IMG/VR virus record: IMGVR_UViG_2630968826_000003
Direction: 5' to 3' (one strand)
DNA from: an uncultured virus (IMG/VR IMGVR_UViG_2630968826_000003)
Lineage: Duplodnaviria > Heunggongvirae > Uroviricota > Caudoviricetes
Length of the DNA stretch: 64,000 nucleotides
Both the position numbers and the translations under genes were made by a program. Below, piece after piece: positions 1-64,000 of this stretch. The notes beneath the pieces are model-generated. The model saw only the letters and a program-made list of their open reading frames with translations. It made no database searches and had not been told where the DNA came from. How positions within the stretch are numbered: position 1 is the stretch's first letter; the number at the start of each line of letters is the position of its first letter.

Positions 1-1055
1 AAACCAAGGTATGTGAGAAGACCAGCTACATCCTTTCCACTCAAATTGGTAAGCGTATTGTCCAGCGGTTGTTTACCTGCCAGCGCATTAAGCATTGTCG
101 TGGCAAAGTTCGGATCATTCCCCAGTGCCGCCGCCAGTTCGTTCAGTGTATCCAGTGCAGCAGGTGCAGAACCCACCATTCCTGCAATCGCCGATTTCAC
201 AAAAGCCGTAGTGGCAATCTGTGTATTGTTGACCGACTGCGCCGCCGTGGGGGCTGTTGGCGTTCCGGTGAGTGCCGGACTCGACAACGGTGCTTTAAGT
301 GCCAGCGCATTGTTAATGGTGGTACTGAAATTCGGATCATTGTTAATGGCTGCGGCTATTTCTTTCAGCGTGTCCAGCGTGGCTGGCGCACCATTAATAA
401 GGGCCGTCAGTGCCGCCTGTACAAACGCAGTGGTCGCAACCTGCGTGGTATTATTCCCCGCCGCTGGCGTTGGCGCTTTGGGGGTTCCGGTAAATGTCGG
501 GCTGGCTTTTGGCGCGTACTGTGAATGCGGGTCCGGTGCGGCAAGATGTTTTGCCATCTGATCATCCGCGTACACCTTCAGCTCCAGTGCCTTGTCATCC
601 ACATACTTGCGGGTTGCCAGCACTACAGCAGGGTCGATTTTCAGGGTGATATTGTCCGTGCTGCTGGTAATCAGCACCATGCGCACGGTCTGAGTGCGCC
701 CGCTACCTTCAGCCAGTTGCGGCTTATAGCTTTCCGGGCAGTTGCCCACGGCAATCAATGCCCCGGACTCATCAAACAAGCCCACTTCACGTATCCACCA
801 ACCGCCCTCGTTTTCAGGGATCACCTGTTCGGCAATAATCTGGCTGCTGTTCTGCGGGTCGATATAAAGCATATTCAGCGCAGCCCGGCGTTTCTCATTT
901 ACCAGTGCCGTCTGCTTTGCGTCCGGCGTTGGCAATACTCCACCGCCATCGCCCACCGCCATATGGGTAATTTTTAGCGGCACACCGAGCGCGGCGGCGC
1001 TGGCAAGTTTCGCCGCGCCAATATCCGTCAGCAGGGTATAAAATTTTGTGCTCAT
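1..1055 (-). CDS. H: Tail fibre protein (P2 gpH-like), truncated by window start
   Basis: ATG at 1055 overlapping the gpI stop; reads MSTKFYTLLTDIGAAKLASAAALG; internal SPALTGTPTAPT / TQIATTAFV / DTLNELAAALGNDPNF fibre repeats; absent from ORF track because it is open-ended. Confidence 0.9.
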   Translation of the reverse strand, partial: MSTKFYTLLTDIGAAKLASAAALGVPLKITHMAVGDGGGVLPTPDAKQTALVNEKRRAALNMLYIDPQNSSQIIAEQVIPENEGGWWIREVGLFDESGALIAVGNCPESYKPQLAEGSGRTQTVRMVLITSSTDNITLKIDPAVVLATRKYVDDKALELKVYADDQMAKHLAAPDPHSQYAPKASPTFTGTPKAPTPAAGNNTTQVATTAFVQAALTALINGAPATLDTLKEIAAAINNDPNFSTTINNALALKAPLSSPALTGTPTAPTAAQSVNNTQIATTAFVKSAIAGMVGSAPAALDTLNELAAALGNDPNFATTMLNALAGKQPLDNTLTNLSGKDVAGLLTYLG

Positions 1056-1657
1056 GGATTCACTCTCATTGTGTCAATAACATGGACCGCCCCGCCTTCA
1101 TGCGCGGTGCCACCGGAAATAATCGTTTCGTTGATATACGGATAGATCGTGATTTCTTCGCCAAGATAGCTGGCGGCTCCCACCCAATGCGGGCCGCTGG
1201 TCTGCAGATTGATGGACATGCCGATCATGTGGCGGCTACATGGTTTGGCATCGCTTATCAGTCGCTCAAGTTCCAGATAGGTATCTTCAGTGATGCCCTG
1301 GTCCTGCACGCCGATATCCAGGCGAAACGTGCCCGGTGTTTCTCCGGTCTGCCACCACTCAATAATGCGGATCAGGAATCCGAACGGTTCCACCACCCGC
1401 CGCACGGCACTGGTGGTTCCTTTATGCTGATGAATATAAAAAGCATCCTTCACTACCTGGCGTTTGACGCTTTCTGTCCAGCCCTCGTCCCAGCGATCCA
1501 CAGAGAACGCCCAGGCGAGATAAGGCAGGAAGCTGACCGGACAGGTAGCCGGATTCCACAAGTCACGCAGCGGCACCTGCAAATCAGAAATCCCGCTACA
1601 GGTTTGCGCCAGTCGGCGCTCCAGTGAAGTTGAACCCGGTGGCAGCAGACTATTCAT
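1052..1657 (-). CDS. I: Baseplate/tail protein I
   Basis: LWNPATCPVSFLPYLAWAFSVDRWD motif; position between J and H. Confidence 0.93.
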   Translation of the reverse strand: MNSLLPPGSTSLERRLAQTCSGISDLQVPLRDLWNPATCPVSFLPYLAWAFSVDRWDEGWTESVKRQVVKDAFYIHQHKGTTSAVRRVVEPFGFLIRIIEWWQTGETPGTFRLDIGVQDQGITEDTYLELERLISDAKPCSRHMIGMSINLQTSGPHWVGAASYLGEEITIYPYINETIISGGTAHEGGAVHVIDTMRVNP

Positions 1658-2558
1658 CCGTTCCTCCGTTGGTTACGCTCCACTGCGTACATGATGCCGC
1701 CTGTGTTTTGTTCAGGATCACATCCGCCAGCGGAGAAGCCAGTTCCACACGTTGAACACCCTCAACATGCAGAGCAGCAAAGATGGCGCTACGGCGAATA
1801 TCCCGACCAAGCCTCGTCTGGCTGGCAATGTACTTCTGCAGACTGGCTTTTGCCGCTGCCATTACCGGCTCTGCTTCCGGTCCCGGATAGAGAAAAATGG
1901 TGGCTTCCACGCGATACGGGATGATTTCTGCGCTGCGAACCGTAAGACGGTCAGCCACCGGGCGGACGTTCTCACTGTTCAGAGCTTTTTCCACCACGTC
2001 CAGCAGGTCTTTTTCTGCAGTTCCATCGCCTTCGCGGCTAAGGACAGTCAGCACCACCTCTGCAGGTGCCGGGCTGGTTGCACTGGCATCCGCCACCCGA
2101 CCGTCGGCGCTTCGGGCATGAAATTCATAAGCTGCAGTTGGCCCCGCAACAGAAAGCCCTTCAAAGGCTGCAGGCACACGCAGGCGCAACGCTTCATCGC
2201 TTTCCATCACAGCTGCAACGGGCGGCACAGCATCATTATCAGCAGGCGTCACCGTCAGGCGTGTCACGTTGTAGTTGGCAGCGAGCTGGTCAAGATCGCC
2301 GCCCATCGCGTAAGCCACCATCACAGCCTGCGCGGCTTCGTTAATGCGCTGGCGCAGAAGCAACTCACGGTAAGCGTTCTCCTGAAGCAATTTGGTGACG
2401 GGTTCAGATTCCAGTTCCAGCGTGCGGATCACGGCTTCCTGCTCATCTTTCGGATGAAGCGCAACAAATTCGGCCTTGCGTTCGGCAAGCAGCGCCTCAA
2501 AGTCCGGCACATCGACAATCTGCGGCGCAGGCAACTGCGAAAGGTCAATCACTGCCAT
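1650..2558 (-). CDS. J: Baseplate wedge protein J
   Basis: Start MAVIDLSQLPAP; GLSVAGPTAAYEFHARSAD motif. Confidence 0.93.
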   Translation of the reverse strand: MAVIDLSQLPAPQIVDVPDFEALLAERKAEFVALHPKDEQEAVIRTLELESEPVTKLLQENAYRELLLRQRINEAAQAVMVAYAMGGDLDQLAANYNVTRLTVTPADNDAVPPVAAVMESDEALRLRVPAAFEGLSVAGPTAAYEFHARSADGRVADASATSPAPAEVVLTVLSREGDGTAEKDLLDVVEKALNSENVRPVADRLTVRSAEIIPYRVEATIFLYPGPEAEPVMAAAKASLQKYIASQTRLGRDIRRSAIFAALHVEGVQRVELASPLADVILNKTQAASCTQWSVTNGGTDE

Positions 2559-2904
2559 TCTCTGCTCCTGTTGATACGGAAAGGGACACAGGCACACCGT
2601 TATTCCGCCGCCCGGTCAGCTCCACCACCATAGAACCGTCAAAGTTGCTGTTGATGGTGATGGAATCCAGCGTCAGCCGTGGCTCCCAGCGACTCAGCGC
2701 CACATACACTGCCGACATGACCTGCAGGCGTAACGCCGGATTTTGTGGCTGGTCTATCAGTGCCGACAGCAGGGAACCATATTCACGACGAGCAATGCGG
2801 CTACCCTGCGGCGTCAGCAGAATGTCCCGCACCGACTGGCGCAGATGGTCAATATCAGTAATGACTTTGCCGCTGGTATTGTTCATCCCGCTATAAAGCG
2901 TCAT
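2545..2904 (-). CDS. W: Baseplate protein W (gp25 family)
   Basis: HLRQSVRDILLTPQGSRIARREYGS and WEPRL motifs. Confidence 0.93.
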   Translation of the reverse strand: MTLYSGMNNTSGKVITDIDHLRQSVRDILLTPQGSRIARREYGSLLSALIDQPQNPALRLQVMSAVYVALSRWEPRLTLDSITINSNFDGSMVVELTGRRNNGVPVSLSVSTGAENGSD

Positions 2905-3479
2905 ACCGGTCCTCCGGTTGTATCGCCGCCTTTCAGGACGCCAGTATGCTGATGCGCATCAACCACGATCCCGTTAGAACTCATCGCTCCGCCGCCCTGG
3001 GTAACACCACCATTGATCACCACTTCGCTGCTAATGCGCGTGCGGTCAGCCTCCAGTACAAACTCACTGGTTTTCATGGTGATGTTGTCAGCGGCCTCAA
3101 TGACCATTGATTTGATGCCCCTGACATACCAGCGCCCGGTGGCGGGTTCGTATTCAAACCAGCCACCGTCAGGATGTTCTGTCACGCAGGCGTCTGCCGA
3201 CGTCGACGGTGGTGCGAACTGATTCGAATAGACAGCGGGCAGCGCAAAGGCAGTTTCCAGATTGCCGCCCAAACTCAGTAGCACCACCTGCTCACCTTCC
3301 GATGGTTTCCACCATGTGCGGGCATTACCCGCGCGCAGCGTCAGCCAGTTAATCCAGTTGGTTTCAAGGTCGCCCGTTTTCACCCGACAAAGCCAGTGTT
3401 CCCGGTCCACTTCGGTGACTACACCAGTGCGGATCAGATTGGTGATAAGGCGCATGATTTCGGTTAATTGTGCGTTCAT
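2901..3479 (-). CDS. V: Baseplate spike protein V
   Basis: NLIRTGVV...WWKPSEGEQV; C-terminal HQH metal motif. Confidence 0.93.
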   Translation of the reverse strand: MNAQLTEIMRLITNLIRTGVVTEVDREHWLCRVKTGDLETNWINWLTLRAGNARTWWKPSEGEQVVLLSLGGNLETAFALPAVYSNQFAPPSTSADACVTEHPDGGWFEYEPATGRWYVRGIKSMVIEAADNITMKTSEFVLEADRTRISSEVVINGGVTQGGGAMSSNGIVVDAHQHTGVLKGGDTTGGPV

Positions 3480-3525
3480 AGGGAAAGGTTGCCATCAGGG
3501 GAAGAAAGGCGGCAGTGCTGCAACT

Positions 3526-3543
3526 TGTATCAGTGCTGATACA
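3526..3543. promoter_or_regulatory. Ogr-type late activator site upstream of V
   Basis: TGT-N12-ACA (tgtatcagtgctgataca), the P2 late-promoter consensus. Confidence 0.7.
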
Positions 3544-3547
3544 AAGA

Positions 3548-3994
3548 TCACCCCGCCAGCCATTGCAGAATCATGTCGCGGGTCATTGCCTCAACATCAT
3601 CATTTACGCCCAGAAGACGACGCTCTGCGTAACGGACCTCAGGTCCTTTGCGACTGACGCGATCACGCAGGCCGTAATGGTGAACGCGGGCAATACGCTG
3701 CACCTTACCTTCAAACTGCACGCTGGCAGAATCCGTGCTGGCGGCGGTTTTCAGGTATTTTTTGGTGCGAAGTTTTGTAAACATCTGCCGTTTGATGCGG
3801 CCTTTTTTACTGCGTGCTGTTACTCGCCTCGGTTCATAGCTGCTGCCATCAGGATTGCGTTGCATCCTGATGTTCTGCTGCTGTGCCCGGCGCAGTTCCT
3901 GCGCCAGCTGGCGCATCATGCGGCTTCTGGCGGCTGGCTCCAGATTCGCCAGCAAAGCACTCAGCCAGTCGTCCACCTTCTGCAGTTCAGCCAC
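3548..3994 (-). CDS. S: Tail completion protein S
   Basis: QRNPDGSSYEPR, ARVHHYG, RRLLG motifs. Confidence 0.92.
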   Translation of the reverse strand: MAELQKVDDWLSALLANLEPAARSRMMRQLAQELRRAQQQNIRMQRNPDGSSYEPRRVTARSKKGRIKRQMFTKLRTKKYLKTAASTDSASVQFEGKVQRIARVHHYGLRDRVSRKGPEVRYAERRLLGVNDDVEAMTRDMILQWLAG

Positions 3995-4418
3995 GTTTCA
4001 CCGTCCACATTTCTTCAGGTTCATCGGGTTCTGCTACAGCTTCAACGCTCGACACACTGCCGTCAGTGCTGACCAGCACACGCTCCGTCAGTTGCAGGTT
4101 AAGGCTGATATCACAGACATCGTTGCGCAGAATATCCACCTCAAAGGTGAATAGTTTTTCCCGTAACGCCGGATTATTGATGGCATCGGGCTGGTTATCC
4201 CGCAGCCACAGCAAAACCGGGGCCATCAGCAGATTCTGGTCGCCGCTGAAATCCTCAATCACCGCGTTCAGGGTGTAACGGTACTCCCATGACATGGAGC
4301 CGGCCCCCGTGGCAACCAGCGAACCGTTATCCACAAACAGATGCAGTTTTTCCGGGTTATTGCGGACATAAGGCACCGCTTTATTGAGGGCGTGGCGCAG
4401 GGATTGTGGTTTGTTCAC
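3987..4418 (-). CDS. R: Tail completion protein R
   Basis: GTG start (M)NKPQSLRHAL; LSLNLQLTERV-type motif. Confidence 0.9.
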   Translation of the reverse strand: MNKPQSLRHALNKAVPYVRNNPEKLHLFVDNGSLVATGAGSMSWEYRYTLNAVIEDFSGDQNLLMAPVLLWLRDNQPDAINNPALREKLFTFEVDILRNDVCDISLNLQLTERVLVSTDGSVSSVEAVAEPDEPEEMWTVKRG

Positions 4419-4671
4419 TGTTTCGCTCCTGACACGCAATAATCATGTCCACTTTGTCTGCACAGACCGCCCAGGCGGCCTCCGTTTCATCCAGCAACGC
4501 GTTCAGATCACCGTTAGTGCGCGGCGCTGCCTGATCCAGCCGACACGGCGTCACTCGCGGACAACCACTGACGGTAAGCTGCACCTCCGGTGAGCGTCGG
4601 ACGTTCCCGCAGCCGGATAATGTCAGCAGGCAAAGGAGTATCAGCCCAGCGGCGTAAATCCTCGTTCTCAC
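4381..4671 (-). CDS. lysC: o-spanin LysC
   Basis: Lipobox LSGC, overlaps lysB in another frame, NGDL...WAVCADKVD. Confidence 0.8.
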   Translation of the reverse strand: MRTRIYAAGLILLCLLTLSGCGNVRRSPEVQLTVSGCPRVTPCRLDQAAPRTNGDLNALLDETEAAWAVCADKVDMIIACQERNSEQTTIPAPRPQ

Positions 4672-4942
4672 GTTTCAGTTCCTCTATCCGGTGTTGTCGT
4701 TGTCTCAGCAGCGCGCTGGTCTGTTCTGCTTCGGCATAGAGCCGCGCCTGCTCCCGGTTATTGGTTTCAGTCAGAATGGACAGGCTGATAAGCTGGCTGT
4801 TGCTCTTTGCCAGTGCCTGGCTTTTGCTCTGCAGCTCGTCTGCCTGCGTGCTGATTGTCTGGCTGGCATCAGCCAGCCGCCACGTCTGCCAGCCCAGCGC
4901 CGCCAGTAATAACGCCAGCATAACCAGCAGCAACCGGTTCAT
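4514..4942 (-). CDS. lysB: i-spanin LysB
   Basis: N-terminal TM, coiled coil, LRRWADTPLPADIIRL. Confidence 0.9.
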   Translation of the reverse strand: MNRLLLVMLALLLAALGWQTWRLADASQTISTQADELQSKSQALAKSNSQLISLSILTETNNREQARLYAEAEQTSALLRQRQHRIEELKRENEDLRRWADTPLPADIIRLRERPTLTGGAAYRQWLSASDAVSAGSGSAAH

Positions 4943-5316
4943 GCTGCTACCTGTTGCGCCATCTGATTACGGGTGATCCAGAAGGCAATAACGGTCAGTA
5001 GATAAAAGACCAGGGTAATAGCCCACCCCGTCCAGGCGAGACTTACGACAATCAGCAATCGCATCACCCAGCTGATAAATACGTTTTCTTTTCGGGTAAT
5101 GGTCTTCAGCAAAGATGCCCTCAACTCCTGCCAGAGCGGGCCATTCTTAATTAACGCAGCCAGTGCTACCGGAATTACCGCCCATGTCAGTAAACAGGCT
5201 ACCCAAACGCCGGACGCTGCCAGTACCGGAAAAATCCCCTGCGGATACACCATTGCTGCGATTAACAGCGCCATCCATAACATCAGAAACAGCCCGCTGA
5301 TTAATTTCTTTTTCAT
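4939..5316 (-). CDS. Multi-TM membrane protein in the LysA (antiholin) position
   Basis: Start MKKKLISG, about 4 hydrophobic segments, between endolysin and lysB. Confidence 0.6.
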   Translation of the reverse strand: MKKKLISGLFLMLWMALLIAAMVYPQGIFPVLAASGVWVACLLTWAVIPVALAALIKNGPLWQELRASLLKTITRKENVFISWVMRLLIVVSLAWTGWAITLVFYLLTVIAFWITRNQMAQQVAA

Positions 5317-5317
5317 T

Positions 5318-5830
5318 TCAGTTTGCTCCCTGTAAACACCAGGCCATCTCCCGCGCACGGCGGTTATCCAGCCCCTGATTAAACACACCTTTCACATAAA
5401 CCCAGCGCGGCAACTGTCGGCACGCATCCGCCCAGCGCCGCTGATTGAGTAATTTCACCAGCGTGGAACTGCAGGCATTGCCCGTTCCCACGTTGAAGGC
5501 AAACGACACCGCAGCGTCATATACCTTCTGCGGCGGCTGTTGTTTCACACACCTTTCCAGCGCCCGCTCCACACGCAGCACGTTGGAAATCAGTCCTTCT
5601 GCTGCCTGTCGTTCCGTAATGGTTTTGCCGGGAATGACGCCTGACGTGTTACCAATGCCGTCGGTCCAGACGCCCGCGCTGCACTGATACGGCTGCAGAC
5701 GACAGCCTTCGTAATCGGCAATCAGTTTCAGCCCCTCCACGGAGGTGTGAAGCTGCTGAAATCCCGGCAGCGTGGCAGCAATAGCCAGCACGGCCCCGAC
5801 AAGGCAGCGTTTAACGATTGATGGATTCAT
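5318..5830 (-). CDS. Endolysin (GH24 lysozyme, SAR-like N-terminus)
   Basis: YEGCRLQPYQCSAGVWTDGIGNT catalytic region; SFAFNVG; GLDNRRARE. Confidence 0.92.
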   Translation of the reverse strand: MNPSIVKRCLVGAVLAIAATLPGFQQLHTSVEGLKLIADYEGCRLQPYQCSAGVWTDGIGNTSGVIPGKTITERQAAEGLISNVLRVERALERCVKQQPPQKVYDAAVSFAFNVGTGNACSSTLVKLLNQRRWADACRQLPRWVYVKGVFNQGLDNRRAREMAWCLQGAN

Positions 5831-6026
5831 AGTCCTCCCGCGAGATCTGCCCGTCGCGCAGAAGCTGGTAGGCTTTGTGTTTGTAGTACCAGTTGATAGC
5901 CAGCATCAGCACACCAATCATCAGGCCGCCCAGCGTTGAGGCATCCTTGATGGACAAATCGCCCAGCCAGGCCAGCACAACGGCGATGCAGTACGTGATA
6001 AAGGCGCTGATTCGCTCAAGCGTCAT
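5811..6026 (-). CDS. Holin
   Basis: 71 aa, hydrophobic segments, INWYYK; directly upstream of the endolysin. Confidence 0.85.
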   Translation of the reverse strand: MTLERISAFITYCIAVVLAWLGDLSIKDASTLGGLMIGVLMLAINWYYKHKAYQLLRDGQISREDYESINR

Positions 6027-6029
6027 AAT

Positions 6030-6233
6030 TCAGTCCCATAGCTGGACGGTCTGCACGGTGGTGGTGGTCGGAATGTCCGGCAGCTCCACCTGCAGCCCGT
6101 GAGGTAAAAAGGGGCCATATTCGGCAAGCCCCGGATTTGCCTTCAGTACCTGCTCCGTGACACCCTGCGTGCGCCCGTAATGACGCCAGCAAAGCGCGTC
6201 CACCGTGTCATACTGATGCGCACGCACTTTCAT
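6030..6233 (-). CDS. X: Tail protein X
   Basis: DTVDALCWRHYG...ANPGLA...VQLWD. Confidence 0.93.
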   Translation of the reverse strand: MKVRAHQYDTVDALCWRHYGRTQGVTEQVLKANPGLAEYGPFLPHGLQVELPDIPTTTTVQTVQLWD

Positions 6234-6697
6234 CAGATAAGCTCCACTGTGCAGTGCGGCGCATCCTGCACCCGGCTGATGGCCCAGCGGGCGTCACGCC
6301 ACAAATCACCGCTGGCTTCTGCCAGTTCCTCGCCTCGCTTCACACCAGATGCCGTGGCGTCATAGTCCTGGTATCGTTCGTTGAGCATGGCGCGTGCCCA
6401 GCAGTAAACCGCGTTGAAATAGTGCTGAATGCGCTCACTTTTGCCGTCCAGCTGTTCCGCCGGAACCTCAGCCAGCGACGCATACCCCAGCATCTGCTGA
6501 CGTCTGCGAAACTCATACAGCTCTGCGTTGACCTCCGAAATTGCCGACAGCGCAACCTGCTTTAAACGCGGCTGCGTCACCGTGCCGTCAGTGCGCATGA
6601 CACTGCGAAACTCCGACAGGTCCACATCAGGCCAGAACGGCGTATTTCTGATGATTTCCGCCTGTTCCGGTGCCTGTTCTGGCGCAACAAACTTCAT
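6233..6697 (-). CDS. L: Head completion protein L
   Basis: Start MKFVAPEQ; FWPDVDL, WRDARWAI. Confidence 0.9.
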   Translation of the reverse strand: MKFVAPEQAPEQAEIIRNTPFWPDVDLSEFRSVMRTDGTVTQPRLKQVALSAISEVNAELYEFRRRQQMLGYASLAEVPAEQLDGKSERIQHYFNAVYCWARAMLNERYQDYDATASGVKRGEELAEASGDLWRDARWAISRVQDAPHCTVELI

Positions 6698-6792
6698 GCT
6701 GCTTTCTCCTGAAATAGAGGGCGGTGGACGGGGTTTTGATGTGGCAGTGCCTTTCGCCACCCCGTGCCGCCCGTGCGCGGGGGCACGTTCTG

Positions 6793-7443
6793 TCAGCGGC
6801 TGTCATTGCGCAGTCTGCGCTCCAGCTGCTGTTTGTCTTTTTTCACGCCACAGCGGGGATCAAGCTGTAACGCATGGTTGAGATGATTAAGGGCGGAAGC
6901 CGGATTGCTTTCACTCAGGACAGCGCCAATCGCTTTATGCAGACGCGCCCGTGACTGGTCCGGCATATCCAGACCGTCTGTCAGCTCCAGCGTCTGCAGC
7001 AACAGATCGGCATCAAAGCCGGTGGCGGCAAGCATTGCGCTCTGCGCGGCGTCTGCCATTTCCTCTGCCAGCACGGTCTGCACGTTGCGGTTACCCAGCG
7101 GCATCACCCAGCCATGACGCAGGGCATGACGCCCGATCTCCAGCGCCCCGGCATAATCTCCGGCATCAATGCGCCACAGCATCACGTACATCAGCACGTC
7201 ATCCTGTTGAGCGCCTCCGGCAGCCAGGACACCCTCTGCCCAGGCGGCGTACTTCGGCAGCAGCTCCACCTTGATTTCCGCTTTTTTGACCGTGGACTGA
7301 ACGCCCTTGAGACGGCGGCGGTCTTCCGCCAGTTGCAGCAGCATCAGGTCATAGCCCGATGCGTGGCGAACACTGCCGCCCTCGCGGGCGGCCTGTTCAG
7401 CCTGAACGCGCAGGCGATGCTGCCGTGCGGGACTCAGGCTCAT
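6793..7443 (-). CDS. M: Terminase small subunit M
   Basis: MSLSPARQH; MLWRIDAGD; DMPDQSRARLHK; GVKK. Confidence 0.93.
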   Translation of the reverse strand: MSLSPARQHRLRVQAEQAAREGGSVRHASGYDLMLLQLAEDRRRLKGVQSTVKKAEIKVELLPKYAAWAEGVLAAGGAQQDDVLMYVMLWRIDAGDYAGALEIGRHALRHGWVMPLGNRNVQTVLAEEMADAAQSAMLAATGFDADLLLQTLELTDGLDMPDQSRARLHKAIGAVLSESNPASALNHLNHALQLDPRCGVKKDKQQLERRLRNDSR

Positions 7444-7446
7444 GGA

Positions 7447-8505
7447 TTACGCTCCGGTTTCGGCTGCGGCGGCGCTGAAATCACCAATCTGGATGTTTTC
7501 CACCAGTGCGGCGCAGCGGTAGTCCTCAACCACATAGGCTTCATTAACGGATTCAAAGTTTTCAATCCGGTCACGTTTCGGGTTGTCGATAACTGAACGG
7601 CGGCGGGTGTCTTCCTGCCAGTAGATGGACAGGTTATCCAGACGGGTGATCAGCAGTGCATTCGGCGGGAAGAACGGCGCACGCACGGCCTGCAGGCCAC
7701 CCATGCGTTTCTGACTGATGATCATATCGGCAGCCAGTTTTTCACTGTTTTCCTGCTCTTTGTTGACCAGTGGGAAATACTTGTCAGACAACAGTTCACG
7801 ACCGCAAATCACCACCAGATCGTCATCGTCCTGGTAGACCACATCGATCAGCTCATTGACGGCATCCATCACCACGGCGTCCAGGTTGGCATATTCGCCA
7901 CCTTTCCCGACTTTCACCGCACCCGGTGTGGTTTCACCGCCCGTGGTGGTGCTGCCCATGACGTGATCCGGTGCATCTTCACGGATTTTCTGCAGCCAGC
8001 CTTTGTTCACATCCTGTAGCAGCGGGTTTTCGCTACGGTTGGAGGTTTTCGCACGCTTCACGCCGTTAAAGCCGATCATGATGCGGTCCAGAGCCTGACG
8101 TTTCACGATGGCGTCACGGATGCGCACCTGGAAATCCTGAAACTTCGCCCACAGGTCCAGCTTCGCGTAGGTCAGCACCGTGTCAAAGTTGGTCTGCTCG
8201 CATTTATATTCCACATCGACCATCAGCGTCGGATCGACAGGTTCACGCTCTTTCGCGGTGGTGTCAGTGGTTCCGGCAATGGTGCTGCCAACTCCCAGCC
8301 CCAGCAGCTGACCGGACTGCTCAGTCACTGGCGTGACGTTAATCAGCGTCAGGAAAGCGGCGGACTGCTGGATCTGGTCTTCCAGCGTCTGCTGCACAGA
8401 CGGCTCCACGGTGAACTTGCTGGACAGTTCTTCAACTGCCACACCGTTCAGACGCGCCAGCTGCTGCAGGTAAGCGTTAAAAGCAAAGCGGGTATTCTTC
8501 TTCAT
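7447..8505 (-). CDS. N: Major capsid protein N
   Basis: RQALDRIMIGFNG, NPLLQDVNKGWLQK. Confidence 0.95.
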   Translation of the reverse strand: MKKNTRFAFNAYLQQLARLNGVAVEELSSKFTVEPSVQQTLEDQIQQSAAFLTLINVTPVTEQSGQLLGLGVGSTIAGTTDTTAKEREPVDPTLMVDVEYKCEQTNFDTVLTYAKLDLWAKFQDFQVRIRDAIVKRQALDRIMIGFNGVKRAKTSNRSENPLLQDVNKGWLQKIREDAPDHVMGSTTTGGETTPGAVKVGKGGEYANLDAVVMDAVNELIDVVYQDDDDLVVICGRELLSDKYFPLVNKEQENSEKLAADMIISQKRMGGLQAVRAPFFPPNALLITRLDNLSIYWQEDTRRRSVIDNPKRDRIENFESVNEAYVVEDYRCAALVENIQIGDFSAAAAETGA

Positions 8506-8521
8506 CGGGTTTTGTGCTCCA

Positions 8522-9355
8522 TCAGCAATTGGTCAGAGTGTCAGCGGGGGCGTTACCGCCTGTTGCACGCTGGCGGTAGTCCTGGCGACTGTCTTCATGA
8601 CTCAGCTTGTCCACCAGTTCGTTAAAGGCGGTTTGCTGTGCCTGCAGGGCAGTCTCCAGCTCAGACAGGCGTTCTTCCTGCTCAGACAGGGATTTTTCGG
8701 TACGTGCGCTCAGGTTCTGCTGCTCAGTGGCGACCAGCTCCACGGCCTTATGCACATCAGAGAACCGGGCGTCATCGGACTGCTCTTTTTTGGTAAACAG
8801 CGCCGTGACGCGGGCAAACAGGGACGGTTTGTCGTCCTGGATTTCTTCCAGTTCGATCACCGTTTCCTCTGCAGCGGTAAAGAGATTGGCAGGATTCTGC
8901 TTGCGGTTTGCCAGCGGGTTATGGGCTGCACTGGCGCTGAATGTCAGAATTTCCGTACCCAGACTGGCAGGGTCATCAGTGGCAGCCAGGCCGACCAGAT
9001 AGGCTTTGCCCGTATCAGCGAACTTCGGGCTGACTTCCATAGAGGTGAATAATTTCTGGCCTTTTTTCACCAGTTCCACCAGGGACTCCGTTGGCTCAAC
9101 GTCGGCATACAGCGCCATCTTGCCTGCCAGCGGACCTTCCGTGATTTCTTCAGCAAACAGCGCCGTCACCTTGCCGTAGCGGTTAAAGGTGCTGTCCGGC
9201 AGATAAGACTTGATGTGCTCAAGGTTAATCAGCGCGGTATACACCGCCGGGTTGTAGCTGGCTGCCATCTGTTCCAGCCATTCACGCTGGATTTCGCGTC
9301 CGTCGGTGGTGGCACCTTCCACCCCGATGCGAAAACGCTTTGCTTTCACTGTCAT
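8522..9355 (-). CDS. O: Capsid scaffold/protease O
   Basis: FRIGVEGATTDGR, YLVGLAATDDPASLGT. Confidence 0.95.
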   Translation of the reverse strand: MTVKAKRFRIGVEGATTDGREIQREWLEQMAASYNPAVYTALINLEHIKSYLPDSTFNRYGKVTALFAEEITEGPLAGKMALYADVEPTESLVELVKKGQKLFTSMEVSPKFADTGKAYLVGLAATDDPASLGTEILTFSASAAHNPLANRKQNPANLFTAAEETVIELEEIQDDKPSLFARVTALFTKKEQSDDARFSDVHKAVELVATEQQNLSARTEKSLSEQEERLSELETALQAQQTAFNELVDKLSHEDSRQDYRQRATGGNAPADTLTNC

Positions 9356-9433
9356 GAGCCGTGCTCCGTTAGAAAAAACTTACTGGAGCCTTATGGTTGC
9401 GGTGATGGGGGCAGTGAAACAATGCGCGGTATT

Positions 9434-9451
9434 TGTACCGACAACCACACA
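9434..9451. promoter_or_regulatory. Ogr-type late activator site in the divergent O/P promoter region
   Basis: TGT-N12-ACA (tgtaccgacaaccacaca). Confidence 0.65.
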
Positions 9452-9497
9452 AACCGCAGGCGGGGAAAGCCTTCATTCAAGGCTGTAGGTTTGTGCC

Positions 9498-11264
9498 ATG
9501 AACACCACACTGACACCCGCAGATCTCGATCCCCGTCGGCAGGCCATGCTGCTGTACTTTCAGGGATACCGCGTAGCCCGCATTGCTGAAATGCTGGGCG
9601 AGAAAGTTGCAACCGTTCACAGCTGGAAAAAACGCGACAAGTGGGGTGACTATGGGCCGCTGGATCAGATGCAGCTCACCACCGCCGCACGCTACTGCCA
9701 GCTCATTATGAAGGAGCACAAAGAAGGGAAAGATTTCAAAGAGATTGACCTGCTGGCGCGCCAGTCGGAGCGCCATGCGCGGATCGGCAAGTTTAACAAT
9801 GGCGGCAACGAAGCCGACTTAAACCCTAACGTCGCCAACCGCAACAAAGGCCCGCGCCGTCAGCCGGAAAAGAACGTTTTCACCGATGAACAGATTGAGA
9901 AGCTGGAAGAAATCTTCCATTCCTCCATGTTCAACTACCAGCGCCACTGGTGGGAAGCCGGAAAAACCAACCGCATCCGCAACCTGCTGAAGTCACGCCA
10001 GATCGGCGCGACCTTCTATTTTGCCCGTGAAGCCCTGATTGACGCCCTGCTAACCGGGCGTAACCAGATTTTCCTTTCCGCCAGCAAGGCTCAGGCCCAC
10101 GTCTTTAAGCAGTACATCATCGACTTCGCCAAAGAAGTGGAGGTGGAGCTGAAAGGCGATCCGATGGTGCTTCCTAACGGGGCCACGCTGTACTTCCTCG
10201 GCACCAATGCCCGCACGGCCCAGAGTTACCACGGCAACCTGTATCTGGATGAATATTTCTGGATACCGAAATTCCAGGAGCTGCGCAAAGTGGCTTCCGG
10301 TATGGCTATTCACAAAAAATGGCGACAAACCTATTTTTCCACGCCATCCAGCCTGACACACAGTGCTTATCCGTTCTGGTCCGGTGCGCTGTTCAACCGT
10401 GGGCGCAACAAAGCCGACAAGGTGGACATCGACCTGTCCCACAGCAATCTGGCCCCCGGCCTGCTGTGCGCAGACGGGCAGTACCGCCAGATAGTCACCG
10501 TGGAAGATGCGGTGCGCGGCGGCTGTAACCTGTTCGACCTCGACCAGCTACGCATGGAGTACAGCCCGGACGAATACCAGAACCTGCTGATGTGCGAGTT
10601 CGTGGACGATCTCGCGTCCGTGTTCCCGCTTAGCGAACTGCAGACGTGCATGGTGGACAGTTGGGAAGTCTGGACCGACTTTCATGCACTGGCCCTGCGC
10701 CCGTTTGGCTGGCGCGAGGTGTGGATCGGTTATGACCCGGCAAAAGGTACGCAGAACGGCGACAGTGCCGGATGCGTGGTGGTGGCTCCGCCAGCCGTGC
10801 CGGGCGGTAAGTTCCGTATTCTTGAGCGTCACCAGTGGCGCGGGATGGACTTCCGCGCCCAGGCTGATGCAATCAAAAAACTGACCGAGCAGTACAACGT
10901 GACCTATATCGGCATTGACTCGACAGGCGTCGGTCACGGGGTTTATGAGAACGTGAAAGCGTTCTTTCCTGCCGTCCGGGAGTTTGTCTACAACCCCAAC
11001 GTTAAAAACGCTCTGGTACTCAAGGCCTACGACATTATCAGTCACCGTCGTCTGGAGTTTGACGCCGGACACACCGACATTGCGCAGTCATTCATGGCAA
11101 TCCGTCGCGCAACCACCGCCAGCGGCAACCGCCCGACCTATGAAGCCAGCCGCAGCGAAGAAGCCAGCCACGCCGATCTGGCCTGGGCAACAATGCACGC
11201 ACTGTTTAACGAACCGCTGCAGGGCGAATCCGCCAATACCAGCAATATTGTGGAGATTTTTTGA
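9498..11264 (+). CDS. P: Terminase large subunit P
   Basis: LKSRQIGAT Walker A, YLDEYFW Walker B, GYDP nuclease motif, HADLAWA. Confidence 0.95.
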   Translation: MNTTLTPADLDPRRQAMLLYFQGYRVARIAEMLGEKVATVHSWKKRDKWGDYGPLDQMQLTTAARYCQLIMKEHKEGKDFKEIDLLARQSERHARIGKFNNGGNEADLNPNVANRNKGPRRQPEKNVFTDEQIEKLEEIFHSSMFNYQRHWWEAGKTNRIRNLLKSRQIGATFYFAREALIDALLTGRNQIFLSASKAQAHVFKQYIIDFAKEVEVELKGDPMVLPNGATLYFLGTNARTAQSYHGNLYLDEYFWIPKFQELRKVASGMAIHKKWRQTYFSTPSSLTHSAYPFWSGALFNRGRNKADKVDIDLSHSNLAPGLLCADGQYRQIVTVEDAVRGGCNLFDLDQLRMEYSPDEYQNLLMCEFVDDLASVFPLSELQTCMVDSWEVWTDFHALALRPFGWREVWIGYDPAKGTQNGDSAGCVVVAPPAVPGGKFRILERHQWRGMDFRAQADAIKKLTEQYNVTYIGIDSTGVGHGVYENVKAFFPAVREFVYNPNVKNALVLKAYDIISHRRLEFDAGHTDIAQSFMAIRRATTASGNRPTYEASRSEEASHADLAWATMHALFNEPLQGESANTSNIVEIF

Positions 11265-12289
11265 TGGGAAAGAGTAAGAAGAACCGCGCTGCGGCGACGA
11301 AACAGCTCCAGCTTAAAAACCAGACTACAGCCGAAGCATTCAGCTTCGGCGATCCCGTTCCTGTTCTGGACCGCCGAGAACTGCTGGACTATGTGGAATG
11401 CGTACAGATGGACCGTTGGTATGAGCCGCCCGTCAGCTTTGACGGACTGGCGCGCACCTTCCGCGCTGCCGTGCATCACAGTTCCCCGATTGCAGTAAAG
11501 TGCAACATTCTGACCAGTACCTATATCCCTCATCCGCTGCTCAGCCAGCAGGCTTTTTCGCGTTTTGTGCAGGACTATCTGGTATTTGGTAACGCCTACC
11601 TGGAGAAACGCACAAACCGATTCGGTGAAGTTATCGCTCTTGAGCCTGCGCTGGCAAAATACACCCGACGCGGATTAGACCTGGATACCTACTGGTTTGT
11701 GCAATACGGTATGACAACCCAGCCGTATCAGTTCACGAAAGGCAGCATTTTTCATCTGATGGAACCGGACATCAACCAGGAGATCTACGGCCTGCCCGGC
11801 TATCTTTCTGCCATTCCGTCAGCCCTGCTCAACGAGTCCGCCACGCTGTTCCGTCGCAAGTATTACATTAACGGCAGCCATGCGGGCTTTATCATGTACA
11901 TGACCGATGCCGCGCAAAACCAGGAGGATGTGAACAACCTCCGCAACGCGATGAAAAGCGCCAAAGGTCCAGGCAACTTCCGCAACCTGTTTATGTACTC
12001 GCCTAACGGCAAAAAGGACGGGCTTCAGATCATCCCATTGTCAGAAGTCGCGGCGAAGGATGAATTTCTTAATATCAAGAACGTGAGTCGGGATGACATG
12101 ATGGCAGCGCACCGCGTGCCGCCTCAGATGATGGGGATTATGCCTAATAATGTTGGGGGGTTTGGGGATGTGGAGAAAGCAAGTAAAGTGTTTGTACGAA
12201 ACGAACTTATACCATTACAAAAACGCTTAGGAGAGATAAATGAATGGCTTGATAAAAAAATAATAGAATTTGAAATATATTCATTCTGA
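11264..12289 (+). CDS. Q: Portal protein Q
   Basis: QEIYGLPGY, FRRKYYINGSHAG, AHRVPP. Confidence 0.95.
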   Translation: MGKSKKNRAAATKQLQLKNQTTAEAFSFGDPVPVLDRRELLDYVECVQMDRWYEPPVSFDGLARTFRAAVHHSSPIAVKCNILTSTYIPHPLLSQQAFSRFVQDYLVFGNAYLEKRTNRFGEVIALEPALAKYTRRGLDLDTYWFVQYGMTTQPYQFTKGSIFHLMEPDINQEIYGLPGYLSAIPSALLNESATLFRRKYYINGSHAGFIMYMTDAAQNQEDVNNLRNAMKSAKGPGNFRNLFMYSPNGKKDGLQIIPLSEVAAKDEFLNIKNVSRDDMMAAHRVPPQMMGIMPNNVGGFGDVEKASKVFVRNELIPLQKRLGEINEWLDKKIIEFEIYSF

Positions 12290-12337
12290 TACATTTACAT
12301 CACTTAATAGGACATCCATCGCTCAACACATAATAAG

Positions 12338-12366
12338 AAAAAAAACTACGGCACTACCGTGCCGTA
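12338..12366 (-). terminator. Intrinsic terminator of the cargo operon
   Basis: tacggcac-tacc-gtgccgta stem followed by a T8 run on the minus strand. Confidence 0.65.
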
Positions 12367-12374
12367 ACAAATTA

Positions 12375-12872
12375 TCACTTTAAGAATTTTTTCTGATAAG
12401 ACTCATCAATTAGAGATTTAATTATTTTCGCCCTTTTTGACACTAATACACTAATTCTTGTCCTTTGACTTTTATCATACTCCTGTGCTTTTTCAATATT
12501 AGATGTAGCATCTTTGAATAAATCAGCAATCAAAGGTTTATAGTCACCTTCGATATTAATGCGTTGTTTTAGATGATTCAACCACCGCTCGGTCTCCGCA
12601 AGAAGTGCTGTTATCTCATTTTGAAATGACATTGCATCAATTTCTTTTGAATCTCCCGGTATCCAAAACTTTCTTGATGCAGATTCAATTTCCTTTAAAT
12701 TATCTGAAACATTTTTTACAATTGACCATGTTTCACTCCTCTTTTGCAACGCACGGGAGTTTCTATATACAAAAACCCAACCAATCAAGGCTGTTAGAAT
12801 TGCAATCACACCTGAACTAGCAAGGTATTGTAATAACCGCAGATAAACCGGAAGTTCATCCATGAACATCAC
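12375..12872 (-). CDS. Hypothetical protein with one N-terminal TM helix (cargo operon gene 3)
   Basis: 165 aa, hydrophobic SSGVIAILTALIGWVFVY; GTGA overlap with upstream gene; AT-rich. Confidence 0.75.
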   Translation of the reverse strand: MMFMDELPVYLRLLQYLASSGVIAILTALIGWVFVYRNSRALQKRSETWSIVKNVSDNLKEIESASRKFWIPGDSKEIDAMSFQNEITALLAETERWLNHLKQRINIEGDYKPLIADLFKDATSNIEKAQEYDKSQRTRISVLVSKRAKIIKSLIDESYQKKFLK

Positions 12873-13189
12873 TCCTTTTTAGCATCAGAAATATATCCCC
12901 ATATACTATCCTTGAGGAAATCCAAATCAGTAAATATTTTTAATTTTTTCCTAATTATAGCTTTATCTATATTATTTGTTCTATAAAGTCCACCAAACGC
13001 CTCTTCCAAGAATGAAGAACCATAACCCATAGCACCATCAAGGTACACGTGCACCTCATCATAATCTTGGATGGCTTTCAAAAGATACTTTTCACGGAAA
13101 CGTTGTCCATTATCAGGACCATCCTCATCATAGCGGCCATAGGGAACATCTGAAAAATCTTCAGCAACATGTATCTCTTTGATTTTCAT
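12869..13189 (-). CDS. STAS-like protein (DUF4325-like)
   Basis: GRYDEDGPDNGQRFRE and VYLDGAMGYGSSFLEEAFGGL, STAS-like with a candidate phospho-Ser; ATGA overlap. Confidence 0.75.
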   Translation of the reverse strand: MKIKEIHVAEDFSDVPYGRYDEDGPDNGQRFREKYLLKAIQDYDEVHVYLDGAMGYGSSFLEEAFGGLYRTNNIDKAIIRKKLKIFTDLDFLKDSIWGYISDAKKE

Positions 13190-14253
13190 TCAGCACCTCT
13201 CAAACTTACATTCCATTGAATAAGGGTTCCACCTATGGAGTATGGCAGATCAAATTTATCTTCAACATTATTTTCAGCATCATAAGAATATCGTCCCATT
13301 CCACTAAAAATATGTAACTGCCCCTCAGGGTTATCTACAACATACCTTTTCATATCAGGTAATCCTTTACCATGCTTCTGACTATTCATTCTTGTCTCAC
13401 CATACTGTACAGCCGCGAATATTTTATCAGAATCCGTCTTAGGATTAAATATCTGAGCGATAAATGTGAAAAAGTCTTTTTTAACCAATGTAACTGGGAT
13501 ACCTTCTCCCATATCATACACCATCAAAAATAGTTGTTCTTCGACTTTGTGTGCCAATATCCACCATCTTTTACCAATGTCCTCAATAAATTCAGAGAAC
13601 TGTTCTTCATTTGAATACGCATGTAGACCAACATTGCTAATAGATTCAGTTAATGCTGCATATAATTTCACACCATCCGAAGCGGAAATCTTACCTTCAT
13701 AAATGGTATCTTTTATATAACGTAGAATATTTTTAATTTTTTGTCTTGCTTCGGCACTTTCATGATCATCTCTAGTTTTGCCTGCAACAGCGGAAACAAT
13801 TTCCATTGAATTAAGCTTATCTGCAGCTATACGCTGAAACCCTGTAATCCCCCAAATACCACATATTTTAAACCAGTTATTTGCCCTGGGTGAACCGCAC
13901 GTAGTAATAGAAATTATATTTTTATCTTTTGTTTGCCTTTGTAAAAAGTCAATATGTGCATACAATACGATTACTGCACATGCTTTCAGAGATTTTGTAT
14001 TTCTGAAATCTATTAAAATTTTCTCACCATCATTGATGTAATCTCTGATTAAAGTGATAAACTCTATAAATAGTTTGTAATTTTTAGTATTAAATAAGTC
14101 CAATGACGCAGGCGCGGGTATTCTCACACGAGAGAATACCCGCATGGGCTGTAGCATCCGTCTTCCACCAGAAAGCTTTCTTGACTCCCGCTTCGCAATC
14201 TTCCTTGCTCTGATCAAAGAATGTTCAATTTGTTCTTCAGTTAGCCGCTTCAT
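13186..14253 (-). CDS. GHKL/HATPase (anti-sigma-kinase-like) with N-terminal STAS-like region
   Basis: N box ESISNVGLHAY, G1 DMGEGIP, G2 HGKGL, G3 GGT; upstream ILIDFRNTKSLKACA; ATG at 14253 with GAGG/AGGA SD. Confidence 0.75.
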   Translation of the reverse strand: MKRLTEEQIEHSLIRARKIAKRESRKLSGGRRMLQPMRVFSRVRIPAPASLDLFNTKNYKLFIEFITLIRDYINDGEKILIDFRNTKSLKACAVIVLYAHIDFLQRQTKDKNIISITTCGSPRANNWFKICGIWGITGFQRIAADKLNSMEIVSAVAGKTRDDHESAEARQKIKNILRYIKDTIYEGKISASDGVKLYAALTESISNVGLHAYSNEEQFSEFIEDIGKRWWILAHKVEEQLFLMVYDMGEGIPVTLVKKDFFTFIAQIFNPKTDSDKIFAAVQYGETRMNSQKHGKGLPDMKRYVVDNPEGQLHIFSGMGRYSYDAENNVEDKFDLPYSIGGTLIQWNVSLRGAE

Positions 14254-14400
14254 ATCCTTTCCTCGATAGTTGTTGAAGCTTATCAGTTCACGCAACAACT
14301 ACAAACATCTACCTGCTATCTTAAAGCAACAATTTGAAAGAACATTGAAAATCATAGTATCTGTTTGTAAACAAACGACTGTTTCTATACCTTGCGCGCG

Positions 14401-14419
14401 CTCGTATCCCCGCCACGCC
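14401..14419 (-). other. cos site of prophage 1
   Basis: Minus strand GGCGTGGCGGGGATACGAG, close to the 19-nt P2/186 cohesive end, in the usual Q-to-A interval. Confidence 0.8.
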
Positions 14420-14592
14420 TGCCCGCTTTATGTAGTGGTTTTCATGCACCTGCATGATCTACGCAAAAGCCCGCCAGAACTGGCGGGCCTTAACACAAAA
14501 GATCCTCAAACGATCATGCGATCTCATGCAGCATAGACATGCGCGTTTATGCAGAATGTGCAAAATCGTAACATACTCAGTAAGCGTGAAAC

Positions 14593-15270
14593 CTAGAACG
14601 TGACAGCCTTGTCAAAGCCAGAAATAATTGTATAAGAAATAGACGAGTTATCAGCCTTGTTCACTTTGAACTTGGCACCTTTGTAAGCGATAACGTCACT
14701 TCCCTTAGAATCTACAGAAAAATCTGTTGTAAATGCTGCACGAGCCATATCGTTTGCAAATTCACGATAGGTGAACTTCATTACACCGCCTGCATTTCCA
14801 TTGTATTCGATAGTCTTAACCAATGAGTTACTAACTCGACACAGCCCATCAGGAACACGTTTGATAGAAATTTCTGATGCAGTATAAGAAGTACCATTTG
14901 GCGGTGATATCTCATTTTTTGCAGCATCGTAACTAACATAATCAACATAGTTACCGATTTGCCCATAGAGATTTTTTAACGCAACAGCTTGAGGGTTATG
15001 ATAATTGCGGTAAATTCCATTCCCCTCACTGCAATATGTACCAGCAGCGATAGAAGACAATGCACCATTAGCCGCACCAAGTTCTAGTACGTCCGTTTTA
15101 AATCCAGTAGCAGATGTGATAATGGGATCGCCCATGTAGGCGGTAGCACTTTGCCCAATAGCAGGCTTCACCACTTCAATAGCAGTGATATTTCGGTTAG
15201 AAGCATGTGGCACGCAACCAGTTAGGATTACAGCAAGAGATATTGGTAACGCTACATTATTAATTTTCAT
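14593..15270 (-). CDS. Predicted lipoprotein (moron)
   Basis: MKINNVALPISLAVILTGC signal with lipobox LTGC; AT-rich. Confidence 0.75.
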   Translation of the reverse strand: MKINNVALPISLAVILTGCVPHASNRNITAIEVVKPAIGQSATAYMGDPIITSATGFKTDVLELGAANGALSSIAAGTYCSEGNGIYRNYHNPQAVALKNLYGQIGNYVDYVSYDAAKNEISPPNGTSYTASEISIKRVPDGLCRVSNSLVKTIEYNGNAGGVMKFTYREFANDMARAAFTTDFSVDSKGSDVIAYKGAKFKVNKADNSSISYTIISGFDKAVTF

Positions 15271-15383
15271 TTTTAGCCTATTATTCTTTTCTTGACAAAA
15301 AACAAGGCGATATCTGATTGACATCGCCTCTCACTCATATGTAACCCTTTTTGATTAGTAAAAACAAGCGTCTATTGACAAAA

Positions 15384-15617
15384 TCAATGCAGCCAGCTGT
15401 CGTCTTCCCACACCTTCTGCATAATTTTCATCACTTGTTTTCTTTCTTCGTCCAGTTGCAGTCCGGTCAGTTCCACACCGTTAGAGCTACCTTTACGGAT
15501 ACGGATTACCGTTTTGGGATACAGGGGGCGCAGATTGCGGTAAAGCTCGGATTCAAGGGCGTCCAGGGTAGACTGGCTAATCTTCTGCTCTTTATCGATC
15601 ATTATTTCAATGCGCAT
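15384..15617 (-). CDS. DinI-like protein
   Basis: MRIEIMIDK...ALESEL...VWEDDSW; downstream of the tum-like gene. Confidence 0.8.
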   Translation of the reverse strand: MRIEIMIDKEQKISQSTLDALESELYRNLRPLYPKTVIRIRKGSSNGVELTGLQLDEERKQVMKIMQKVWEDDSWLH

Positions 15618-15627
15618 AAAAGTCACC

Positions 15628-15816
15628 TCAGCTGATGACATCCATTGAGCGGTTGTATTCGTGGCTTCTGATTTTTGCCATGAGTTCATCAGTCAATTCA
15701 GAAACCCACTGCAGAGCCAGCCCCTTCTCTTCATCACTACACTCACTAGCCGCTACAAGCTTAAGAAAAAAATCAATGCGCTGGAGCTTCAAAGACTCCA
15801 AAAAATAGTCCTGCAT
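15628..15816 (-). CDS. tum: Tum-like antirepressor
   Basis: ESLKLQRID...LALQWVSEL; preceded by a LexA box; same position as in phage 186. Confidence 0.7.
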   Translation of the reverse strand: MQDYFLESLKLQRIDFFLKLVAASECSDEEKGLALQWVSELTDELMAKIRSHEYNRSMDVIS

Positions 15817-15859
15817 CTTTCCTCCTATGACACCACACGCAACACTGTATGTATAACCA

Positions 15860-15875
15860 CTGTTTATATTTACAG
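15860..15875. promoter_or_regulatory. LexA (SOS) box
   Basis: CTG-TTTATATTTA-CAG upstream of tum. Confidence 0.85.
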
Positions 15876-15968
15876 TATATAATAATCTTACTGATGTAAA
15901 ACGTTTTTTACGCTTATCAGCCTGATATGCCTGGTATTATTAAGAGCACAAATTGTTAACCAGAGTAA

Positions 15969-18383
15969 TTAATACAGGTTCCGCCACTTATCATCTTCCT
16001 GCAAACGCTGGTTCCGATAGAAGATACGCAGGCCTGCTCCTGACGGAATACTGCCGCCGCGAAGGAGTAAATCGACCTCTTTCTCGCTGCCATCAAATCC
16101 TCTGGATTTCAGTTCATAGACGAGCTGCTGTCGTTGATGGTCTGTAATTCGCTGTTTGTAGTCTCTACGCCGTTTCGGTTTCACCAGACGTAACCTTGCA
16201 GCCAGTTCCCGGCGCTCCTTTTTGTTCATACTGTGCAGGTAATCGTGCAACTCCTTGTCATCCATGCGGGTAAAGTTCGTTCTGGGGTCCCCATCAGCTG
16301 ATTTATCTTTCTCCTGTTGGTTCAAATTTTCAGCAAGGGGACAGTTATTGCCACGAGTCCAAGGGGCGCAAGCGCCCTGGTCGGCTGCCGCCTCCTGAAC
16401 GTCAACGGCCTTACGAACCATTTTCCACTTCACTGCATGAGTGCAGATCTTGCCCTCTGCAATGGGTGACCAGATGCCATAAATACGAATACCGTGATCG
16501 CCATAGGCGGTTGGCTCTTCGTTGATTTCATAAGCGGTTCTGATGAGGTGATATTTGCGGGGAACCAGTACGCCGCCCTGCTTCATGATGTAGGTGGCAA
16601 AACAACCAGCATCAGCAGCAGCCAGGATGGCATCAAGGCGCGGGTTATCCAGTACCGGCGCACCTGCTTTTTTGTCACCCTGTTGCCTTGCCGCCTGACC
16701 AGCCAGCAATCGCAGTTCACGGTAAGCCTGACGCCCCGGAATGCCAAAGAAGCGGAATTGCTGAACACGATGCAGAGACGCCCAGGCATTAACGTATTCA
16801 GCGTTATCACGCAGGGATTTACCCGTTTCCTTACTGATCTCGCCAGCCAGACCACGCCCGTCAATATTCTTACTGATATATTTCGCAATGTAGCTTGTCG
16901 GCGTTCCTTTGCGCGGGTTTATCAGCTCAGACTTAAAGCGTGGCCCCGTGTTATTGCCCAGCTCCTCGCGGTCTTCTCGGATGGCAAACTTACGCAACAA
17001 TGCAGTAATGGCGCGGCGGTCTTTTTTGCGCATGAAACACAACAGGTGCCAGTGAACTGTGCCGTCATGATGCGGCTCAGCCACCCGCACGCCATACCAG
17101 CGCAACCCGGCTTTGTGCATAGCCTTACGAAATGCAGCAAACATGCCGACCAGATAATCGCTGCTTTGTCTTACCGTCGCGTTTGTCCAGGTCGGGTTTG
17201 GCCTGCCGTTATTTAGCGTGGAATGGAAACGTGACGGACAGGTGATGGTGTAGAAAACGGCGCAGTCACCACGCATTTCCGCGATAAGCTCCAGGCCTTT
17301 AACACAGGCCATCATCTCGTTGCGGCGATGCGCCGGGTTGCTGCTGCTGGCGTTTACCACATCCTCCATGTTCAGCGTGTCGCCGTCTTCGTTCACCAGT
17401 TCATGAGAACGGAAAAACTCCAGCGACTTACGGCGCTGCTCACGTTTATGCATCACGGCTTCATAGCTGACATAGGGAGATGCTTTTTTGCTGACCAGGC
17501 AGACAGCACGCAACTGCTCTTCCCGCCATTCGCAACGCATCTTCCATAATTTCCGATACCACCAGTCGGCGCACAGCATACGCGCCAGCGAACCCGGAAT
17601 GAGTTCATAAGGCACAGGTTTGCGGCGGTTTCTTTTCCGGCGGAGTTGCTCAAACGCAGGCGGTATGACATCCAGTCGCAGGGTTTCTGCAGCCACCTTT
17701 TCCCATGTCTTGCGGATTTCTTCTGGCTTAACATCATCGGAGGCGTACAAATCACCACAAGCGGCATCAAGACACATGCTCATATGCGCAGCGACAAGGG
17801 TAGACAGGCGTTTCACCTGATCCTGACTCATTTCAGGCAGGATCAGCAGACCGTCCAGCCCTTCATGGCTTGCCATAAAACGAAAAGATGCAGATAGCTG
17901 GCTGTCGCGTACATGCTCCAGTCGTTCCAGACATGGCTTAATCGTCTCACGCAAATAGCGGGAATAAGCCTTTGGCCTGCCCAGGCTGCTGAAATATTCA
18001 ATACGTTGCATCAGCGGCTTGCTGATATGGGAAGGCTGGGCGTTGACGTCAGCCAGAATGACCATGTCTGGATTAAAACGCTGCTGCTCATGCGCCATCT
18101 TTGCCCGGCTAATGAGCTTATCCTGCTCCATTTCGCGTTGGACAGGATCACGGGATTCATTAAAGAAATAACGCTCCCAGACCTGATCACTCAGTGCCTC
18201 GCGGCGCAGTTGTTCCTGCTCGTTATCGGTAGCGTACAGAGTGATCAGGTTTGAAAGCGCAGAAACCGGCGCAACTTCCGCCGGGTCCAGATAAGGGTTA
18301 ATGGCCTTTTTCGGGCTGTTCCATGAGAATGCTGCGGCGACCTTGTTAAAGCCGCTGCAGTTGTTCATATCAGCATGGCTCAT
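15969..18383 (-). CDS. A: Rolling-circle replication protein A
   Basis: [22 protein letters not shown] (HUH), [12 protein letters not shown]. Confidence 0.95.
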
Positions 18384-19237
18384 GCACGCACTCCGTACAC
18401 GGCAGAACTATCCACGCCACGCGAAGGATCAAATCCCACCCAGCAGCGCGGCCCGGAAACAGCGATGATTTCTGTTGCAGATTTACTCTCACCAGCTGCT
18501 ACACCGATGCTGCGTTTTGCCTTGATGTAGTGGTGAGTAAAATTGCGATACAGCGAACGGATCAGGGATGTATCACTGTTAGAAACAATGACCGGATGTC
18601 CTTCTGATGACCGATGTTCAAGAACGGATGCCAGGTGATACTGGTCATCTTCAGTGAAACCATCAGTGTGATAGCCGGAAAACGTACCGTCATACGGCGG
18701 ATCGCAATACACCACATCCCCCACCTGCAGCATCGCCAGCGTTTCATCAAAGCTTGCGCAGATAAACGTTGCACGCTGGGCTTTCTCTGCAAATGCGCGA
18801 ATTTCTTTTTCAGGGAAATACGGATTTTTATAATTACCGTAGGGAATGTTGAAATGCCCGCTCTTGTTATAGCGACATAAACCACGGTAACCGTGACGAT
18901 TGAGATACAGGAAATATACCGCTTTCATGAAATCAGTAATTTCAGTGGAGTAATTAAACTCCTGCCTTATGTTGTAATAAGCCACCTCCCTGTTTGCGAT
19001 CTCAAATAAAACTCTGGCGCGAGATATAAACGATTCACAATCAGAGGCAACCTTTTTATAGAGGTTGATTAAATCAGGATTAATATCCGCAACCAGATAG
19101 CTGGGGTAATCCGTCTCCATCATCACAGCACAGGAACCCGCGAAAGGTTCAACCAGTCGCGGGCCAGCAGGAAGGTGTTTTTTCAGTTCGGACATAATGG
19201 CGGTTTTATTTCCCGCCCATTTCAGGATGGTGCTCAT
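18380..19237 (-). CDS. dam: Dam-family DNA adenine methylase
   Basis: LKWAGNK, EPFAGS, YCDPPY. Confidence 0.95.
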
Positions 19238-19461
19238 ACAGCACCTCCGTTGTAATGTTTGCCTTTCAGCTCTGCGATTTCCTGACAGGTAATGCAAAGC
19301 TGCACACCCGGAATGGCACGGCGGCGTGCTGGCGGAATTGGCGCTTCACACTCAACGCAAAGCACGCGGGACACGCCCGGCGTTTTGGCACGGGCAGCAC
19401 GGATATGACGTTGGCGTTCTTCTTCAACTCGCTGCTGTACGAGATCCATTGCATCAGCCAT
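19234..19461 (-). CDS. TraR/DksA C4 zinc-finger protein
   Basis: CVEC...IPPARR...CITCQ. Confidence 0.9.
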   Translation of the reverse strand: MADAMDLVQQRVEEERQRHIRAARAKTPGVSRVLCVECEAPIPPARRRAIPGVQLCITCQEIAELKGKHYNGGAV

Positions 19462-19694
19462 CAGTGGATCTCCTGCGCTTCGTTCTGGATTGCTTCAGCA
19501 GTCACACGCAGCAGTTCTGCCGCTTCGACGTGGTTTAGTTGGCGGGATGTGATATGACACGCCAGGCTATCAAGGCGAGCTGCCATTGCTTCAGCCCTTG
19601 CCCGGCGTTCTTCCAGACGAGCCTCTGTCAGTAAAATATTAAGCCCTGCATCATCCGGTCCGGTTTTAGTCGTGATGGTTTCAATATTACGCAT
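19461..19694 (-). CDS. DUF2732-like early protein
   Basis: RLDSLA...EAAELLR; conserved P2-like early-region position. Confidence 0.7.
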   Translation of the reverse strand: MRNIETITTKTGPDDAGLNILLTEARLEERRARAEAMAARLDSLACHITSRQLNHVEAAELLRVTAEAIQNEAQEIH

Positions 19695-19761
19695 AATCAA
19701 TTCTCCTGAATTTAGATAAAGGGATGCTCGGCGGGTTTACGCCATTAATTTCATTAGTTGG

Positions 19762-20103
19762 TTAATTCGGCATGGTTAGCCGTCTGGGAAATAAGCTCAC
19801 CACTGCACGAAAATGATTCATTGCTTTAATCAGCTCCCGCTTTTCGTCAGTGGTCAGCTCATTAATGCTGATGCTATGACGTTCAGCTGGAATTTTTGCC
19901 ATAAAGAATATGGCAGCCAGTGCCCGTTTATTTTGTTCATTATTGATATCCCGTGGATCACGCATATCTTTAATAAACCGCTCAAGCTCTGACTCAATAT
20001 TCAGGCCAAAAACTTTCGCCCTTAACTCCGCAATGTGATTAAGTCCATTCAGACGTTCACCGGGGCTTAATGGAACAGTTGCTGCAGCGCCATTAATTGC
20101 CAT
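19762..20103 (-). CDS. Conserved P2-like early protein (DUF5347-like)
   Basis: GLNHIAELR, AIFFMAKIP, LIKAMN. Confidence 0.7.
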   Translation of the reverse strand: MAINGAAATVPLSPGERLNGLNHIAELRAKVFGLNIESELERFIKDMRDPRDINNEQNKRALAAIFFMAKIPAERHSISINELTTDEKRELIKAMNHFRAVVSLFPRRLTMPN

Positions 20104-20125
20104 ACTTCATATCCCCCAAACGCAG

Positions 20126-20350
20126 CTATCGTTCTTTGTTCTTACGGTAACGCTCAAGAGGAGATACATTTTTTCGTATCGTCTCTTTAACCTGCTCTCC
20201 CCGTAAAAACGTCCCATCCTTTAACGTGAAAAAGTAACTGCCATCGCCCGACAATGACGGATAGCAACAGAGCAAATCATCTTCAGGTACTGAATAACTC
20301 TCCCCTCTGTAACGAAACTGATAAACCACTTCACTTTCTGCCCCATACAT
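20126..20350 (-). CDS. Small early-region hypothetical protein
   Basis: 74-aa ORF co-directional with the early operon, overlapping the fil-like gene. Confidence 0.5.
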   Translation of the reverse strand: MYGAESEVVYQFRYRGESYSVPEDDLLCCYPSLSGDGSYFFTLKDGTFLRGEQVKETIRKNVSPLERYRKNKER

Positions 20351-20517
20351 TTGGACTTTCTCCGTTTCCTCGTGGTCAATTCAGACAGCAATTCATCTTG
20401 TGAATGACATGGATGCCAGCGTTTTCCATCCTCACCCGTGATCCAGCCGTGACCGTAGTGCATTGCCGGGCTTTGTTTTACCAGCAGCGATGCAAATGAT
20501 GGTTCTTTCGTCAGCAT
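20221..20517 (-). CDS. Fil-like (DUF2724) protein
   Basis: SFASLLVKQSPAMHYGHGWI...GKRWHP; follows cII as in 186. Confidence 0.7.
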   Translation of the reverse strand: MLTKEPSFASLLVKQSPAMHYGHGWITGEDGKRWHPCHSQDELLSELTTRKRRKSKCMGQKVKWFISFVTEGRVIQYLKMICSVAIRHCRAMAVTFSR

Positions 20518-20524
20518 AAACACC

Positions 20525-21034
20525 TCACAGCAAACCGAATGAAGCACCAAGGCCAGTCATGGTATCAACTGCACTCGCCATCGCCGGGTTAGCCTGTAAA
20601 CGGGCCTGCAATGAAACAGCAGCCAGCGCCATCAGTCGTGTTACAGAGTTAATGCTGCTGATAGCATCACGACGACCTGCACTGGTTTTTACATTGCCAG
20701 ATACCGCACCTGCAGCAATACGCCCGATCTCTGCGGTTGCACTCATGACGTAATGCGGCAGTTTCTCTTTTGCTACCTCATTAATCGGTACACATGGCAG
20801 GCAGTGAATCTGTGCCAGAAAACCATCTATCAGCGTTGAATCTTCAGTCAGATCGGTAAGCAGCCAGATTTCTGGCGCATTGAGCTGATGCGGTTGATCT
20901 GGGTTGAGTTTGTTTCGCAGAGTCTGGACATTCATTCCTGCACGTTCTGCCAGCTTCGCCATATTGTGACGAAGTGCAAAAGCTCTACAGGCTTCATCAA
21001 AATGCGGGTGTTTGGAAATCTTATAATCAAACAT
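20525..21034 (-). CDS. cII: CII activator (186 type)
   Basis: MFDY...HPHFDEACRAFA, LRNKLNPDQPH. Confidence 0.9.
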   Translation of the reverse strand: MFDYKISKHPHFDEACRAFALRHNMAKLAERAGMNVQTLRNKLNPDQPHQLNAPEIWLLTDLTEDSTLIDGFLAQIHCLPCVPINEVAKEKLPHYVMSATAEIGRIAAGAVSGNVKTSAGRRDAISSINSVTRLMALAAVSLQARLQANPAMASAVDTMTGLGASFGLL

Positions 21035-21066
21035 GCTACCCCCTTAGAAAGTTCTCATAATTGAAC

Positions 21067-21309
21067 TTACTTACCAACAATGACGCGGAAGTTGGAATGA
21101 CCGAGGGATTCACGGACCTGATCGGTTTTGTACATTAAATAACGCAGGCTTACGCGGCCTTTGTTTTTTTCTTTCTTGACCATGTATTTAGCAAGCTGAC
21201 CATGGTGAATTTTTTGATACACGGAGCCGCGGGAGATACCTTCCCATTCCGCGAACTCAGCAGGCGTTGCCATCTCTTTTGGTACACGAATTGAAATATC
21301 AGTACTCAT
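21067..21309 (-). CDS. Apl/Cox-like repressor-excisionase
   Basis: 80 aa, HTH-like TPAEFAEWEGISRGSVY; divergent from cI. Confidence 0.75.
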   Translation of the reverse strand: MSTDISIRVPKEMATPAEFAEWEGISRGSVYQKIHHGQLAKYMVKKEKNKGRVSLRYLMYKTDQVRESLGHSNFRVIVGK

Positions 21310-21425
21310 AGTGCAGTATCTCTTAGTTTGGTTTCGTTTTATCTTGTTTTATGTGGTTTGGTTTTGCTTTTCAAACCATGAATGGATATTAAGATCACTT
21401 TTTATATGCGTCAAGAGGTTTGATT

Positions 21426-22058
21426 ATGAGTTTAATCAAGGCGGGGAATGATAGTGGTGGGCGCGATGCGATTAATAGGCTTATTAAGGCTTACAACTTC
21501 AGCTCACGACAGCAGCTCTGCGAACATCTGGAAGTATCAAAAAGCACTATGGCTAACAGATACTTAAGGGATAGCTTTCCTGCCGAATGGGTAATCCAAT
21601 GTGCCCTTGAAACAGGAGTTTCCCTTCTATGGCTGGCTACTGGTCAAGGAGATATGTATGCGTGTGAGAACGAAGAAACAAATCTCAAAAATGAACCTCC
21701 CGTCACTGTAAGACCACTTTCTAAGATCGTTGCTCCTAGCATCAAACGTGTTGAACTGAAGAACGGCGAACTGCAGCCAAGTGATGAAATTCTTCTTGAT
21801 AGCAGCCTGCTCGATGGTGACTCATCCAACGCTTTATTTGTTAAAACAGCTAATGATAGCTTTGTAGTGGATACGTCTGTTAAACAAGTCAGTAATGGCT
21901 TCTGGTTAGTCGATATGGACGGAGTTAAAAGCATCGTCAAAATTGCGCGCATACCCGGAAACAAAATAGTAGTTAACCAAGATGACACTTCATTTGAATG
22001 TTCTGTAGATGATGTGGAAGTCGTAGGACGTGCAGTCAAAGTAATCAAGAACCTCTAA
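21426..22058 (+). CDS. cI: CI immunity repressor (186 type)
   Basis: AINRLIKAY...SKSTMANRYLRDSFP...CALETGVSLLWLATG. Confidence 0.9.
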   Translation: MSLIKAGNDSGGRDAINRLIKAYNFSSRQQLCEHLEVSKSTMANRYLRDSFPAEWVIQCALETGVSLLWLATGQGDMYACENEETNLKNEPPVTVRPLSKIVAPSIKRVELKNGELQPSDEILLDSSLLDGDSSNALFVKTANDSFVVDTSVKQVSNGFWLVDMDGVKSIVKIARIPGNKIVVNQDDTSFECSVDDVEVVGRAVKVIKNL

Positions 22059-22061
22059 CTT

Positions 22062-23102
22062 ATGACCATCAGAAAACAGCCGAACGGAAAATGGTTGTGT
22101 GAGTGCTATCCCAATGGACGCAATGGTAAGCGCGTGCGTAAGCAATTTGCTACCAAAGGCGAAGCCATTGCGTTTGAAAGCTTCACAATGGAAGAAGTGA
22201 ACAAAAAACCATGGCTAGGGGAAAAGGAAGATCGGCGACATCTATCAGAATTAATTGAGCTGTGGTATTCCCTGTATGGTCAAACACTCGCAGACCCCAA
22301 GCGCCTCATGGCGAAACTTAGAATTATCTGTAATGGTCTAGGCGATCCCATCGCCTCAGAACTGACAGCTGGTGAGTTTACGAAATACCGCGAAGCACGG
22401 TTAAAAGGTGAAGTACGAAATGAAGATGGCACGCTTATGTCGCCCGTTAAGCCCCGCACGGTAAATCTTGAACAGCGCAACCTATCATCTGTTTTTGGTA
22501 CACTGAAAAAGCTGGGCCACTGGTCAGCCCCCAACCCGCTTGCTGGGCTGCCAACATTTAAAATTGCTGAGGGTGAATTGGCGTTCCTGACCCCGGAAGA
22601 AATTAAACGTCTGCTGGATGCCTGTGCTGATTCTCAAAGCCCCAGTCTGCTGATGATTGCAAAAATATGCTTGGCCACCGGCGCACGCTGGAGCGAAGCC
22701 GAAAACCTACAGAGTCATCAGGTATCAAAATACCGTATCACTTATACCAAGACTAAAGGAAAGAAAAACCGAACAGTGCCTATTTCAAAGGATTTATATG
22801 AAGAACTGCCTAAGAATAGGGGAAAATTATTTACACCTTGTAGGAAAGCTTTTGAACGTGCGGTAAAACGAGCTGGTATCGAGCTACCAGAAGGGCAATG
22901 CACACACGTATTACGACATACATTTGCAAGTCACTTTATGATGAATGGCGGAAACATACTGGTGCTGCGCGATATTCTGGGCCATGTCGATATAAAAATG
23001 ACAATGATTTACGCCCACTTCGCTCCCGACCATCTGGAAGATGCTGTAACCAAAAATCCTCTTGCTAACCTTGGATGGAGAAAATTAGAAAGTGCTTGTT
23101 AA
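22062..23102 (+). CDS. int: Tyrosine integrase of prophage 1
   Basis: TGARWSEA, HVLRHTFASH, LGH, YAH catalytic motifs. Confidence 0.95.
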   Translation: MTIRKQPNGKWLCECYPNGRNGKRVRKQFATKGEAIAFESFTMEEVNKKPWLGEKEDRRHLSELIELWYSLYGQTLADPKRLMAKLRIICNGLGDPIASELTAGEFTKYREARLKGEVRNEDGTLMSPVKPRTVNLEQRNLSSVFGTLKKLGHWSAPNPLAGLPTFKIAEGELAFLTPEEIKRLLDACADSQSPSLLMIAKICLATGARWSEAENLQSHQVSKYRITYTKTKGKKNRTVPISKDLYEELPKNRGKLFTPCRKAFERAVKRAGIELPEGQCTHVLRHTFASHFMMNGGNILVLRDILGHVDIKMTMIYAHFAPDHLEDAVTKNPLANLGWRKLESAC

Positions 23103-24138
23103 TAACTATATCCAACAATACCCATGGATATCGTACTTACTTATCATAATATATTTTTTATATATATGCCTTGAATTATATCTATGCGTATCAAAAAAAG
23201 GCTTTAACATGGATGAAAGGCCATTAACAAGTCAATACTTATTTAAACAATCACTTAGGATTCCTGTATTTTCAGCGATATACTTTGGTATATTTTCCTG
23301 GCTTGGACATTCCCCTCAATTTGATAGTGAGGGCTTTAATAATTTCATTGCAATTAGCAAGCTTCCTATCGCCTTACTTTCTTTGTCCATACCATTTGTT
23401 GCTGTCGTAGCAAACATACACCGCACAGTTCAAACAAACCGACAAATTGAGGAAACCAAGCAAAAGAATCTATCTGATAGCTACTATAGCCATCTAAAGT
23501 TCGTTACTGATTATTTCACCAATTTACCTAACAAAACCATTAAACGCGAACGTCATTATGGTACTAAAGAGATAAGTTATAAAATAAACTACCCAATACA
23601 TCTATATAGATATATTTTCATAAATAGCTCACCAGAGAAGGGACGGCCTAAAAATACAGATAAAGAATACATACGTGAAGTAAATAATCACTGGGTTGAT
23701 ATACTAAAAAACCTAGAGAAGATACATTCATCTAATCGTGGCTCTCAGTTTGCCGAAGTTTTAATCCGTCAAATGCAATCTCTTCATTCAATAGAAAAAC
23801 ACTTATCCGAACTTAATCGAATGCTTTGCCTAACTCCCATGGAGTTAAATGAACATGCAACTTTATACTTTGATGGATATGAAATGATTACTAACTTCAT
23901 GTCCAGCATTGAACTTGGCGATACAATTGAAACCTACTTCAAATTTACCATTGATATTCTTGATATTACCGATAATTTCCTTTCATTCAAGGATGATGGC
24001 TCGTCTGGGCAAATCATTATACTAGCAAGATTACTGAAAGATAATAATCCAGCTATCTTTGATGAAATTGTAACAAACAAAGGGAAGGCTCAACCTTCGT
24101 TGACCTACAATGGCGACAGATTGGCGACAGAACATTAA
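23092..24138 (+). CDS. Membrane protein of unknown function (cargo between int and att)
   Basis: 348 aa, about 3 N-terminal TM segments plus a soluble C-terminal domain; AT-rich; overlaps the int stop. Confidence 0.75.
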   Translation: MLVNNYIQQYPWISYLLIIIYFLYICLELYLCVSKKGFNMDERPLTSQYLFKQSLRIPVFSAIYFGIFSWLGHSPQFDSEGFNNFIAISKLPIALLSLSIPFVAVVANIHRTVQTNRQIEETKQKNLSDSYYSHLKFVTDYFTNLPNKTIKRERHYGTKEISYKINYPIHLYRYIFINSSPEKGRPKNTDKEYIREVNNHWVDILKNLEKIHSSNRGSQFAEVLIRQMQSLHSIEKHLSELNRMLCLTPMELNEHATLYFDGYEMITNFMSSIELGDTIETYFKFTIDILDITDNFLSFKDDGSSGQIIILARLLKDNNPAIFDEIVTNKGKAQPSLTYNGDRLATEH

Positions 24139-24223
24139 AAATGAGTAAAACGGACAAACACAAGATAATACTAACTTACTGATTTTAAACGCAAGTTAAT
24201 GTTTTTGCTATAGTGAAAATGGT

Positions 24224-24268
24224 ATGTAGGAATTTCGGACGCGGGTTCAACTCCCGCCAGCTCCACCA
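24224..24268 (+). repeat. ssrA: att core: duplicated 3' end of ssrA (tmRNA), junction of prophage 1 and prophage 2
   Basis: atgtaggaatttcggacgcgggttcaactcccgccagctccacca, identical to 55900-55944; contains T-arm and CCA. Confidence 0.92.
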
Positions 24269-24277
24269 AATAAAACA

Positions 24278-24307
24278 AGGGGTTACGTGAAAACGTAGCC
24301 CCTTTTT
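24278..24307 (+). terminator. Phage-supplied terminator after the ssrA 3' end
   Basis: aaggggttacg-tgaaaa-cgtagcccctt followed by a T run. Confidence 0.75.
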
Positions 24308-24349
24308 GTTGTCCATGTCCACTTTACGTCCGCCCAGTTAAAGGATTTA

Positions 24350-24598
24350 ATGCAGATGGCCACAAAATATCAAACAGAACTGGCACTGAAGGCTTTACTC
24401 ATTGAGTTGAACCACTCTGGTCAAGACTTATATAAGCTCATTGACGATGCTATTTTGCGTATGCAACAGGAAAAAATCTTTGTGAAAGAGGATTCATACA
24501 GGGAGCGAGGTGGAGCGGAAGATGTACTCTTTATTAACGTAGAGGCAATCGCGGGGAAGCGGCCTGATATAGCTCCAGGAAACATTGAGAATTTCTAA
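24350..24598 (+). CDS. Hypothetical protein (about 80 aa)
   Basis: ORF with AAGGA upstream and a hairpin plus T run directly downstream (24608-24640). Confidence 0.55.
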   Translation: MQMATKYQTELALKALLIELNHSGQDLYKLIDDAILRMQQEKIFVKEDSYRERGGAEDVLFINVEAIAGKRPDIAPGNIENF

Positions 24599-24638
24599 CC
24601 AGCGACTAAAACCCATCTGCTTCTAAGCAAATGGGTTT

Positions 24639-25398
24639 TTGATAGTAGATGCGCTAGGCAATCCCTTGGCTACGTCCCTCACTCCAAAAATGTTTGCTCA
24701 TTATCGGGATAAGCGTTTAACCGGAGAAATTTACTTCAGCGAAAAATGGAAAAACGGTGCCAGTCCTGTAACCGTTAATTTGGAGCAAAACTATTTAAGC
24801 GGTGCTTTTAGTGAGCTGATACGTTTGGGGGAATGGTTGCAACCTAACCCTCTTGAGAACATGCGTAAGTTCACCATAGCCGAAAAAGAAATGGCGTGGC
24901 TAACCCACGAGCAGATCGCAGAATTGCTTTATGATTGCCAACACCAGAACGAATTGTTAACGCTGGTAGTCAAGATTTGTTTAAGCACCGGCGCCCGATG
25001 GCGAGAAGCTGTAAACCTAACCAGATCGCAGGTGACTAAGTACCGCATTACTTTCACCAGGACTAAGGGTAAAAAAAAATAGAAGTATCCCTATCAGCAA
25101 AGAACTGTATGAAGAGATCACAGCGCTAAAAGGATTCAAATTCTTTGACGATTACTACTTTCAGTTTGCTTCGGTGATGGATAAAACATCCATCATTCTG
25201 CCTCGTGGACAGCTAACACATGTCCTGCGCCATACTTTCGCCGCTCACTTTATGATGTCCGGTGGCAACATACTGGCGCTTCAAAAAATACTGTGGCACC
25301 ATGATATAAAGATGACAATGCGTTACGCCCACCTAGCCCCAGATCACCTTGAAACCGCGCTGAGGTTCAACACGCTGGCAACAATGCAAGCGGCATAA
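24639..25398 (+). pseudogene. int: Remnant of a second P2/186-family integrase
   Basis: 5'-truncated; TGARWREA and HVLRHTFAAH present; frameshift in an A9 run (25071-25079, TKGKK/NRSIP); LGH changed to LWH. Confidence 0.9.
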
Positions 25399-25411
25399 CG
25401 ACCAAATATTA

Positions 25412-25441
25412 AAGGCCGCTGGAGGTGAACCCAGCGGCCTT
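25412..25441 (-). terminator. Terminator of the small-toxin mRNA
   Basis: 11-bp stem aaggccgctgg/ccagcggcctt just downstream of the 27-aa ORF. Confidence 0.7.
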
Positions 25442-25461
25442 ACTTACGTTTCCACGCTCAC

Positions 25462-25545
25462 TTAGAACCAGATCGCGCGAATCAGCTCAAGAAGGGCAGT
25501 TAGCGCCTTCAGAGCAATGATTGCAATATCTAAAATTGCTTTCAT
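25462..25545 (-). CDS. DinQ/TisB-like type I toxin peptide (27 aa)
   Basis: MKAILDIAIIALKALTALLELIRAIWF; resembles DinQ (ALLELIR) and TisB (DIAI..LK); GGGAG SD inside a hairpin; below the ORF-track cutoff. Confidence 0.8.
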   Translation of the reverse strand: MKAILDIAIIALKALTALLELIRAIWF

Positions 25546-25787
25546 CCGTTTGCTCCCAGAATAGGGAGCGCGTTTAGATGATTATACTCCTTACGTTGCC
25601 TGGATAATCACCCTCACTTCAAGTGTTAGTGGAAGTGTGACGCGCTCAAACCAAAAGTCTGACCCGACACCACTCGTAATCAGCCAGGGCTTATAAACAT
25701 TTCCGCAAGCCATGCAGAAAATTCGAATTCCTTTTCGAGTAGTAAGTACTTTGGCTTAGCATATGCGTCACGTCACTAACGCCTTGG

Positions 25788-25815
25788 ATTATAAGGTTAT
25801 GAGCGATTGTTTCAA
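25788..25815 (-). promoter_or_regulatory. sigma70 promoter of the toxin mRNA
   Basis: TTGAAA-16-TATAAT on the minus strand; predicted +1 near 25780. Confidence 0.7.
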
Positions 25816-25837
25816 CGAATAAGTAGTATTCAGACGT

Positions 25838-25870
25838 AAAAAAGCCCAACTGGTGAGGTTGGGCTTTTTT
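25838..25870. terminator. Bidirectional intrinsic terminator
   Basis: aaaaaagcccaac-tggtgag-gttgggctttttt. Confidence 0.85.
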
Positions 25871-25922
25871 ACAATCCTACTAGATTGGTAGTCTAGCGGG
25901 AAACGTCACACTTCCACTAACT
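25838..25922 (-). ncRNA. Candidate antitoxin sRNA (about 85 nt)
   Basis: TTGTGG-17-TAAACT promoter (25957-25929); 5' 18 nt perfectly complementary to the toxin leader (25625-25642); ends at terminator 25838-25870. Confidence 0.7.
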
Positions 25923-25996
25923 GCCTATAGTTTACTTACAAAACCGCTATACCACAACTCACATGTTATGTTCTAGCGATTCAGAATTTATAACCT

Positions 25997-26200
25997 AATG
26001 GCGACAAAATGGCGGCAGGCGTTACCACTCGTCACCCTTAGACGCCCCTAACCACCTTTGTAAGTTATTGAATATTAGGTAAGTGTTTGTTTTTCAAAAC
26101 CCATTTACATAAATGGTTTTTTTGTTGCCTAAAGACAAAAACAATTTAATTCAATATGTTAGGGCACAACCTTCATCGGAGTGGCGACGAAATAGCCACA
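25997..26200 (+). other. Relic attP-like region belonging to the decayed integrase
   Basis: TGGCGACA-type arm repeats at both ends, IHF-like sites (26061-26073, 26149-26161), central palindrome 26096-26121. Confidence 0.55.
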
Positions 26201-26223
26201 GAGGTAGTGCCTAATCTTAGTAA

Positions 26224-27342
26224 TTACAAGTCTTCCTCGTCAGGCCTATATTCTAATTCAAGCTCTCCGAAATCCATCGACGTTGGGCGCTCGATCACTT
26301 CCACATCGTCAACGGTCAAATCATCTATAGAACCCGATAAGTCTCCGGAGATTGTGATAAGTATTCTGGATGTATACGTTTCCTCAGCTCGCTTAGTAAT
26401 TGACCCCATGTACACGTGGTCTTTGTCACATGAATCGTAAACCGATAGGGAGAAATCCCCTTCTGCGTAAAGTGAAATTTCAGCGAATGCTTCTAAAACA
26501 ACCCAGTTTTCATCCTTATCAATAACAGTGAATTGATTATCTGAAAACTCAAAATCTTCAAACCCACCTGAGCATCCATCAGCCTCCCAATATAAATATG
26601 AATCTGCCTCTTGTTCTGGTGCAAACCCTTCAAAAGTTGACTCAAGGTGTACAGCAACATCATGCAAGAATTTACCGGCTTGTCCTTCATCAAGTGCTTT
26701 TTGTAAGTTATCAATTAGCTCATAAGGTGCGGTTTCTTCATTGAAGTGTGCTAAAGCGCTTGATAAGTCTGGTTCATAGTGCAGATTCTCAGCATCAACA
26801 CAAAATCTCTGCCAATCATCATCTCTTGCTACAGCAAGAACATTTTCACCATTCTCTTCAGCCCAAGCTTGGACAGCCATTAATGCTATGGCATCGGGAA
26901 ACTCATTTTTTTTCTTACCTGTATCCGCAAAAGGAGCTTCTGAAGAGAAATATCGCTCAAGGAGCTCAGGTACCGAAACATAATCCCCAGTGGTTAGAAC
27001 CTCCGCATCTGTGACAGCAACAAATCTGTCTAATCTGCTCTTTCCTAATCCTTCAACTTCTCTGCTTTCAATCAATGTTTTTTTTGCATCATTTAGTTCA
27101 CTTCCATCAAAAAAAAGGTGGTCGCCAGCTTCTTCGAAAGCTTTCTCAAGTGAGCCACGTGAAGTCTTGATTTTTCTTTCTAGATGATTTTTAACTTCAT
27201 TGTATATTACATCCGGTATCAAAAACGTCGTCGAAGTTCTGCTGAACTGGGAAAGCTTACCCAGCAGTCCTTTCTCAAGCTTTAATCCGTACTGATCGTA
27301 GATACTCGTATCTAGCAAGATCGCGGTGAATTTTTCAGTCAT
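26224..27342 (-). CDS. PIN-domain protein (DUF4935-like), candidate defence effector
   Basis: ILLDTSIY, VYNEV, APF...KKNEFPDA, VARDDDW acidic PIN motifs; acidic C-terminus. Confidence 0.75.
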   Translation of the reverse strand: MTEKFTAILLDTSIYDQYGLKLEKGLLGKLSQFSRTSTTFLIPDVIYNEVKNHLERKIKTSRGSLEKAFEEAGDHLFFDGSELNDAKKTLIESREVEGLGKSRLDRFVAVTDAEVLTTGDYVSVPELLERYFSSEAPFADTGKKKNEFPDAIALMAVQAWAEENGENVLAVARDDDWQRFCVDAENLHYEPDLSSALAHFNEETAPYELIDNLQKALDEGQAGKFLHDVAVHLESTFEGFAPEQEADSYLYWEADGCSGGFEDFEFSDNQFTVIDKDENWVVLEAFAEISLYAEGDFSLSVYDSCDKDHVYMGSITKRAEETYTSRILITISGDLSGSIDDLTVDDVEVIERPTSMDFGELELEYRPDEEDL

Positions 27343-27816
27343 ATCGAATGCCTTAATATAAGCTCAGCCAAGTAAACGCAATAAAATCCTCGGAATAATA
27401 TCCACAGCTAAAAAGCAACTACTAATGTGGCAAAAGTTTTCTCAAGTTCCAAGATTAAAAGTAGATTTTGATGCAATTGTGAGATCGCTGGTTTACACGA
27501 CACGCGGCAGCTTTTTCAGTTTACTATTAACCTTCTAATTGTCCCTACGCCTTGCTAACTCTGGCTTCAACTTTTCCGCAGCGAATACAGCCACAAAACC
27601 AAAACGATCCTCCGAACTCACACAAAAAAAACATTTTCCTTATTTATCTGTTAGTTATGTTTTCTCTTAATCCTCCACAGATCCGTGAAAGTGAAAAACA
27701 CTGAAATTACTTTCAATCTTTTCAGTTCTGGTTTTCCGCAAAGCCGCCAGTAATGGCGCTATCTGGCGGTCTGGTTTGTAGAAAAAGAAAACTGAAAAAT
27801 TTTATCGATCCAAAAA

Positions 27817-27843
27817 CCGCAGGCGGGTGCGGTGTAGCGCCGT
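27817..27843. other. Possible cos/packaging site of prophage 2
   Basis: GC-rich ccgcaggcgggtgcggtgtagcgccg in a long non-coding gap after the last tail gene; positional argument only. Confidence 0.35.
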
Positions 27844-28022
27844 TTTTGTCTGCGAAAGATTTATTTTGTCAGCGTGTGGCGTCGTCAGCGTAACGTGACA
27901 ACACAGATCCTTTTGCGGTGTTGCGCGGTAGTTGTCAGATAAAAGAAGCGCTTAGAATGCGTCTGGTGAGGTCTGGGAATGGGTACAAAAAAGCCCGCAT
28001 TATGCGCGGGCTGATGGGATGT

Positions 28023-29726
28023 TCAGGCGATGATGTTCTGGTACTTGCTCCGGGTCTGTCCGGCCTTCGCTGCCGTCTGGTTAAATGCGCCCGCGTTCGT
28101 CGGCGTACCGACACTGGGGTGCGAATGGCTCGCGCACTGCTGCGCCAGCTCTGCCAGTAAATCAATGGTGTCCAGCATCATGGTTAGCGTATTTACGCCC
28201 TCGCTACCGATATGCACGGTTGGCCCCATAATCTGCTGACCGCCCGCTGCCACGGATTTACGTAATGCGGCAATCTTTTCTGTCAGGGTTCCCCCCACAT
28301 CAACATTCATGGCGCCGGCCACTTTCGTGGACTGCTGCCCGGCGATTTCGGTTTCTTCATTTCCTGTAATACTGGCCAGCCGGTTTCCTTTTACCGCCTG
28401 GCTGAAGTCGCCAGCACTGACCTGCTGTATGGCTCCGGCCATCAGCGTGGCGGTGCCCAGTACTGTGATTTTATCCGTGGCTTTCACCGTGGTTTCACGG
28501 CTGACCAGTTCGCGCCGTTCCGTGTCGGCTCTCACCGTCCGCGTCATTGATGTTTCACTGATGGTCTGATCCGTCTGGCGTACCCAGTCTCCTGCCTGTG
28601 TCACGCGTTGCGATACTTCCGCGCGCTGCTGTTGCAGCTGTTCGCCGGGCTTAATGTCCGGCAGACTGGTGCCATCCGGCAGCGTCTGCCTGATAAAGGG
28701 CTTGTCCGGTCTGCCGCCCGTAAACGCTACTTCTACCAGCGTTCCTTCCGGTGGAAACTGGAACATTCCCGAATCGTTACCGGCCATTGGCACCGGCAGC
28801 GGTACGGCGGAATATACCGGCGTCTGGTTGTCCGGGTTGCCGTCCGCGTCAAGCAGCTGCACGTCAACAGCGTACCGTGGCCGGAACGGGTCGGCAAAAT
28901 TACCGCTTTTTACGGCCTCGCTGGGTGCCACCACCCTGGCCAGTTTGGGCAGGTGAAGACCTGAAGCCAGTTCCGGGTAATGGCTTTCTATCTGACGCTG
29001 CGCCGGTGTTTTCTGTAATGGCTGACCTGTGGCGCGGTTCCGTGGTGTCCACGTGATGGTCATTGTGTCATTCGTCAGATGAACTTTGGTCACGCGTTCC
29101 CCGTTCACGTCCACGCCCGGACGAAGACTCTGGATCACCGGCAATGTCATGGAATTACCGCCCGCCGTTCCCTGGCTGAACTCTGCCGGGATTTCTACCG
29201 GACGTCCGGCAAACAGCGCCTTTTCTGCGCCGCCGACATACAGCGAACCATCCGGCAATGGATACCAGATGTAATCCGTGATACTGAATGCCCTGCCCAG
29301 ATTATTCAGCAGCTGGTATCCCGTCCCGTTATGGGTGAAATGGGGGATCGGTTTATCACTGTACGGCACATCCGGTACCGCAATGCTGATCCCGCTGTTT
29401 TCCTCCAGCCATCCGGCCACATCGCGCAGTGTGGGATGCTGGAATGAGCATGGCCACATCCGCTCAAATACGCCAGCCAGCTCGCGGACGAACAGACGCT
29501 GATAACCGTTTTCGGCAGGCTGTGAGCGCTCCACATAGCCGGTAAACCAGCGCAGAAGTAAACCGGAATACCCCACATCCAGCCGTACCAGTTTCCCGGT
29601 GTAGTCTGTGGTCGTCTGTGCCGTAATAAAGCCACGTCCACAGCTGTTCAGCTCCAGCACCAGACTGGCGTCAGCCAGGTGTATTTCATCCGTTGAAAGG
29701 TAAAGGCGTTTTACTGGTTTCATCAT
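28023..29726 (-). CDS. Baseplate hub/spike fusion (last HP1-type tail gene)
   Basis: 567 aa; FADPFRPRYAVDVQLLD, beta-helix-like repeats, C-terminal HSH. Confidence 0.7.
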   Translation of the reverse strand: MMKPVKRLYLSTDEIHLADASLVLELNSCGRGFITAQTTTDYTGKLVRLDVGYSGLLLRWFTGYVERSQPAENGYQRLFVRELAGVFERMWPCSFQHPTLRDVAGWLEENSGISIAVPDVPYSDKPIPHFTHNGTGYQLLNNLGRAFSITDYIWYPLPDGSLYVGGAEKALFAGRPVEIPAEFSQGTAGGNSMTLPVIQSLRPGVDVNGERVTKVHLTNDTMTITWTPRNRATGQPLQKTPAQRQIESHYPELASGLHLPKLARVVAPSEAVKSGNFADPFRPRYAVDVQLLDADGNPDNQTPVYSAVPLPVPMAGNDSGMFQFPPEGTLVEVAFTGGRPDKPFIRQTLPDGTSLPDIKPGEQLQQQRAEVSQRVTQAGDWVRQTDQTISETSMTRTVRADTERRELVSRETTVKATDKITVLGTATLMAGAIQQVSAGDFSQAVKGNRLASITGNEETEIAGQQSTKVAGAMNVDVGGTLTEKIAALRKSVAAGGQQIMGPTVHIGSEGVNTLTMMLDTIDLLAELAQQCASHSHPSVGTPTNAGAFNQTAAKAGQTRSKYQNIIA

Positions 29727-30271
29727 TAACCTAAAGCATCATTGACGGGCTTCAGCACCCTGCGTTCAAACCACGTCAGTTTTTCTTCATCCTCTCCGGC
29801 ACTCTGGCCACCGGATTGTCCCGTACTGCTGGCCGTCTGTTTTTTTGCCGTTGTTTTACCGGTTGCCCTGGCTTCCCGCTTCTCCTGTACGCTGACATGT
29901 TCCGCCAGGGTGAACGTGACCAGCCAGGCCATTTTCCCGTCCTGCGGCGGTGCATCCAGCATTCCGCTGAAGGTGGCCTCACGAAAATTCACCGCTCTGG
30001 CCACCTCATGCGCAACGCGGTATTTCATGCGTTTCCCGTCTGCATCGGTGGCGCTGGCCAGTTCAAAAATACGCTTCAGGATCTCCGGGTTTTTAAAGGG
30101 TATTTCGCCGCTGATACGCAGCTCTTTGCCCTTTGCCCCCTGCTCCGATTTGGTGGTCGCGCTGGTCTGACCGGACTGGTCTTTATCCTGAAACTGCTGG
30201 GAAACGGTCACGCGCATGTTTTTCAGCAGTATGGCCTCACCATTAAGCGCCAGTGTCGGGATCGACGTCAT
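29726..30271 (-). CDS. Baseplate/tail protein (HP1 type)
   Basis: DKDQSGQTSAT...EQGAKGKEL; position in tail operon. Confidence 0.65.
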   Translation of the reverse strand: MTSIPTLALNGEAILLKNMRVTVSQQFQDKDQSGQTSATTKSEQGAKGKELRISGEIPFKNPEILKRIFELASATDADGKRMKYRVAHEVARAVNFREATFSGMLDAPPQDGKMAWLVTFTLAEHVSVQEKREARATGKTTAKKQTASSTGQSGGQSAGEDEEKLTWFERRVLKPVNDALG

Positions 30272-30968
30272 GAATCATGCCCCTTATTCCATCAAGATTT
30301 TTTCCGGCCAGCATGATTGCCGCAGTATAAACGGCTGAAGGCTGCGGAATGTCCTTTACCAGCGCCAGAAGGGTGGCGGCGGTGTCGCCACTGGCCGTAA
30401 ATACCCATGCCCTGGCGCTTTTCCGCTGCAAATCAGCAAGGCCGCTGGCCACCTCGTTAATCAGGCTGTCACGCAGTTGCGTAAACTCCCCCAGCTGTTT
30501 TTTCAGGCCGTCCAGGCTGAATCCGGCGCCAGCCGCTTTCTGCGCCTCACTGACAGCGGCAGCGGATAACGCTGCCCTGCTGGTCGGAACGGACAGCGGA
30601 ATGGCAACCGGCAGTCCTGCCCCGGCTTTCGCGGGGATCTGCATTTTCTCAGTAGCCAGTGTCGCCGCAGACTCAGCCAGACGTCTGACCTGGGTGAATG
30701 CGGGCGCGGGGAAAACATCCACCAGGCTGTTAAGCCCCTTCATGAAGTTTTCATGGGTCTGTCCCGTTACCATCATGATCACCACATCGGTATTGCCTCC
30801 CGTTCCGGCCAGCCTTTCCGCCAGATAATGGATTGCGTTGACCGGACTCAGGTATGCCCCGTTATCTGTCTGTTGCCCCAGACCGTGAATCCACGGATGC
30901 GCCGGAACGACGGAACAATCCAGCGCAGCCAGTGAATCCGTAAAAGCCAGACGCGCTTCACGCCACAT
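30243..30968 (-). CDS. Conserved HP1-type tail-region protein
   Basis: Start MWREARL; HPW...YLSPVNA. Confidence 0.65.
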   Translation of the reverse strand: MWREARLAFTDSLAALDCSVVPAHPWIHGLGQQTDNGAYLSPVNAIHYLAERLAGTGGNTDVVIMMVTGQTHENFMKGLNSLVDVFPAPAFTQVRRLAESAATLATEKMQIPAKAGAGLPVAIPLSVPTSRAALSAAAVSEAQKAAGAGFSLDGLKKQLGEFTQLRDSLINEVASGLADLQRKSARAWVFTASGDTAATLLALVKDIPQPSAVYTAAIMLAGKNLDGIRGMIHDVDPDTGA

Positions 30969-31515
30969 CCGGCACCTCCGGCCAGTCAGGGGAAGCTGTA
31001 TCCACACGGTTTACCATTACGCTGTAGAGTTCCCAGGCGTCCAGCCGTTTAATCTCCTCATCTGTGGCAATTTTTAGTTTTACTGCCCGCGCCAGTGGTG
31101 CAATGGCTGATTCAGCCTCAGCAAGGCGGCGAACTTTTTCATCCTCCGCCTTTTTACGCAGCTCTTCCGGCGAATAAACCCGTTGAACGACTTTACCGCC
31201 TTTAAACTGCCAGCCGCCTGAAATATCAGCGCGACGGTTTTCATCCGTATCAGGCAACTCTGCAACGCTCTGGCCCGCAGGCCACAAACCGGAAATATCG
31301 CGCGTGATACACGTAATGACGTCATTATCGTCGTAGGTAATTTTCAGCGTGTCTTCTGAAAATAATTTCTGGCACTTATACCAGTCCTGACCATCCTCTG
31401 ATTTAAGATGCGCCACACCGGGGAATAGTGCCTCCTCTGGTTCCGGTGTATAAGGGATGAATTTTTTAATATTTAAAAACTGTTCGTTCTTTTTATTTTT
31501 TGCCACTTTCATCAT
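30958..31515 (-). CDS. Tail fibre assembly chaperone
   Basis: SEDGQDWY, LWPAGQSVAE, C-terminal IAPL...ATDEE...WPEVP. Confidence 0.88.
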   Translation of the reverse strand: MMKVAKNKKNEQFLNIKKFIPYTPEPEEALFPGVAHLKSEDGQDWYKCQKLFSEDTLKITYDDNDVITCITRDISGLWPAGQSVAELPDTDENRRADISGGWQFKGGKVVQRVYSPEELRKKAEDEKVRRLAEAESAIAPLARAVKLKIATDEEIKRLDAWELYSVMVNRVDTASPDWPEVPDVA

Positions 31516-31524
31516 TATTCCTTC

Positions 31525-33630
31525 TTATACACTTGGGGCTGTTACCCACGTATCACCAATCAGATACTGAATGGGACGGTAATAAACCTTGTCATCATCA
31601 CCTTCCATTTCCCAGCTACCGTCAGTATGGAACCCCGTCACCACCTGTCCGCCGCCAAGCTGAAAATCACGCCACAGACCGCCAGAAAGCGCCACGGGGC
31701 CAAGTCTGACCGCTTTTACTACATTGTTGTGAATCCAGGTACTTAACCAGCCATTTCCCCACAACGAACCAAAGATGTCGCCGTTATTCTGATAGATAGC
31801 CCCGCCTGCACGAAGCGTGTTAGCGGTGATATCTCCATTGACCGTAAAGACAATCGAACCGTCAGGATTTCGCTGGCTGTACAGATGCCATCCCTGATCG
31901 TCGTCCAGTTCAATAACTGTTGGCCTGTTTGCGTCGCCCCATAAATTAAACGTGGCTGTCATTGTCGAATTATTATTGCTCGTCAGTGACAGTTTTTTTG
32001 CGTTGCCTGCGCGTACGGCACCATTAGTGAGAACATCTACTGACATGTGCAGCCCGGAATTGTCGATATAACCAACCAGAGCATTATTGGCATAAATCCC
32101 CAGAACGCCGTCACTGTGCCACTTAAACCCTGTATCGTTATCGCCGAATACAATCGAATTACCACCAAGCGCATTATCAGCACCAATTCCTAAAGACCCA
32201 TTAATCCGCCCCCCGGTAATCGGCAATGCACCCACATCACCGGCTGAAGGTTTATTTGCGGTGTTGTAGTCAATAACCCACGGGCGGCTGGTATTCGGTA
32301 CCGTTCCCCAGTCCTGGCGCTTTGCGTTCGCGCCCATATGCGCGTAATAGTGCTGAAACCAGACTTCCCCGATTTTCTCAACAAACATATATCCGTAGCT
32401 GTACAGCTTGCTGCCATCCGGATAGGCCGGAAAATCAGCGACCGTATCAGAATTCGACACCGCCACCCGCCACCATCCTGGAGTATTAGCTGATGCCATC
32501 GTGCCGTTATCGGTAATCTGTCCAATGGCATCGGCGGAAATAGCCTTCACATCTGACGCCCACAGGGTGATATCCCCGGATAATGGATGCCCATTGACCT
32601 TACGGTCTGACGGGACACGCCCGTTCGCATTATCCATAGCCGCTTTAACCGCTTTCGGCGTTGCGGCCAGCATCTCCGACTCACTGTTCGTATCACTGCT
32701 TAACTGCACAAACCCTTTTTCGCGGGTTGTGGCGTCCGGATGGTTACGGGATTGTTCATGTTTTCTCAGCGCATCGCTGGCCTGCTGCTCATTCAGCGTC
32801 CCTTTCGGGCGTAAATCCGTAATATTGCCGTTTTCATCAATACCCGCCACCGCAAACACATAATGCTGTACGCCGTTCTGCACATAATCCGCCAGGTTGT
32901 CAGCAACCGTAATACGGGACTGCACACCCCACACGCTGGTAAGCGTTCCTGTCCAGCATACATCCAGCCAGACTTTGACCGGCCTGGTTGTCACGGTAAT
33001 ATTCAGGTTTTCTGCAAGCGTTGTGCGCAGCCCTGCCACATAGCCGGTACCTTTGGTCACATAAAACTGATTCCCGCTTTTCCCGACCAGATAGCCGTCA
33101 CCAAAAAACGCCGCCGCCCCGAAGATGTCGATATTTTCCAGGCGCTGGCGCTCGTCCATTCCGGCCATACGTGCGGTAAAGTCAATCTGCCAGGTCTCAG
33201 CAGGCGTATTAATTCCGGTTTCAGCCTGTGCGCCGTTATATTCCATCAGAAACGAGCGCGTAAGCACGTTCCCCTGTTGCCCTTCAGCTGTTTTAAGTTT
33301 TTGCTGTAATGGCGCATGAACAATCATTGCCAGCGTACCGCTGGCTTTATTCAGCAATCCAATCCAGTTAAAGGAAAAATCCCCCACGTCCGCCCCCAGT
33401 ACGACGGAATGCACCACGGCGTTGTCATTCACCACACCCTTACGGCTGACGGCCTGCCGGTGAACAATCTGTTCAGCCGGTGGCAGGGTTTCATTGCGGT
33501 CAACCGGCTGATCCGGATCAAGTCCCGGTACGTTAGCGAACACAAATTCATCCAGCAGGACAGGCTCCCCCGTGGCACCCTGTTGCGCTTTCCACTGTTC
33601 AAATGCCAGTGTAATTGTTGTCTGTGACAT
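31525..33630 (-). CDS. Tail fibre protein
   Basis: GDFSFNWIGL collar, HPDATTREKGFVQLS, AATPKAVK, YRPIQY C-terminus. Confidence 0.92.
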   Translation of the reverse strand: MSQTTITLAFEQWKAQQGATGEPVLLDEFVFANVPGLDPDQPVDRNETLPPAEQIVHRQAVSRKGVVNDNAVVHSVVLGADVGDFSFNWIGLLNKASGTLAMIVHAPLQQKLKTAEGQQGNVLTRSFLMEYNGAQAETGINTPAETWQIDFTARMAGMDERQRLENIDIFGAAAFFGDGYLVGKSGNQFYVTKGTGYVAGLRTTLAENLNITVTTRPVKVWLDVCWTGTLTSVWGVQSRITVADNLADYVQNGVQHYVFAVAGIDENGNITDLRPKGTLNEQQASDALRKHEQSRNHPDATTREKGFVQLSSDTNSESEMLAATPKAVKAAMDNANGRVPSDRKVNGHPLSGDITLWASDVKAISADAIGQITDNGTMASANTPGWWRVAVSNSDTVADFPAYPDGSKLYSYGYMFVEKIGEVWFQHYYAHMGANAKRQDWGTVPNTSRPWVIDYNTANKPSAGDVGALPITGGRINGSLGIGADNALGGNSIVFGDNDTGFKWHSDGVLGIYANNALVGYIDNSGLHMSVDVLTNGAVRAGNAKKLSLTSNNNSTMTATFNLWGDANRPTVIELDDDQGWHLYSQRNPDGSIVFTVNGDITANTLRAGGAIYQNNGDIFGSLWGNGWLSTWIHNNVVKAVRLGPVALSGGLWRDFQLGGGQVVTGFHTDGSWEMEGDDDKVYYRPIQYLIGDTWVTAPSV

Positions 33631-33639
33631 ATAATCCCC

Positions 33640-34227
33640 TTATAACCCTGCGCTGTACGTCGCGTTGCTGGTTTCCGTACCGCTCAGTGCTGCCGGATAA
33701 ACCACATATTCCCCCTGATCCCATCCCGCCCGGATAGTCAGCCGTTCGGACGTGATCACTTCAAACTGGTAACGGCGGCATGTCCGCCCGTACTGCCGGA
33801 TAATCTGGATCATCAACTGCGTGTTAGTCGCAATCTGGCTGTCCGTGACGCGAACCTGAATCACATCCCAGTCAATGCCCGGCTGGCGCTCCATCAGTTC
33901 AACGTACCCGATCCCCAGCCGCTCAAAGATACTGATAAATCCCTCAACAGAACCGGCGTCACGCGCATTCACGAAGGCATACGCCACACGCCTGCGGAAC
34001 AGTTCCAGCGGCTCCCCGTCAAAGCGGGAAATGTCCCGGTCATACGCCAGCAGGTTAAGTAATGCCGGTGTACAGGTCAGCGGATCAAACTGGTTCAGTG
34101 GCCACGTCACCCAGCCGTACACCTCCGCCCAGAATCGCCGCGCCGTTTGCAGCAGTTTTCGCGGCTCGCCCCTGTCCATCCAGGAGGGAAGTACCATTCC
34201 GGCCAGTTTTTTCATGAACTCATTCAT
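33640..34227 (-). CDS. Tail/baseplate protein (gpI-like)
   Basis: QFDPLTC..LL.LLAY.RDI, QYGRTCRRY. Confidence 0.8.
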   Translation of the reverse strand: MNEFMKKLAGMVLPSWMDRGEPRKLLQTARRFWAEVYGWVTWPLNQFDPLTCTPALLNLLAYDRDISRFDGEPLELFRRRVAYAFVNARDAGSVEGFISIFERLGIGYVELMERQPGIDWDVIQVRVTDSQIATNTQLMIQIIRQYGRTCRRYQFEVITSERLTIRAGWDQGEYVVYPAALSGTETSNATYSAGL

Positions 34228-35404
34228 TCTCAATACTCACCACAAGCGATTTCAGGCGCGGCACATTCAGCTCACTGGCAATGTCATCCAGCGAAAAATT
34301 CAGCGATTCCGTTACCGGAAAGTTTTTATGGATTTCGCGCCCCAGCTGCGAGAAGGAGAACCGTGAATACGGCCACGTCCTTCTGACGTCATAGTCCGTA
34401 TTTTCCCGGAAGGCGCACCGGATCAGATTTTCAATACCGTCCTTCAGGCGCTTCTGTTCATCATCACTGATGTTGTTCAGGTTCCTGACCCAGACAGTGA
34501 CCGCCAGATCGTGCAGGGTTTCCGGCATGGCATAACACTGCATATCGTCCCCGTGGCCGTGATGCCCCTGCGTGTTGATATAGTCATTCACGGCATCCAC
34601 AAACGGCGCAGAAGCCACGCCGCTGTCCAGCAATAAATAGGCGTTGGCTGTCCCCGGCCCCCTCGGTGCTTCGTGCTCAAAGAAAATCCGGTCAATGCTC
34701 AGTCCGGCAACACCGGCTATCATCGACCGGTACACCGCGTCCGTGTGGTAGTTGCCCACCAGGTTAAACTGGTTACGGCAACGCTCACGCAGCTCATCAT
34801 CGCTTTCCTCATCCGCGCCCGGTACGGTCAGCCAGTTCTCTTCACTGGCCACATGGCTGATGCCGTCCACGGCCACCGGCAGAATGCGGTAATATCCCGG
34901 CGCAAGGTTATATGCGCCGCCCGTTCCCGTTGCCTTTACCGGCAGCAGTGCGCTGGCGGTACCGGAGGCGATCACCACATCTTCCGTGATGGCCAGTTCA
35001 TACACCCTGCCGTTAATACGTTCTGTCTGTATCACCGTTCCGGCCTTCACCGTCACCACGGCGCTGGCGTCTTCCTTGTAAAAACGGATAACGCCCTGTG
35101 CAGCGCTGGCGGGCTTCGGCGTGATATTCACCGCCCATGCCAGCAGCCGTAACATGCTTCCACTGGCCGTGGCCACAAACATATTTGCCAGTACGGTGGA
35201 GATCAGAACCTCCTTCAGCCACATCACCGGCGCGGTTACAATGGCCGTGACCAGTCGCCAGAACGGAGACATACGGGAGGTATTCGTGATAATTCCCTCC
35301 TCCGTCGCAATGGCATTAAAGCGATCGCGAATCTCTTCTTCCGTCACCGGCATACCGCTGGCTTTCACCACCTCTTCAAAGTCAACCTGTGGCTTTTCCG
35401 TCAT
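34220..35404 (-). CDS. Baseplate J-like protein
   Basis: PGADEESDDELRER, APRGPGT. Confidence 0.88.
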   Translation of the reverse strand: MTEKPQVDFEEVVKASGMPVTEEEIRDRFNAIATEEGIITNTSRMSPFWRLVTAIVTAPVMWLKEVLISTVLANMFVATASGSMLRLLAWAVNITPKPASAAQGVIRFYKEDASAVVTVKAGTVIQTERINGRVYELAITEDVVIASGTASALLPVKATGTGGAYNLAPGYYRILPVAVDGISHVASEENWLTVPGADEESDDELRERCRNQFNLVGNYHTDAVYRSMIAGVAGLSIDRIFFEHEAPRGPGTANAYLLLDSGVASAPFVDAVNDYINTQGHHGHGDDMQCYAMPETLHDLAVTVWVRNLNNISDDEQKRLKDGIENLIRCAFRENTDYDVRRTWPYSRFSFSQLGREIHKNFPVTESLNFSLDDIASELNVPRLKSLVVSIENE

Positions 35405-35730
35405 AAATCCACCTGTACCGATATTCCGCCAAAGTCATAAGTACTGGCCGTGATCCACAACCGTGTCCGGCTTTCTTCACCGATTTCCACCGTCCCCGGA
35501 ACGATGCGCTCATCATCTTCAATCAGTAATTCCATGCGGGTAAAAATATCTGCCCGCATGGTCGGGCTTCTCTCGGCAATTAATTCCGTTGCCAGACCGC
35601 TTTCAATAATGGAATGAATAATGTCCTGCCCGATACTTTTACGGTTATTACATAATTCAGGTTCATTACCGGTATTCAGGACAAAGTCATTCCCCTGAAT
35701 TAATAAATCAACATACAGGATTTCATTCAT
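35401..35730 (-). CDS. Baseplate W-like protein (DUF2590)
   Basis: SIGQDIIHSIIESGL, EDDERIVPGT. Confidence 0.78.
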   Translation of the reverse strand: MNEILYVDLLIQGNDFVLNTGNEPELCNNRKSIGQDIIHSIIESGLATELIAERSPTMRADIFTRMELLIEDDERIVPGTVEIGEESRTRLWITASTYDFGGISVQVDL

Positions 35731-37697
35731 ACGCCCAGCTCCTGAAACTCCATTAACTGCCCCGGCGTTATCATTTCTTTTGGATAGATATTGACAGTAT
35801 TAATTTTCCGGCTGTTATCCGTCACAGACCTTGAGTTATTACTGACAGATTTACTGATACCACCTTTATCAATTCCTTTTAGCTCACCACCTGTAGATAA
35901 ATTATTTACTGTTAATGGTGGCGAAGAGGTTTCATTAGCCATTGAGATATCAACGCCGGGTATTTTATTCAGCTTCTCAACAATCCAGTTCCACGATTTC
36001 AGAAAACCACCTTTAACGGACTGCCAGACATTATCAAACATGGATACAATACCCGACGCCAGTCCACTTAATGCCTGTGAGGGTGAAAACCCTGTTAATA
36101 GCGCAATAAAACTGTTCCAGCCTTCACTGATAAATTGCCACGCTGTGGAAAACACCCCGGCCAGCCACGCCACCACCCTGGCACACGCCTGAAACGCGGA
36201 TGTTTCCATAACAGCTGCTTTCACCGTATCCCAGTGTTTAATCAGCAACCAGCAACCCGCCGCAAGCAATGCTATCGCCCCGATCACAAGCAAGACCGGC
36301 CAGCTCATAAAATTAATGGCAGTGCCTGTCATAATAGCTTGCATACGGAGTGCAAGAAGAATGCCTCGCAATGATTTCATGACATTAGCCCACGCCAGCT
36401 TTGCTTTTGTGTTAAGCCACGTCCAGGCCGTATCGATTTTGGTAACCGCTGTGAGTAACTTCCATACCCCCTTCCAACCCATCATGATGAACTTTGAAAC
36501 TCCCATGACGATATTGGCAACCGCACCCACTGCCGCAAACCCCAGCAAAGCCATAGCGGCATAGCCAATAACACGGGCAATGTTGGGAAATAGCTGCATC
36601 CATCTGGCAAATGTCTGTCCCATATCCGCCAGACGATTCAGCACCGGATACAATACCGGGATTAGTGTCAGCCCTATTACGGTCTGAATGGCTTTCAGGA
36701 TTTGTACAAACCGATCCCACGGTTTCACCAGTTTACTGGCCATCTCCTGCGTACGTTTCAGACCGTCAGATCCGCCCAGTTCGGTGATGTTCCTCTGGAG
36801 AAGCGCCACATTACCGTAAAGGTGTTTGACCACAGCCGAACTGTCACCGAATGCCGCATCCAGTTCCGCCTGGGCTTTCAGATTCCCTTCCAGGCTCTTG
36901 CCGTATTTGCCCTGCAATTTAATCAGCATCTCAGGCATGGACAGCATTTTTCCGGTGGCGTCAGTAAAGGACAGACCCAGTTTTTTTGCCCCTTCAACTG
37001 CCCCCGTCATAAAGCCCTCATAGGCGCTGCTGGCTTCCGTTCCCAGCGTGCGGTTCAATTGCCCCAGTACCGCCAGCTGTTCATCCAGTCCGACACCGTA
37101 GTTAGTCCCCACGCCGCGTGCACCTTCCATCAAATCCTTAATCGTCGCCATTTCAGTACCGAACGTTTTACGCATATACACCATTTTTCCGGCCAGCTGT
37201 TCAGCGAACTGAACCTTGCCCAGACGCTCCGCATCGGCGGAAAAATTACCAAACATCTGCCCCATAAATTCCGCCGTTTCTGCGGCGGTGGATTTCAGTG
37301 CAAACGCCAGGGTATTAGCAACTTTTGTCACTTTCGGCAGTTCATTACCGGTCAGCCCGGCAATGGCGGAATTAATACTTTCAGTGGACTGAACAAATTC
37401 CACCGCACTGGCGCCATAAGTTGTACTGAAGCGCAGGGCATCCCGCTGTACGGCTTTTAATGCCTGATCATCAATCCCTTTTGATGCTGCATCATTCAGC
37501 GCATCATACATTTCAATTGCCGGTGATAACGCACCCCGTATGGCCATTCCTGTACCCGCTAAAGCCAGCACACCACCGCCAATCTGCATAAAGGCCGCTT
37601 TTGATTTTTCCGCAAAGCCGGTGACGCTGCTCTGTGCCTGTTTTAACGGGCGGGACAGCTTATCAATCAGGCTTAATGTAAAATCTAACTGTTTCAT
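35727..37697 (-). CDS. Tail tape measure protein
   Basis: 656 aa, Ala/Gly-rich, Trp-spaced repeats in the C-terminal half. Confidence 0.92.
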   Translation of the reverse strand: MKQLDFTLSLIDKLSRPLKQAQSSVTGFAEKSKAAFMQIGGGVLALAGTGMAIRGALSPAIEMYDALNDAASKGIDDQALKAVQRDALRFSTTYGASAVEFVQSTESINSAIAGLTGNELPKVTKVANTLAFALKSTAAETAEFMGQMFGNFSADAERLGKVQFAEQLAGKMVYMRKTFGTEMATIKDLMEGARGVGTNYGVGLDEQLAVLGQLNRTLGTEASSAYEGFMTGAVEGAKKLGLSFTDATGKMLSMPEMLIKLQGKYGKSLEGNLKAQAELDAAFGDSSAVVKHLYGNVALLQRNITELGGSDGLKRTQEMASKLVKPWDRFVQILKAIQTVIGLTLIPVLYPVLNRLADMGQTFARWMQLFPNIARVIGYAAMALLGFAAVGAVANIVMGVSKFIMMGWKGVWKLLTAVTKIDTAWTWLNTKAKLAWANVMKSLRGILLALRMQAIMTGTAINFMSWPVLLVIGAIALLAAGCWLLIKHWDTVKAAVMETSAFQACARVVAWLAGVFSTAWQFISEGWNSFIALLTGFSPSQALSGLASGIVSMFDNVWQSVKGGFLKSWNWIVEKLNKIPGVDISMANETSSPPLTVNNLSTGGELKGIDKGGISKSVSNNSRSVTDNSRKINTVNIYPKEMITPGQLMEFQELGV

Positions 37698-37894
37698 TCT
37701 GTGCCTTTAAATGCTTTAGCCACACCATTGGCTACAGCAATTCCTGTATATTCCCAGTGACGATTATCCAGCCAGATAGCGGCGGCAATATCGTCAACGG
37801 AATCCTGACCATGTGGTAAATAATGACGGCGAAGTATTAAATATTGTTCGAGTCCGTTCTGTTCAATTGCCCGGACTCGCTTTGTCAGTTTTTT
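37694..37894 (-). CDS. -1 frameshift extension of the tail assembly chaperone
   Basis: A-AAA-AAC slippery site (37894-37888) before the stop; -1 frame open (LTKRVRAIEQNG...KAFKGTE) to a TGA overlapping the tape-measure ATG. Confidence 0.72.
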   Translation of the reverse strand, partial: KKLTKRVRAIEQNGLEQYLILRRHYLPHGQDSVDDIAAAIWLDNRHWEYTGIAVANGVAKAFKGTE

Positions 37895-38142
37895 ACTTCA
37901 ATTTCCAGTTCAGGGGCGTAAATATCATTAACCTTACTGACAAGCTGAAGCGCAGCGCCCGGACGTTTTAATATTTCAGCTAAAGCTTCCTTGCTTTCCG
38001 TTGCAACAATACGCGTCAGGTAGTTATGTGCAGGTGCCACTTTATTGTCCATTGCCATTTCATTAATAAACTTATTATAGGCGGTCTGATTTGGTTCAAA
38101 AATAATATCAGTCCCACAGACACACAGTTTAATTTTTTCCAT
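37885..38142 (-). CDS. Tail assembly chaperone
   Basis: MEKIKL...AYNKFINE...NKVAPAHNYL; upstream of the tape measure gene. Confidence 0.78.
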   Translation of the reverse strand: MEKIKLCVCGTDIIFEPNQTAYNKFINEMAMDNKVAPAHNYLTRIVATESKEALAEILKRPGAALQLVSKVNDIYAPELEIEVKN

Positions 38143-38428
38143 ATAAAAGACTCTCTCTACGATTAATTTCATCTATTAACTGATTATGGCGTGCTGCGCA
38201 CTGACCATAAATTTCAAGATACGCATTCAACAGTTCCGCAGCATCTTTACCCGTAGTCCCTTTCAGGCGCGGCAGCTGCGTGACGCATTTAGTTTTCAGG
38301 TTTTCCTGATAACGCACGTTCGGTACTGGCGGCGGCGTCGTTGTACATGCGGACAAAGTCGTCAGACAGGCACACGTTAGTAAACACCGGCTTAACCACC
38401 TCCGTACGAATTTCACGCGGCGGTGCAT
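38129..38428 (-). CDS. o-spanin (Rz1-like), start uncertain
   Basis: Lipobox LSAC followed by a Pro-rich linker, YGQCAARH; overlaps the i-spanin. Confidence 0.7.
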   Translation of the reverse strand: MHRRVKFVRRWLSRCLLTCACLTTLSACTTTPPPVPNVRYQENLKTKCVTQLPRLKGTTGKDAAELLNAYLEIYGQCAARHNQLIDEINRRESLLYGKN

Positions 38429-38621
38429 TTTTCAAAGCCTCCAGTTGTTCTTCCAGTTTTCGCCCGGATTCACTGGCCATGCTCGCCAGCGTTTCCCCGG
38501 TAGCGCTGGCTGACCGGCTGATGGCCAGATCGATACTGTCACGCTGCCAGTTAGCCGCCTTCCAGCCTGCCCAGAAGGCCAGAACAACCGTTATAAGCCA
38601 GCCCGCCACCACACGATCCAT
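38289..38621 (-). CDS. i-spanin (Rz-like)
   Basis: N-terminal TM, coiled coil, EVVKPVFTNVCL; follows the endolysin. Confidence 0.72.
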   Translation of the reverse strand: MDRVVAGWLITVVLAFWAGWKAANWQRDSIDLAISRSASATGETLASMASESGRKLEEQLEALKNAPPREIRTEVVKPVFTNVCLSDDFVRMYNDAAASTERALSGKPEN

Positions 38622-38962
38622 CAGCGAACCCCATCATGTTCCAGACTGAAATGATTACCATCCGGCCTGGATTTGAAGCGCCCGCCCCAGCTGCCGCCCA
38701 GTGACTCCCAGTATTCGCCCAGCGGCAGGTAATCCTCTGTGCGGGTCTGGTACTGGCCGTTAACAAACAGGTTAAAATCCACTGCCAGACGCCGTGTATG
38801 CAGACTGTTGGTAATACCGCTGCCCTTTTTCGCGTTCAGCGCCGCCTGTTCCGGCGTGCGGTACGCCTCCCCGAACGTCAGCCGGTAGCCGTGTTCTTCT
38901 GCCCAGTGGATCAGATTTGCCACCATAACGGTAAACAGCTGCTGTTTTTCACTCAGTGTCAT
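38621..38962 (-). CDS. Endolysin, M15 peptidase family
   Basis: AYRTPEQ, SLH...AVD, WGGRF, DGNHF. Confidence 0.9.
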   Translation of the reverse strand: MTLSEKQQLFTVMVANLIHWAEEHGYRLTFGEAYRTPEQAALNAKKGSGITNSLHTRRLAVDFNLFVNGQYQTRTEDYLPLGEYWESLGGSWGGRFKSRPDGNHFSLEHDGVR

Positions 38963-39252
38963 TTGTCAGCCCCCTTCCCCAGAAAACCGATCCCTTTCTT
39001 ACGTAGCCAGGCTTCAACACCATTAAGGCCAAGAATCCCCAACGCTGAACCAATGCCGGCAAGCGCAAGCGGATGGATATCCGGTACGAAGTAAAGCGCC
39101 ACCCCTGCCGCTACTGATAACGCGCTGCCCACAATGACACGCCCCAGAACCAGACGTGCCGTGATCGGCTCGTCACTGTTCAGCATCTTGCCCAGGGCAA
39201 TCAGCGCCCCCATAATTGCCAGCGCAATAAACCCTTTTTCGTAGTCCTGCAT
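38959..39252 (-). CDS. Holin
   Basis: 97 aa, 3 hydrophobic segments, upstream of the endolysin. Confidence 0.82.
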   Translation of the reverse strand: MQDYEKGFIALAIMGALIALGKMLNSDEPITARLVLGRVIVGSALSVAAGVALYFVPDIHPLALAGIGSALGILGLNGVEAWLRKKGIGFLGKGADK

Positions 39253-39261
39253 CCCTTTTCC

Positions 39262-39717
39262 TTACCCGATCAGATTTTCCGTAGCTTCCGCTTCCAGATA
39301 CGGAACCCCGTTGATGTTGACGAACTTCGGACTGGTCACGAAGTATTTAATTTTGTGCGTGGATACGCTGCCGCCTTTTGGATCAATATCCAGCAGATTG
39401 CTTAACTGCAATTTATTGCCGAACGTCTCGACCTTCACTTCTTCACTGCCTGCTTTGGCGTAGAAAAGAAAATCCAGCGGTTCAATACCTCGCCACGAAC
39501 CTGCGGCGCGGGCTTTGGCTGTCAGTACCTGAAGCACTTTAGAACTGACTTCAATTTCTCCCTCTGCGGCCACATCACCATCAACATGGCCGTCCGGCAC
39601 ACCACGGGTCTGGGCGGCGGCGCTGTTATCCGTGATATCCAGCGAAATTTTTTCTATATGGATCAGTTCACCATCGATGTAGGCATCAAATGACATGCCT
39701 GAAATACGTTTGGTCAT
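39262..39717 (-). CDS. Tail tube protein (DUF2597)
   Basis: RISGMSFD, TRGVPDG.VDGDV, FVNINGVPYL. Confidence 0.82.
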   Translation of the reverse strand: MTKRISGMSFDAYIDGELIHIEKISLDITDNSAAAQTRGVPDGHVDGDVAAEGEIEVSSKVLQVLTAKARAAGSWRGIEPLDFLFYAKAGSEEVKVETFGNKLQLSNLLDIDPKGGSVSTHKIKYFVTSPKFVNINGVPYLEAEATENLIG

Positions 39718-40841
39718 GCTGCGGCCTCCAGACTGGCATCCAGTAACAGGCTGATAGTGATTTGCAGCGGCACTTCATACGTGCGTACCACAATGTAAAT
39801 ATCCACCGCCTTCTTGCTCTTCCAGACAATAGAGACATCTCCATCCTGCGGCGGCTTCACCTCTCCCGGAAACGACACACCGTTAATGTTGGCCGCCGTG
39901 GACATTTCGCGCAGTGGGCGGGCAAACAACGTCTGGTGTGCCGCGATGCTGCCCGGCGTACTGTTCAGCGAACGATCGGCAATTTTACCGATAGCCAGCA
40001 GGCGGACACGACGGGCGGCCTTGTCCACAATACGCAGCGTCTCAATGGACTGATAATCACCCCCTTCCACATCCAGCGTACGTCCGTCAGCCCAGTAAAA
40101 GCCGTCATAATCCGGATACCACATCGGCACGCTGTAGCGCTGCGCTTCCAGCGCTTTAAGGGTGGCCAGCTCCAGTGTTTTCCCGGTGCCATCTTCCGGC
40201 AGTTCATCGCTGCCCAGATTAAGCAACGCCCCGGTTTTCACCCTCGCCGGACTGTCAGCAACCGTCACCGCCCGGTTACACAGGCGACCGGCCAGCACGC
40301 CCGGTTCATTCCCCCACAGACGCGGAACCAGCTGAACCGCTTTCTCTGCAATACCCTGCTGAAGGGTGGACAGACGTTTCAGGTAATCCGCCTGGGCTTC
40401 ATCCTCCTGCATTCCCTGAACCGCCAGGATGAACCACACCCAGCGCCCGTATTGCGCAATCAGTTCAGATCTCAGCGTTGCCGCCTGGTTAATCTGTTCT
40501 TTTGCCGCCACATCATCCGACAGCACCACGCCTTCCACCGAGCAGGAAACCTGTGCAGCTTTGACGGCATCCACCCACGCGCCCGGCTCACTGTCTGCGG
40601 CCAGTACATGAACAAATCCCCACCAGTTCTGGCCGGCGTTCGCCATTGCCGCCAGTACATCGCTTTTTAACGGGCTGTTCCCCTCGCCCAGTAGTGCGTT
40701 AAAGTCACTCTGTGCATTAACAGCCAGCGTTTTACCCACATTTTTGGTACCCGTACCGATAAACAGCAACGTGCGCTCCACCTCGTTGGTTTCACCCAGT
40801 AACTGGTTTACCTGGTTAACGGTCACGGTTGGCCAGGTCAT
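39714..40841 (-). CDS. Tail sheath protein (DUF2586)
   Basis: MTWPTVTVNQVN, YSVPMWYPDYDG. Confidence 0.85.
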   Translation of the reverse strand: MTWPTVTVNQVNQLLGETNEVERTLLFIGTGTKNVGKTLAVNAQSDFNALLGEGNSPLKSDVLAAMANAGQNWWGFVHVLAADSEPGAWVDAVKAAQVSCSVEGVVLSDDVAAKEQINQAATLRSELIAQYGRWVWFILAVQGMQEDEAQADYLKRLSTLQQGIAEKAVQLVPRLWGNEPGVLAGRLCNRAVTVADSPARVKTGALLNLGSDELPEDGTGKTLELATLKALEAQRYSVPMWYPDYDGFYWADGRTLDVEGGDYQSIETLRIVDKAARRVRLLAIGKIADRSLNSTPGSIAAHQTLFARPLREMSTAANINGVSFPGEVKPPQDGDVSIVWKSKKAVDIYIVVRTYEVPLQITISLLLDASLEAAA

Positions 40842-41545
40842 GTTTTCCCCTTAATATCCTGCGCCTTTACATTCCAGCCAAAGCCTATAGCCTGAAGCTG
40901 ACGCGCCAGCGCTTTATCAAATTCATCGTCATTCATGCCCAGAAATACGCGGGCAGGAAGATCCACTGTCCAGCTGGTTTTCACTGCTTTACCACTCAGC
41001 TTTCGAATCAGTAATCCGGCCTGGCTGTATGGCATCGTCCGCGTGATATCGCCCAGCGTGGGCTTTTTCCAGCGTTTTCCGGTTCTCACCCGATACCCCA
41101 GCGCACGCAGTTTTTTAGCCTGGGCAGGTGTCGCCATTTTTCCGGCGTCCGCCTTACGTGGCTGACTGCTGCGGCTGACCTTTACCCGCATTCCGTTTTG
41201 TTGCGCATAACCTACGGTTCCTGCCGGAACCGGCGTTTCCCCGTTCCGGTACCCGCCGCCCTGCAAATAGATCCGTACGGCCTGAATCTCAGGCATTTCG
41301 CGGATATGAAGCAGCTTTGGCAGGTTACGCAGCATCTTCCCTTTGCGTTTTGTCTTACGTCCCGGCCATTTCTGGCCGTCCGGGGATTCCTGGTTACGAA
41401 CATGTCTTTTTGCAGCAGCAATCACGCCATATTTCGCCAGACGCCAGATCAGCCGCTGGCGCTTCTGCGGTGGCAACTCCATACTGGCCAGTGCCTTACG
41501 TAATTCAGTCAGCTGTTTTTTATTCAGCTCGCCACCGGCTATCAT
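40838..41545 (-). CDS. Tail completion protein (gpS-like)
   Basis: QESPDGQKW.GRK, LPARVFLG. Confidence 0.8.
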   Translation of the reverse strand: MIAGGELNKKQLTELRKALASMELPPQKRQRLIWRLAKYGVIAAAKRHVRNQESPDGQKWPGRKTKRKGKMLRNLPKLLHIREMPEIQAVRIYLQGGGYRNGETPVPAGTVGYAQQNGMRVKVSRSSQPRKADAGKMATPAQAKKLRALGYRVRTGKRWKKPTLGDITRTMPYSQAGLLIRKLSGKAVKTSWTVDLPARVFLGMNDDEFDKALARQLQAIGFGWNVKAQDIKGKT

Positions 41546-42048
41546 ATTTCCCCGCTCACCGGCGCCCCGGTTTCATCCACACTGAAAATGCTGGCAGTTA
41601 ACGCCGTCCAGATTTCAGGATCTGCCAGTGACCAGCGTTCACCACGCCACGGAATAGCCCCGTTTTCGTCCTGCCTGATCACCAGTTCTTCCACCATCGG
41701 AACGGTCAGCACCACAGTGGCGGTTTCCTCATCTTCCACCGACACATCCCAGTCAGGTTCGGCTTCACTCAGCCCGACTTCATCCAGCAGGTCTCTGTCT
41801 GCATCATCCAGCCACGCCGCCAGTAAGGACATAAGTAACTGCGGCGGACACAGGCGATAGGGAAAACGCGCCCAGCTCAGAACTGCGTCATACCGAATAA
41901 CCGCCTGACGATATTGCCCCAGCCCGTAATCCTTCGCGGCGGGGATGAACTTCATTTCATCCAGTACGCTGTCAAATGACTGCATCGCCCGCGGCGGAAC
42001 GTTCTCCTGAAAAAAAGCGGTCAGGCTTTGGATCTGCGTCTGGCTCAT
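41542..42048 (-). CDS. Tail completion protein (gpR-like)
   Basis: Acidic 168 aa, YDAVLSW.RFPY; position. Confidence 0.75.
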   Translation of the reverse strand: MSQTQIQSLTAFFQENVPPRAMQSFDSVLDEMKFIPAAKDYGLGQYRQAVIRYDAVLSWARFPYRLCPPQLLMSLLAAWLDDADRDLLDEVGLSEAEPDWDVSVEDEETATVVLTVPMVEELVIRQDENGAIPWRGERWSLADPEIWTALTASIFSVDETGAPVSGEI

Positions 42049-42497
42049 ACTTTTTTCACCGTTGCCCGTTTAAGCCCCTTCATGCGACGGATCACCACGG
42101 ACGCCTCAGCCAGTAACCCGGCCCGTGTCTCCTGGCTTTCCTGCCCCGGATGGGTATCACGCCGTCCGATAGTGGCGAACTCACCCAATAGATCCGCTTT
42201 TGCCCTGGCAAAAACGGCTTTCATGTACTGGGCGCACAGGCTGTTAAGTCCGCCCATCTTTACACCCGGCACATCTGCCGCCAGCGTATGGCCTTTCGCT
42301 TTCCAGCTGGCCTCCACGTTTTCCAGCTCGGCATTCACCTCCGCGACAGCGGCAAGCAGCGCCTGGCTGATGGTGTCAGCGTCAATATCTGGCGGTAGTG
42401 ACCGCTGCACCTGAAAATCCTTCAGATTCAGATCCGGCCAGAAACCGTTATTGGCCAGCGGCTCGTCCTGATAATCCAGCGGTTTTCCACTAAACAT
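42045..42497 (-). CDS. L: Head completion protein L
   Basis: MFSG...NNGFWPDL, AVFARAKADLL. Confidence 0.85.
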   Translation of the reverse strand: MFSGKPLDYQDEPLANNGFWPDLNLKDFQVQRSLPPDIDADTISQALLAAVAEVNAELENVEASWKAKGHTLAADVPGVKMGGLNSLCAQYMKAVFARAKADLLGEFATIGRRDTHPGQESQETRAGLLAEASVVIRRMKGLKRATVKKV

Positions 42498-42593
42498 AAA
42501 TCCCCCGAAAAAGGCGGACTGACCGGTTTCCACGGCGCAATGACACACAAGGTGTTTTGCCCTCCACCGCGTCCGCCTGGCGTACGGTAGTCT

Positions 42594-43295
42594 TTACCCC
42601 TGCGTCAGTTTTCGGACACGTGCGGCAATGGTCTGCCGCGCTGTTCTGACGCCAATTTTTGAGTAGTGTTTTTCTGCGATGGCCAGCAAATGATCGGCTT
42701 TTTCCAGCGTTTCAATATCATCCACACCCGCAGCAGTTTGCTGGCCATCCTCATTGCGCAGCAGCTCCAGCCCCGCAAATTTGTACCACTTGGCTGTTAC
42801 CTGCTCATGCAGTCGCCATACCCCTGCCACACGTTCAAACGTACGGGAGAAATACGGCTCAATACTTTCTCCGCGCCCGGCGCTTTCCTGCGCCCATGCC
42901 AGCATCGTATCGGCCACAAACGTGGGAAAATTGCTGCGTAACTGATCCGGTGTGGCCTGTTGCTGACTGATTGCGATATCAGCCCATTCCAGCGCCTGAT
43001 CCAGCTCGCCCACGTCAAACAGCCAGATAACACACCAGGCAAATACCGGATTGGCGTACACCTGCTTGCTTTCCAGATACGCTTCAACAGTCGGTACCCA
43101 GCGCGGCAGCAACACATCCCTTTTAAACTCAATGCGATCCGCGATTGTCGGCAGGCTGCGTACGTGCCCCACATCCGTTTCCAGCGCTTTGACCAGAAGG
43201 TGCATACTTTCCGTGGTTTCCAGCGCCTGGCTTCGCTTCAGCTTTTGTTCCATCGCAATGCGCTGGCTGTGACGCTGCGCGGGAGAAAGTGCCAT
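42594..43295 (-). CDS. M: Terminase small subunit M
   Basis: LSPAQRH, VIWLFDVG, AKWYKFAG. Confidence 0.85.
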   Translation of the reverse strand: MALSPAQRHSQRIAMEQKLKRSQALETTESMHLLVKALETDVGHVRSLPTIADRIEFKRDVLLPRWVPTVEAYLESKQVYANPVFAWCVIWLFDVGELDQALEWADIAISQQQATPDQLRSNFPTFVADTMLAWAQESAGRGESIEPYFSRTFERVAGVWRLHEQVTAKWYKFAGLELLRNEDGQQTAAGVDDIETLEKADHLLAIAEKHYSKIGVRTARQTIAARVRKLTQG

Positions 43296-43298
43296 TTA

Positions 43299-44321
43299 TC
43301 AGCCCTCCGCTGGTTCGGAAACCTTGCCGATAGTTACGGCGGATTCATCAATGGCCGCATACAGTTCCGGCACTTCCACCGCATATCCTTCATTGCGCAG
43401 GTATTTGTTTTCGAACTGCTTACGGTCTTCCACAAACTCCGCCTTACGCATACGGGTATTGCGCTGGGTATAGATGTGCAGATTTTTCAGCGGCGTCACC
43501 ACCATGCGTTTTCCCGGCATAAAAGGCGGGATAATGGCCGGACGGCCAGCAATGGTATTCCCCAGCAACTGCGCTGCGATTTTTTCAGTCGGACGGTCTG
43601 CGGCCTGATACAGGCGATACTGTTCAGCAGCAACCAGATCAGCCCCCACCAGAACCACCAGACGCGGGTCATTGCGGAACTGCGCCGGAATTTTGGCGTT
43701 AATCAGGTCTGACGCCATTGCATCCAGTGATTTGTAATCCCCGGCTGCGTCCAGCACCACCGGATCGGTCATAATCTGATTGCCGCCCAGCAGCGTTTTC
43801 ATGCGCTCATGCCAGCCGATGTTCACATCTTCACCGTTCGGGTTAGCTTCGGGATCAGTGGTTTTTGCGCGGCTCTTACCGTTAAAGCCAATACGCAACA
43901 TATCCAGTGCAAAAGCCTGTGTGGTAAATGCCTGGACAAGGTTATAAAACTCGTTTTCATCCTTACCGGCGTTTGCCCAGACCGAAAGCAGATCCCAGCG
44001 CAACGCGGCGCAGCTGTCTGTTTCAACCAGTGAATAGTCGTTTCCGTCCACACCAACCTGGCGAATAAAACGGCCACTTTCACTACGTCCTGTGTGTAAT
44101 ACGGAAGAACCAACGGAAATCACCTGGCCACTCAGCTGATCAACATCCAGACAGGTAAGCATGTCCAGGAATTCGACGGATTCCAGCAGCGCAAGACGCA
44201 GCGCATTTTCCTGCGGGTTATTCAGGGAAAAATAACGGCTGGCATCACGCGCCCCAAACTGCTGCGCCATGCCCGCCGAATATCCGTCCAGTAATTCCCG
44301 CGCACGGTTATTAAGGTGCAT
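43299..44321 (-). CDS. N: Major capsid protein N
   Basis: ALDMLRIGFNG, NPNGEDVNIGW, NLHIYTQ. Confidence 0.92.
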   Translation of the reverse strand: MHLNNRARELLDGYSAGMAQQFGARDASRYFSLNNPQENALRLALLESVEFLDMLTCLDVDQLSGQVISVGSSVLHTGRSESGRFIRQVGVDGNDYSLVETDSCAALRWDLLSVWANAGKDENEFYNLVQAFTTQAFALDMLRIGFNGKSRAKTTDPEANPNGEDVNIGWHERMKTLLGGNQIMTDPVVLDAAGDYKSLDAMASDLINAKIPAQFRNDPRLVVLVGADLVAAEQYRLYQAADRPTEKIAAQLLGNTIAGRPAIIPPFMPGKRMVVTPLKNLHIYTQRNTRMRKAEFVEDRKQFENKYLRNEGYAVEVPELYAAIDESAVTIGKVSEPAEG

Positions 44322-44382
44322 AAAACTCCCTCGCGATTAAGCGATAATAAAAATATTTGAAACTAATCAGCGTTAAAGTGAA

Positions 44383-45186
44383 TTACAGGAAATTAAACTT
44401 TCCGGCTTTCTCTGAAATTTTGCGGCCTGGTGTACGGACTGATTTATTTCCCAAATCGTTAAAACGCTTAACGATATCTTTTGCATTATCACGAATGGCG
44501 GCAAATTCTTCTGTATCCACCACTTCCGCAATAGTATCCACATCACCCTGAACATCATTCAGTTGATTTTCAATTTTGGCCACACGGCCTTCCAGTTCGT
44601 TTACCGCGTTTGCCAGTGCCTGTAACTTATCATCACCCTGCGTGGTATCATCTGGCGGCGTTTCATCTTCAAACTTCGGTTTAATACCAAACAATTTTTG
44701 CCAGTTCTTCATTCTTTCTTCCTGTTTTATTTTTCCATCACGGGAAATTACACAGCCGTAATAACCCTGCTTAGATAATTTTTTGCGCCGACTGCTAAAG
44801 CGCAGCCGTGTGGTGCCAACACTGGCTGGCGTGTCTGTTACTGCCAGTCCTTTCAGGTAAGTCCGTCCGCTACCACGCCAGTTTTCTTCCGGCTCAATGG
44901 AGAAGAACAAAAGCTGATCTTCATGATTGGCGAAAATCAGACGTATATTCGGGCATAAACTGACATACAACCGCGCCAGTCCATCTTCACCATCATTCCA
45001 TGTGGCCTCCAGAACTTCGCCAAAATTGCCGTAATCGTCCTCATGCTCTGGCCAGATTAAAGCGACATAGTGGTTATAGTCATAGGTTTCCCCCATATCG
45101 ATAATCCACTGGCGTTTAATTATCCTGCCGTCAACGGTATCTCCTTCAGTAGCAACACACAGCCAGTCAGTTTTTAAATGTGACAT
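44383..45186 (-). CDS. O: Capsid scaffold/protease O
   Basis: VATEGDTVDGR, YLKGLAVTDTPASVGT. Confidence 0.92.
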   Translation of the reverse strand: MSHLKTDWLCVATEGDTVDGRIIKRQWIIDMGETYDYNHYVALIWPEHEDDYGNFGEVLEATWNDGEDGLARLYVSLCPNIRLIFANHEDQLLFFSIEPEENWRGSGRTYLKGLAVTDTPASVGTTRLRFSSRRKKLSKQGYYGCVISRDGKIKQEERMKNWQKLFGIKPKFEDETPPDDTTQGDDKLQALANAVNELEGRVAKIENQLNDVQGDVDTIAEVVDTEEFAAIRDNAKDIVKRFNDLGNKSVRTPGRKISEKAGKFNFL

Positions 45187-45346
45187 ATCCCCCCTGTTCC
45201 ACTTCCTGACGCTGCAAATCAATTATTGCCAAATAAAACCATTGCTGCATTACGTTTTATTCTGAACAGTTCGGATATAACGCTTTACCGAATGCAGACG
45301 AATTATCACCACCGTTTTTTTATTACAGCCACGGCATAATTACCGC

Positions 45347-47122
45347 ATGGCTAAATACTCTGAAGAATTAAAAGGCGTTGTCCGCGCACTTTATCTGCGC
45401 CGCTATACGCCAAAAGAAATTGCATCTGAATTAAATCTGCCGAATGCGCGGATAGTTTACTACTGGGCTGAAAAATACAGATGGGCTGATTTGCTCAGTT
45501 TTGAAAGCACTGAAGAGGCTATCGAACGCCGCTACCAGTTACTGGCCAGCCGGGATAACAAAACCGATCTCGACCTGAAAGAAATGGACATGCTCATTGC
45601 TCACGCCACAAAACTGCGTGCGCAAAGCAATAAGCATAAAGAAAAGATGGCCAGCGGTCAGAACTCCGGGCAGGCAGATGCGCGGGACAGCAATGATGAC
45701 GAACCCCGCCGCAAACGGAAATACAAGAAAAACGATATTTCCTCTCTGACCCAGGCGGATTTTGACACCTGGGCGGAAGAACATCTTTTTGAATACCAGA
45801 AACACCTGCGCCGGAACATTGGCCAGCTGGTCAGAAACATCCTCAAAAGCCGCCAGATAGGTGCGACCTGGTATTTTGCATTTGAAGCCTTTGAAAACGC
45901 GGTCATGACAGGCGATCCGCAAATCTTCCTGTCTGCCTCCAAAGTCCAGGCGGAATACTTCCGGTCTTACATCGTAAATATTGCTGAACAGTATTTCGGG
46001 ATCACGCTGACCGGCAACCCCATCCGCTTGTCCAACGGCGCGGAGCTGCGCTTCCTGTCCACCAACAAGAACACCGCCCAGTCCTACAGCGGCCACCTGT
46101 ACTGTGATGAATATTTCTGGGTTCCAAATTTCACAAAACTTAATGAAGTGGCCAGTGCAATGGCCACACATGACAAGTGGCGTACCACCTACTTTTCAAC
46201 ACCGTCAGCTAAAACTCACCAGGCGTACCCGTTCTGGACAGGCGATGAATGGAAACAGGGCAGTAAAAAACGTACTGCCATTAAGTTTCCGACCTTTGAT
46301 GAATTGCGCGACGGCGGGCGGGTTTGTCCGGATGGCCAGTGGCGCTACGTCATTACTATGGAGGATGCTATTGCGGGCGGCTTCAATCTGGCCAACATCG
46401 AGAAGCTGCGCAACCGCTACAACACAGCCACTTTCAACATGCTCTATATGTGCGTGTTCGTGGACAATAAAGATTCCGTTTTCAGCTTTTCCGACCTGGA
46501 AGCCTGCGGCGTGGAAGTGGATACCTGGCAGGATCATAACCCGGACGCCGCCCGGCCATTTGGTGACAGGCCAGTATGGGGCGGCTTTGATCCGGCTCGC
46601 AGCGGGGATTTGTCCTGTTTTGTGATTGTGGCGCCGCCGATGTTCGCCGTGGAGAAATTCCGCGTTCTGAAGGTGATTTACTGGAAAGGGATGAACTTCC
46701 GGTACCAGGCAAAGCAGATCGAGCAGCTGTTTAAAAAATACAACTTCACCTATCTGGGCGTGGACGTTACCGGTATTGGCCAGGGCGTTTTTGACAACAT
46801 TCAGCATTTTGCTATGCGTGTGGCCGTCGCCATTCGTTACGACCTGAACACAAAAAATCAGCTGGTACTGAAGGCGGCTGACGTGGTCGAAAGTCAGCGA
46901 ATTGAATGGGACAAAAACCTGAAAGAGATCCCGGCCAGCTTTATGTCCGTACGCCGCACAACCACGCAAAGCGGTAACGCCATGACCTTTGTTGCAGACC
47001 GCAGCCAGGACACAGGACACGCCGAAGCGTTCTGGGCGATAACCCACGCCCTGCATAACGAACCTCTGAACTATGAAAATAAACCTAAATCACGCTGGAA
47101 TTTAAGGAACAAGGCAGCATGA
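45347..47122 (+). CDS. P: Terminase large subunit P
   Basis: LKSRQIGATW, YCDEYFW, GGFDPAR. Confidence 0.95.
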   Translation: MAKYSEELKGVVRALYLRRYTPKEIASELNLPNARIVYYWAEKYRWADLLSFESTEEAIERRYQLLASRDNKTDLDLKEMDMLIAHATKLRAQSNKHKEKMASGQNSGQADARDSNDDEPRRKRKYKKNDISSLTQADFDTWAEEHLFEYQKHLRRNIGQLVRNILKSRQIGATWYFAFEAFENAVMTGDPQIFLSASKVQAEYFRSYIVNIAEQYFGITLTGNPIRLSNGAELRFLSTNKNTAQSYSGHLYCDEYFWVPNFTKLNEVASAMATHDKWRTTYFSTPSAKTHQAYPFWTGDEWKQGSKKRTAIKFPTFDELRDGGRVCPDGQWRYVITMEDAIAGGFNLANIEKLRNRYNTATFNMLYMCVFVDNKDSVFSFSDLEACGVEVDTWQDHNPDAARPFGDRPVWGGFDPARSGDLSCFVIVAPPMFAVEKFRVLKVIYWKGMNFRYQAKQIEQLFKKYNFTYLGVDVTGIGQGVFDNIQHFAMRVAVAIRYDLNTKNQLVLKAADVVESQRIEWDKNLKEIPASFMSVRRTTTQSGNAMTFVADRSQDTGHAEAFWAITHALHNEPLNYENKPKSRWNLRNKAA

Positions 47123-48180
47123 GTAAAAAGAAACACTTCATTAAGCGCGACCAGCGCGGCGATAAGTCAAAAAAAATGAGCATCATTACGTTCGGCAAAC
47201 CGGAACCGGTTCTGACCACTGGCACCGACTACCGGGATATCTGGTACGACAATGCCGCCGATCATTTTACTCAGCCAATTGACCGGCTGGCACTGGCACA
47301 ACTGATTAACCTTAACGGTCAACATGGCGGTATCATCCACGCCCGTAAAAACATGATTGTGTCTGATTATCTGTCTGGCGGCCTGACTTACGACCAACTG
47401 GAAGCCGCAGCTTTTGACTACATCACATTTGGGGATATTGCGCTTGGAAAAATTCGTAACGGATGGGGAGATGTGATCGGACTGGAACCCTTACCCGGCC
47501 TCTATATCCGACGCAGGAAAGACAGGAACAACGCAACTGATCAACCTGGTGATTACGTGGTGTTACAGGAAGGCGAACCGCAGATATGGCCTGAAGAAGA
47601 TATTATCTTCATCAAAATGTATGATCCGCAACAGCATATTTACGGACTGCCGGACTACATCGGCGGCGTACATTCTGCATTACTCAACAGTGAAGCGGTC
47701 ATTTTCCGTCGCCGTTACTACCACAATGGCGCCCACACTGGCGGCATTCTCTACACGCGCGATCCCAGCATGACGGATGAAATGGAAGAGGAAATTGAAC
47801 AGCAGCTGCGTGACAGCAAAGGGATCGGCAACTTCTCCACCATCCTGGTAAACATTCCCGGTGGAGACGGTGACGCCATCAAATTCATTGAAATGGGGGA
47901 TATTTCCGCTAAGGATGAATTTGCCAACATCAAAAATATCAGCGCCCAGGATATTCTGAACGCGCACCGTTTTCCTGCCGGGCTTGCCGGCATTGTCCCG
48001 CAAAATACTGCCGGACTTGGTGACGTAGAAAAGGCCGAACGGATTTATAAAAAAAGCGAAGTCGCCCCTGTTCAGCGCCGGTTTATGATGGCCGTAAACA
48101 ATGATCCAGAAATACCGGAAAGGCTACACCTTAACTTTGATTTAAGTTACGCAGAATCAACGGATAAGGGTGCAGCATGA
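47119..48180 (+). CDS. Q: Portal protein Q
   Basis: QHIYGLPDY, FRRRYYHNGAHTG, AHRFPAGL. Confidence 0.95.
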   Translation: MSKKKHFIKRDQRGDKSKKMSIITFGKPEPVLTTGTDYRDIWYDNAADHFTQPIDRLALAQLINLNGQHGGIIHARKNMIVSDYLSGGLTYDQLEAAAFDYITFGDIALGKIRNGWGDVIGLEPLPGLYIRRRKDRNNATDQPGDYVVLQEGEPQIWPEEDIIFIKMYDPQQHIYGLPDYIGGVHSALLNSEAVIFRRRYYHNGAHTGGILYTRDPSMTDEMEEEIEQQLRDSKGIGNFSTILVNIPGGDGDAIKFIEMGDISAKDEFANIKNISAQDILNAHRFPAGLAGIVPQNTAGLGDVEKAERIYKKSEVAPVQRRFMMAVNNDPEIPERLHLNFDLSYAESTDKGAA

Positions 48181-48230
48181 GTCAAAAAAGGCTAAAATCC
48201 AGGCATCATTTAACAGCTGGAGCATGGAAT

Positions 48231-48500
48231 ATGCGAGTTCTGAAAATCGAATGCCCGGAATGCGGCTCAAAAGCTGTTATTCGTAAAACGAACCGGAAAC
48301 ACCGGCAGATTGCCGATATTTACTGCGCCTGTTCAGATGTTGAGTGTGGCCACACGTTTGTTATGAATCTGACGTTCTCCCACACTCTCAGCCCAAGCGC
48401 TAAAACAGGTGATGCTATGGTGCAAAAAATACTGAATGCCCTTTCACCCGATCAGCGTCAGATGGCATTAGACCTACTGAAAGCGACTCCTGCCGCCTGA
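48231..48500 (+). CDS. ogr: Ogr/Delta-family late activator
   Basis: CPECG...YCACSDVECGHTF zinc finger. Confidence 0.9.
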   Translation: MRVLKIECPECGSKAVIRKTNRKHRQIADIYCACSDVECGHTFVMNLTFSHTLSPSAKTGDAMVQKILNALSPDQRQMALDLLKATPAA

Positions 48501-48692
48501 TAAGCCCCCTTTTTGGGGGCTTTTGCCTTCATATTCATCAAGCTTATTTTCCAGATCCGAAGTCAATTCGCTCAGCCAGGCCAGTGCTATATCTTTTTCA
48601 CAGCCAGTGCACTTACTGTTTGCAATCAACCGGGTAAACAAAGCAATCCGTTGCAATGCGATGGTTTCCAAAAACAAATCCTGCACAAGCAT
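48474..48692 (-). CDS. Tum-like antirepressor
   Basis: QDLFLETIALQRI...IALAWLSELT, similar to 15628-15816; AGGAGG SD (GTG at 48686 is an alternative start); LexA box upstream. Confidence 0.68.
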   Translation of the reverse strand: MLVQDLFLETIALQRIALFTRLIANSKCTGCEKDIALAWLSELTSDLENKLDEYEGKSPQKGGLSGGRSRFQ

Positions 48693-48710
48693 CCTCCTAA
48701 AAACGAATAA

Positions 48711-48726
48711 CTGTATATAATTACAG
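48711..48726. promoter_or_regulatory. LexA (SOS) box
   Basis: CTG-TATATAATTA-CAG. Confidence 0.85.
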
Positions 48727-48804
48727 TATACATTTAAGCACAAAATGTAAAAGGGATTTTTCCTGCTATTTAGTGATAAGCGGTTACCTTTCACAGACTT
48801 AAAA

Positions 48805-50826
48805 CTAAAACCATCCCGGCCACAGCTCCTGCATTGGCTCGTTTTGCTTCTCCTGTAGTCGCCCGTTCCGGTAAATGAGTGCAGACTGACCGAAACGAAG
48901 CCCTCCACCTCGTTCCAGAATGTCTATTTCTTCATCAGAACCATCAAACCCCCGGCTGCGCAATTCCAGTTTTAACCGTCTGCGGGTTCCACCCTCCGTA
49001 CAGTTATTGACAGAACTCCAAGGGGCGGCGTTGCCGCCAGAAAAACCCGCCTCCGCTGACGCTTCGGCCAACTTCGCAACCTTCTGCCACTTAACCAAAC
49101 GGGTGCAAACTTCTGAATCAGGAACCAAAGGAGAATAAACACCCTGTACGCGCTGCACGTCCTCCGCATATTCGTTACCCTGTTCCGTAATTTCATAGGC
49201 CAGACGAACAACCAGATCACGGCGGGCAACCAGTGCGCCGCCCTGCGCCTGGGTATATGCAGCCCAGTCCCCGACATCAGCAGCAGCCAGAACCGCATCC
49301 ATTCTGCGATCGGTCAGCACCTGATCCCGCAACCGACGAAGCTCACGCCAGACTGTCACCGGCGCACCGCCAATCTGCTGAAACTGGCGAATGCGCCAGC
49401 GTGAAGCCCATGCAGAAACGGATTTAGCCATATCCCGCAAGTTTTCACCGGTTTCTTCGTCCTGCTCGCCATCCAGCGCAAATCCATCAATGTTTTTGGA
49501 AATGTATTTGGCGATGTAGCCCGTCGCTGACCCTTTAGCGGGATCGATGGCTTCAACATGGAAACGTGCCTTTAGCGCATTTGGCGTTTGCAGTTCTTCG
49601 GAGTCGGTAATTCTGGCGTGATAACAAAGAATATCGCGTACCGTGTCCACGTCCTGCGGGCGCATGAACAGCAACATATGCCAGTGTGGTGTCCCATCAT
49701 GGTGAGGTTCGACAACCCTGAACCCAAATACATGGATACCCGCACGCGAGATCGCGGCACGGGCTTTTGCCCATACGCCACATAAATAGCGCTGGGTATC
49801 CTGCGGCGTACTTCCATCCCATTGCGATACAAAGCCCCCTTTGCTGTGTACCGCATGGAAACGTGATGGCGCGGTGATAGTGTAAAACTCACCGGCCAGC
49901 CCTTCTTCATTGGCCATATCTTCAAATCCTCGCATTCTTACCATTAGCTCACAGCGACGGATCGCCGGATTTGCAACGCTGCGGTGTACCATGCTGTCCA
50001 GTGCAATGCGCAGCCCTTCATCATTCAGCAGATCAAACTTTTTAAAGAACTCCAGATTTTGCTTTTTCTGTTCTATCCATTCCCCCAGGGTTTTACGGGA
50101 TACATAAGCGCTGGCCGCTTTCTGCACCTGCCCCACGGCTATGGCCATATGCTCACGCTGTACGTCACGCGCTCGCTTCAGGCGCAGATACCACCATTCA
50201 GGTGCCATCATGCGAAGAATGCCGGATTCAGCCTTACGTGTTTCCAGTTGCCCGGCATTGGCTTCATGTTCTGCCCAGTATGGCGGCTGATTATTCAGCA
50301 TCAGACTGCACGCACAAAGATAGCGATAAGACTCCATCGTTCGGCGGTGCAGCTCTTTAGCGTCGTCAGTGCCGTAATCAAACCGTTCGGTGAAGTCATA
50401 CAGCGACTGGGATATCCAGCCAGATATCTGGCCAGCCAGTTTTTTAAGTTCCGGGCGGTCAAGTGACGGCAGGCGTTCCAGCGACTTGCCAAAAGGAAGG
50501 TCTATTGCATCAGCGGCCAGCTTATAACGAGTAGCCACTTTGCGCAGACGTGGCAATACACTCCCGCCGATGGTCTGGCGCAGGAATGTATTGGCACGGC
50601 GACGCCCGTCACGACCAGCAAAAAGCTTTTCATAGCGACGGCCAAAATACCCGGCTAACCAGTCGGGTATTTCATGCAGGTATTGAGCGCGCCATTTATG
50701 ATCCTGCGGGTTTACAGCCCACAGGCGGCGCTCCGTGATTGTCACGTCTGCCGGTGTACCTGGCGCGAAGGTTTCACGCCGCCAGGCATCGACGGCGTAA
50801 CATTGTTCATTTACAGCCAGCGTCAT
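48805..50826 (-). CDS. A: Rolling-circle replication protein A
   Basis: [34 protein letters not shown]. Confidence 0.95.
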   Translation of the reverse strand: MTLAVNEQCYAVDAWRRETFAPGTPADVTITERRLWAVNPQDHKWRAQYLHEIPDWLAGYFGRRYEKLFAGRDGRRRANTFLRQTIGGSVLPRLRKVATRYKLAADAIDLPFGKSLERLPSLDRPELKKLAGQISGWISQSLYDFTERFDYGTDDAKELHRRTMESYRYLCACSLMLNNQPPYWAEHEANAGQLETRKAESGILRMMAPEWWYLRLKRARDVQREHMAIAVGQVQKAASAYVSRKTLGEWIEQKKQNLEFFKKFDLLNDEGLRIALDSMVHRSVANPAIRRCELMVRMRGFEDMANEEGLAGEFYTITAPSRFHAVHSKGGFVSQWDGSTPQDTQRYLCGVWAKARAAISRAGIHVFGFRVVEPHHDGTPHWHMLLFMRPQDVDTVRDILCYHARITDSEELQTPNALKARFHVEAIDPAKGSATGYIAKYISKNIDGFALDGEQDEETGENLRDMAKSVSAWASRWRIRQFQQIGGAPVTVWRELRRLRDQVLTDRRMDAVLAAADVGDWAAYTQAQGGALVARRDLVVRLAYEITEQGNEYAEDVQRVQGVYSPLVPDSEVCTRLVKWQKVAKLAEASAEAGFSGGNAAPWSSVNNCTEGGTRRRLKLELRSRGFDGSDEEIDILERGGGLRFGQSALIYRNGRLQEKQNEPMQELWPGWF

Positions 50827-51656
50827 GCGCTGACCTCACAAGTGGCCGCAGAAGGCCATTTAAGTATCAGTTCTGCCGCCATTTTCGGGCTTGCAGCTGC
50901 CGCACCAACACTACGCGGCGCATTAACCTTTAAGGCTTCAAACCCTGCGTAAAGGTAATGCACCATTTCCAGATCGCTGTTTGACGCGACAACCTGAATC
51001 CCACGTTCTGCCAAACGCCGTAGCTTACGCGCCAGCCGCCCCTGATCCATGTGCGAAAAACCACGCTCATGGTAAGCGGTGAAATTATCGCTATCAGTCA
51101 GATAAGGCGGATCGCAGTAAACAACGTCATTCCCGTCCCGAACCAAATCAAGCGTTTCTGAATAGTGGGCAGTAATGAACGTTGCGCGTTTAGCCTTTTT
51201 CGCAAACGACATAATTTCATCTTCGGGAAAATACGGCTTTTTATAATTGCCATACGGCACATTGAACGCACCGCGCTGGTTATAGCGACACAGACCACGA
51301 TAGCCATGACGATTTAAATAGAGAAACGCTACAGCCCTCCAAAGCTCCGTAGCATCCGTTGATGTATTGAACTGTTCCCGAATGTCATAATAAACAGAAG
51401 CATTATTGCCCAATTCAAAAAGACCTTTAGCTTCCCAAATAAACATATCGGGTGCTTCCTGAATTGCCCGATACATATGAATAAGATCTGAATTCACATC
51501 TGCGATCAGATACTCGTCATAATCCGTATTCATCATGACAGCACAGGAACCGGCAAAAGGTTCAACCAAGCGTTTACCTTCTGGAAGGTGCGGACGCAGC
51601 TTAGGCATAAGGCGGGCTTTGCTGCCCACCCATTTAAGCGGAGTTTTAACGGCCAT
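50823..51656 (-). CDS. dam: Dam-family DNA adenine methylase
   Basis: Start [25 protein letters not shown]. Confidence 0.93.
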
Positions 51657-51975
51657 TTTTAGCCTCCGCCAGCAACTGAAACAAACCACCGTTTGTGTAG
51701 AGGTAAGCAGCAACATCAAAAAGAGACATTGAATTAATGGACAAAACCACCCAGCTTTCAAAGCCAGCAACAACTTCATTTACTGGCAGAACATGAGTGA
51801 TCACCGCTGACCATTCCCTACCGGTGTATTTTCCGTGACTCCACTCCTTTAATGAAAGAACATCACCTACCTTATAATTACGGTCATTTTTGCGTAGTTC
51901 GGCCTTTTTCTGGCCAGCCACTACAGCATTAAGATATTTAGGCGCTATCTTCAGCGTATGAACTTTTATTGCCAT
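51646..51975 (-). CDS. ASCH/PUA-like protein (DUF3850)
   Basis: HTLKI...[25 protein letters not shown]...YTGR. Confidence 0.8.
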
Positions 51976-52196
51976 GCTGCACCGCCTTTACTAAAAGTCA
52001 CCGATTCTTCGCGCAGCAGTTCAATTATTTCAGCAGCATTAAGCCCCTCGGTGTCCGCATGGGTGGCCAGCTTATCCAGACGAGAGGAAAACAGAACGGC
52101 GGCTGCTGCCTTTCCCTCATCTACGGCTTTTTTTAAGATTTCCTGATAGTTTGAAAGCGGAGTAGTAACGTTTACTTCAGAGCTAATTTGTGCCAT
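51966..52196 (-). CDS. DUF2732-like early protein
   Basis: SSRLDKLA...[10 protein letters not shown]. Confidence 0.7.
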
Positions 52197-52263
52197 TTCA
52201 ATATCCTCAAGGCAAAAGAATCCCCGGCCACTTGAACCGTGGCCAAAAAATTCAGGTTGTTAA

Positions 52264-52665
52264 TTAGTGAAAAGCGGGTTGTGTAGTGACGGCTGAATAA
52301 TTCGGTGCCGGAATAAGGTGAAGCTCATAGGTTGTCCGCCACCACTCCTGGATCAGCGCCTTTATCTCGCCAACACCCAGCGCCCCGGCTGTATAGAAAA
52401 TTGCGCGAATCCCCGCCAGCGCTTCAATCTGTGCCTCTTTGCTCTCAGCTTCGCGGTACACGCAGCACCAGAAAGCGGCATTGATCGCCAGCCAGTGGCG
52501 CTGGTTAGTCATGTGTTCGGTGTCATTGAAGAAGAATGGATGCAACGCAATGCGGCCATTTTTACTGGCGCTTTTCTCTGCAAATGCTACCGCGTAGTTA
52601 TGTGGGACACCCCACACAGCCAGTTCAGCCCCCAACGATTTACCCTCTACGGAAATAATGCTCAT
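52264..52665 (-). CDS. Hypothetical early protein
   Basis: 133-aa ORF coupled to its neighbours in the early operon. Confidence 0.7.
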   Translation of the reverse strand: MSIISVEGKSLGAELAVWGVPHNYAVAFAEKSASKNGRIALHPFFFNDTEHMTNQRHWLAINAAFWCCVYREAESKEAQIEALAGIRAIFYTAGALGVGEIKALIQEWWRTTYELHLIPAPNYSAVTTQPAFH

Positions 52666-53090
52666 TAGTGATTCCCCTGCTGCAATTTATGGACAATATG
52701 AGGTGCGATAATCATCTGCACTTTGTTCCTGGTATTAATGGGATGGACGATTTTTACTGGACGTTCAGCGGTTCGTCTGGAGAAATCACTGTCCCGTAAA
52801 CTCCCGAATCCGCTAAAAGTTAAACGAGCACGGGAAATTCCCTGGCGCAGCTGTATCATGTCCCGATACTCCAACCGCTCAAAAAGTTCTCGCCAGCAAC
52901 AATTACTTAAGCTGCGTTTAAAAACGCCGGATCTGGAATTGATTGCAGCAGCATGAAGAACCACCCCGCGCCATTCTGGTGTCAGGTTGTCCCACCATTC
53001 AGCGGCTTCACTGCTAGTACTGAAATATTTGCGCCGAATCTTTTTAAGATGATCCAGCCCACGCTTTTGCTGCTCATGGTTAATTGCCAT
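52665..53090 (-). CDS. Hypothetical early protein
   Basis: Start MAINHEQ; operon-coupled. Confidence 0.65.
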   Translation of the reverse strand: MAINHEQQKRGLDHLKKIRRKYFSTSSEAAEWWDNLTPEWRGVVLHAAAINSRSGVFKRSLSNCCWRELFERLEYRDMIQLRQGISRARLTFSGFGSLRDSDFSRRTAERPVKIVHPINTRNKVQMIIAPHIVHKLQQGNH

Positions 53091-53307
53091 AACGCCCCCC
53101 AACCATTCCCAGCAGGCGGCGGGTTTTAGTCGTCAGGAAACGCAGAACAGAACCGCCCTTCATCTGGACAGACTCATGTGCATTGAATTTATAGGTGTGA
53201 CCAGGATTCCAGCGCTGGCCGTTCGGCAGTTCTATCCAACCGGTTGAACCACTGGGTAACTGCATAGCCGGTGATTCTTTTTTCAGGTAAGTCACAAACG
53301 CTTTCAT
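53080..53307 (-). CDS. Fil-like (DUF2724) protein
   Basis: YLKKESPAMQL...GWIELPNGQRWNP; follows cII. Confidence 0.68.
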   Translation of the reverse strand: MKAFVTYLKKESPAMQLPSGSTGWIELPNGQRWNPGHTYKFNAHESVQMKGGSVLRFLTTKTRRLLGMVGGRYGN

Positions 53308-53316
53308 AATGTTCCC

Positions 53317-53820
53317 TCACATCAGGCCAGTGGCATTCGTCGTGACCAGATCCACCGCTGCGGCTAAAACCGGCGCAGAATGGATACGGCTTTCAACGGT
53401 GTAAGCCAACACGGAAAGGCTACGGATAGCATCGCGAGCGCGATCAAGAATTTGTGTACGGCGGGCGGCGGTCATGTGCTCTGTTGATACCGCTTCCCCA
53501 GCAATCGCGCCCACACTGGCGGTAGCGCTCAACGCGCAAAACTGCATATTCGCTTCAGTTGCGTTATTTACCGGCACTGATGGCAAACAATTAATTTGCG
53601 AAAGCATTCCATCCAGCAGACGCGCATCTTCTGTATGGTCAGTAATGGCCAGAAGTTCATCACAGGTCAGGCGATGCGGTTGTAACGGATTTAACTTATT
53701 GCGTAACAACTGTGGTCTCATACCAACGGCAGCGGCCACATCTTCCAGATTGTGTGCTAGCGCGAACGCTCGGCAAGCGGCATTAAAGTGCGCATGTTTA
53801 GAAGTCTGATAATCAAACAT
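53317..53820 (-). CDS. cII: CII activator
   Basis: MFDYQTSKHAHFNAACRAFA, LRNKLNP. Confidence 0.9.
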   Translation of the reverse strand: MFDYQTSKHAHFNAACRAFALAHNLEDVAAAVGMRPQLLRNKLNPLQPHRLTCDELLAITDHTEDARLLDGMLSQINCLPSVPVNNATEANMQFCALSATASVGAIAGEAVSTEHMTAARRTQILDRARDAIRSLSVLAYTVESRIHSAPVLAAAVDLVTTNATGLM

Positions 53821-53857
53821 AGTTTTATCCCTAAAAATATTTAATATTGATAAGGAG

Positions 53858-54061
53858 TTAAGAAACCCACGGACTTTGGTCTGCAGTCCATGCCAGCCAA
53901 TCGACATAAACCCGCTCGCCGCGTTTATCTTTTGGTTTGATCTTCAGACGACCATTTTGATACCAATAGCGGGCGCGACGCAGGGGAACGCCGGAACGTT
54001 CACAAAAGGTGTTTAAATCTACCCAACGGTTTTCGCTATATGTTGAAACGGTGGATGTCAT
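53858..54061 (-). CDS. Cox/Apl-like repressor-excisionase
   Basis: 67 aa winged-HTH-like, divergent from cI. Confidence 0.72.
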   Translation of the reverse strand: MTSTVSTYSENRWVDLNTFCERSGVPLRRARYWYQNGRLKIKPKDKRGERVYVDWLAWTADQSPWVS

Positions 54062-54132
54062 AAGGCAAAATCCTCTAACTATGGCTGTCAGTCAGTGTCA
54101 ATGTTTGGTAGCCAGTGTGAATCGATGTAAGG

Positions 54133-54167
54133 TTTTAGTGTTCATGAGCATGGTATGAACACTAAAA
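54133..54167. promoter_or_regulatory. Inverted repeat in the cox/cI switch region (likely operator)
   Basis: ttttagtgttcat-N9-atgaacactaaaa. Confidence 0.6.
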
Positions 54168-54197
54168 TGAAATGTCAACAAAAAATGACAACTTTAG

Positions 54198-54773
54198 GTG
54201 TTCACTATGAATTTAGAGACGGGTGCGCGTGAGGCTATCGAACGCATATGTGAGGTTTACGGATTCACATCGCGTAACCAATTAGCTAAACATATTGGAA
54301 TCACTAACAGTTCGCTTGGTAATAGGATAATGCGGGATAACTTTCCAGCAGATATTGCAATTAGATGTGCGCTTGAAACAGGGGCCGCATTGCATTGGCT
54401 TGTTACAGGCGATGGCCCGAAATTCGATCATGCCTTCAGTGATACCGTAAGAATTCCTTCATATAAATTTGAAGGAACAAAATTGGTGAAAACAGCATCA
54501 TTTTTGTTCGATAAGGCAATGCTTCCCGACCACGTAGGCAACCCGGAAATCATCACCGAAGGAAACGCCAAATATCTGGTTGATAGAGCCGACTACCCCG
54601 CTGCCGATGGCAAATATCTGATTGAATACTCCGAAACCCAAAGCATTAAAGAACTAACACTATTACCGGGTAATAAGCTGCGCATCGACTGGGGAAAATA
54701 CCCGCTCGATTGTGAAATCGGCGACGTAAAAATAATAGGCAAAGTCATCATGACGATGGTGGTTAACACTTAA
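54198..54773 (+). CDS. cI: CI immunity repressor
   Basis: AIERICEVYGF...RDNFPAD...CALETGAALHWLVTG. Confidence 0.9.
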   Translation: MFTMNLETGAREAIERICEVYGFTSRNQLAKHIGITNSSLGNRIMRDNFPADIAIRCALETGAALHWLVTGDGPKFDHAFSDTVRIPSYKFEGTKLVKTASFLFDKAMLPDHVGNPEIITEGNAKYLVDRADYPAADGKYLIEYSETQSIKELTLLPGNKLRIDWGKYPLDCEIGDVKIIGKVIMTMVVNT

Positions 54774-55783
54774 TGGCGGTTCGTAAAATAGACTCTGGCG
54801 AATGGCTATGCGACCTGCGGCCTACTGGCGTCAAGGGAAAACGCATTCGCAAAAAATTTGCCACTAAAGGCGAAGCGCTGGCTTATGAAAAATACATTGC
54901 CAGCGAAATGGAAGAAAAGCCATGGTTAGGTGAAAAGCAAGATAATCGACGACTATCAGAACTGATTGAACAGTGGCACGACCTTTACGGCCGTACACTC
55001 TCTGATGCGGATCGGATGATGTCAAAATTGAAAGGTATCTGTGCGGGCATGGGCGATCCCATAGCGGCACAAATCACATCCGCAGATTTTAGCCAATATC
55101 GTGAGGGCCGATTAAAAGGTGAAATTCCCGATGTTAACGGTCGACTAATGCCGATACAGCCCCAGACGGTAAATCATGAGCAGCGCAACCTCTCAGCTGT
55201 ATTTGGTACGCTAAAAAAACTGGGGCACTGGTCATTACCTAATCCTCTGGCAGGTATTCCAACATTCAAAGTTGATGAAAAAATGGTTTCTTTTTTGTAC
55301 CCAGAAGAGATCAAAAGCCTGCTGCAATACCTATCAGAATCAAGCAGTGATAGCGTACTTATAATCACCAAAATCTGCTTGGCTACAGGGGCCAGATGGA
55401 GTGAGGCCGAAAATTTAGAAGGTGCGCAGGTCACGCCGTATCGGATAACCTACAAGAACACCAAAAATGGAAGAGTCAGATCGATTCCTATCTCGAAAGA
55501 ACTGTATGACGAAATTCCGAAAAAACGTGGGCGTTTGTTCACGCCATGCCGTAAGACTTTTGAACGAGTAGTGGCTAAAGCGGGCATTGAGTTACCTGAC
55601 GGGCAATGCACACACGTACTGCGTCATACATTTGCCAGTCATTTTATGATGAACGGTGGAAACATCCTTGTCCTCAAAGAAATACTTGGGCATTCAGATA
55701 TAAAAATGACAATGATTTACGCACATTTCGCGCCTACACATTTAGAAGATGCTGTACTTAAAAACCCTTTGGCTAACCTTTAA
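54773..55783 (+). CDS. int: Tyrosine integrase of prophage 2
   Basis: TGARWSEA, HVLRHTFASH, LGHSDI, YAH; closely similar to int at 22062. Confidence 0.95.
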   Translation: MAVRKIDSGEWLCDLRPTGVKGKRIRKKFATKGEALAYEKYIASEMEEKPWLGEKQDNRRLSELIEQWHDLYGRTLSDADRMMSKLKGICAGMGDPIAAQITSADFSQYREGRLKGEIPDVNGRLMPIQPQTVNHEQRNLSAVFGTLKKLGHWSLPNPLAGIPTFKVDEKMVSFLYPEEIKSLLQYLSESSSDSVLIITKICLATGARWSEAENLEGAQVTPYRITYKNTKNGRVRSIPISKELYDEIPKKRGRLFTPCRKTFERVVAKAGIELPDGQCTHVLRHTFASHFMMNGGNILVLKEILGHSDIKMTMIYAHFAPTHLEDAVLKNPLANL

Positions 55784-55899
55784 CGAGATCCACATAGTGT
55801 CCATTCAGCGTGTCAGTGGCTGTTATTAATTGTCAGTGATTGTTAATCATCCCTTTGATTTATAACATAACTCATTGTTTTTCTGTACCTATTGGAAGA

Positions 55900-55944
55900 A
55901 TGTAGGAATTTCGGACGCGGGTTCAACTCCCGCCAGCTCCACCA
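55900..55944 (+). repeat. ssrA: att core: second copy of the ssrA 3' end
   Basis: Identical to 24224-24268. Confidence 0.92.
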
Positions 55945-55978
55945 CTTTTTAGTTGTTTGAAGTACAATGAAGTCTACT

Positions 55979-56012
55979 AAGCCCGCATGGAACCAGCCTT
56001 GCGGGCTTTTTT
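55979..56012 (+). terminator. Terminator downstream of the ssrA copy
   Basis: aagcccgca...tgcgggctt stem followed by a T run. Confidence 0.7.
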
Positions 56013-56109
56013 ACGTCTATAGTAGTCTAGTGAGAATTGCTGAGAACTATCACTTATGGCACCCTGAATGGGACCCACAACGAAGGGTCCTAAAATCGAG
56101 GGTCCCAAA

Positions 56110-57339
56110 ATGGCAAAAATCGCTAAGAAGCTCACTGACACTGAAATCAAAAGCACCAAGCCAGCCGACAAAGAAATCAACTTGTTTGACGGAGATGGTT
56201 TGATACTACGAATCGCTCCCCTCTCGAAAGGAGGGAAGAAGAATTGGTATTTCAGGTATGCAGTGCCAGTGACCAAAAAGCGAACTAAAGTAAGCTTAGG
56301 AACCTATCCTCATCTTACACTTGCCAAGGCACGAGCTTTACGTGAAGAATACCTTTCCTTGCTTGCCAATGGCATTGATCCTCAAGTCCATAACAACGAT
56401 AAAGCTAATGCCTTAAAGAACGCCACTGAACATACTCTCCAAGCCGTGGCAAGGAAATGGTTGGAGGAGAAGGTAAAGACCTCAGGTATCTCACAAGACC
56501 ATGCAGAAGACATCTGGCGAAGCCTGGAGAGAAATATCTTTCCCGGCTTGGGTAATGTTCCTGTCAATGAGATTCGACCCAAACTCTTAAAGCAACATCT
56601 TGACCCTATTGAGCAACGAGGAGTCCTCGAAACTTTACGGCGAATCATTTCCCGCCTGAATGAAATTTTCCGCTATGCAGCAACAGAAGAACTCATAGAG
56701 TTCAATCCGGCTGACAACCTGGGGCAACGGTTCAGTAAGCCTAAAAAACAGAATATGCCAGCATTACCCCCTTCCGAATTACCCCGCTTTCTATTGGTGT
56801 TAAACAATGCCTCTGTCCGTTTGGAGACTCGATTGCTGATTGAATGGCAGTTACTGACCTGGGTTCGTCCTGGTGAAGCTGTACGCACAAGATGGGCTGA
56901 TATAGATATCGATAATTCAGTGTGGAACATCCCAGCTGAGTTTATGAAAATGAAGAAGCCTCACAAAGTTCCACTAAGCAAAGAAGCTTTGAGAGTCCTG
57001 GAGTCAATGAAAGCGATAAGTGGGCATCGTGAATGGGTGTTTCCAAGCATAAAGGCTCCTCTTAACCATATGCATGAACAAACAGCTAATGCGGCCATAA
57101 TCCGTATGGGCTTTGGGGGAGAGCTTGTAGCCCATGGAATGAGATCAATAGCACGTACGGCCGCAGAGGAGTCTGGTAAATTCAGAACAGATGTCTTAGA
57201 AGCGGCCCTTGCCCACTCGAAGAAAGATGAAATAATTGCAGCTTACAATCGTGCTGAGTATCTCGCTGAACGAGTTGGTCTCATGCAGTGGTGGAGTGAT
57301 TATTTGCGGTCTCAAAGACACAAAAGTATTGCGGCCTGA
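56110..57339 (+). CDS. P4/CP4-57-family integrase
   Basis: LTDTEIK, LFDGDGL, SLGTYP..TLA.AR, VRPGEA, HGMRSIA, LAH, AYNR. Confidence 0.93.
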   Translation: MAKIAKKLTDTEIKSTKPADKEINLFDGDGLILRIAPLSKGGKKNWYFRYAVPVTKKRTKVSLGTYPHLTLAKARALREEYLSLLANGIDPQVHNNDKANALKNATEHTLQAVARKWLEEKVKTSGISQDHAEDIWRSLERNIFPGLGNVPVNEIRPKLLKQHLDPIEQRGVLETLRRIISRLNEIFRYAATEELIEFNPADNLGQRFSKPKKQNMPALPPSELPRFLLVLNNASVRLETRLLIEWQLLTWVRPGEAVRTRWADIDIDNSVWNIPAEFMKMKKPHKVPLSKEALRVLESMKAISGHREWVFPSIKAPLNHMHEQTANAAIIRMGFGGELVAHGMRSIARTAAEESGKFRTDVLEAALAHSKKDEIIAAYNRAEYLAERVGLMQWWSDYLRSQRHKSIAA

Positions 57340-57686
57340 ATAAAAAAATTTTTAAAGAAAACAATAGAATACTCAAAAATAAACTCTCTGTATATTGTAC
57401 CTATTATACTTCTTTAAAAATCAAAGGATATCAATGTATATGCAGAGATGCACCCTTAATAAATGTTTCAACTAAAGATCCAATATATGAAACCAATATA
57501 CACAACATGTAAAGATGATGCCTATGCTTAGTAAGCATCTTTACACAATGAATTCACTGCCATTCATTTTTTAGCAATCCGATCAAACCTTGATTTTGTC
57601 AAATTTCAGTTTAGATAAAACACTAATCTTATACAAAACTTCATTGAAGGAACAATTCCCCCCCTGAAAATTAACCATGAAACCTT

Positions 57687-59099
57687 CTACTTCAAATCAG
57701 CCAGTTCTTTTTCTTTTATAAATTTTGTTTTCACCCCCAACAAACTATATATATAACCACCACGTTCAATTAACCTATCATCGTTTGTTAGGAAGTAATC
57801 AGCTTTCCAAGCATGTGCTAAATGCTGAACATCCTGGTAGCTCGATAGTATTTTTTTCTTATCACGAACCCTTTCAGTTTTATAATTAATAATATCTAAA
57901 AATTCGCTAACTCTCTCTATAATTTCAACATAATCGAAGTCTTTATCAACACTAATTCTCCCTGCTTTCATGTCCTCTAGATCGAATTGGTTTGTTATAT
58001 TCAACAAAACACTTTGTAAAAAATCGAAAAAACTGGCATTGATATCATTTATCATGATATTTTTTGTAGAATCAATAGCCATGAAAAAATCAGATATATC
58101 ATCATTGATTTTTGAAACTATTCTGCTATCTTTTCGTACAAATGGATATGCGAAATAGTTTAATTTAGCTTTATAATACTTTATATTTTCAGCAACCGAA
58201 GTCGCAGGTAACCATTCAATAACTCTATTAACCAAAGTATAAAACTCTTCTTTCACATAGCGTATTTCATTATTAACCTTGGAAATAAAAACACCATTTG
58301 TAAGTTTTAATACTTGTGCCAAGTATAAATTAAAATATACATAATCCATTTTAATCCCATCTTCAACCAAATAAGGACTAAACACAAACACATACTCACC
58401 ACTTTCTTTTAAAGAATTCAAAAGCGACCGGAGTTTTTTATTTTTCTCAGAACAATATGCACTAATAATATTTTGATCTATATATACAACTTTTTTATTG
58501 TGAAGTAAATTCTCTGCATCAACTTGCTCATACTCTATTAGCTGATCAACAGCTAATGAAGCGTAATTTGATATGTCATCACATGATTGAATTTTTTTAT
58601 AAGAAAAATACTCCACCATAAAAGCATTATAATTAGCATCAATGGAAGAGTAAAACTTTGTTAGTTCATTCCTCATATCATCATCTTTTAAAACAAAATG
58701 CATGAAACTATAGTTCTTATATAAACTACAAATAACAATCTCCATAGGGACATTACTATTAAAACCAAAAATGCGTAAAATTTCGCTATAAAAAATGTCA
58801 TTATCCTTTATAAGAGTTTCGCAATTCATTTTGAAATCACTTAGCTTACTACTAATCATACAAAGATCATAATAATGCACAGAAAAATCATTATTTATTG
58901 GGAGGCTTATTTCCTTTATTTTATCAATGTTATTTTTAGTGAAATCTGAAATTACTTGTGATAAATCGCAGTATGTTTTGTATTTATCCGTATAAGTATA
59001 ATCGATTAGATGATATAAATCACTACTAATTAGATCAATATACTCAGTCAATATAACCAATGCAGATTTTGATAAAATTTTAATATGGTCAATTTCCAT
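57687..59099 (-). CDS. Protein with a C-terminal PIN-like nuclease domain
   Basis: VYIDQNII, SPYLVED, DVQHLAHAWKADYFLTND acidic motifs; helical N-terminal half. Confidence 0.65.
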   Translation of the reverse strand: MEIDHIKILSKSALVILTEYIDLISSDLYHLIDYTYTDKYKTYCDLSQVISDFTKNNIDKIKEISLPINNDFSVHYYDLCMISSKLSDFKMNCETLIKDNDIFYSEILRIFGFNSNVPMEIVICSLYKNYSFMHFVLKDDDMRNELTKFYSSIDANYNAFMVEYFSYKKIQSCDDISNYASLAVDQLIEYEQVDAENLLHNKKVVYIDQNIISAYCSEKNKKLRSLLNSLKESGEYVFVFSPYLVEDGIKMDYVYFNLYLAQVLKLTNGVFISKVNNEIRYVKEEFYTLVNRVIEWLPATSVAENIKYYKAKLNYFAYPFVRKDSRIVSKINDDISDFFMAIDSTKNIMINDINASFFDFLQSVLLNITNQFDLEDMKAGRISVDKDFDYVEIIERVSEFLDIINYKTERVRDKKKILSSYQDVQHLAHAWKADYFLTNDDRLIERGGYIYSLLGVKTKFIKEKELADLK

Positions 59100-59173
59100 T
59101 TGAAGTTCCTTTAAGATTAATTATTAAAATTTAGAATAAAAACCATTAAACCATTGAAGCTAATACTGATAAT

Positions 59174-60295
59174 TTACTTATAATAACTAGAAATACAATT
59201 TCTCACATAGTTTCTAAAGGAAATCAAACTAAAATGTCTAGCACAAGTGCCTTTTGCATTTTCTGATATCCATTTTTCTTTATCATCTAACCATCTATCA
59301 ACAAAATAATCTCTTAGATTTTCATCACTTATTCTTAAGCAAAAAATACAATCGCTAACTAATGCTGATGTCCCTTTAAACACAACGGTTTTTCCTAACA
59401 CCCGTGTCCCGACCCGCGCAACTAAAATGTCATTTTTTAATGCAATGCCATCATAAGAATTAAAATTTGTTTCTTTTTCTGTTAGAATGCTATCAAATGA
59501 TGTAGTGTGGAAATAAGGTAATCCTGAATTTCGGCATTCCTTTCCTGATTTTTTTCCTCGAAATAAAAGAAACTTATCATCAAACTCTTCGGAAGCATCA
59601 GGAAATTGGTTTTTAAAAATAAAATCCATATTAGATAAATATATCTCGCAACCATTCTTTTCAAATGCAATTTGAGATTGTTTTCTGGAAAAAACATTCC
59701 TAATATGATAGATATGGGTTTTAGCCTCTGTTTTCTTAAATGCTTTATGCTCGCATTCTATAATTTTACTTACAGAAAAGTTGTTAATCAAATACTCACG
59801 CAACCATGAATAACTTAATGAAGAAAAAAATATATCGGGTAGTATAATTGCAAGCTCACCGGAAGATTTAAGTTTTTTAAGATTTAAAAGCAAAAAAACT
59901 ATCTCAGCTCTTACTTTATCACCTTTGAATTTCTTACCAGTCATATCAAAAACCAGTGAAGATATATAAGAGTTGATAACTATACTTTTGAATGGTGGGT
60001 TACATAAAGCGATATCAAAAGATGAATCGTTGATTAAATCACACAGTTCTGGCAATGTAGAATCACCGCATAAAACATTAACATCTGGATATTTACCCCT
60101 AAGATAGGAAGCATTTTTATAATCTATATCCACTGCAGTAACATGCACTTTTGGGTATTTTTTGAGCACAGCATCAATTAAAGCGCCCTCTCCGGCACTC
60201 AATTCCAAACAATTTGAAGGTCGAGCTATCTGGATTAACGCAGCAAGTTTATCACTCACTTCTCGCTCGGTATAAAACTGTTTAAATTCAACCAC
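59174..60295 (-). CDS. N6-adenine DNA methyltransferase with a C-terminal TRD-like region
   Basis: QFYT, LELSAGEGAL (motif I), NPPF (motif IV), GELAIILP; NDILVARVG resembles an HsdS TRD. Confidence 0.85.
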   Translation of the reverse strand: MVEFKQFYTEREVSDKLAALIQIARPSNCLELSAGEGALIDAVLKKYPKVHVTAVDIDYKNASYLRGKYPDVNVLCGDSTLPELCDLINDSSFDIALCNPPFKSIVINSYISSLVFDMTGKKFKGDKVRAEIVFLLLNLKKLKSSGELAIILPDIFFSSLSYSWLREYLINNFSVSKIIECEHKAFKKTEAKTHIYHIRNVFSRKQSQIAFEKNGCEIYLSNMDFIFKNQFPDASEEFDDKFLLFRGKKSGKECRNSGLPYFHTTSFDSILTEKETNFNSYDGIALKNDILVARVGTRVLGKTVVFKGTSALVSDCIFCLRISDENLRDYFVDRWLDDKEKWISENAKGTCARHFSLISFRNYVRNCISSYYK

Positions 60296-60372
60296 TTATT
60301 TTCAATCTATCGTTTGAGAAACTCTTATGCTATATTACTTTAAATACCTTTTAAAATCAAAGAGATTAAAGG

Positions 60373-62073
60373 ATGAACAAACAAATTTCTACAGACCTTT
60401 TGGAAGGGCTTGACGGGTTTGAGTTTGAAGAACGTGCTGATTACCTTCCACCGTCTATACTTGCTAAATGGTCACCTAACAATAAACATTTTAGAGCAAT
60501 ACAAAAAAAACTAACACAAGTTGGAGCAAAACTCTTAGTAGGTCCTCGTGGTGCAGGCAAAACTCACTACATGAGACACGCTTATCTTGATTGCAAAGAA
60601 AACAAAAATCTTCCACTCCCTCTCTATGTTTCCTTCAATCATTATCTCCGACTTGAAACTTATATTCACGAAACATCAAATGCAATTGAAATATTTCATG
60701 CATGGGTTCTCGCAAAGATAGTATTAGCTTGTTATGATGATTATAACATTTTTCCTTTTGAGGAAATCACTATTGATGATATCAAAAACTTTATTTTGGA
60801 CATTGAAAAACAAAATTATAAAACCGAGCATAATAAAGTTATAACATCGCTTAGTATTGAATCGACACAAGATATTATTGATACCTGTGCTAATAAACAA
60901 GGTCGTAAAAGAACCGTCCTTTTTTTTGACGATGCAGCCTTAACACTTACAAAAGAATATATGGTTGAATTTTTCGATATATTTCGAAGCATAAAGACAT
61001 CCAGAATATCTCCAAAAGCATCTGTTTATCCAGGGACAACACAATATGGCCCAAGATTTCATGTTGGTCAGGATGCTGAACCAGTTATGATTTGGCAAGA
61101 GGTAGATCAAAGCGATTATATCAATTTCATGCTGGAACTTGTCAAAGAGAGGTTTAACAACATCCCTCAAATTGATACTGAAATAAACCAACTACTTATT
61201 TATGCTTCTTTCGGTATACCGAGGGCTTATATAAACTTAGTTAGAGCTTATAGTGAGTCGAATGCAAAAACAAAGCAATCGAAATTTAATATGGTTATTG
61301 AAGAGAGATGCAAATATTTATATGATGAGTATATATCCATAATAGACAAACTTCCCCAATATGGTGTTTATGTAAAATCCGGTTGGGATTTCTTTTATAA
61401 AATAGTTTCAGATTTAAAGGAAATCAATCACATTAACATCCGAAAAGATGGTGTTAATTATAAAAAAATTGTCTCTATTGGTATTGAAGATCTTAATACT
61501 GATAAAATTGAAAGAGTTATTAGTTTTCTCATAGAAGCTGGACTTTTGTACGATTTATCCAGTACATCACACGGAGTAGGTAGAACCTTACGAAGATTCA
61601 CACCTCATTATGCTTTTTTAATTAAAGAAAAAATCTTCTCAGTAAGCAGAGGTTTTAACGCTACGAATTTAGTTACTATTTTAGATGCTCCCTCAGAAAA
61701 GCATCCTTTGAGAAGATCAATGTATTCTTTAATTACAAAACAAAACTATGAAGCAATTTCACTAACACTTCCTAACTGTTCTAATTGCGGTGCAAAAAGA
61801 TTAGCAGACAATCAAAAATTTTGTCATCAATGTGGTAAGCAACTTGTGGATGAATCTGCATTTCGCTTGTGCATGAAAAAGAACTTAGTAGAACTTCCTT
61901 TGACGGATTTCCAGAAATCAGTCATAAAGCAAACAAATTTCAAAACTGTTGAAGATGTTATATCTTCCAAAAACACTGCAACTGAGTTTATGAAAGTTAA
62001 ACAAGTTGCTCAAAAAAGAGCGGCAACTCTGGAATTTAAAGTAAGAACTTGGGTTAACGAATTTTTAGCATAA
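60373..62073 (+). CDS. P-loop ATPase with C-terminal zinc ribbon and HhH/alpha-CTD-like tail
   Basis: GPRGAGKT Walker A, LFFDD Walker B, CSNC...CHQC, ELPLT...FKTVEDV. Confidence 0.8.
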   Translation: MNKQISTDLLEGLDGFEFEERADYLPPSILAKWSPNNKHFRAIQKKLTQVGAKLLVGPRGAGKTHYMRHAYLDCKENKNLPLPLYVSFNHYLRLETYIHETSNAIEIFHAWVLAKIVLACYDDYNIFPFEEITIDDIKNFILDIEKQNYKTEHNKVITSLSIESTQDIIDTCANKQGRKRTVLFFDDAALTLTKEYMVEFFDIFRSIKTSRISPKASVYPGTTQYGPRFHVGQDAEPVMIWQEVDQSDYINFMLELVKERFNNIPQIDTEINQLLIYASFGIPRAYINLVRAYSESNAKTKQSKFNMVIEERCKYLYDEYISIIDKLPQYGVYVKSGWDFFYKIVSDLKEINHINIRKDGVNYKKIVSIGIEDLNTDKIERVISFLIEAGLLYDLSSTSHGVGRTLRRFTPHYAFLIKEKIFSVSRGFNATNLVTILDAPSEKHPLRRSMYSLITKQNYEAISLTLPNCSNCGAKRLADNQKFCHQCGKQLVDESAFRLCMKKNLVELPLTDFQKSVIKQTNFKTVEDVISSKNTATEFMKVKQVAQKRAATLEFKVRTWVNEFLA

Positions 62074-62084
62074 AAGGCTTTCAC

Positions 62085-62927
62085 ATGGCTAACAAAAAAT
62101 TCACATACAGTATATCAGGAACAAAGGTAACACCAAATATTAATACTATTGATTTCTTTGACAAAGAATATCAAGAACCTGATATCGCCCCTATTGACAT
62201 TTACAATAAAAAGAAAGACATACATATAAAATTATTAGGTGAGCCCAGTGAATCTTCAGAATGGAAATTGCTGGTTAATTTAGTAATGCTTGGATTTGTC
62301 TCCCTTGTTGAAAGCTATTGTCGTTGCATTATTCGTAGGATACTAATTACAGATAAGCAAGCAAGATCCTGTAGCTATAAAAATAATGTTAGCTATGCTG
62401 CTGCTGTTTATCATAGCAAAGATATATTACCGGAGGCATTGCTCGAAGATGCTTCTTTTATTTCAGAAGCAAACATTCTAGAAACTATAAAAACTTTTAC
62501 TGGTTTAAAAATTGATCGCCAGAAAGCTGCCTCAGTTATCTCAGCCTTACAAAAATATGATCAAATTTGCCAACTGAGACATTGTATTGTCCATAGATCG
62601 GGATTATTTGGCACTAAAAATGCTATTAAGTTGGGCTTGGAAAAACATCATTTATTTCTTGAAAAACCAATAATCATAGGCTATGAGGCTATACAGTCTA
62701 TTGCATCTGTTTGTGATAACGTTGTTAAGGAGTTAAACGATGAGCTATTTAATTTACTTTTGGATGGTATTGCCGAACAATATGATTGGACAGGTGACTT
62801 AAGGAAAGACAAGAAAATGTTCTCACCATATTTTGAGATATTTTATTCATCAATAGCAAATCCAAACAAAACAGAGGAACTTAAAAAATGTTATCACGCA
62901 TTCTGTCAACATTTCGGTTTTAAATAA
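62085..62927 (+). CDS. HEPN-like protein (putative RNase)
   Basis: RHCIVH (Rx4H) plus upstream VESY helix; starts 11 bp after the ATPase. Confidence 0.7.
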   Translation: MANKKFTYSISGTKVTPNINTIDFFDKEYQEPDIAPIDIYNKKKDIHIKLLGEPSESSEWKLLVNLVMLGFVSLVESYCRCIIRRILITDKQARSCSYKNNVSYAAAVYHSKDILPEALLEDASFISEANILETIKTFTGLKIDRQKAASVISALQKYDQICQLRHCIVHRSGLFGTKNAIKLGLEKHHLFLEKPIIIGYEAIQSIASVCDNVVKELNDELFNLLLDGIAEQYDWTGDLRKDKKMFSPYFEIFYSSIANPNKTEELKKCYHAFCQHFGFK

Positions 62928-62999
62928 ATAATTGAAGCTTTAACTTTAAGTTAAAGTGTGAAATGTGAGCAAGAAACACATGATTTTATATGAGGCCTT

Positions 63000-63464
63000 A
63001 TGAAAAAGAATAGCACTGATAACTTAATTGAATTTAGATACATGGGTTATTTCTTACTTGCTGTGATATTACTTCCTTTATTGTCTATGCTTGTGTACAT
63101 TTCATTCAACTCTGAATGGATGACCAACAATCCAAAATCTTACCTTTTAGGATACATTTTATTTTCTTCTTTTTGTCTGATTCGTTTGTTTATATTGAGA
63201 GGCTCTTATAAATATGCTAATGATTTAATTCTAGCGATTTCTGCCGGTTGGATAGGAACAAGTTATTTAACAACAGGCCAAAAAACATTTGATGAACTAC
63301 CATCTTTGGATTTATTAAAGGATAACCCTTTTTTATTCTATGCAATAGCATTTAAATTTATTTTAGTTTGTAGTAGTTTAATATCAAAAATCGTTATAAC
63401 TTTAATTGAATTCATTCGCGCATGGATACAAGAGGAGAAAGATTTCAACGGCATCAATGCTTAG
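63000..63464 (+). CDS. Small multi-TM membrane protein
   Basis: 154 aa, about 4 hydrophobic segments, GAGG SD. Confidence 0.65.
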   Translation: MKKNSTDNLIEFRYMGYFLLAVILLPLLSMLVYISFNSEWMTNNPKSYLLGYILFSSFCLIRLFILRGSYKYANDLILAISAGWIGTSYLTTGQKTFDELPSLDLLKDNPFLFYAIAFKFILVCSSLISKIVITLIEFIRAWIQEEKDFNGINA

Positions 63465-63476
63465 GTCAGAATAAAA

Positions 63477-63701
63477 TCACTCTTTAAGAAATCCACTGCC
63501 AAAAAATAGACAAAAAGCTAAAACTACAGCCAATGGCGTTAGCATTATATCTAACGTCATTACAGTGACATTATATAATGCTAAAAATTTATTTTGGCTG
63601 TCCCACCAAAGTGAAAGACCTACGTTTAATAATACAAAAATTAAAAAAAGAACAATCCAACTTTTAATATTTTCCATAATAACCTCCCATATATATATCA
63701 T
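63477..63701 (-). CDS. Small 2-TM hypothetical protein
   Basis: Two hydrophobic segments; probable internal start MENIKSW after a GGAGG SD. Confidence 0.5.
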   Translation of the reverse strand: MIYIWEVIMENIKSWIVLFLIFVLLNVGLSLWWDSQNKFLALYNVTVMTLDIMLTPLAVVLAFCLFFGSGFLKE

Positions 63702-63935
63702 TCACTATTTATCAGGTTGTGCTCAACTAGTCAATGGTATAATACAATTAAGCAAGGGCTAACTCATCGAAGCTCCGCTTCTTTGAGTTCCCTTGTTTTT
63801 CGCCCTTCGGTTGAAAAAGAAAGTCAAAGTCGTTCCTAATTCATTGACATGAATTGTATTTCCACTATAAATATATAATGTGTTGCAAAGGAATTGCTCA
63901 CTTTAAAGAAAATACACATATGAAAAGGAGTTTAT

Positions 63936-64000
63936 ATGAGTAAAACAATAACATTGTCGTATACGAATAATTTTAAACCTGTCAGCGAACTTAGATCTCA
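63936..64000 (+). CDS. Start of an ORF truncated by the window end
   Basis: AAGGAG SD then ATG; MSKTITLSYTNNFKPVSELRS, open to the end. Confidence 0.45.
   Translation, partial: MSKTITLSYTNNFKPVSELRS

Follow-up and report, generated by a model that had tools for sequence, protein, structure and literature searches.

The trans-encoded type I toxin-antitoxin loci of enterobacteria are marked by a divergent antitoxin gene. In the accessible part of a 2014 review (PMC4147584), tisB/istR-1, shoB/ohsC and zorO/orzO are described as divergent pairs, and the available text of PMC3567139 has agrA and agrB running opposite to dinQ. T1TAdb, as far as its accessible description goes, places the asRNA 5′ of the mRNA without overlap and accepts only pairs in the 'correct orientation'. 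The control of dinQ, as presented in the portion of PMC5066626 available, is based on masking: a 5′ 'sequence 1' of the mRNA masks a 'sequence 2', 5′ processing frees sequence 2, which opens the SD hairpin, and agrB replaces sequence 1, so that sequence 2 is masked again and the SD hairpin closes, the duplex being cut by RNase III in vitro. The same portion of that paper (Kristiansen et al. 2016) names the dql genes. On plasmid pOXA-48, dqlB/agrB is an addiction module with a DinQ-like toxin, a trans-acting agrB and a 35-nt pairing in the 5′ UTR, and compensatory mutations prove that the pairing between agrB and the DqlB mRNA is needed (PMC12365149, in its accessible part).

Here, we describe a DinQ-like locus that lacks the divergent gene: its sRNA gene lies upstream of the toxin gene and on the toxin strand. 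The locus was found in the window, by which we mean the whole 64,000-nt stretch of DNA analysed, taken from an uncultured virus record. We think it likely that it is a working trans-acting antitoxin sRNA in tandem with a DinQ-like toxin.

Anatomy and surroundings of the locus

The elements follow each other on the minus strand in the order weak promoter, ~84-nt sRNA, intrinsic terminator, strong promoter, target-bearing leader, 27-aa toxin and terminator. The locus has an exact 18-nt inverted repeat, formed by GTTAGTGGAAGTGTGACG at 25625-25642 (plus strand) and its exact reverse complement at 25904-25921. Searched for with up to 3 mismatches, the 18-mer occurs twice in the window; 100 shuffles gave 0.07 on average and never as many as 2. 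The sRNA promoter (25929-25957) consists of the −35 TTGTGG (25957-25952), a 17-nt spacer and the −10 TAAACT (25934-25929), and went unlisted by the promoter scan because it agrees with the consensus at only 7 of 12 positions. Comparison of 14 tandem loci speaks for it, since the TTG of the −35 is kept in 13 and the TAnAnT of the −10 in all 14, at fixed spacing and with a variable spacer sequence. About 7 nt past this −10 begins the arm GTTAGTGG... of the predicted ~84-nt AgrB-like antitoxin sRNA (25838-25921), for which a covariance model (R1, see below) and the fold (−27.4 kcal/mol, z −3.48) suggest ends at ~25921 and ~25838. It would comprise a 5′ recognition arm (25904-25921, GTTAGTGGAAGTGTGACG as RNA, the exact complement of 25625-25642), a small hairpin and the terminator. 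The terminator, identified by repeat search and fold at 25836-25872, is a two-way hairpin with 15-nt arms, a 7-nt loop reading CTCACCA on the sRNA strand, a stem of 13-15 bp and a T6 tail. It escaped the terminator scan, probably because its A-run is paired with the T-run and is thus taken for stem.

A tandem arrangement needs a promoter between the sRNA terminator and the target, and the promoter scan places a near-consensus TTGAAA-16-TATAAT there (25815-25788; 11 of 12 consensus positions), whose TATAAT-like −10 and TTGA-like −35 are kept across the tandem loci. The toxin mRNA is predicted to span 25781-25412 (start deduced from the −10) and to consist of a ~235-nt leader, the ORF and a terminator. 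The leader carries the putative sRNA target, CGTCACACTTCCACTAAC (25625-25642), 80-97 nt before the ATG at 25545, which is recognised by complementarity, duplex energy and covariation. An SD GGGAG (25557-25553) precedes the ORF (25462-25545) of the 27-aa peptide MKAILDIAIIALKALTALLELIRAIWF, and the terminator (25412-25441), detected by both terminator scan and repeat search, has 12 pairs of which 8 are G-C. The preliminary description of the locus had given the coordinates of the 18-mer and its complement, the minus-strand TTGTGG-17-TAAACT, a terminator at 25838-25870, a target about 80 nt before the toxin start and an sRNA unit upstream of the toxin, co-directional with it and closed by its own terminator. 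Apart from slightly wider terminator limits we recovered each of these structural elements, and all are supported by comparative evidence; the target ends precisely 80 nt from the ATG. The toxin promoter was absent from that description and, together with the sRNA terminator, it separates the two arms.

The peptide resembles DinQ. It matches the NCBIfam model NF041472 (toxin_DinQ) with 25.4 bits and E 1.3e-5, below the equivalog cut-off of 30, and it has no Pfam match; its ALLELIR core is common to annotated DinQ and Dql peptides. A blastn search of complete E. coli genomes returned 10 records in the 60-80% identity band, and the loci matched are 69-71% identical to the window; among the four records opened, H1, H6 and H8 are unannotated at this place and H10 is an annotated dinQ, to which the DNA identity is ~70%. 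From this search, from an alignment of tandem loci (A2) and from a tree with 35 other loci, the conserved long 5′ UTR was recognised by an AAGYCCTGG box, GGTGGTGC, a CAGGCA and the SD hairpin, together with a conserved 3′ motif past the stop codon. Given that dinQ proper is an SOS gene, LexA control of the toxin promoter was considered and rejected for absence of the operator: no CTG-N10-CAG box of LexA type occurs at the toxin promoter, and the sole match in 25400-26000 falls within the toxin terminator. Two overlapping minus-strand ORFs (25591-25713 and 25691-25849) were also dropped, having no family matches.

The remaining 217 blastn records match only a 42-nt piece of the sRNA terminator, which is found on more than 200 E. 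coli plasmids. On the IncF plasmid p1658/97 of E. coli, this piece belongs to an AgrB-like sRNA (L040:710-794, minus strand; R1 70.7 bits). On the divergent-toxin side of that sRNA there is no dql toxin within ~500 nt, the place being taken by a CGCCTTTAA repeat run, and the sRNA may be an orphan antitoxin.

The locus sits in a low-GC stretch (41-43%) between blocks of ~52-58% GC. Directly upstream of the module and on the same strand, 26224-27342 encodes a protein of 372 aa whose N terminus carries a PIN_12 domain (E 6.5e-33). On the other side, a phage-type integrase is split into two plus-strand ORFs (24639-25082 and 25174-25398), a break indicating that the island may be decaying. A 3′ fragment of tmRNA was matched at 24179-24268 with 30.3 bits, below the gathering score, and ARAGORN found no whole tmRNA gene; the segment 24179-25398 (plus strand) resembles the border of an element that integrated at ssrA. 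The relatives examined in E. coli and Citrobacter adjoin a phage Gp27-family gene. With such surroundings, the module appears to travel with mobile DNA. Elsewhere in the window, two blocks of ORFs (6800-12300 and 42600-48200) are similar in size and order, have ~55% GC each and possibly represent two related prophages. G001, the nearest virus record, has 40% of the window's sampled words in common and is without the locus, and the phage collection searched gave no match.

Four RNA-library runs of one study also contain the stretch, as contigs that reveal neither strand nor start nor end, and three of these runs have it all in one contig. In the run X4, the contig over 25550-26220 has a depth of 1993 while its neighbours have 196 (up to 25532) and 12.7 (from 26238), a weak hint that the locus is well represented in RNA, bearing in mind that DNA can be present in such libraries. 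This deep contig extends ~260 nt past the predicted sRNA promoter (25960-26220) and reaches the stop codon of the PIN_12 gene; the contig that holds this gene is the one with a depth of 12.7. The segment 25960-26220 has a hairpin at 26096-26121 and no Rfam match.

Homologous sRNAs in two layouts

To compare the sRNA with known antitoxins we used R1, a covariance model built from an alignment (A1) of 15 sRNAs that are all encoded divergently from their toxins; its E-values are rough, owing to a short calibration. R1 finds 25839-25921 on the minus strand over its full length (model positions 1-86 of 86) with 51.6 bits and E 1.5e-13. In the opposite orientation it scores 21.5 bits, because the terminator is two-way. 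Of 17 other tandem-clade loci searched, 16 likewise have their best R1 match on the toxin strand; for the remaining one, the degenerate L037, none was listed. Therefore, we see in the sRNA a homologue of AgrB with its gene turned round with respect to that of the toxin: by sequence, the gene is the same in tandem and divergent groups, and what differs is its orientation with respect to the toxin. Tandem and divergent sRNAs also have the same terminator loop, CTCACCA on their own strand. In Rfam, AgrB (RF02891) covers its full length on the minus strand of the window with 26 bits and E 0.24, short of the gathering score of 40, one of three sub-threshold minus-strand matches over 25833-25920 (AgrB 26, OrzO-P 28.7 and OhsC 25.8 bits). 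As a control, the Rfam AgrB model was run on five divergent loci of the R1 set, where it passed its gathering score every time (52.9-91.8 bits) and always on the non-toxin strand; at E ≤ 0.1 it found none of the three tandem loci tested.

How widespread is this layout? Relatives were collected by BLAST (L001-L007) and by scanning genome contigs with a pattern made from two motifs conserved around the ORF (32 loci), a search motif that biases the sampling; L018, L025 and L035 were dropped as chance pattern matches without a DinQ-like ORF. In each locus we looked upstream for a direct or an inverted repeat of the leader segment −150 to −30. With a direct repeat, the complementary RNA must be encoded opposite the toxin, in the classical divergent way; with an inverted one, it is encoded on the toxin strand. 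The repeat of the target box is direct in 19 loci, and inverted in the window and 14 others (10-34 nt exact). Two more, L015 and L037, have no exact repeat match though they belong to the tandem group by sequence; L015 pairs through G-U wobbles at −68 kcal/mol. The co-directional layout is thus common to 17 loci including the window and recurs in related bacteria of the gut and of insects; the sources include Photorhabdus, Xenorhabdus, Cedecea, Serratia, Erwinia, E. coli and also an IncF plasmid. By family, the group covers Morganellaceae, Yersiniaceae, Enterobacteriaceae and Erwiniaceae, besides an IncFIC plasmid and a MAG with the label Advenella.

The toxin-mRNA core, from ATG-150 to the terminator, served for a maximum-likelihood tree with 36 rows; L002 was not included, its repeat arms and toxin peptide being those of L001. 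The 17 tandem and the 19 divergent rows fall on either side of a single branch (support 99/98), and one change of layout is therefore enough to account for them. A starred group of 8 in this tree unites the window, a Cedecea locus and the E. coli/Citrobacter/Erwinia type. Outside the motif selection, BLAST of one Photorhabdus genome gave two further head-to-tail copies, which R1 matches on the toxin strand; their arms differ, and the same-strand duplexes reach −53.1 and −49.2 kcal/mol vs ~−24 for the best on the opposite strand. In 401 sampled genomes of the GTDB order around Photorhabdus, a sample that says little about the enteric families, a match (E ≤ 1e-5, two candidates scored per genome) was seen only in the centre genome.

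Some of these relatives deserve a comment of their own. In Photorhabdus luminescens G002 (L042:700-1960), two head-to-tail sRNA-toxin units lie ~850 nt apart and encode identical toxin peptides, each with its own matching arm and target. These paralogues look mutually independent, and since each has its own recognition sequence, several independent copies could coexist in a genome. In the degenerate tandem locus of Xenorhabdus littoralis (L037), −110 to −60 from the ATG, the sRNA promoter and the arm GTTAGTTGAAGAGTAAC run straight into what normally comes after the target; the locus has lost the sRNA body, the terminator and the toxin promoter, and with them the greater part of the leader. In Photorhabdus khanii (L022), between −550 and −290 from the ATG, an additional terminator and an additional, incomplete toxin leader stand between sRNA and toxin, in a sequence containing N's. 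Just past the 3′ end of the tandem dql locus of Cedecea davisae lies a CyaR sRNA gene (L026:1373-1457, plus strand; 99.9 bits).

The preliminary description had named covariation in homologues as a check on the pairing, and this check came out in its favour. Alignment A2 takes 14 tandem loci from the sRNA promoter to the ATG and pairs the first 22 sRNA positions with the target; it leaves out L004 (the same E. coli-type locus), L022 (for its N's and duplication) and the degenerate L037. Over the 22 pairs and 307 cells of the duplex, 98.7% are standard pairs, against 27-42% in controls where the partner was slid by 1-3 columns. Compensatory changes on both sides occur in 12 of the 22 pairs (42 cells), and none of 500 shuffles reached any of the five measures. 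The cells that are not Watson-Crick, which do not count as independent events, comprise 15 G-U, 3 A-C and 1 other. Because a G-U on this strand is an A-C on the other, the excess fits RNAs of the toxin strand and speaks against mere uniformity of the DNA. In the window, arm and target match at 18 of 18 positions, and RNAduplex extends the duplex, with wobbles and one bulge, to −43.1 kcal/mol. Perfect pairing stops at 18 nt in the window, compared with 22-34 nt in its relatives, and the family duplex has mismatches there at pairs 20 and 22.

Leader folding, possible mechanism and rival explanations

The predicted toxin mRNA folds at −134.5 kcal/mol (z −4.78). In the minimum-energy and centroid folds of 25781-25408, its 5′ end GUUAGUG..GUGACGC is predicted to pair with the target region, and in the predicted primary transcript the SD GGGAG is held in a hairpin with CUCCC. 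This prediction matches the published architecture of the +1 dinQ transcript, whose 5′ end lies on an internal antisense site and whose SD is in a hairpin. GAGCG (25647-25643) adjoins the target, and the longer GAGCGCG (25647-25641), which overlaps it, complements the CGCGCTC just upstream of the SD hairpin. The switch of DinQ type was not reproduced by folding: in the full-length mRNA and in six 5′ truncations, the GGGAG had a P(unpaired) of 0.00, and it stayed paired, with the same P(unpaired) of 0.00, when the target was blocked in all seven mRNA forms.

A model of the module can nevertheless be proposed by homology to dinQ/agrB. It would be a type I toxin-antitoxin system of the DinQ/AgrB (dql) family, with a presumably toxic hydrophobic peptide of 27 aa whose mRNA would have a long and structured leader. 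The antitoxin would be an AgrB-homologous sRNA of ~84 nt, expressed from its own weak promoter and ended by its own terminator, its gene immediately preceding the toxin promoter and sharing its direction. With its first 18-19 nt (up to 22 with wobbles and one bulge), this sRNA would pair in trans with the leader 80-97 nt before the start codon, on a stretch that may also pair with the mRNA's own 5′ end. By analogy with dinQ/agrB, binding of the sRNA would keep the SD hairpin closed and create a substrate for RNase III, and the toxin would thereby stay untranslated; SD closure, block of a standby site, RNase III or a mixture of these are the candidate routes of repression. Transcript ends, action in trans, the consequence of the pairing and toxicity are thus what we infer; the anatomy, the homology of both RNAs, the flipped orientation with its conservation in a clade and the covarying duplex are what the sequences show.

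Could the same sequence be explained otherwise? Both arms are on one strand, and covariation fits pairing in trans and pairing in cis within a read-through transcript equally well. The arm might then be the 5′ end of one long toxin transcript from ~25921, with no separate sRNA, in which the hairpin would act as an attenuator and cis pairing would lock the leader. The modelled read-through RNA (25921-25530) has −136.7 kcal/mol and z −6.81, an arm-target helix predicted at 19 bp closes its minimum-energy and centroid folds, and the RNA contigs cover the whole region. We nevertheless consider this very unlikely in view of the near-consensus, clade-conserved promoter between terminator and target, of a terminator with a 13-15-bp stem and T6 tail, and of the target-pairing 5′ end that the toxin mRNA already possesses. 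Moreover, the sRNA is homologous over its full length to sRNAs on the other strand in 19 related loci, where pairing is hence possible in trans only. An explanation at the DNA level, in which the repeat serves as substrate for an inversion of ~260 bp carrying the toxin promoter or has been kept uniform by gene conversion without any RNA role, would agree with repeats that are inverted, 18-34 bp long and placed on either side of the toxin promoter, and with the L037 deletion, which joins the sRNA arm to sequence 3′ of the target. It is made extremely unlikely by the differences between the arms, which are mostly toxin-strand G-U (15 vs 3 A-C and 1 other), as RNA pairing, unlike DNA identity, predicts, by the arms of relatives that still pair despite wobbles and bulges, by the lack of reported joints in the contigs of the four RNA-library runs and by the fact that no recurring recombinase gene was seen beside the loci whose annotation was read.

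The sRNA might also be real but have its main role elsewhere, as an anti-addiction decoy against incoming dql toxins or as a leftover in a decaying island. Its weak promoter, a duplex shortened to 18 nt, the broken integrase and the IncF plasmid that carries an AgrB-like sRNA without a dql toxin within ~500 nt point in this direction. Nevertheless, the 18-mer fits the cognate leader perfectly, paralogues in the same genome each match their own toxin, and in the window the toxin ORF, SD, promoter and terminator are all intact, all of which makes such a role highly unlikely. A trans-acting antitoxin encoded in tandem with its toxin remains our preferred reading, and to it a layer of cis control might be added: transcription reading through the sRNA terminator would let the antitoxin arm fold onto the target of the same molecule, a self-silencing that would make the tandem geometry functional rather than accidental to an inversion. 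We regard this addition, suggested by the modelled fold, as tentative and rather unlikely. If it were true, the efficiency of the terminator would help to set the toxin-to-antitoxin ratio, as would polymerase coming from the sRNA promoter and crossing the toxin promoter ~25 nt downstream.

Comparison with known systems

The preliminary description was right that IstR-1, OhsC, OrzO and AgrB are encoded divergently from their toxins, in agreement with the accessible parts of PMC4147584 and PMC3567139. Its comparison with IstR-1 and tisB stands as an analogy, in that the target is distant within the 5′ UTR, and fails as to family, which is DinQ/AgrB (dql). According to the available part of PMC4147584, tisB/istR-1, shoB/ohsC and zorO/orzO share with the window a separate, non-overlapping sRNA that pairs far upstream in a long 5′ UTR. 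The toxin of the window showed no homology to toxins of TisB, ShoB or ZorO type in our searches, and these three systems, all described as divergent, are not its family. The resemblance of the window to OrzO-P (28.7 bits) and OhsC (25.8 bits) in Rfam is sub-threshold and covers the 3′ part including the terminator.

Within the dql family, the closest published relatives of the toxin gene are, by sequence, dqlA4, dqlA11, dqlA13 and dqlA16 (Kristiansen et al. 2016), which have the tandem-clade target GAGCGCG...CTAAC and peptides of the clade type (PMC5066626, Supplemental Fig. 4). The sequences in that figure begin at the toxin −35, and agrB is marked for dinQ only. The pOXA-48 dqlB belongs to another toxin subgroup than that of the window, and the plasmid loci L005 and L006, with MGAFIDK and MGALIDK toxins, have the divergent layout.

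Why would an antitoxin of this kind have gone unrecognised? With a co-directional gene, prediction based on orientation would miss or misassign it throughout this clade, and the Rfam AgrB model also fails to reach the tandem-clade sRNAs tested; for both reasons, the four published dqlA toxins probably have an unrecognised antitoxin. In the literature searched, whose reach stopped short of many subscription papers, we found no co-directional type I antitoxin, nor did we find in it a published description of the antitoxin of the tandem-clade dqlA toxins. Within the reach of this search, the tandem layout, which is both real and conserved, is undescribed.

The accepted working of type I systems is left unchanged by this layout. 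Tandem and divergent loci constitute a natural experiment, with the same two RNAs in two geometries, on whether orientation matters for toxin control, and the effects to compare are terminator read-through, promoter occlusion and cis pairing. In this respect, dinQ/agrB (and agrA) of E. coli K-12 is the system against which the window is best read. Both have a ~27-aa hydrophobic toxin with an LELIR motif, a leader that folds, by prediction in the window, its 5′ end onto an internal site, and an sRNA of ~85 nt, likewise predicted in the window, whose 5′ end is complementary to that internal site and is followed by a terminator. The differences are that the perfect duplex has ~31-34 nt in dinQ/agrB and 18 nt in the window, that the LexA-type box is not at the toxin promoter of the window, and that the sRNA of the window is encoded upstream of its toxin and in the same direction.
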